Virus record (IMG/VR): IMGVR_UViG_3300045963_000248
Coordinates: 1 to 20,509 of that record
Reading direction: 5' to 3' (one strand)
DNA: 20,509 nt
Origin: a virus
Taxonomy: Duplodnaviria > Heunggongvirae > Uroviricota > Caudoviricetes
Positions 1 through 20,509 of this stretch are shown here, one piece after another. Each line of letters starts with the position of its first letter. Within the stretch, counting starts at the first letter, position 1. A program made the translations under genes and the position numbers. Under the pieces are notes generated by a model that was not told the origin of the DNA, made no database searches, and worked only from the letters and a program-made list of their open reading frames with translations.

Positions 1-44
1 GCTATTGCTAGCTTTACAATTTCCAATGCTTTTTCCAATGTCAT
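1..44 (-). CDS. hypothetical protein, 5' part only (MTLEKALEIVKLAI...), runs off window
   Basis: Manually translated; ATG at 44 directly after the stop of 46..291. Confidence 0.55.
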   Translation of the reverse strand, partial: MTLEKALEIVKLAI

Positions 45-45
45 T

Positions 46-291
46 TTATGCTCCCTTTTTCCAGAAATGATTTGTGAACGTTTTTGTGGCATGCTGTGCA
101 TGTTTTACATTATGTGTTACTAATTTATTAAATACCGTTACAGAGCTGTCTAAATACTGTTCCGCAGCTTCGGAATGCCCTGCTGCCACAAGAGCTTTAA
201 AAATCATCATGTAGGTACGAATCTGTTTAATTAGTATTAACTGATCCTCCCTGTGTTTAGCGCATTTAAATTTTATTTCTAAATGTTTCAT
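46..291 (-). CDS. hypothetical protein
   Basis: ORF track, 81 aa, tightly packed in minus-strand operon. Confidence 0.75.
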   Translation of the reverse strand: MKHLEIKFKCAKHREDQLILIKQIRTYMMIFKALVAAGHSEAAEQYLDSSVTVFNKLVTHNVKHAQHATKTFTNHFWKKGA

Positions 292-293
292 AA

Positions 294-584
294 TTACTCT
301 ATAAATTTACAGGTTTTTAATACTTCAATTTCAAAAGCATCCAATATTAAATGTCTACGTAAAATAGTTTCTTCTTTTGCTAAAAATTTTAAGTGTTTGT
401 AAGCGTTTAGTCCTTGCATCTCTCTAAATATATCCTCTTCTTGGATTTTTTCAAGACAAGATTCCCAAATCCCACGAAGTTTCCAATCAATTTCCAAACA
501 TGTATAATAAGTTATATAAGTATTACCTTCTTTTAGCCTCTTCATCTCTTTTTTAAATTTGCGTTTAGTCATGTTTATTAGCAT
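294..584 (-). CDS. hypothetical protein
   Basis: 96 aa, AGGAG RBS and sigma70 promoter upstream. Confidence 0.8.
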   Translation of the reverse strand: MLINMTKRKFKKEMKRLKEGNTYITYYTCLEIDWKLRGIWESCLEKIQEEDIFREMQGLNAYKHLKFLAKEETILRRHLILDAFEIEVLKTCKFIE

Positions 585-601
585 AAGTACTCCTGTTTAT
601 T

Positions 602-629
602 ATAATACCAAAATTTTAAAGTTTGTCAA
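602..629 (-). promoter_or_regulatory. sigma70-type promoter
   Basis: TTGACA-N16-TATTAT with TGn extended -10, upstream of 294..584. Confidence 0.6.
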
Positions 630-903
630 CTTGCAATATGCTGTTTAGTATAGTATAAATGTAAACTTGTATATAATACAATAAGATACCGAAAAGAATT
701 GCCGCTACCAAACAGCCTAAATCGCATAGCATCGACTCGAATTCCGGCGGGAAGTAAAAACAGAATGCAAATCCTCCCAGTGAAGCAAATGTTGCAGAGA
801 GCGTTTTAATATTGTGCTCATCTGAAATTTCCAATATAAACATGTAAAAAGTAAATACTAAAAATAAAGCTAATCCAATAAATCCTAGTATTTTTAAAAT
901 CAT
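616..903 (-). CDS. membrane protein (about 3 hydrophobic segments)
   Basis: Hydrophobic stretches ILGFIGLALFLVFTFYMFIL, ATFASLGGFAFCFYF, LGCLVAAILFGILLYYI; GAGG RBS. Confidence 0.75.
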   Translation of the reverse strand: MILKILGFIGLALFLVFTFYMFILEISDEHNIKTLSATFASLGGFAFCFYFPPEFESMLCDLGCLVAAILFGILLYYIQVYIYTILNSILQVDKL

Positions 904-905
904 AA

Positions 906-1094
906 TTACCTCATTATGTTTTCTATCTGTCTGTTTAGGTCTTCTCGTGCCTCTATTAGCTCTGTAAGCGCCTCGTATTGCGCTTTCATAAAGTTTTTGT
1001 ATGTTTCGTCTGCATAAATTCTAGCTACTGTTTTAGGATTTGCTAGCTCTTCTTCAAATACTTCTTTAATTACTTTTAGTGATTCTAAATCCAT
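906..1094 (-). CDS. hypothetical helical protein (start re-assigned to MDLESL, 62 aa)
   Basis: GGGG RBS before ATG 1094; the upstream extension in the ORF track overlaps 1105..1245. Confidence 0.7.
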   Translation of the reverse strand: MDLESLKVIKEVFEEELANPKTVARIYADETYKNFMKAQYEALTELIEAREDLNRQIENIMR

Positions 1095-1104
1095 ATTTTC
1101 CCCC

Positions 1105-1245
1105 TTATAGTTTACTTTTAAGTTTAATAGCTTCTTCTTTAATTTCTGCTCGGTGTTTAAATAAAGCGTATACAAAGCCAATCCCGTAAGCTACTCCGTA
1201 AAATAACATTATAGCTAGAACTAAGTTTAGAATGCTGTTTAACAT
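1105..1245 (-). CDS. small single-TM membrane protein, 46 aa (MLNSILNLVLAIMLFYGVAYGIGFVYALFKHRAEIKEEAIKLKSKL)
   Basis: Manual translation, not in ORF track; GGAG RBS; fills the gap exactly. Confidence 0.75.
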   Translation of the reverse strand: MLNSILNLVLAIMLFYGVAYGIGFVYALFKHRAEIKEEAIKLKSKL

Positions 1246-1254
1246 AAATAACTC

Positions 1255-1413
1255 CTATTTAATTATTCTACCCTGTTTAAAAATCTCTTTTTGCTGTTTA
1301 AGAGCTTCTTTCAGTTGTTTTCTATTTTTTAAAGTATACTCGATGCACCCAAAAGTAAACCCAATGCCATAAATTACTCCGAATCCAATTACTGCCGTCC
1401 AAAGTGGTTGCAT
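1255..1413 (-). CDS. small single-TM membrane protein, 52 aa (MQPLWTAVIGFGVIYGIGFTFGCIEYTLKNRKQLKEALKQQKEIFKQGRIIK)
   Basis: Manual translation; GGGG RBS; shares GVxYGIGF with 1105..1245. Confidence 0.75.
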   Translation of the reverse strand: MQPLWTAVIGFGVIYGIGFTFGCIEYTLKNRKQLKEALKQQKEIFKQGRIIK

Positions 1414-1422
1414 AAATCCCCC

Positions 1423-1734
1423 TTATAAAGTAGTTTTGTTTAGTCCGTCTATTACATCTTGAACATAACCTAAGTAAGCTAAGTCAATGCCTTCTATAGC
1501 CTCTACAATGTCGCCTAGTCCTAGTTTAGCAGGATAACTATAGCTAGTGCCTTTACCTCGGGAATCTCTGTCAATTAGCTGTTTACGATGTAATAGTATT
1601 AGTCCTCGCTGTACCATGTCATAATTTAAGTTTAACAGTTCACAGCCTTGTAATAGTGTTTTACCGTCCAGTAAGCTAGCGTTACGGTTACTTAGGAATT
1701 CTATAGTCTGTTTAGTTTCTGATTTAAGCTTCAT
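1423..1734 (-). CDS. Rrf2-like winged helix-turn-helix protein
   Basis: MKLKSETK start, RGKGxSY wing and LGDIVEAIEG resemble Rrf2/IscR patterns (RGxxGGY...LGDIIxAIEG); start taken at MKLKS. Confidence 0.6.
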   Translation of the reverse strand: MKLKSETKQTIEFLSNRNASLLDGKTLLQGCELLNLNYDMVQRGLILLHRKQLIDRDSRGKGTSYSYPAKLGLGDIVEAIEGIDLAYLGYVQDVIDGLNKTTL

Positions 1735-1879
1735 TTTTAACCTCAATACTATTAGTAAATAACTCTTGTTTATTCCTAGTTTCTATCCGTCCAGTTTCAT
1801 ATTTAATTACTGTTAAATTTTCTATGATAACTAATACAGTAAACAAATACCCAAACTGTTTATGCCGTCTTTGTTGCAT
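1724..1879 (-). CDS. hypothetical protein, 51 aa (MQQRRHKQFGYLFTVLVIIENLTVIKYETGRIETRNKQELFTNSIEVKNEA)
   Basis: Manual translation; AAGG RBS; fills the gap. Confidence 0.65.
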   Translation of the reverse strand: MQQRRHKQFGYLFTVLVIIENLTVIKYETGRIETRNKQELFTNSIEVKNEA

Positions 1880-1889
1880 GGTATACCTC

Positions 1890-2138
1890 TTAGTAAGTTT
1901 CGCCTTTATAAGACTCTCGTTTATCTATTTCGTGTTCAATGCAACTATCGCAGTACTCAGAGTCGTAATTTTGCTCTTTAAGCGGTTTATCGCATCTCGG
2001 GCAACAATCCCCAAGGTCATCAGTGTTTTGCTCTTCTAATAGCTGTTTATAAGCTATAAGCGCCTCTAAAATACTAGGATAATCTTCTCGGTTTATCTCG
2101 TGCCCGCGTTGTATTGTTTTTATAATATTATTCAGCAT
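1890..2138 (-). CDS. hypothetical protein with C-terminal zinc ribbon (CPRC...CDSC); start re-assigned to MLNNII
   Basis: Two CxxC pairs; ATG 2138 overlaps the end of 2128..2673. Confidence 0.7.
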   Translation of the reverse strand: MLNNIIKTIQRGHEINREDYPSILEALIAYKQLLEEQNTDDLGDCCPRCDKPLKEQNYDSEYCDSCIEHEIDKRESYKGETY

Positions 2139-2673
2139 TTTGTGCCTCTCTATTTTTAATTTCGATATCAAGTAATTCCGGATATTGTAAAATATCACAG
2201 TTTAGTACTAGTTTATCACAAAAATAATCGCCCTTAGCATTTTTACGAGACTCAAAAACTTTAATAGTGAAGTCGTCTAAGTTTAATTCGTAAGCATATT
2301 CGCAAAACAAACCATCATTTTTAAAGCTGCTATTATCCACTGTAGGCAATTCAAAAACTCCGATATTGATTGCCTGTAATTGATCTCTAATATTAGTATC
2401 TCGAGTAATTAAAGGATAATCAAGTTTTTTATATTCGTCACTTTTCGAATTCATTATATTATAAATTGAGTCAATTAATTCCGCGTCGTTCTCCGCTGAT
2501 AACAGTTTAACACGGTTTAAGTTTAGTATTAAGTTCTCGATACTGACTAAATCATTTTCAATGAATTCAGCTAAATCTTTTCCTTGACCGTCTAAATATC
2601 CATCCCATTGATTATATTTTGCTAGTTTTATTTTACCGTCGTGAATAATTGTAAATAAGTTTCTCGTTCCCAT
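2128..2673 (-). CDS. conserved phage hypothetical protein (MGTR...Y-x-Q-W-D-G-Y family)
   Basis: MGTR start, YNQWDGY and CEYAYELNLD motifs recalled from a common phage early-gene family; GAGG RBS. Confidence 0.75.
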   Translation of the reverse strand: MGTRNLFTIIHDGKIKLAKYNQWDGYLDGQGKDLAEFIENDLVSIENLILNLNRVKLLSAENDAELIDSIYNIMNSKSDEYKKLDYPLITRDTNIRDQLQAINIGVFELPTVDNSSFKNDGLFCEYAYELNLDDFTIKVFESRKNAKGDYFCDKLVLNCDILQYPELLDIEIKNREAQNAE

Positions 2674-2681
2674 TGTTTACC

Positions 2682-2949
2682 TCATTGATTTAAATATGAT
2701 TCATAATTTCTAATTTTAGAGCGTTTATTAGTTTGTTTATTTTTAAATTGCACTTGAATATCTAGTTTAATTAAAGCGTTTACGTAAGTACTTAAATCTT
2801 GATCCTCTTCTAAGTATACGAATTCACCGCGCTGATAACTACAACTAGTAATATCGTTTTGAATTCCTAGTTTAATTAGTTCACTTCTTTTTACCTTAGC
2901 CCAACCGTGCCCGGGGGTCTGATAATGCATGTCTTATTATTCGTTTCAT
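2682..2949 (-). CDS. conserved phage hypothetical protein (PGHGW...SY...YLEED family), probable 1-nt frameshift at 2913-2917
   Basis: PGHGW and YLEEDxD motifs; removing one base of the 5-nt run joins ATG 2949 (MKRIIRHALSD) to PGHGW; otherwise 2682..2930 as in the ORF track. Confidence 0.65.
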
Positions 2950-2950
2950 T

Positions 2951-3565
2951 TTAAGCCGCCTTGTTTATAAACGCATTTCCATTATGTTTTTTGCCGCCGT
3001 GATATACCAGTGCTATTTTTTGCTCATATACCGCGTTTAAATCGGACTCAATTGCTTTACTGTAATTGTCGGGGATATCGGCTTCATTTTCCCAAACTTT
3101 TGCATGCGCTTTATTTTCGTCAATTGGATTTATTCCGCCTTGAGATTGTATCATTTTAAAGTTTTCAGGTAAAATCATACCGTCGAACATTTTAAAACTT
3201 TTCGTATAAGCATAAAAAATAACATGAGGTAAGCCTTCCATAACTAAAATCCATTTAGAGATATACTCCCGACTGTAAAAATCCCCCGCAGAATGAATTC
3301 TAATTATGTTTGCTTTACTAGTTATTATTTCTCCGATCATTTCTACACTAAATGAGTCAAGTAATGAAGCCGCTAAATTCGCCTCATGTTTACGCTTTAC
3401 GCCTGAAAAATTATAAGTTCCTTGTCGGGCGTAACAATTCGCAATACAGTCTTTTGCATGCGGGCACGTTATTAGTCCGGTACTTGACTTATATGCAGGG
3501 ATATCAAAATTGAAAATATTATCTTTTTTTAGTTTAGAGTTACTTGTCAATAATTTTAATTTCAT
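2951..3565 (-). CDS. phage gp88-like protein (Cys-rich, Fe-S/radical-SAM-like fold)
   Basis: NSKL, TCPxAxxCxxxCYA, IRIHSAGDF and FYAYTKS motifs. Confidence 0.75.
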   Translation of the reverse strand: MKLKLLTSNSKLKKDNIFNFDIPAYKSSTGLITCPHAKDCIANCYARQGTYNFSGVKRKHEANLAASLLDSFSVEMIGEIITSKANIIRIHSAGDFYSREYISKWILVMEGLPHVIFYAYTKSFKMFDGMILPENFKMIQSQGGINPIDENKAHAKVWENEADIPDNYSKAIESDLNAVYEQKIALVYHGGKKHNGNAFINKAA

Positions 3566-3586
3566 TTTGCTCCCCTTGTTACTTAT

Positions 3587-3615
3587 ATAATATAAAAATT
3601 AAGTAAACTAGTCAA
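3587..3615 (-). promoter_or_regulatory. sigma70-type promoter
   Basis: TTGACT-N17-TATTAT followed by GGGGAG RBS and ATG 3565. Confidence 0.7.
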
Positions 3616-3618
3616 GTA

Positions 3619-3819
3619 TTAATCTTCAATTATTTCATTATTTGATCGGTCAAGCCATCCTTTGGAATAGCCTAGTTCTTCTAAGTCATCTAAAGCACTA
3701 CTTAAACCATCGTAAGCATTATAAATATTGATATCATCTATTTGCTCATTCCAAGTCCCTAAAGTACCGGCTAATTTATAAAGTGTTGATCTCATTCCTA
3801 TAAATTCATACTTTGTCAT
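3619..3819 (-). CDS. hypothetical protein
   Basis: 66 aa, GAGG RBS. Confidence 0.7.
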   Translation of the reverse strand: MTKYEFIGMRSTLYKLAGTLGTWNEQIDDINIYNAYDGLSSALDDLEELGYSKGWLDRSNNEIIED

Positions 3820-3879
3820 AAATACCTCATTTTAAATTAAGTGACTTTTTAATCTTTTTTATTTTCCATAAAATCCCCC

Positions 3880-4140
3880 TTAAAAAATATACTCTTGACC
3901 CTCAAATTTAATACGCTTTAAAGTATTGACGTTTATCGTTCTATAAGCTTCTTTTTGCATGTCAAAAACAATTAAGTGACCTAATTCAGCGGGATTATGA
4001 TTTAGTTCTCCACCCTTTAAGTGTTTAGTTACTCCGAACCTGCAAACCATCTCACGTACTGAACCATCTTTTTTTACGAATTCAACTGAAAAGATTTTGT
4101 TTCCAATTGTTTTTTTAATTTCTGTTATTAAATTTTCCAT
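3880..4140 (-). CDS. phage SH3/Sm-fold protein (WYL_2/DUF2693-like)
   Basis: FSVEFVKKDGSVREMVCR ... VFDMQKEAYRTIN pattern. Confidence 0.65.
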   Translation of the reverse strand: MENLITEIKKTIGNKIFSVEFVKKDGSVREMVCRFGVTKHLKGGELNHNPAELGHLIVFDMQKEAYRTINVNTLKRIKFEGQEYIF

Positions 4141-4157
4141 ATTATCCCCTTAATTCA

Positions 4158-4184
4158 GAGCGTGGGAGATTTTATCCCACGCCC
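4158..4184 (-). other. GC-rich stem-loop after DUF932-like gene (no U tract)
   Basis: GGGCGTGGGA-N7-TCCCACGCTC, 10 bp stem with one G-U pair. Confidence 0.5.
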
Positions 4185-4197
4185 TTATTAGTTTATT

Positions 4198-4932
4198 TTA
4201 AGATGCGACTGCTAAATCCCATAATTCACTGTTAATTCGATTTTGTTCATCAAGTGATTTAATAGCGCGTAGTTTACTTATTTTACCGTTCTCATTTACT
4301 ACATTAAACCCGGTTCTTATAATATTTTCCTGTACTACATTAAAAACGCTGAATGCATCGCTGGCTTGATCTTCAGCACGCTTTACTTCAAACATCGGTA
4401 AAACATTACTTAATTTTTCTGAGTAACCACGAATTTTTAGAGCTTCATTCGTGAATTTTTGCAATTGTTCAGCATTCCATTTTTTAGATTGCAGAGATTC
4501 AATTGATTCAAATACTTTATTTTTTTGGTCTAATATCATTTCAATCGTATCATTTATTTTACCTGCATTCTCTAAAGTATGTCTTAAGGTTACTGGTGTA
4601 ACTATCGATTTACCAATTACTAAGCCATTCGAACATACCATACGCCAAAATCCTAGCTGAAATCTTAAAGCTGTACTACCCTCATGAGAATTAGTAACTA
4701 ATAACTGTAATTGACCGTCTTTAGTCTTCATTCCTGTATTAAAGAGCATGCGATGTTTTTGAAAACCTTGGCGCACCTCTTTATTTTTTCTGATTTTCAT
4801 TTCAACCAATTTATCTAGTTGCAAACCGGATTTTTCTAATTGAGCAACTAAGTTACTTGAAGAAATAAAACCGAATTTTGAAGAACCTAAGTGATTTACT
4901 TGATCTAAACAATTTAATTTTTCAGTATTCAT
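4198..4932 (-). CDS. DUF932/DUF945 family protein
   Basis: LVTNSHEGS...GFWRMVCSNGL signature, H-x-motif (LRHT) and AFSVFNVVQE. Confidence 0.85.
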   Translation of the reverse strand: MNTEKLNCLDQVNHLGSSKFGFISSSNLVAQLEKSGLQLDKLVEMKIRKNKEVRQGFQKHRMLFNTGMKTKDGQLQLLVTNSHEGSTALRFQLGFWRMVCSNGLVIGKSIVTPVTLRHTLENAGKINDTIEMILDQKNKVFESIESLQSKKWNAEQLQKFTNEALKIRGYSEKLSNVLPMFEVKRAEDQASDAFSVFNVVQENIIRTGFNVVNENGKISKLRAIKSLDEQNRINSELWDLAVAS

Positions 4933-4961
4933 TTTTTACTCCCGTGTTAAAATTTTGAGAT

Positions 4962-5232
4962 ATCATATTACTAATTAAGTTAACTAATATTATTTAATAA
5001 CCACGTTCAATTTAATTTCTCGTAAAATGTAATCATATTGATTAAAGGCATTTTGAAAAGAGAAGTGATCGTACTTGATCTCGTGCCCGTTGGTATGAGT
5101 GAATAATACACGGTAGAACGGTTTTTTTGAGTCGGTCGAAGCATATTTTATTTGAAGTGTAACACTCATATAATCCCCCCCCTTTAAAAATTTTAGATCA
5201 TACCTGATATTAAATCATATTACTAATTAAGT
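4962..5232. repeat. 19-bp identical direct repeat ATCATATTACTAATTAAGT (4962-4980 and 5214-5232)
   Basis: Read directly; each copy lies just upstream of a minus-strand gene. Confidence 0.85.
4990..5169 (-). CDS. hypothetical protein, 59 aa (MSVTLQIKYASTDSKKPFYRVLFTHTNGHEIKYDHFSFQNAFNQYDYILREIKLNVVIK)
   Basis: Manual translation; G-run RBS; sigma70 promoter upstream. Confidence 0.75.
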   Translation of the reverse strand: MSVTLQIKYASTDSKKPFYRVLFTHTNGHEIKYDHFSFQNAFNQYDYILREIKLNVVIK

Positions 5233-5235
5233 CAA
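5207..5235 (-). promoter_or_regulatory. sigma70-type promoter
   Basis: TTGACT-N17-TAATAT. Confidence 0.65.
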
Positions 5236-5241
5236 GTAATA

Positions 5242-5484
5242 TTATACTTTTCTTTTCGAACCTATTTTTTTAATATAATAACCGTCTGAAAAAATCGAAT
5301 AACCGGCTTGAAAATTGACAACTAAACCAATCTCAAGGGTATATTTTGGCATCTCATGCTTGAATAATGAAGCTTGTAATATATGCCCATTATTTAATTT
5401 AACACTTATAAGGGTTGAATTCATACCTAATTGAATTGATTGAATTTTACCAAAAGAACGGTGAACTTTATTTGGATTTATCAT
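5242..5484 (-). CDS. hypothetical beta-rich protein
   Basis: 80 aa, GGGAG RBS, sigma54 motif upstream. Confidence 0.75.
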   Translation of the reverse strand: MINPNKVHRSFGKIQSIQLGMNSTLISVKLNNGHILQASLFKHEMPKYTLEIGLVVNFQAGYSIFSDGYYIKKIGSKRKV

Positions 5485-5519
5485 GGTTGACTCCCTTTGT
5501 CGGTTATACTAATATATAA

Positions 5520-5535
5520 AGCAGGAACCGTGCCA
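5520..5535 (-). promoter_or_regulatory. sigma54 (RpoN) -24/-12 promoter
   Basis: TGGCACGGTTCCTGCT, GG-N10-GC spacing, about 36 nt upstream of ATG 5484. Confidence 0.7.
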
Positions 5536-5909
5536 ACTGGAAAGCTATGATATTATTGAATAAACTAATATTGTTGTGACTAAACTATATACGAAAAGCG
5601 TAATTTCCTAGTAATTACGCGCTGTCAGGAAAATATACACTGTCAACGATTAGTACAGGATAACATATTGAAAGATGGTAATATCATTGATTACAATGAC
5701 TTAACTTGAGTGACATCCTTATATGCATGTTAAAAATTGATTTAAAGTAAAAGGGTAAAAAACAATGTCATTCCTCACTTACTTAATTCAGCCGTCAACC
5801 ATTATATTATCAGTGCCAAAATGCCACCACCTTTAAGACTTACGTAAAAGTTACGCATTGAAAACTTCTATACCCGATAACTACTATTATCGGTAATAAC
5901 AATTACATA

Positions 5910-5982
5910 TGCAATTAGCATGCCTTTGCAATAATCATGCCACATTACTTGGCACACAACTTGCAATGCAAGAGCCATGCCT
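5910..5982. promoter_or_regulatory. cluster of four sigma54-type -24/-12 motifs
   Basis: Minus: AGGCATGCTAATTGCA (5910-5925), TGGCATGATTATTGCA (5927-5942), AGGCATGGCTCTTGCA (5967-5982). Plus: TGGCACACAACTTGCA (5950-5965). All GG-N10-GC. Confidence 0.7.
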
Positions 5983-6576
5983 TAAGGTTATCTTAAGGTT
6001 AGCACTCTAAGGGGGGGTAGGTGACTTCGTCGCCGTCAAATAAACTTACACTCTCTATATACCTACTAGGAACTACCTAAGTTGTGCAAGCTCAAACAGC
6101 TATTCCTATGTATCTGATAGTACGTACTCGTATGACACTATAGCATTATGTTGCTAGGAGCCATAGGAAGCCTTTGGAGAGGCTCCGGGGATACTGGAGG
6201 GTAGTTATTCATGAAGGTTCGCAGCAGACAATACAATAGCTATGGGGTGAAGACCTCATTTGGAATTGTATCGATATCATTCCCGGGTTTGTTGTGCCGT
6301 TTCAGATACCAAGTGCTACCATAAGCTTGTTTCAGGATTCCCGAAGGCTTGTTTGAGGTAGTATAGTGTTCAGGTTGTGCATGCTGAACGAAGTAGTGGC
6401 TTGGGTAACGCTCAGATCTTAATCTTCGATGCTGAGTGGTATGTGCATTGCTGCTCGCGGGATGCCGCCGCTTGGCTACCTGTCCCTAATCAATATCTCT
6501 TACCTTAAGTTAGCCGCTAAGCGGGGATATTTGGTCTTTCCTTAATAACGTCCCAAGACGCTCTCTACCTTAAGTT
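5980..6576. other. non-coding, repeat/palindrome-rich region; candidate genome terminus/packaging region
   Basis: No credible ORF; CTTAAG copies near 5981, 5992, 6504 and 6569; G7 at 6011-6017; several palindromes. Confidence 0.4.
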
Positions 6577-6788
6577 GTTAAAAAAGCCTCAGTTGTATGT
6601 ATTAAATTATAGTTAGCTTTCACTAAAGAGAAAAGTTCTTTATCGAAAAGTTCTTTATCAAATAACATTGAATTCCAATTAGTACCTACATATTTGTAAA
6701 AGTACATATTTTTTCGCTTGGAAGGAGCTATGAATACAGTATTCTCGGGATAAATTTCCCCGTTCTCGTCGAAGTAACCAAGTCTCAT
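6570..6788 (-). CDS. N-terminal motif family protein (MRLGYFDENGEI)
   Basis: 72 aa, GGGGG RBS, shared N-terminal motif. Confidence 0.8.
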   Translation of the reverse strand: MRLGYFDENGEIYPENTVFIAPSKRKNMYFYKYVGTNWNSMLFDKELFDKELFSLVKANYNLIHTTEAFLTT

Positions 6789-6993
6789 CTTTATCCCCCG
6801 GGTCGTATACTACCATCCCTCCTGGCAAGTTCATTATAGCATGGGCGCTTTGGATTCCTAATGGAGGAGTATACATTTGCTGAGTCATAGCCCTCCCATA
6901 AGCTCTAGACAAAGCGTCCACCTGCTCCCGGAATGCCCTTAGCGGGTATCCTTTTTCTATTTCCCCATCCTCTGTGAAGTACTCAAGTTTCAT
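6679..6993 (-). CDS. N-terminal motif family protein (MKLEYFTEDGEI); 3' end uncertain
   Basis: AAGGA RBS, motif; 110-nt overlap with 6570..6788 depends on the C5 run at 6795-6799. Confidence 0.75.
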   Translation of the reverse strand: MKLEYFTEDGEIEKGYPLRAFREQVDALSRAYGRAMTQQMYTPPLGIQSAHAIMNLPGGMVVYDPGDKDETWLLRRERGNLSREYCIHSSFQAKKYVLLQICRY

Positions 6994-7156
6994 TTTTGTC
7001 CTTTAGTATTGTTTTTGGAGTTATTAGAGGATTATTAAAGTAAACTCCTGCTTGTATAGCTATCAGTTGATCTATCGTAGCTGAGAATACATTTAAACGT
7101 TTCTCAGTATACTCTTGATCTATTGATCCGTCATCTTTAATGTAAACTAATTTCAT
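6983..7156 (-). CDS. N-terminal motif family protein, 57 aa (MKLVYIKDDGSIDQEYTEKRLNVFSATIDQLIAIQAGVYFNNPLITPKTILKDKNET)
   Basis: Manual translation, absent from ORF track; ATGA overlap with 7153..7416. Confidence 0.8.
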   Translation of the reverse strand: MKLVYIKDDGSIDQEYTEKRLNVFSATIDQLIAIQAGVYFNNPLITPKTILKDKNET

Positions 7157-7416
7157 TTTTGCCCCCGGAACAGCGGCTTCCCGCGAAACTGTTTAGGTAA
7201 GGTAGATTCTTTTTTAGGCTTAGGTGCTTCAGGGGCGGGGGAATCCGGTACGCTCTCGATTCCAAATGTTACTATTTTTTGATATTGAGACGCAGATACT
7301 ACAATAGTATTAGCTTTTTCATGAGGTACTGTATACCTATCTCCCCACTCGATCCAAAACCAACCCTTCCATGTTGGATCGATCTCACCATTGTCTTGAA
7401 AGTAATCTAACTTCAT
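7153..7416 (-). CDS. N-terminal motif family protein (MKLDYFQDNGEI) with Pro/Lys-rich tail
   Basis: 87 aa, GGGAG RBS, motif. Confidence 0.8.
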   Translation of the reverse strand: MKLDYFQDNGEIDPTWKGWFWIEWGDRYTVPHEKANTIVVSASQYQKIVTFGIESVPDSPAPEAPKPKKESTLPKQFRGKPLFRGQK

Positions 7417-7490
7417 AACTCTCCCAGCAGCAGGATGCTGCGTTACAATAGGCTAGCGACAGCGGAGGACTGCCTCGCGCCTGACGATTC

Positions 7491-7811
7491 TTAGAAGAAG
7501 TCTGCGCCTTCTTCAGAATCTAGTTGCTCGTTAATGTCGGTCAGCTTCACTGACCTACCTGAAGACAGTATTATGTTATTGTCTGAGATACTAGATACTG
7601 CATCGTTATCAATGCTAAGTGCTTTAGAAAAATTTTTCTTGAACACTTTATATTTTAGTGGGAGGTAGGTATCATATTGTGTAAGCAGCACTACATACCC
7701 GTCTTGAGATACGTAGGATACAATAAAGGACTCTGAGGTAGCTATATTAAATACTACCTTATACTGTCTTACTAAATACTTTACTAAGATTCTTTTAAAG
7801 AGGTTAAACAT
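7491..7811 (-). CDS. hypothetical protein
   Basis: 106 aa, GGAG RBS. Confidence 0.75.
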   Translation of the reverse strand: MFNLFKRILVKYLVRQYKVVFNIATSESFIVSYVSQDGYVVLLTQYDTYLPLKYKVFKKNFSKALSIDNDAVSSISDNNIILSSGRSVKLTDINEQLDSEEGADFF

Positions 7812-8035
7812 TTTCCACTCCTATTAATTACTCTGACTTTTCTTTTTTGTGTATTAGGTAATTCCCACCATTCTATGAACTGGGTTACAGGCATGTAAGT
7901 TATTCCCGAATCCGGCTGCCATAAAACAATATAAAAACCTCTATATGCTATAAATGACCCTTCAATACTTTTAATTACTACACAGTCGTCAGTAAATATT
8001 TTTCCCGTATCGTGATCAAAGAAATCTAATTGCAT
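7784..8035 (-). CDS. N-terminal motif family protein (MQLDFFDHDTGKI)
   Basis: GAGG RBS, ATG at 8035, motif with 1-aa insertion. Confidence 0.8.
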   Translation of the reverse strand: MQLDFFDHDTGKIFTDDCVVIKSIEGSFIAYRGFYIVLWQPDSGITYMPVTQFIEWWELPNTQKRKVRVINRSGKCLTSLKES

Positions 8036-8044
8036 AATCACCTC

Positions 8045-8079
8045 TTGACAACCTTACCACACTCTGGTATACTTGTCAA
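8045..8079. promoter_or_regulatory. overlapping divergent sigma70 promoters
   Basis: Plus: TTGACA(8045-8050)-N17-TATACT(8068-8073). Minus: TTGACA(8079-8074)-N17-TAAGGT(8056-8051), weaker -10. Confidence 0.7.
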
Positions 8080-8080
8080 C

Positions 8081-8287
8081 ATGGTTTTAGATTATTTTAA
8101 TGACTCCGGCGAAATTGTAAATAGTTTGATAATAGTTAAATCTCCTCTGAAGAACGGTTTACATCAAGTAAGAGTGTTTACAACAATGTCGTCGAGTCCC
8201 GCAGGACTTAGGTATTTTACTAAGGCTGACTTATCTTACTTTTCAAAACGAGGTTACACTATATTATATAGGATATTAAATGATTGA
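8081..8287 (+). CDS. N-terminal motif family protein (MVLDYFNDSGEI), probably leaderless
   Basis: Start re-assigned to ATG 8081; motif; ATG 7 nt after the -10 box. Confidence 0.75.
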   Translation: MVLDYFNDSGEIVNSLIIVKSPLKNGLHQVRVFTTMSSSPAGLRYFTKADLSYFSKRGYTILYRILND

Positions 8288-8573
8288 TAAACAATTCTGC
8301 ATTCACTGTACTGTAAAAAAAGATAAAATCTTTACCCGATACGTAGGTACTAAAAGAATCTACGCTGATGCTTCCGGTGCCGAGTGGTCAGGTTCCCGCT
8401 GTCCAGAATGCTATAAGAAATACAAATTGGAGTACGATGCAAAGCGTCGAAAAAAACTAGGTCATGATGCCATAGGTACTATTAGAATTTGCGAGGAATG
8501 CTCAGCTCAATTTAAAATTGTAAATGGCTCCACAAAATTGTGTTCAAACTGTCGCGGGAATTACAAGGATTAA
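8280..8573 (+). CDS. double zinc-ribbon protein
   Basis: CIHC, CPEC, CEEC and CSNC; basic linker; AGGA RBS, coupled to 8081..8287. Confidence 0.8.
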   Translation: MIDKQFCIHCTVKKDKIFTRYVGTKRIYADASGAEWSGSRCPECYKKYKLEYDAKRRKKLGHDAIGTIRICEECSAQFKIVNGSTKLCSNCRGNYKD

Positions 8574-8828
8574 TTTACCTTTATAGTAAATTTCTGAGAC
8601 AACTATAAATCTAAAAAAACTTGACATCTGCAATATATTTAAATATTCAGTTACAAAATTGTCAGCAGTATCCGAAAACATATCATGTCTTTTTTCTAAG
8701 TTAATTAAAGTAGAAGTTTCCCGAAGCAATCCTATTTTGAAATAGTGCGTATCGTTAGCGTCTTGATAAATTTTAATGTGGTACTTAGCTTTTTTAATAT
8801 CTCCATCGTCATCAAAAATAGTTAGCAT
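8544..8828 (-). CDS. N-terminal motif family protein (MLTIFDDDGDI)
   Basis: 94 aa; FDxDG motif. Confidence 0.75.
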   Translation of the reverse strand: MLTIFDDDGDIKKAKYHIKIYQDANDTHYFKIGLLRETSTLINLEKRHDMFSDTADNFVTEYLNILQMSSFFRFIVVSEIYYKGKLILVIPATV

Positions 8829-9148
8829 TTCATCGCCGTATTTATATAAAAATTTTTGTTTATATTTCTTTTTACCGCTGTGAGAATAAGACTGTCACAT
8901 TTTGCTACTAAAACTGCGTCTCCATTTTGAAGGTATATTAAATCTATTACAGTAAATACTTTTGAGATAATTCTACTGGCTGCAATTTGATTTCCTACCT
9001 TACGATTAGGGGGGTCTTTTGGATGTTTTACTGTGCAGCCAATAGTTAACTCAAAATCTTTTCCGATTTCAAAATTAATTTTACCGTCTAAATCGTCTAC
9101 GTCGTATGCTAAAGTAATTTCGTCTTCGTGAAAGTAAGCTATTTTCAT
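8822..9148 (-). CDS. phage hypothetical protein (weak motif MKIAYFHEDEI; GCTVKHPKD...KVGxxIA pattern)
   Basis: 108 aa, ATGA coupling. Confidence 0.75.
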   Translation of the reverse strand: MKIAYFHEDEITLAYDVDDLDGKINFEIGKDFELTIGCTVKHPKDPPNRKVGNQIAASRIISKVFTVIDLIYLQNGDAVLVAKCDSLILTAVKRNINKNFYINTAMKC

Positions 9149-9390
9149 ATTATAATATCCGCCAAATAATAAGTGTTATACATGCCATTTCCCCGCATTA
9201 AACCTTCCAAATCTTCTCTAATATTTTTTGTAGGTCGTACATTAAAAATTGCAAGCCTGTGCTCGAAAACATCTTCCCATTTTGTAGTCTTTTCTAAATC
9301 CCAAACGTACAGTAAAAATTCAGAACCGTGAGTTCGGTAAGCCCTAATGGCAATTTTAAATTCCCCATCAGGATTAAATATACTTAACAC
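9145..9390 (-). CDS. N-terminal motif family protein (MLSIFNPDGEF)
   Basis: 81 aa, GTG start coupled to the upstream stop; motif. Confidence 0.75.
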   Translation of the reverse strand: MLSIFNPDGEFKIAIRAYRTHGSEFLLYVWDLEKTTKWEDVFEHRLAIFNVRPTKNIREDLEGLMRGNGMYNTYYLADIII

Positions 9391-9575
9391 TATTCTAAAT
9401 CTAACTCTTGTATACTAATTACACTACTTCCGCAGCGGTATACTCCGTTTCCTAGAGAACGTAAATCTTGATTAAATTCTTGAAAAAGTCTCTTCTCGCA
9501 CTTTTCCCGAGTATCTGCTGCGATTACTGCTCGCGCTCCTACCATATCTTCTTCTATTACAATATACACTTTCAT
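9390..9575 (-). CDS. hypothetical protein (start re-assigned to MKVYIV, 61 aa)
   Basis: AGGAG RBS before ATG 9575. Confidence 0.75.
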   Translation of the reverse strand: MKVYIVIEEDMVGARAVIAADTREKCEKRLFQEFNQDLRSLGNGVYRCGSSVISIQELDLE

Positions 9576-9586
9576 TTTTACTCCTA

Positions 9587-9877
9587 CTAATCTGCTTCTA
9601 TATTTCTTTCTTCTGAACTTAAAATATCTGTGTCCCAAAATACTGTAATATGCTCTTCTGCTGGCATACTGCGAAAAGTTACAGTTTCTAAATAAAATCC
9701 GTTTGCGCGTAATTTACTTTTTAATTTTACCGCTGCTTTGCTTGGGTAAAAAAAAGATAAACTTCCGTTGCCGACCCCGGCTGCAATTGTAATTGCTAAA
9801 TCCACATCTGAAAATTTTGATAATCTGTCAGAGTGGGAGTTTTCCATTATCGCTAAGGCATGGTTTTTGGTAATCAT
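9587..9877 (-). CDS. hypothetical protein
   Basis: 96 aa, GGAGG RBS, ATGA coupling. Confidence 0.8.
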   Translation of the reverse strand: MITKNHALAIMENSHSDRLSKFSDVDLAITIAAGVGNGSLSFFYPSKAAVKLKSKLRANGFYLETVTFRSMPAEEHITVFWDTDILSSEERNIEAD

Positions 9878-10164
9878 CGTTTTGCCTCCAATAATTGCAA
9901 TGTGAGATTGTAACAGTGATTACAAATTAAGTCAACAGAAATCTGAGATTTTTTACATTTTGTACATTTACTGAATCTTGGTTTAATAGGTACTGCTAAG
10001 CCTAATTCCTGCATTCTCAGTATATCCTGATCGTCTGCCCAAGATCTGAGAGCATTATATTTTTTGAGCATTGCTCGACGAAATGGCGTGTCTGTAGCAT
10101 CTTCTTTTAGGAGCACTTCAATTTGCAACATAGTAATAATATCTTCGTCACTTAGTATACTCAT
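9874..10164 (-). CDS. hypothetical protein with C-terminal zinc ribbon (CTKC...CNHC)
   Basis: Two CxxC pairs. Confidence 0.75.
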   Translation of the reverse strand: MSILSDEDIITMLQIEVLLKEDATDTPFRRAMLKKYNALRSWADDQDILRMQELGLAVPIKPRFSKCTKCKKSQISVDLICNHCYNLTLQLLEAKR

Positions 10165-10387
10165 CTAGCTCCACTTCATCCCAGTTTATATTTCTGTACT
10201 CAGGTATAAGTTTAAAGTAATCTATAGCTTCCTGTAAAGTTATAGCTTCGGCGCAAGCTACGAGATGGTCCATAACATATAAATCATAAAAGTAAACATC
10301 TCTAATAATAGGACCTATATCCTGAACTATTGCAATTTTTACCGGAATTTTATAGTTACCTTCCGAATCGAAGCAGGGCATCCTCAT
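10148..10387 (-). CDS. N-terminal motif family protein, divergent (MRMPCFDSEGNY)
   Basis: 79 aa; FDxxG motif. Confidence 0.7.
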   Translation of the reverse strand: MRMPCFDSEGNYKIPVKIAIVQDIGPIIRDVYFYDLYVMDHLVACAEAITLQEAIDYFKLIPEYRNINWDEVELDEYTK

Positions 10388-10602
10388 ATTAACTTTAACC
10401 TATTTTCAATTTTTTGCAAGAAAAATCCGCAACAAAAGAAATTAAAATAATACGTGGTAACTAGCCCATTTCCCCGCTGTACAATATTTTTAGTTTTAGC
10501 AAATCGGAATACAGAAAGCAGCTCCCAGCCATTTTTATCTCGTGTAAACGGGGGGAAAACTTGTCCAAATAAAATCCATTTACCAAGTGATATCAACTTC
10601 AA
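10384..10602 (-). CDS. hypothetical protein
   Basis: 72 aa, coupled to both neighbours. Confidence 0.65.
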   Translation of the reverse strand: MKLISLGKWILFGQVFPPFTRDKNGWELLSVFRFAKTKNIVQRGNGLVTTYYFNFFCCGFFLQKIENRLKLI

Positions 10603-10846
10603 TTTTAGTTCCTTTTTTGTATTCTTTGAGTTGTTTTACCGCCATATCTAAACCGGCTACGTAAAAGTCAGCTCCTCTTTTATAATGTAAATACTCCATA
10701 GCTACGAAAGAATGTACTACTTCATTTCCACAAAAAAATCTAAAAATGTATTCATCTGTGTTACTCGATCGATAGCAGTATTCCCTTTTTATTTTATACA
10801 CTAAAGCTTTAAATTCGCCATCTTTATCAAAATAATCAAGCTTCAT
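10580..10846 (-). CDS. N-terminal motif family protein (MKLDYFDKDGEF)
   Basis: 88 aa; near-consensus motif. Confidence 0.8.
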   Translation of the reverse strand: MKLDYFDKDGEFKALVYKIKREYCYRSSNTDEYIFRFFCGNEVVHSFVAMEYLHYKRGADFYVAGLDMAVKQLKEYKKGTKIEVDITW

Positions 10847-11057
10847 CTTTTTCCATTCTCTGATTTAAAATAGCTGCTAAAGCTAATTCAAAAGCTTCCT
10901 GCTCTGTAGCGTCATTTTTTAAAGCTCTGCCAATTCCTATAAGATTTTTATATGTTTCAGTCTCGTCGTCAACTTCAATTTCGAAAGCTCCGTCCACTTC
11001 AGTAATCTTTAAATCGTCAGTGTCTATTCTTGTTTCAATTTCAATGTCGTTTTCCAT
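10836..11057 (-). CDS. small acidic protein
   Basis: 73 aa, 22 D/E versus 7 K/R by manual count; GGAG RBS. Confidence 0.8.
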   Translation of the reverse strand: MENDIEIETRIDTDDLKITEVDGAFEIEVDDETETYKNLIGIGRALKNDATEQEAFELALAAILNQRMEKDEA

Positions 11058-11058
11058 T

Positions 11059-11850
11059 TTAAATCTCCTCTAATTTTATTCCAGCAGCATATAGTCTGTT
11101 AGGATGCTCTGCGTGGTGATAATATATTTTCATTAATTCTTCTACGAAGTTTTCACCAAAAAGTTTACGCATTCTTTTTATGTATAAATTATACATCCAT
11201 TTGTACCCAAATCTATTCCGTAAACAATATAGTATCAGTAAATACAAAATTTTATTTGAAGTGCTTTGTGGAACTTTTTTAAAAGATTCCCAAGCTGACA
11301 TTAAAAAATTAGTAATAAAAAAATTAACTATAAAAAATGGTAAAAATAATAATTCAAAAAATTTATTATAGTTTGCAGTAGCTAAAAAGATACTCCAGTT
11401 TCCAGGATTCATTGGTAAACTAATTCTTGGGGAAACATTATTATAAATAAAAAAATGAAACATCCCGTGCTTTGCGATATCGTTTTTAATAATACTATAG
11501 ATATTAATTCTACTCTCCAAAGTTTTCCCAGGAAAGCATAGTATACCTAAATAATTATCTTGTGAATTTTCATTTCGAGTAGCGTATGGAATATTTTTTG
11601 AATCTCCTGCAGCTCTGTCGAAAACTCCAGACGTATCCGTTTTTAAATTTACAATATCTCGTAAAAATGTTTCGTAAGCGTAAGAGCTGCCTTCTCCCCG
11701 CATATCCAATAACATTAAAAATGTAGAATGAAAAAGTATTCCATTTTCTGAAGTCTGAGCTGTACCTACATTTCTATCAGGTTCCAGTTCGAATCCGCAA
11801 TTTGGATTATGCCAACGTGCGTAAACCTCTGCTAGGCTGGGTAAACTCAT
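11059..11850 (-). CDS. hypothetical protein with hydrophobic segment
   Basis: 263 aa open frame; no family recognised. Confidence 0.8.
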   Translation of the reverse strand: MSLPSLAEVYARWHNPNCGFELEPDRNVGTAQTSENGILFHSTFLMLLDMRGEGSSYAYETFLRDIVNLKTDTSGVFDRAAGDSKNIPYATRNENSQDNYLGILCFPGKTLESRINIYSIIKNDIAKHGMFHFFIYNNVSPRISLPMNPGNWSIFLATANYNKFFELLFLPFFIVNFFITNFLMSAWESFKKVPQSTSNKILYLLILYCLRNRFGYKWMYNLYIKRMRKLFGENFVEELMKIYYHHAEHPNRLYAAGIKLEEI

Positions 11851-12017
11851 AAAAGTAATTTTCCTGTAAAATAGCTAATAGCTAAAACAGCTCCAAAAAC
11901 AATAATAGTTCCCGGTAAACTAAGTTTTTGCGAAAGCTGATAACTTCCGTTTACTAAGCTAAATATAGCTGAAATGGCTAAAAATCCTAGTAAAATAGTT
12001 TTTGTAATTAAAAGCAT
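11847..12017 (-). CDS. small two-TM membrane protein, 56 aa (MLLITKTILLGFLAISAIFSLVNGSYQLSQKLSLPGTIIVFGAVLAISYFTGKLLL)
   Basis: Manual translation; AGGAG RBS; ATGA overlap with 11059..11850. Confidence 0.8.
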   Translation of the reverse strand: MLLITKTILLGFLAISAIFSLVNGSYQLSQKLSLPGTIIVFGAVLAISYFTGKLLL

Positions 12018-12095
12018 AAATTCTCCTATGTGAGGCGGGGATATAAGAATACACTTATGTTTCAGGAGCTACCTGTTTTTCCCCGCAACATTATC

Positions 12096-12299
12096 CTAAC
12101 ACACATATCGCAATAAGTAAAGCCCTTTTGTAGTCTGTAAATTAAAAACATCTCCATTTTTTGTAAAAGATTCTATTAGCAACTGAGAAGATTTATTATC
12201 TTTATAAAAAAAGAACAGCCTTCCCGCCTCCGGGTATGTTTTTGTATTAAAATACTGGATACGATTTTCGTAATCAACTAAAACAATAGTTCGTTCCAT
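12096..12299 (-). CDS. hypothetical protein (start re-assigned to MERTIV)
   Basis: The longer version overlaps the end of dut. Confidence 0.65.
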   Translation of the reverse strand: MERTIVLVDYENRIQYFNTKTYPEAGRLFFFYKDNKSSQLLIESFTKNGDVFNLQTTKGLYLLRYVC

Positions 12300-12321
12300 T
12301 TTAAATAGTTTTTTAAAAAAG

Positions 12322-12735
12322 TTAAGCACCTGTACTCCCGAATCCACCGCGATCCCCGCCTACATCATCTATTTTTTCAAGTTCAATTTTAGGTCTAGGA
12401 ATAATTATCATCTGACCAATACGATCGCCTACTTGGTAGCCGGGAGTATTTTTCAGTATCCTGAATTTAAACTTTATAGTTCCAGAATAGCCGGGATCGA
12501 TTACTCCTACAGAATTGCTAAGAGATAAACTTTTATTTGAGATGCTGCTCCGGGGGAAAATTAACCCTACGTATCCGTCTGGTATAGCTATTTTAACTCC
12601 GGTTTCGTATTCCACTAAATCACTGTTAAAATTCACAGCGAATTCTGCAGCGTATAAATCGAATGCAGCGTCTGATTCGTTTGCGTAAGTGGGAGTCTTT
12701 GCATTTTCGTGATGTAAACTAAATTGTATTTTCAT
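12322..12735 (-). CDS. dut: trimeric dUTPase
   Basis: Motifs AAFDL, PRSS, GVIDPGYSG, GDRIGQMII, RGGFGSTG. Confidence 0.95.
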   Translation of the reverse strand: MKIQFSLHHENAKTPTYANESDAAFDLYAAEFAVNFNSDLVEYETGVKIAIPDGYVGLIFPRSSISNKSLSLSNSVGVIDPGYSGTIKFKFRILKNTPGYQVGDRIGQMIIIPRPKIELEKIDDVGGDRGGFGSTGA

Positions 12736-13286
12736 AATTGGAATCCTTCTATTACTTTTTTATAATGCTTAGCATATAATTCACGCTGGCGATCAACTAC
12801 ATCATAACACATTTGTATAAATTCAACAACCGATAATTCACCTCGAGCATGGTTTATTCTCCAAGTTACTAGTTGAATATTATCTTTAGAGTAGCCTTTT
12901 AAATTATCAATTCTGTCTAAACTTGGGCGATCCCATTTAGATTCTATATCAAAAGTAACTCCGCTTAGAATACATTTTCCATTTTGATCTTCAAATAATT
13001 TTTGAATATCCAATTCTGTTAAAATTTCATCAGATTTTTCTTTTCTGCAATTTGCTTTTCCTGCTAAGTACTTTTGCCATTTCTTTTTTCTATACTTTCT
13101 AGAATTATTTTCCAAACAAACAGCGCACGAGTAATAATTAGATCTATTTCTTTTTTCCACTACTAATCTTTTAGTTGTTACTCTATTACACTTAATACAA
13201 AAATCACTTATTTTAGTTGGCTCCGGGCAATTCGCAGATCCCTCCGGCGCAAGCGAGTTGTTCAATTCTTTCGGTCTTGTCTTCAT
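12732..13286 (-). CDS. HNH-type (His-Me finger) free-standing endonuclease
   Basis: N-terminal CIKC/CAVC Zn finger; FEDQNGKCILSG, SLDRIDN-KGYSKDN-QLV...N pattern. Confidence 0.75.
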   Translation of the reverse strand: MKTRPKELNNSLAPEGSANCPEPTKISDFCIKCNRVTTKRLVVEKRNRSNYYSCAVCLENNSRKYRKKKWQKYLAGKANCRKEKSDEILTELDIQKLFEDQNGKCILSGVTFDIESKWDRPSLDRIDNLKGYSKDNIQLVTWRINHARGELSVVEFIQMCYDVVDRQRELYAKHYKKVIEGFQL

Positions 13287-15075
13287 TTTCTACTACCTTC
13301 GTTAAGTCAATATTTTTTACTAATTTTGACATTTCTTCATATTTTTCTTTTGTGCAGTCTTCAAATGGAGCTTGTTCATAATTTCCACCATCAAAAGGCA
13401 ATAAGGAAATTCCGTTGTATAATTCTTTATGGCTCCACATTAACTCTTTTACAATATCCCATTCGTTTTCTTTTACTGAAATAGTTACTGATACATTATG
13501 CTGATCGTCTCCACTTCTGTAACCTTCTCTGACCCAATTAGTATTATACTCTATAGCTCTTTTAAATAAACTTTCAGCAGTTTCAGTATGTCTTAATATA
13601 GATCCAGAAGGAGATTCCTGGGGAATGCTTACTACTACTCCAGAAGAGCTAAATTTATCGTCTTCTACTAATTCGGGAATTGTGTTTTTTAAATATACAG
13701 CTAATGCATCATCTTTATTCATTCTAATTCTTCTAATATAAAAATCGGAATGTCTTGCATGAATTCCAGAAGCTGATCCTAAAACGCAAGAGGCAGTTCC
13801 TTCTGGTTTTATTGCTGTAATTCTAGCTGCTGAATTTATACCAATTTTTCTAGCAAACTTTTCGTTAATTTCTTTTGTAAGCAAAGCGCCTTCTCGTAGC
13901 CATTCTGGAGTTACTATTCCAGAACTGTCAGCAATTCCCGTAAAAGAGACTCCAAGTAAAGCCTCCTCTTCTGTAATTTTTTGCCATACCGGTCTAAGAT
14001 AGTCAAAGTCAGTATAGGAAGCTTGTAAAGTTCCTATAATAGTTGCGGCTTGTATTCTACCTAAGAAATCTTTTTTATCAACAATATTTGACTGATTTAC
14101 TGTAGTGAGATTACAAAACTGAGTAGGGCGTAATCCAATTTCACAGCATGGATTTGTTCCCCAATCTTCGTTATTTGTCCACTTTATCCCCGGCTCCCCA
14201 GAGCCTGACTTTTTACACATTTCATAAATTAGTTCAAATTCTTCACGTGTAGTTTTATCTCGGGGTAAAATTGCTGAATTATTTGCACGAGCGCGATAAG
14301 GGTGTTTTTCCCACCATGTCCCGTGTTTGCAAGTTAACATTTCCATATCAGCTCTGTCGAATAAAGAAATTAAAGCGGCTCTACGAATTCCCCCTGCCAG
14401 TACTGCGTCTGAAATAATGCACATTATGTCATGATTTTCTAAAGAAGTTAATTGTCTACCAAGTGCAATATTTAATTTCTCCTCTACTTTCTTTAACATT
14501 ATTTTTAAAGGCTCAGGTCCAGGAGCTTTCGCTCCAGTAGTAACTAAATAAGATCCTTTTGCGCGAATCAAAGATAAATCAAAATCAGGTCTTACTTTTC
14601 CAAAGAAGTAAGATTCAACTAGCATATTTAAAGCATCTGCCCAGCCTCCGATACTATCGTGAACTAAATATCTGACGCTCTCCGGATTCTTTTTTATTTT
14701 TGGCAATTTAGAAATGTGTCTTTTTTGTACAGAAAAACCAAAACCTACTCCTGAAAGTAGTAAAAATAAAGCTTCTGAAAATACCTTAGTATCATCTATT
14801 GGGGCGTAGGAACAATTAAATTGACGTACATTATTTTTTAATACTGCTTCCCCAGCAAATTGCAAAGCTCTCATAGAAGGCATTACTTTTAAATCGTGAA
14901 CATATCTAAAAGATTTAGTAATATCATTAGATAATTTAGGAAACTGCTGTAAATGCATTATCATATCTCTATTTATAGTTTCAGAAAGAGACTCTCTCCG
15001 TCCTAGATGTGAAATATATTTCGCATAAGTACGAAATGCGGTAATATCCGACAATAATTTATTTGATGGATTCAA
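13213..15075 (-). CDS. nrdJ: class II (adenosylcobalamin-dependent) ribonucleotide reductase, monomeric RTPR-like
   Basis: QFNCSY, GGIRRAA, TNPCCEI, FCNL, KPEGTAS motifs and C-terminal CAGGIC redox pair; no small subunit nearby. Confidence 0.92.
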   Translation of the reverse strand: MNPSNKLLSDITAFRTYAKYISHLGRRESLSETINRDMIMHLQQFPKLSNDITKSFRYVHDLKVMPSMRALQFAGEAVLKNNVRQFNCSYAPIDDTKVFSEALFLLLSGVGFGFSVQKRHISKLPKIKKNPESVRYLVHDSIGGWADALNMLVESYFFGKVRPDFDLSLIRAKGSYLVTTGAKAPGPEPLKIMLKKVEEKLNIALGRQLTSLENHDIMCIISDAVLAGGIRRAALISLFDRADMEMLTCKHGTWWEKHPYRARANNSAILPRDKTTREEFELIYEMCKKSGSGEPGIKWTNNEDWGTNPCCEIGLRPTQFCNLTTVNQSNIVDKKDFLGRIQAATIIGTLQASYTDFDYLRPVWQKITEEEALLGVSFTGIADSSGIVTPEWLREGALLTKEINEKFARKIGINSAARITAIKPEGTASCVLGSASGIHARHSDFYIRRIRMNKDDALAVYLKNTIPELVEDDKFSSSGVVVSIPQESPSGSILRHTETAESLFKRAIEYNTNWVREGYRSGDDQHNVSVTISVKENEWDIVKELMWSHKELYNGISLLPFDGGNYEQAPFEDCTKEKYEEMSKLVKNIDLTKVVENEDKTERIEQLACAGGICELPGAN

Positions 15076-15114
15076 TTAATTTTCCCCCGTGTGTAAATGT
15101 TAGTAGCATTGCTA

Positions 15115-15345
15115 TTATAACATATTTTGTAAAAAAGATCTAGCAATTTTTTCAATTAATTTTTTTGGAAATAATGATTTTTTAGAATGGTATATCCCAC
15201 AGATTTTACTGATTACTTCAAATCTAAGAACTGAGTTTTGTAAATTATCAGCACTCGGAGCTTCTTTATTTATAATTTCAAAAGCTTCTTCGTAACTTTT
15301 CGAAGAAACTGCTAAAAACATCCAATATAATATTTCCTGTTCCAT
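15115..15345 (-). CDS. hypothetical protein
   Basis: 76 aa, in operon. Confidence 0.7.
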   Translation of the reverse strand: MEQEILYWMFLAVSSKSYEEAFEIINKEAPSADNLQNSVLRFEVISKICGIYHSKKSLFPKKLIEKIARSFLQNML

Positions 15346-15357
15346 CAGTCTAAATCC

Positions 15358-16470
15358 TTATTTAATTTTTATCGCTTTCCCGAATTCCGGGACAAATCCA
15401 TCGTTATTATAAATTAGAAAGATTACATTTTTTCCACGTTTACAAATTGATGGCTCAAAAAAATAACCATCTGTAAATGCAATTAATAGGTCGCCTTTTT
15501 CTTTGTCAAACATTTCGAAGCAAGGATTAATATTTGTCCCTCCGCCGCCATAACGTTGTAATCTCACTATACTTTTTTTAATAGTTTCCACTTTTGAGAT
15601 TTCAGTATCAAAATGCATCACTTTTACATTTCCAGAATACTCTTTAAATAATCTATTCACTTCTCCAGAAAATTCAGCCAGTAACTCATCATCGATACTT
15701 CCAGATTCGTCGATTGCAATATAAATATTAGGAAGACGGTCGTCGGTACTTCCATCAGCGCTGAACCCAATACGACGATTAGGCTTGTTACGGGTAGAAA
15801 TTTTAGTATTCGTAAGAGTATCTTTAGCATATTTCCTCAACAATGTTTTCCAACTTAAAGTTCCGTCAGAGTAAATATCAATATCTAACATTTTTAGCAT
15901 TTCTAAAGGGATTTCCCCTGCACGTAAGCCTTTTGCAGCTTCTCGAGCAGCGCCTTCTCGTATAGCTTTTTCTAGCTCTGATGACATTTCTCCAGCTTCT
16001 GCAATCTCGTCCAATCCTGAGTGGTCGTCAAAACTATACTGTTTTTCACCTTCAGTTTCCGGCTTTTCGTCTCCGCCTAAAAGATGATAATAATTCTGTG
16101 TAGTGAGGTATTTTGCAAAGTTTTTATCTTCTGCAAATACTCCCCCTTCGGGTAGATTCCTTTTTCCAATATAAGAATTTATAGCCATATCTGCAGCAAT
16201 ATTAGCTCTATTTTTATTTTTAAAATCTTTCATTTTATGGGAAAATAATAAATGAAGAACTTCATGTTTCCAAATTCCTGTTTGAATATTTTCAGGATGG
16301 GATTCCATAAATTTTCTATTGTATACTAAATTAAATTTTCCATCCTTGGAAATGTAAGCTCCAGCCGTGGGAATATTATTATTTTCTTTAATTGTACACA
16401 TACATAAAATCTTACCAAAGAATGGTTCTTGTTTTATTAATTGTATACGTGCTCTTTCTAATTTATCCAT
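15358..16470 (-). CDS. DUF2201-type metallopeptidase + VWA domain protein
   Basis: HEVLH (HExxH), NIAADMAIN, DDH, MIDAS DESGS, GGGT and FTDGY. Confidence 0.9.
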   Translation of the reverse strand: MDKLERARIQLIKQEPFFGKILCMCTIKENNNIPTAGAYISKDGKFNLVYNRKFMESHPENIQTGIWKHEVLHLLFSHKMKDFKNKNRANIAADMAINSYIGKRNLPEGGVFAEDKNFAKYLTTQNYYHLLGGDEKPETEGEKQYSFDDHSGLDEIAEAGEMSSELEKAIREGAAREAAKGLRAGEIPLEMLKMLDIDIYSDGTLSWKTLLRKYAKDTLTNTKISTRNKPNRRIGFSADGSTDDRLPNIYIAIDESGSIDDELLAEFSGEVNRLFKEYSGNVKVMHFDTEISKVETIKKSIVRLQRYGGGGTNINPCFEMFDKEKGDLLIAFTDGYFFEPSICKRGKNVIFLIYNNDGFVPEFGKAIKIK

Positions 16471-16627
16471 AACTTCTCCAAAAAGGATTTAAAGGCTGTG
16501 GAAATACAGAAACCACATTTACTTCCAACGTATTTGAAACACCTACCTATTATCTAGAATTAATTCGACATCAAAACCATCGTAAGCTTAAGGGAATCGA
16601 ACCCTCCACGTCAAATTAACAGGCTCC

Positions 16628-17776
16628 TTAAAATGGTACATCAGATGCTGTAGTTTCCGCTACTGGCGCTAAACCTTCAATTCTAGCTTTTAAAGCTGAA
16701 TATTTACCTTTATACATTGGAATTGTTACAGAAGTAATTGTTAAAGCATGTGCGCTAAAAGTACTGTAGTTTTCATTTACACCTTTCCAAAATTTATAAA
16801 GTAACTCTGCTGGAATAGTTAGCATTACTAAATTAATACTATCAACTTCAGAATCTGTTAATTGTCTATTAGTAGTTTCAAAAAACTTATACAAATTATC
16901 TACAGAAGCTCCTAAAATATCTAATCTAGTATTTTCAGGATTACAAAAACTTTTTAATCTTTCAAAATCTTCAGAACGTTCAGCCATACTCATTAATTCT
17001 TCCGCATCAAAAGATTTTTCAGGTTCTTGGCGGTTTTTTATAAATTGCACACCTAACTCAGTTCCTAAAATTCCAAGGATAACTTCGTCTTCGATAGAAG
17101 CGTCCAATCCTAGATTTAGTATATCCGAAACTCTAGCTAAAGATCGAGAAGAAGGCTTTAGCTTTGCCCGAAATCCTGAATCTTTAAATTCAACATGTCC
17201 AGATCCGGCAAATTTAATTACGTCAGGATGAATTTTATTATTTTGTGCCCAGTTTACAAAGTCATTTTTATCAGCAGATAGGTATACGTGTACTAATCTG
17301 TCTTTTAGAGATTCTGACATTGGAGTGGTATCGTAGTCGTCAGTTTCTGGATTTCCTGCGCAGATAATAATTACATCTTCCGGCATTACTTTACCTTTTA
17401 CACGCCGATCCAAAACTTGCTCAAAAGTAGCATTCATAGTTTCTCTACGTCCCATATTATGTTCGTCAAAAAACAAACATATTTTAGATTCACCGTTATT
17501 TCTTAAGGCAGATTCCACCATATCTAAAAAATAAGTAGGAGCTAAATTTTCAATAGCGGTTGTACCATTTACAGAAGTAGGATAATACATCCCGGCAACG
17601 TCGATACTCTCAACTTGAGAAATTCGAAAATCAATTACTTTATACCCATGCTTAGTAGCAGCTTGTTTTAAAATACTAGATTTACCAACTCCGTGATCTC
17701 CCCAAATAAATGTGGAATGTTTAGATTTTTTTTCAAAAACGCTATTCAAATAGCTTTCTAATTGCTTTGGTGTCAT
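16628..17776 (-). CDS. AAA+ ATPase (MoxR-like partner of the VWA protein)
   Basis: Walker A GDHGVGKS, Walker B LFFDE, AGN, DRL Arg finger. Confidence 0.9.
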   Translation of the reverse strand: MTPKQLESYLNSVFEKKSKHSTFIWGDHGVGKSSILKQAATKHGYKVIDFRISQVESIDVAGMYYPTSVNGTTAIENLAPTYFLDMVESALRNNGESKICLFFDEHNMGRRETMNATFEQVLDRRVKGKVMPEDVIIICAGNPETDDYDTTPMSESLKDRLVHVYLSADKNDFVNWAQNNKIHPDVIKFAGSGHVEFKDSGFRAKLKPSSRSLARVSDILNLGLDASIEDEVILGILGTELGVQFIKNRQEPEKSFDAEELMSMAERSEDFERLKSFCNPENTRLDILGASVDNLYKFFETTNRQLTDSEVDSINLVMLTIPAELLYKFWKGVNENYSTFSAHALTITSVTIPMYKGKYSALKARIEGLAPVAETTASDVPF

Positions 17777-17798
17777 TTTCTCTCCTCTTTTTAAAATA

Positions 17799-17939
17799 CT
17801 AGATGTCTTTATGATGAAATTGTCTACGATTTCTAATTAATTGTTGATTAATTTCTTGTTGATCTTTTTGCTCTTGTGTAAGTTCTGCTACAGAACAAGC
17901 TGTTAGGATTAATAAAGATAAAATAAGTAATAATTTCAT
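17799..17939 (-). CDS. small lipoprotein, 46 aa (MKLLLILSLLILTACSVAELTQEQKDQQEINQQLIRNRRQFHHKDI)
   Basis: Manual translation; GGAGG RBS; signal peptide with LTAC lipobox. Confidence 0.8.
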   Translation of the reverse strand: MKLLLILSLLILTACSVAELTQEQKDQQEINQQLIRNRRQFHHKDI

Positions 17940-17986
17940 ATTGCCTCCAGTGCGTAAACGCATCTAAAACAAGACTACACTATTAT

Positions 17987-18613
17987 TTATTTTTTGTCAA
18001 GTTCTTTTTGTTTTGTCTGAGAAATCCACGATTCTATGGTGGAAATGTGAACAGGTCTGTAATTATTTGCTGGCAATCCAACATCAAATTGTCTATCTAA
18101 AATTTTAGCGCTCTTCCCGCCATTTGGAGAGTGAATATGTCCGTGTAAATGGAACTGTCCATAATTTTGTATACTAAAATCTTTATGACGAGTTTCTCCG
18201 TGCCACAATTCCCCGAGAACAGATCCATGCATTCCAGTAGTATCCTCTCGGAATAATCCTCTAAGCGGGCAATGCGTCATTGTTACAGTTTCACCTTGTA
18301 TCCAAATGCTTCCAGAATGCAGTACAGCGTCAAATCCAATGTTATAACAAGCATCGATACCTTTGTCATGATTTCCTCTAATAAGTATTTTAATGCCGTT
18401 TAATTGAGTAATAACAGCTTTTGTAATTTCAGATCCGTGTGTAAATACGTCGCCTAAAAAATAAGTAACTCCATCAGCCGGAACTTGCTTATTAAAATTA
18501 GAAATAATTCCCCGATGCATGTCTTCCAAATTTTTAAATGGGCGCTTATCTAATTTTATAGAATTTTCGTGTCCAATGTGTAAATCGGCAGTAAAAAATA
18601 TCTGTTTTCGCAT
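17987..18613 (-). CDS. calcineurin-like metallophosphoesterase
   Basis: ADLHIGH, LGDV, GNHD, THCP and HGHIH motifs. Confidence 0.92.
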   Translation of the reverse strand: MRKQIFFTADLHIGHENSIKLDKRPFKNLEDMHRGIISNFNKQVPADGVTYFLGDVFTHGSEITKAVITQLNGIKILIRGNHDKGIDACYNIGFDAVLHSGSIWIQGETVTMTHCPLRGLFREDTTGMHGSVLGELWHGETRHKDFSIQNYGQFHLHGHIHSPNGGKSAKILDRQFDVGLPANNYRPVHISTIESWISQTKQKELDKK

Positions 18614-19564
18614 CTAGTACTCGTCTTCAACCATTAATCCTACTTTTTTAGGACTAGCAAAATCTTTTTTTAATAATTCTTCTCTAGATTTCAGTATTTT
18701 TACAGCTTCTGCTAAAGATTTTTGCTCTTTTAAGCTAGAAATACAGATTTCTCGAAGATTTGCAAGAGATTGATTTTTCATTAATACAATTTCCTCCGGC
18801 AAAGCGTCTCTTTTTAGGTAAAACTTTAAGAAATTTTCAATATCAGTATGGGATAGTTTATCAATTTTTATAAATTTATCCACGCGACTCGGACGCAACA
18901 CGTTTCGAGGAATAATTTCAGGGTGATTTGTCGTAATAACAAAAAAAGCATCATTTAGAGAATTGTCGCCATCTAAAAAATTTAACATTGCTGAAATTTT
19001 ATTGTCATTATTTACAGCAGTGGCAAATTCTTCAAAAATAATTAATTTATCCAGTTTTACTGAATTTAATGCTTCTACCATTTCTGAACTTGGTGGAGAT
19101 ACCATAAAAATAACTACCATATTCTTATTTTTAAGCACCATGTCGTGAATCTTTGCTGTTTTGGAATAGCCAGGAGGTCCCCAAAGCAAAATACTGCGAG
19201 AACGACGAATACCTATGTCGGAAAAAAATTTAGTAGAATCCTGAAACCATTTTAACTCAGTATCCATGTCGTTAAATGCTTCGGGAAAACTAGGATAGTT
19301 ACGCTCTGCTATAATTTGGGGAATTAGAGATTCTGGCTTAGAATAGCTGCCGTTAAATAAACGGTAAATCCCCGGGGAAAGCGGCTCTAATTCTGCCGGT
19401 TCCTCAGTGTCTACTCTTACAACGTCAAATCGCACTTCGTAATCTAATTTCTTTTCGGAAGCCTCGTTTAGCATAGCTGCTTTTTCTTCAGCATTACCAG
19501 CTCGCCAAATAGTCTTCTTTTTATTTTTAGAAACTATAAAAGAATCTTCCTGTTTCTGGAACAT
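18614..19564 (-). CDS. AAA+ ATPase (classical AAA-like, variant Walker A)
   Basis: GPPGYSKT, IIFEE, LNFLDG, ITTNHPE and LRPSRVD (SRH-like). Confidence 0.85.
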   Translation of the reverse strand: MFQKQEDSFIVSKNKKKTIWRAGNAEEKAAMLNEASEKKLDYEVRFDVVRVDTEEPAELEPLSPGIYRLFNGSYSKPESLIPQIIAERNYPSFPEAFNDMDTELKWFQDSTKFFSDIGIRRSRSILLWGPPGYSKTAKIHDMVLKNKNMVVIFMVSPPSSEMVEALNSVKLDKLIIFEEFATAVNNDNKISAMLNFLDGDNSLNDAFFVITTNHPEIIPRNVLRPSRVDKFIKIDKLSHTDIENFLKFYLKRDALPEEIVLMKNQSLANLREICISSLKEQKSLAEAVKILKSREELLKKDFASPKKVGLMVEDEY

Positions 19565-19566
19565 TT

Positions 19567-19950
19567 TTACTCCTCTTTAGTTTCTTTTTTAGCTTCCATT
19601 AATTCTATAGTTTTATCTGAAAGTTTGGGTAATACTGATATTAATCTACTTTCAATTTCCTGCTTAACTTCCAAATATACATTTAAGGTGTCTGTTATTT
19701 TGGGAACTAAATAATTCTTTTCGTTTTTTTCCAACATTCCACGGCAAATATTTTCCCCCGCGTCTGCAAGATCCCAAATTGCGGAAGCATCTTTTTTCTT
19801 AATGTTTTTGTAAGGTTTTAGGATACAAGCTTCTAATCGGGAATAATCCTCCAATGCTATTGTATCATTCGCCGCTGTCGATACCGTTCTCATCTCTTCT
19901 AGTACTTCTAATAGAAGACTTTTCGACTGCTCTGATAAAGTTATTCTCAT
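19567..19950 (-). CDS. hypothetical helical protein
   Basis: GGTGG RBS before ATG 19950 (MRITL). Confidence 0.7.
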   Translation of the reverse strand: MRITLSEQSKSLLLEVLEEMRTVSTAANDTIALEDYSRLEACILKPYKNIKKKDASAIWDLADAGENICRGMLEKNEKNYLVPKITDTLNVYLEVKQEIESRLISVLPKLSDKTIELMEAKKETKEE

Positions 19951-20233
19951 CTGTTCCACCTTTATTTCTAATTGCTTTAAATTCTGGACTAACTCTAAAG
20001 GAAATTCCCTGACTGTGTAGTTTATTGAAATAATAAATGCTACCTAAATGGGGAATATCTATAATTTTATTTTGCACCAGTGAATCCGCTAATTCCTTAG
20101 CGAAAACTCTTACAACCGTATTAGCCATTTCGTGAGAAAGCCCACAAGTATCTTTTAAACGCTGTATAGCGTCTTTGAAAGCACGTTCCCCGGCTAACTT
20201 AGGGTAATCTTCAAGTCTATCGTAAACTTTCAT
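19865..20233 (-). CDS. HU/IHF-like DNA-binding protein
   Basis: LSHEMANTVVRVF..L...L.....IDIPHLGSI...SFRVS..FK resembles the HU fold pattern with a shortened arm. Confidence 0.55.
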   Translation of the reverse strand: MKVYDRLEDYPKLAGERAFKDAIQRLKDTCGLSHEMANTVVRVFAKELADSLVQNKIIDIPHLGSIYYFNKLHSQGISFRVSPEFKAIRNKGGTDENNFIRAVEKSSIRSTRRDENGIDSGE

Positions 20234-20509
20234 TTAATAAGTCCAAGTTCTTTTTTTACCATCTGGTTTTTTCGCCCGAACGTCAACGTGAACAAATCGT
20301 AAACGTCTGCCGTCACCAATATTGTCAAATTGAGCAAAGCATTCGTTATAAAGTTTATCTAAATCATCTACGTTTACTGGAATAGGTTGAATGTCAGCAG
20401 CTAATCCTGACATGTGAGCTGAATTAGGCTCCCCGCCTACAGCTTTATTGTGCTCCGGGCAGCGATAGCCTGAATTAATTTTCAGAGGACCTAGTTTTAC
20501 TCGAATACC
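20234..20509 (-). CDS. Peptidase M15 family (peptidoglycan peptidase), 5' truncated by window
   Basis: Manual translation: INSGYRCPEHNKAVGGEPNSAHMSGLAADI ... FVHVDVR. Confidence 0.92.
   Translation of the reverse strand, partial: GIRVKLGPLKINSGYRCPEHNKAVGGEPNSAHMSGLAADIQPIPVNVDDLDKLYNECFAQFDNIGDGRRLRFVHVDVRAKKPDGKKRTWTY

Follow-up and report, generated by a model that had tools for sequence, protein, structure and literature searches.

A conserved array of sigma-54-type boxes, including a face-to-face pair, in the non-coding gap of a phage genome

The locus and its five boxes

The window, that is, the whole stretch of DNA analysed here (20,509 nucleotides), corresponds to the first 20.5 kb of an 84.5-kb viral record that is estimated to be complete, and it has a GC content of 35.6%. 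Nearly all of the window genes are on the minus strand. At the scale of the whole genome, a leftward arm (61-84.5 kb plus 0-21 kb) is opposed by a rightward structural arm (21-61 kb), and the leftward arm contains genes for RNR, dUTPase, AAA ATPases, DUF932, GP88, a nuclease, a primase-helicase, and DNA polymerase A. GGAG-type ribosome-binding sites are frequent, so that the host of the phage uses Shine-Dalgarno sites. The nearest cultured relative of the terminase belongs to a Silvanigrella phage (26.5% identity), and terminase identity to any cultured phage is at most 27% for this phage and at most 42% for the marine group discussed below. BLAST searches against cultured phages with the gap region and with one marine array as queries gave no match.

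All the boxes described here lie in one gap. As the gene blocks on both sides of this gap run leftward, it is not a divergent junction. The features are as follows:

5242-5484, minus strand: first gene after the boxes, an 80-aa orphan with a GGGAG ribosome-binding site
5485-6570, no strand: non-coding gap of 1.1 kb, the only large one in the window, holding all five boxes
5520-5535, minus strand: box E, isolated sigma-54-type box, TGGCACGGTTCCTGCT, predicted start ~5509
5598-5620, minus strand: terminator-like hairpin between the array and box E, with an 8-bp stem followed by TTTT
5875-5894, minus strand: inverted repeat CCGATAA...TTATCGG, at about +5 to +25 of the predicted box D transcript
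5910-5925, minus strand: box D, sigma-54-type, AGGCATGCTAATTGCA, predicted start ~5899, in tandem with box C at 1 bp
5927-5942, minus strand: box C, sigma-54-type with full consensus, TGGCATGATTATTGCA, predicted start ~5916
5950-5965, plus strand: box B, sigma-54-type with full consensus, TGGCACACAACTTGCA, predicted start ~5976, left half of the mirror pair
5967-5982, minus strand: box A, sigma-54-type, AGGCATGGCTCTTGCA, predicted start ~5956, right half of the mirror pair
6011-6068, plus strand: G7 run followed by the inverted repeat GTAGGT...ACCTAC, a conserved segment adjacent to the array

In all five boxes GG (-24) and GC (-12) are separated by exactly 10 nt, and boxes B and C carry the full TGGCAY-N5-TTGCA sequence. 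The four boxes at 5910-5982 form an array with intervals of 1, 7, and 1 bp in which three boxes point leftward and one rightward. In fact, these four GG-N10-GC motifs, their orientations, and the fifth motif at 5535-5520 were found just where an earlier note on this DNA, made from the letters alone, had placed them. The GGCAY-N6-TGCW pattern has exactly five matches on the two strands of the 20.5-kb window, against an expected 0.21, and all of them fall in the 5485-6570 gap; none of 100 shuffles reached five matches, the largest count being 2. The strict TGGCAY-N5-TTGCW pattern matches just 5927-5942 and 5950-5965, and its reversed control gave none. In the scan of the whole 84.5-kb genome that the earlier note had proposed, seven of the nine best sigma-54-like 16-mers were located within 5520-6452. 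Furthermore, the five boxes have the GG and GC blocks and their neighbours in common while their spacers differ, which is the pattern of independent protein-binding sites and not that of a duplicated repeat.

Boxes B and A constitute a face-to-face, interdigitated mirror pair (5950-5982) whose -12 elements are 1 bp apart. Because the predicted start of box B (~5976) lies to the right of that of box A (~5956), the two transcripts would diverge without overlapping or colliding, and as both promoters share the same DNA only one polymerase could occupy the pair at a time. The possibility that the pair is a hairpin was rejected, since the spacer arms are not complementary. The predicted transcript of box B would carry the G7 run at about +36 to +42. 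Immediately to the right of box A, a direct repeat (CTTAAGGTT) occurs twice at 5980-6000, each copy with the palindrome CTTAAG; this repeat is missing from the relatives at the same position.

Box E lies at an ordinary promoter distance: its predicted start precedes the ATG of the 80-aa gene (at 5484) by ~25 nt and lies upstream of the GGGAG site, in agreement with the proposal that it is placed to drive 5242-5484. Boxes A, C, and D are 415-470 nt away from this gene with the terminator-like hairpin in between, and box B faces no gene. The PHROG search assigned no family to the 80-aa protein or to the array-adjacent proteins. The genes to the left had been called early genes, a label that we consider uncertain because the leftward block opens with the 80-aa orphan, DUF932, and GP88, to be followed by the nuclease and replication genes.

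Other elements of the gap flank the array. Leftward transcription from boxes A, C, or D would yield an untranslated RNA of ~300 nt with a 5' hairpin, which would either end at the terminator-like 3' hairpin at 5620-5598 or read through it. No minus-strand ORF of at least 20 aa was found between ~5620 and 5840, the sequence of this predicted RNA is conserved only over its first 30-40 nt, and the putative RNAs folded no better than shuffles (z = -1.2 for the leftward and z = -0.7 for the rightward one). The right part of the gap (6011-6611) is richer in GC (~45%) than the rest, is homologous to the related locus L008 with 61% identity, and has no credible ORF over ~600 nt; beyond its first 60-80 nt it is largely not conserved in the related loci L007 or L010. 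No Rfam family was found for the whole window at gathering thresholds or for the gap at E values up to 1. Judged from its sequence, 6011-6611 would either encode an RNA outside the known families or act at the DNA level, for example as a genome end or an origin. GC skew only tracks gene orientation, has no switch at the array, and gives no origin signal there.

Conservation in relatives and spread among viruses

Relatives were found through a protein database, in which the neighbouring DUF932 protein has hundreds of homologues on contigs of 50-84 kb, while a single-protein search of viral contigs with DUF932 gave no match. The conservation test set consisted of eight related loci with DNA. In all eight, the DUF932 block is preceded by a gap of about 0.7-1.6 kb, and in seven of them sigma-54-type boxes are present in this orthologous gap, the exception (L013) being the most distant of the eight. 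Hence, the conservation on which the earlier note had made its proposal depend was in fact observed. The alignment revealed a conserved order, in which a C run is followed by a face-to-face pair of one forward and one reverse box and then by more boxes, while spacer sequence, box number, and box orientation all vary between relatives. As the boxes persist through these changes, it is the motif that is conserved and not the DNA sequence. According to the alignment the position of box A is conserved; in both L007 and L008, box C has a conserved counterpart that is a forward box, and the position of box D is occupied by a box of opposite orientation. No equivalent of box E was found before the first gene in L007 or L008.

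The conservation extends to elements close to the boxes. The segment with the G7 run and GTAGGT...ACCTAC is kept beside the array in L007 and L010, and a G run also lies beside the arrays of the marine relatives, as is the case of GGGGGAGGGGG in L016. In relatives, some boxes adjoin a G run within the stretch that would have to melt. The CCGATAA...TTATCGG repeat, a possible 5' hairpin or operator, is conserved in part in L007 and L008. One of the relatives (L011) contains identical 17-nt sigma-54 boxes (TTGGCACAGGACTTGCA) at 4213-4229 on the plus strand and 5076-5092 on the minus strand, in inverted orientation, which flank a segment of 850 bp, where a 73-aa ORF without a gene call begins at 4509 and is provided with a ribosome-binding site; these boxes could be convergent promoters or delimit an invertible segment.

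The face-to-face pair was searched for with the pattern TGGCAY-N5-TTGCA-N(1-5)-TGCAA-N5-RTGCCA, which was found in at least 120 viral contig stretches with GC contents from 32 to 63%, often as 2-4 tandem units 42-57 bp apart and with gaps of 1-5 bp between the two halves. The same pattern occurs in only eight stretches in 596 Gb of prokaryote genomes, one of which (L139) agrees with the viral locus L045 in length and match position. In the viral collection, spacers of N4 or N6 instead of N5 gave no mirror pair at all, back-to-back pairs up to 5 bp apart were absent, and tandem same-direction pairs numbered 20. Judged by these counts, the face-to-face pair is a virus-specific element, one that bacteria almost never build in spite of their wide use of sigma-54. 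The earlier note had overlooked the pair B/A, its virus-specific spread over more than 100 contigs, and the hairpin at 5620-5598.

Mirror pairs are located at divergent gene junctions in 35 of 59 cases, compared with a baseline of 15% (ORFs of at least 120 aa), and the G runs beside the viral arrays are mostly oriented outward in the transcript sense (47 outward and 20 inward). TerL, an M15 peptidase, GP88, Thy1, and a T7-type portal are common to roughly half of the loci with arrays, in which the array sits between a leftward DNA-metabolism arm and a rightward packaging arm. In the marine relatives, 200-400 bp separate the arrays from the genes on either side, and a strong sigma-70-type promoter is placed nearer to the first gene than the array is. 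The M15 peptidase gene of our phage (20234-20509, minus strand) is on the leftward strand, whereas in the marine relatives it is rightward, on the packaging side of the array, and for this reason the 14-kb block (6570-20638) that separates the array from the packaging genes may be the product of an inversion or insertion.

Complete viral genomes of 36-44 kb contain 3-14 boxes, nearly all of them in a single short control region, and none with the reversed control. In one of the complete viral records (G012, 36.6 kb), box arrays with box sequences in common occur at both ends (8-174 and 36007-36201), which indicates that the array spans a circular junction or a terminal repeat. Isolated strict boxes are also abundant: 68 were counted in 1.2 Mb, where about one was expected, 48 of them being intergenic, and about 21 of the 68 have a co-oriented gene start 18-175 nt past the predicted transcription start, like box E. 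An 86.9-kb viral contig (L061) has ten isolated strict boxes over 1087-12233, several of them 29-168 nt upstream of genes, and to judge from this arrangement it looks like a multi-operon sigma-54 regulon in another phage.

Which factor could read the boxes

The boxes themselves point to sigma-54. A profile was built from 690 distinct boxes, taken from the window and the fetched loci, for the soft positions that the search pattern does not fix. It has T in 88% of the boxes at -26 and a pyrimidine in 72% at -27, G in 61% and A in 31% at -20, a purine in 74% at -19, and T in 88% at -15. Thus, even the unconstrained positions follow the sigma-54 consensus YTGGCACGr-N3-TTGCW, as read from the sequence profile, and experimentally supported Salmonella sigma-54 sites have the same preference for G or A after TGGCAY (PMC3844500). 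This agreement at the soft positions, together with the zero tolerance in spacing and the constancy across divergent phages, points to the universally conserved sigma-54 more than to co-evolving phage proteins.

The phage genome appears to provide neither sigma-54 nor its activator. The search for RpoN or bEBP genes that the earlier note had suggested gave no match to the DNA-binding and core-binding domains of RpoN (PF04552 and PF04963) or to the bEBP ATPase domain PF00158 in the phage genome, and GAFTGA, which had been reported missing from both AAA proteins of the window, is absent from every reading frame of the genome. These two AAA proteins were considered as activators and rejected, as they match classic AAA and MoxR-like families and not PF00158. 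Of 35 other viral records with arrays, 33 likewise lack a bEBP domain, and the surroundings of the array gave neither a recognisable upstream activator site nor an IHF consensus. Since this phage has no detectable sigma-54 gene, the most plausible reader would be the holoenzyme of the host.

With evenly balanced confidence, we propose from these sequence data that the array is read by the host sigma-54 holoenzyme and acts as an activator-dependent, partly bidirectional promoter hub. The 73-bp segment would offer four high-affinity boxes to the host sigma-54 (RpoN) RNA polymerase holoenzyme. At the pair B/A, a compact symmetric bidirectional sigma-54 promoter, one polymerase would sit in either orientation and give rise to divergent, non-overlapping transcripts starting ~20 bp apart; the rightward one would span the conserved G-run segment, and boxes C and D would provide two additional leftward start points. 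Box E would drive the 80-aa gene and the DUF932-GP88-nuclease-replication block as a sigma-54 promoter of the ordinary kind. The sigma-54 closed complex does not open unless an AAA+ activator is present, and the phage encodes none, so that either an enhancer-binding protein of the host or a phage factor that has escaped recognition would be required for firing. From the motif, its statistics, its conservation, its design rules, and the absence of detectable phage RpoN and bEBP genes, all of them observed, we infer that the holoenzyme binds, where transcription starts, and that an activator is required.

Several lines of evidence argue for this proposal. Five boxes, against 0.21 predicted by chance for the entire window, are concentrated in one gap, seven of the nine best matches of the genome lie there, and seven of eight relatives keep boxes in spite of the turnover in spacers, counts, and orientations. 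The spacing is exact, as at least 120 N5 pairs contrast with no N4 or N6 pairs, and a motif unchanged over GC contents of 32-63% fits a universal host factor better than co-evolving phage proteins. A promoter function, in particular, is favoured by the preference of mirror pairs for divergent junctions (35 of 59, against 15%), by isolated boxes at promoter distance from co-oriented genes, and by the outward bias of the G run. However, other observations count against it: no activator gene, activator site, or IHF site was found; the boxes, 1-7 bp apart, are too near for several holoenzymes to be accommodated at once; the rightward box B has no gene to face; and in relatives some boxes adjoin a G run where the DNA would have to melt. 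The marine arrays, moreover, are 200-400 bp away from the genes, to which a strong sigma-70-type promoter is closer, the presence of a single array in the 36-44 kb genomes, with no boxes elsewhere, would be equally expected of an origin, a site for packaging, or one for docking, and bacteria, which use sigma-54 widely, almost never build mirror pairs.

Three other explanations were considered. A chance cluster or a functionless by-product of local duplication, to which the adjacency and similarity of boxes C and D might point, is extremely improbable, and we regard it as effectively refuted by the shuffles, by the differing spacers, by the conservation of the motif in seven of eight relatives despite sequence turnover, and by hundreds of independent viral instances. 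A somewhat unlikely alternative is that sigma-54 or its holoenzyme is bound but no RNA is made, so that the array parks or soaks up the enzyme. It could be a decoy that shuts off the host sigma-54 stress regulons after replication of the phage DNA, a docking site for something else, or a roadblock or insulator that sets the replication block apart from the leftward block upstream of it (20.6 to 6.6 kb). The long life of sigma-54 closed complexes, and their silence as long as no activator is present (PMC3844500), suit such a role, as do near-consensus boxes packed so closely that they cannot all fire, an activator that is encoded neither here nor in 33 of the 35 other records, small complete genomes with one array of 8-14 boxes and none elsewhere, flanking blocks of the same direction with box B facing no gene, and face-to-face pairs that are specific to viruses. 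It explains less well why isolated boxes of related contigs stand at promoter distance before co-oriented genes, as box E does, or why pairs prefer divergent junctions; a decoy requires neither a fixed place beside a G run nor an outward bias of that run, and 4-5 sites per genome would be a weak sponge unless the copy number is high. The sigma-54 interpretation of the earlier note holds in part: the motifs are real sigma-54-type boxes, far above chance, and may serve either of the functions that it had offered for them, a promoter with a host activator or a decoy, whereas nothing in our analysis supports its further suggestion of an RNA polymerase anchor during DNA entry.

It is unlikely, in our opinion, that the boxes are instead read by a lineage-specific DNA-binding protein encoded by the phage, such as a small terminase (at a pac site), a replication initiator (at origin iterons), or a repressor, and only resemble sigma-54 sites. 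This explanation would account for the confinement of the element to viruses, for the broad lineage formed by the half or so of array loci that share TerL, M15 peptidase, GP88, and Thy1, where the array is directly upstream of packaging genes, for the single array per small genome, and for its location in an extensive non-coding region where a G run and inverted repeats also occur. On the other hand, the specificity is that of sigma-54 even at weakly conserved positions and with zero spacing tolerance, and the motif is constant over GC contents of 32-63% and over terminases less than 40% identical, distances over which pac sites, origins, and operators normally drift. The variation of the pair gap (1-5 bp) and of the orientations would be intolerable for a dimeric binder, the array of this phage is 15 kb away from the terminase genes, there is no GC skew switch at the array, and no RpoN-like domain is encoded.

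For this lineage and the other viruses, the promoter-hub proposal can be extended to a more speculative idea, which we consider doubtful: the mirrored module would be a master switch of the control region, where host sigma-54 polymerase, trapped in a silent closed complex at the symmetric double box, is released bidirectionally by a trigger other than a canonical enhancer-binding protein. The trigger would be an unrecognised phage factor or a signal of the host state, and the transcript that runs outward through the G run may form an R-loop, prime synthesis, or insulate. If true, this would represent a new mode of phage takeover of an alternative host polymerase.

Relation to known promoters and significance

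Among the bacterial routes of transcription, only that of sigma-54 stays strictly off as long as no ATPase activator has acted. The boxes described here share with bacterial sigma-54 promoters (such as glnAp2, pspA, and the Salmonella set; PMC3844500) the TGGCAC-N5-TTGCW sequence, the exact spacing, and the soft preferences at -27, -26, -20, -19, and -15, and the geometry of box E in front of its gene is also normal for them. They differ in belonging to a virulent-type phage that has no detectable sigma-54 or bEBP and no recognisable upstream activator site, and in forming groups of at least four nearly touching boxes in both orientations, with a face-to-face pairing that is almost absent from the 596 Gb of prokaryote genomes. 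Within genes of Salmonella, E. coli, and Vibrio, sigma-54 sites have been described that are not placed at the start of an operon, and roles in interference, antisense transcription, or other regulation have been proposed for them (PMC3844500). The array resembles those sites in this respect, but the intragenic ones are single, weaker, and scattered, in contrast to a conserved intergenic array of consensus strength.

The mirror pair also recalls the symmetric bidirectional sigma-70 promoters, to which RNA polymerase binds in two orientations to produce divergent transcripts (Warman et al., 10.1101/2020.01.31.928960; PMC12825309). Pseudo-symmetry, mutually exclusive binding, and enrichment at divergent junctions are common to both, although the sigma-70 promoters have overlapping -10 elements and the pair is made up of two entire sigma-54 boxes that meet through their -12 elements. 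Our literature searches found no description of a mirrored or symmetric sigma-54 layout or of phage sigma-54 promoter arrays, in line with the remark in the earlier note that the use of sigma-54 by phages is seldom described; they gave no published account of phage sigma-54 promoters. Several near-consensus promoters for the host polymerase are likewise stacked at the head of a transcription unit in lytic phages, as is the case of the strong early promoters T7 A1/A2/A3 and those of T5. These, however, are of the sigma-70 type, about 100 bp apart, and fire without an activator, whereas the array has sigma-54-type boxes at intervals of 1-7 bp, some of them opposed. As far as sequence comparison can tell, these phages probably engage the host sigma-54 enzyme in a way that is absent from the literature we found.

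If host sigma-54 does read the arrays, a widespread group of uncultured phages would either tie a key gene block to this switch or block the switch, and with the face-to-face double box they would employ a regulatory layout that is almost absent from bacteria. The mirrored array could help to predict hosts, which should be rpoN-positive, and could supply a compact, bidirectional, and tightly gated promoter part. Reading by sigma-54 is, moreover, testable on a short synthetic fragment and without the host of the phage.

Finally, IHF is the classic bending cofactor of sigma-54 promoters, and the window encodes a protein of 122 aa (19865-20233, minus strand) that weakly resembles the HU/IHF type (PF00216, E = 0.003, a score short of the curated cut-off). 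As IHF bends DNA at such promoters, this HU-like phage protein may be relevant to the sigma-54 boxes.

Follow-up and report, generated by a model that had tools for sequence, protein, structure and literature searches.

The locus described here raises the question of what purpose is served by an N-terminal sequence of 11-12 residues that recurs on small phage proteins without sequence similarity beyond it. The small early orphan proteins of phages hold the tools of host takeover and anti-defence and are almost unclassifiable by sequence. The tagged genes make up about one in ten of the genes of this phage, and a tag of such reach would single out a functional class among small orphan proteins. 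The phage is represented by a complete 84.5-kb contig of an uncultured virus from wetland metagenomes, and the window, i.e. the whole stretch of DNA that was analysed at the outset, comprises 20,509 nucleotides of it.

Occurrence of the tag in the phage genome

The tag has the consensus M-[KR]-L-D-[YI]-F-D-x-D-G-E-I and stands at the N-terminus of 13 small proteins (57-108 aa), 11 of them in the window (6570-10846) and two outside (Table 1; members are named by the coordinate of their start). Two versions occur, M-[KR]-L-x-Y-F-x-x-[DN]-G-E-I (long form) and M-L-x-I-F-x-x-D-G-x-I (short form), of which the short one is found in the 9390, 8828, 64639 and 62875 proteins. The first-pass annotation had counted 10-11 members; the eleven N-termini of the window lie where it had placed them, but the total is 13. 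Eleven of these genes form one 4.3-kb array. Since the members occupy three separate places and both strands, the tag appears to move with the genes and not with one operon.

Table 1. Tagged genes, a promoter-like site and a tag-less remnant.
Feature	Position	Strand	Length	N-terminus or motif	Remarks
Tagged gene	10580..10846	-	88 aa	MKLDYFDKDGEF	long form, strong; leave-one-out rank 8; coding in own frame
Tagged gene	10148..10387	-	79 aa	MRMPCFDSEGNY	weak, diverged; HMM 34.9 bits; fails leave-one-out matrix
Tagged gene	9145..9390	-	81 aa	(M)LSIFNPDGEF	GTG start; short form
Tagged gene	8822..9148	-	108 aa	MKIAYFHEDEI	weakest; HMM 16.5 bits, E 0.0013
Tagged gene	8544..8828	-	94 aa	MLTIFDDDGDI	short form
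Tagged gene	8081..8287	+	68 aa	MVLDYFNDSGEI	strand opposite to other window members
Tagged gene	7784..8035	-	83 aa	MQLDFFDHDTGKI	turn longer by one residue
Tagged gene	7153..7416	-	87 aa	MKLDYFQDNGEI	GC 43%
Tagged gene	6983..7156	-	57 aa	MKLVYIKDDGSI	leave-one-out rank 14
Tagged gene	6679..6993	-	104 aa	MKLEYFTEDGEI	GC 48% over 6789-6993
Tagged gene	6570..6788	-	72 aa	MRLGYFDENGEI	HMM, leave-one-out and coding support
Tagged gene outside window	start 64639	-	92 aa		short form
Tagged gene outside window	start 62875	-	74 aa		short form
Promoter-like site, sigma-70-type	8045..8073	+		TTGACA-17-TATACT	11/12 matches, TG extension; consensus match only
Remnant, tag-less, poorly coding	10384..10602	-			paralogue of C-terminal half of 9390 protein, 13/31 identical

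That the motif is tied to N-termini and that no enzyme gene carries it had been noted in the window, and both statements extend to the whole genome. An HMM built on the 13 N-termini matched exactly those 13 small ORFs, every one at its start, and nothing else at E<=10, so that enzyme genes and larger genes are without the tag. A position matrix of the motif, applied to the 84.5-kb genome in all six frames, gave the members 21.7-34 bits and the best non-member site, which lies inside a 703-aa protein, 12.8 bits. Sites of at least 12 bits number 12 in the real genome, as compared with a mean of 0.5 and a maximum of 2 in 40 first-order Markov genomes. When each member was left out in turn and scored among 91,918 six-frame 10-mers, the nine core members (seven in the window, two outside) took ranks 8-11 and the 7156 protein rank 14, while the 8035 protein reached rank 12 on the full matrix after its one-residue insertion had been taken out. 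The 10387 and 9148 proteins failed this ranking and are regarded as weak; the remaining nine of the window are robust.

All members look like real coding genes, the coding score being best in the own frame for 13 of 13 tagged ORFs. The final 36 codons of the 6993 gene (6679-6788), which overlap the 6788 gene, appear non-coding in the 6993 frame. In the 9148 protein, residues 13-25 repeat the motif a second time in degenerate form. The ATG of the 8081 gene lies 7 nt past the near-consensus promoter, and its mRNA may therefore be leaderless.

Conservation of the tag and divergence of the bodies

The codons of the tag bear out the initial suggestion that selection acts on a peptide and not on DNA. 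Where two members have the same residue at a degenerate codon (333 pairs), the codons differ in 57% of cases, against 50% expected from the codon usage of the genome. Synonymous sites are thus saturated, which argues against a DNA repeat and for a peptide kept constant over a long divergence; indeed, DNA similarity was found neither upstream of the tagged starts nor between tagged genes. Judging from these substitutions, the peptide itself is under selection. Its conservation ends at residue 12 as abruptly as had been described: pairwise identity drops from 47% (residues 2-12) to 6% in the 12 residues that follow, and body columns anchored on the tag give z-scores of -0.1 to -1.1 against shuffles. 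The bodies, likewise considered unrelated in the first-pass annotation, show no whole-length similarity among members by these columns, by BLASTP (no match between members below E=0.03) or by Smith-Waterman alignment, where body-to-body z-scores are no higher than those against untagged small ORFs (p=0.82). Over the first 36 nt past the tag, several members have a hydrophobic strand-like pattern and others proline or charged residues. Pfam and PHROG families are matched by none of the 13 members, and no homologue was found among 5.8 billion proteins for the three members searched, the 10846 protein included.

The sole body-level relation links the 9390 protein with the tag-less remnant listed in Table 1 (E 0.006 in the whole genome, E 1e-5 pairwise). 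A C6 run in this remnant may conceal a frameshift. The GC contents of the 6993 and 7416 genes stand out from the gene mean of the genome (34%, sd 3.7) and hint at an exchange of tagged genes or bodies with other genomes. In IMG/VR and the metagenome and genome collections scanned, the tag found just single matches at chance level, and the nearest relatives found are without it; among these collections it is known from this single phage. Larger proteins of other phages carry the same motif as an internal stretch.

The tag probably forms a short beta-hairpin, amphipathic and with its turn at D/N-G. AlphaFold models of the 10387 and 6993 proteins have pLDDT 47 and 41, respectively; the hairpin proposed in the first-pass annotation recurs in both as two short strands flanking the D-G turn, but only at pLDDT 40-47. 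AlphaFold lets the hairpin be followed by a helix in one of the two and by strands in the other, in each case at low confidence. ESM Atlas models have pLDDT 0.51 and 0.48, and all structure models are of low confidence.

Possible roles of the tag

We tentatively prefer the reading that the tag is a beta-hairpin handle which a single shared partner may recognise in trans; a fall in identity from 47% to 6% is what one expects of a short linear module and not of a fold core. Residues 1-12 would then act as a separate functional module. The carriers would be lineage-specific small proteins whose genes lie in the non-structural (minus-strand) section of the genome, and the set would probably have expanded through duplications at the locus, after which everything past residue 12 diverged very fast or was replaced. 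It is more doubtful whether one dedicated receptor, of phage or host, binds all 13 hairpins and treats their carriers as one class for delivery, activation or timed removal. Candidate partners within the phage include the Cdc48/AFG2-like AAA+ protein (18614-19564), the MoxR-like ATPase together with a metallopeptidase/VWA protein (15358-17776) and the proteases of the phage, but the partner may just as well be a hub protein of the host.

Against a handle it can be argued that the hydrophobic face of a structured hairpin might do no more than pack onto the body of each protein, and that sub-forms clustered by position, together with a duplicate remnant, would fit plain tandem paralogy. The main rival, which we consider somewhat unlikely, accordingly sees the members as tandem duplicates of one small gene with one fold, the hairpin being its best-conserved structural nucleus without a separate reader. 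The single array holding 11 of the 13 genes, the similar protein sizes and the pairing of short forms at 9390/8828 and 64639/62875 speak for such a cryptic family, and the recognisable remnant of the 9390 gene is evidence of duplication at this locus. Fast-evolving effector families, moreover, often retain their fold once sequence similarity is gone. Conserved first hairpins are not unusual on small phage proteins either, as a more distant relative has three small ORFs with another common N-terminal strand-turn motif (MKFKVGDKV). However, the 10 columns just past the tag retain neither residual similarity nor a hydrophobic register, Smith-Waterman scores stay at background, and the predicted secondary structures of the two modelled members differ past the tag, albeit at low confidence; nor is a fold core normally limited to residues 1-12 with so sharp a step behind it.

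Other explanations carry less weight. It is improbable that the tag is an N-terminal degron or pro-peptide which gives its carriers a common lifetime or activation step, with host ClpXP/ClpAP-type machines, the Cdc48-like AAA+ protein or phage peptidases as candidate readers. Its strict position at residues 1-2 would suit machines that start at a free terminus, and the phage has an AAA+ protein of the classical clade (N-domain ~110 aa) and a MoxR-like ATPase gene adjoining a DUF2201 metallopeptidase/VWA gene. The 62875 gene, moreover, stands directly between a metallopeptidase gene and a ClpP-like gene of the phage, its ATG abutting the stop of the former. Degrons, however, are usually unstructured and loosely conserved, whereas the tag keeps the Gly and the hydrophobic pattern typical of a folded hairpin; no cleavage-type residue is conserved after it, and the ClpP-like protein has a signal-peptide-like N-terminus and may not meet cytoplasmic proteins. 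Quite improbable, and without specific support, is capsid targeting in the style of T4 internal proteins, with loading into the prohead and injection with the DNA. The architecture agrees with that of T4, where diverse small proteins have only an N-terminal targeting sequence in common (PMC3012670), and hypervariable bodies would suit anti-defence cargo. Yet none of the 13 matches a T4 internal-protein family (Pfam, PHROGs), the genes belong to the non-structural minus-strand block (one of them with a putative host-type promoter), and no conserved residue pattern past the tag could serve as a maturation site. The ORFs of the head module gave no protease family match, the sole ClpP-like gene found lies outside that module, and Glu is present at position 11 in only eight of the 13 tags. 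For the address function suggested at first reading (capsid loading, ejection or an AAA+ partner), the analysis gave no support: no prohead protease was recognised in the head module, and no conserved cleavage-type residue follows the tag. Finally, we give very little credence to the idea that the initial 12 codons, or the peptide as it emerges, tune initiation or early elongation: only the strict start-codon position and the perhaps leaderless 8081 mRNA favour it, while codons are free to vary where residues are kept, and in most members the ribosome-binding site is of the ordinary purine-rich kind, no upstream sequence being shared. The Gly, aromatic and acidic residues conserved in the tag are not known to act on translation in this way.

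Comparison with known systems

In the T-even phages, a conserved short N-terminal peptide targets diverse small proteins to the capsid, and the present tag resembles this capsid targeting sequence (of IPI, IPII, IPIII and Alt) in being an N-terminal peptide on fast-evolving, otherwise unrelated small proteins (PMC3012670). It differs in having no sequence or family relation to it (Pfam, PHROGs), in lying on a tandem array within a non-structural block, and in that neither a prohead protease nor a cleavage motif is recognised here.

Precursors of RiPPs, e.g. the prochlorosins, are encoded by many genes with a conserved N-terminal leader and hypervariable cores that are served by a single maturase. 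The tag is likewise N-terminal, conserved and joined to hypervariable remainders, but its conserved part comprises only 12 residues and the bodies are protein-sized (45-95 aa). A leader with a maturase was rejected, since no radical SAM, LanM, YcaO or similar gene occurs among the larger genes scanned in the window and at 60-84 kb.

Terminal docking peptides include the acidic C-terminal tails of T7 gp2.5 and gp4, the clamp-binding motif QL[SD]LF and the C-terminal tip of SSB. Like these replisome peptides, the tag is a short acidic-aromatic terminal sequence of the kind that lets unlike proteins dock on one hub, and its residues 2-6 (x-L-D-[YI]-F) loosely recall the clamp-binding pentapeptide. 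The tails of gp2.5, gp4 and SSB, however, are C-terminal, and the conserved Gly-10 and Ile-12 of the tag have no counterpart in the docking motifs. An identity with QL[SD]LF was discarded, as Gln occurs in one of the 13 tags and the fourth residue of the pentapeptide is Tyr or Ile. The replisome of the phage is T7-like, and no clamp gene was recognised in it.

A dedicated receptor, if true, would constitute an undescribed cargo-addressing system for hypervariable phage effector proteins. If the tag is read by one partner, it would be the second natural portable address peptide after the T4 capsid targeting sequence, and a peptide of this kind could serve to direct foreign proteins.

The shared N-terminus and the bodies behind it

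Every N-terminus that the first-pass annotation had claimed to begin with a shared peptide of 11-12 residues (the tag, consensus M-[KR]-L-D-[YI]-F-D-x-D-G-E-I) was confirmed at its coordinate, and the HMM check that it had proposed, run over all six frames of the genome, found the tag at 13 places, all of them ORF starts and none internal. A position matrix of residues 3-12 of the members (named here by their start coordinates), scanned over the whole genome in six frames, gave 21.7-34 bits for members and 12.8 bits for the best non-member; sites of at least 12 bits numbered 12 in the real genome, against a mean of 0.5 in forty first-order Markov genomes. With leave-one-out scoring the nine core members (seven in the window, two outside) ranked 8-11 among 91,918 six-frame 10-mers and 7156 ranked 14, while 10387 and 9148 were weak; 8035 carries one extra residue in the turn, and takes rank 12 with the full matrix once this residue is removed. 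In member 9148 the motif seems to recur, in degenerate form, at residues 13-25. Two sub-forms, one of 12 residues starting MKL and one of 11 residues starting ML, cluster by position, and a three-periodic Markov model trained on long genes favours, for each of the 13 ORFs, its own frame as the coding one. The observation of a shared tag is real and clean.

The earlier proposal that selection acts on the peptide and not on a DNA repeat held up. Of the 333 pairs in which a residue with degenerate codons is shared, 57% differ in codon, compared with 50% expected from random draws from genome codon usage, and BLASTN detected no similarity between the tagged genes. With codons varied, residues kept and DNA similarity absent, the tag has been kept by protein selection, with silent sites at saturation. 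Upstream of the tagged starts nothing is common beyond ordinary purine-rich ribosome-binding sites. Likewise borne out was the claim that similarity ceases after about residue 12: mean pairwise identity is 47% at residues 2-12 but 6% in the twelve that follow, columns counted from the tag's end show no conservation relative to shuffles (z-scores of -0.1 to -1.1), and a BLASTP comparison of the bodies, i.e. everything after the tag, found nothing. By Smith-Waterman z-scores, too, tagged bodies resemble one another no more than they resemble the phage's untagged small ORFs (p = 0.82). Frameshift-derived bodies were considered and dropped, cross-frame similarity between members not having been found.

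Conservation within the tag concerns Leu-3, an aromatic residue or Ile at position 5, Phe-6, acidic or amide residues at 7-9, Gly-10, and Ile or Phe at 12. Tight beta-hairpins are usually recognised by a D/N-G pair with short alternating strands on either side. In each of the two AlphaFold models the tag is given two short strands (pLDDT 40-47), a modelled hint that it may form such a hairpin; the two stored ESM Atlas models are, like both AlphaFold models, of low confidence, and a third ESM Atlas look-up, restricted to features, gave no lead. Other, distantly related phages also have a very tag-like stretch, DG-[VI]-[LM]-x-Y-[VT]-x-[ED]-[DE]-G-[ED]-x-[IL]-RVG, in the interior of a larger, conserved protein of ~340 aa (see table). 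The motif is accordingly a sequence of generic hairpin type, for which a free N-terminus is not generally needed. An EF-hand-like calcium loop was dropped as a candidate, since, with the motif read against the EF-hand consensus, its Asp/Gly/Ile spacing is two residues short.

Genome setting and the tagged array

The window covers the opening 20.5 kb of a single contig of 84.5 kb with a GC content of 35.6%, rated complete by CheckV and derived from wetland metagenomes. The stretch is contained in two wetland DNA runs, with identical sequence in both, no RNA run being listed as containing it, and the same phage is present on one other assembly. A crude gene call yields ~137 genes, 73 of which encode at most 120 aa. 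The plus strand carries the structural genes at 21-61 kb, and two minus-strand blocks (1-21 kb and 61-84 kb) comprise genes of nucleotide metabolism and of a T7-like replisome. GenBank phages include no close relative, neither a near-identical nor a distant DNA or protein match being found.

Two of the 13 tag sites lie beyond the window, on the minus strand: 64639 directly follows the dNMP kinase gene, and 62875 stands between the genes of a small phage metallopeptidase and a ClpP-like protein, the latter with a signal-like N-terminus.

Features of the phage genome and of related loci
Feature	Coordinates	Strand	Remarks
Classical-clade, Cdc48-like AAA+ protein with N-domain, 316 aa	18614-19564		candidate partner; nearest solved relatives NSF, AFG2, p97, BCS1
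MoxR-like AAA ATPase adjoining DUF2201 protein	15358-17776		candidate partner
Several phage peptidases			candidate partners
Ribonucleotide reductase, dUTPase, dNMP kinase		minus	nucleotide metabolism
Primase-helicase, family-A polymerase and its exonuclease subunit, exonuclease, Erf-like annealing protein		minus	replisome
Junction of 62875 with the preceding metallopeptidase gene	62651-63393		metallopeptidase membrane-anchored, PF18894, its stop abutting the 62875 ATG; ClpP-like gene comes next after 62875; 2652-3394 in L001, a stretch of the same genome
Stretch of ~1 kb lacking a credible ORF	5500-6570		adjoins the last tagged gene
Divergent promoter-like sites	8035-8090		between two tagged genes
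97-aa protein, four CxxC pairs (double zinc-ribbon type)	8280-8573	plus	directly downstream of 8081, same orientation
Conserved ~340-aa protein with internal tag-like stretch	L013, L014, L015, L017, L019		relatives' loci; ~1-1.5 kb downstream of the polymerase match
Small ORFs with MKFKVGDKV-like N-terminus	6872, 12737, 13185 of L009	plus	relative's locus

Within the array, the gene of 6993 has a GC content of 48% and a GC3 of 49%, and that of 7416 a GC content of 43%, where the gene mean is 34% GC (sd 3.7) and 27% GC3; this atypical composition (6789-7416) may reflect recent acquisition. If both genes came in from another genome already tagged, further carriers should exist outside present collections. 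The 6993 gene overlaps the 6788 gene by 110 nt (6679-6788), and only the 6788 frame looks coding there, so that the 6993 protein probably ends in 36 residues of unselected read-on. The sole relation at the level of the bodies involves a tag-less ORF at 10384-10602, which resembles the C-terminal half of the 9390 protein (13/31 identical; E 0.006 against the genome, 1e-5 pairwise) and shows duplication at work within the array. This remnant paralogue codes poorly; a C6 run in it could hide a frameshift behind a short ATG ORF starting at ~10576.

Between the divergent genes 8035 and 8081, the plus-strand promoter-like site (TTGACA-17-TATACT) ends 7 nt before the 8081 ATG and there is no ribosome-binding site, so the 8081 mRNA may be leaderless. 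The ORF-free stretch next to the last tagged gene has a GC content of 40% overall and 46% over 5990-6569, above both the genome value and its flanks; neither a tRNA nor, with a cutoff as loose as E<=1, an Rfam match was found in it, and it folds with an ordinary energy (z -0.8).

Searches for homologues and other carriers

Pfam and PHROG contain no family match for any of the 13 members, and a search of 5.8 billion proteins with three of the members retrieved only those same proteins. An HMM of the 13 N-termini, compared with 1.84 billion representatives, recovered six proteins of this phage and two long repeat proteins with internal matches, in a search of low power for a 12-residue motif, as seven training proteins missed E 1e-3. 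In IMG/VR a strict pattern had no matches, a peptide pattern hit 76 unconfirmed stretches (chance expectation, computed by hand, ~100), and a looser DNA pattern hit 17 loci with one match each; the latter also gave 86 metagenome-contig and 51 prokaryote-genome loci, each listed with a single match, and re-scanning the metagenome loci with the matrix revealed a second tag in none. The degenerate-pattern matches in these three collections are chance-level singles, with no two-match contig. A single match recurred; it is the start of an M15-type peptidase-like protein, judged from sequence alone to be unrelated.

Relatives reached through conserved genes (ClpP-like protein 37%, terminase 55%, DNA polymerase 52% identity) are short or not syntenic and displayed no tag, in a search that recovers 13/13 sites in the phage itself; a 263-aa neighbour gene used as query found nothing. 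Another N-terminal motif is common to three small ORFs (see table) of L009, the nearest relative via DNA polymerase (52% identity), and small phage proteins may thus more widely tend to conserve a first hairpin. No relevant description of such a system came out of literature searches.

Possible roles of the tag

Conservation falls from strong to zero at residue 12 and the bodies have nothing in common, which makes the tag look like a separate short module. It would then sit on real genes with unrelated bodies and be recognised in trans, the simplest reading for a module that has no common body to pack against. We regard recognition by a putative partner as the best reading, though tentatively. 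Its main rival, possible yet rather doubtful, holds that the members are tandem paralogues whose common fold is hidden and of which the hairpin alone is still conserved; the arrangement in an array, the similar sizes of the members, the clustering of sub-forms by position and the duplicate remnant all point in this direction. For recognition in trans, candidate partners include two AAA+ proteins and several peptidases (see table); the DUF2201 protein beside one of them combines a metallopeptidase-like N-domain with a VWA-like domain. No candidate is linked to the tag by anything found.

The strict N-terminal position of the tag, together with the protease neighbours of one member, would suit a degron or pro-peptide, an unlikely role for a motif that is structured and contains Gly. 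A function at the level of translation is contradicted by the free choice of codons and is barely plausible. Capsid targeting as in phage T4 is an improbable explanation: its architecture as described is common to the tagged set (PMC3012670), but every specific sign looked for was absent. The T4 capsid targeting sequence is the closest thing described, with a likeness to the tagged set that lies in architecture only.
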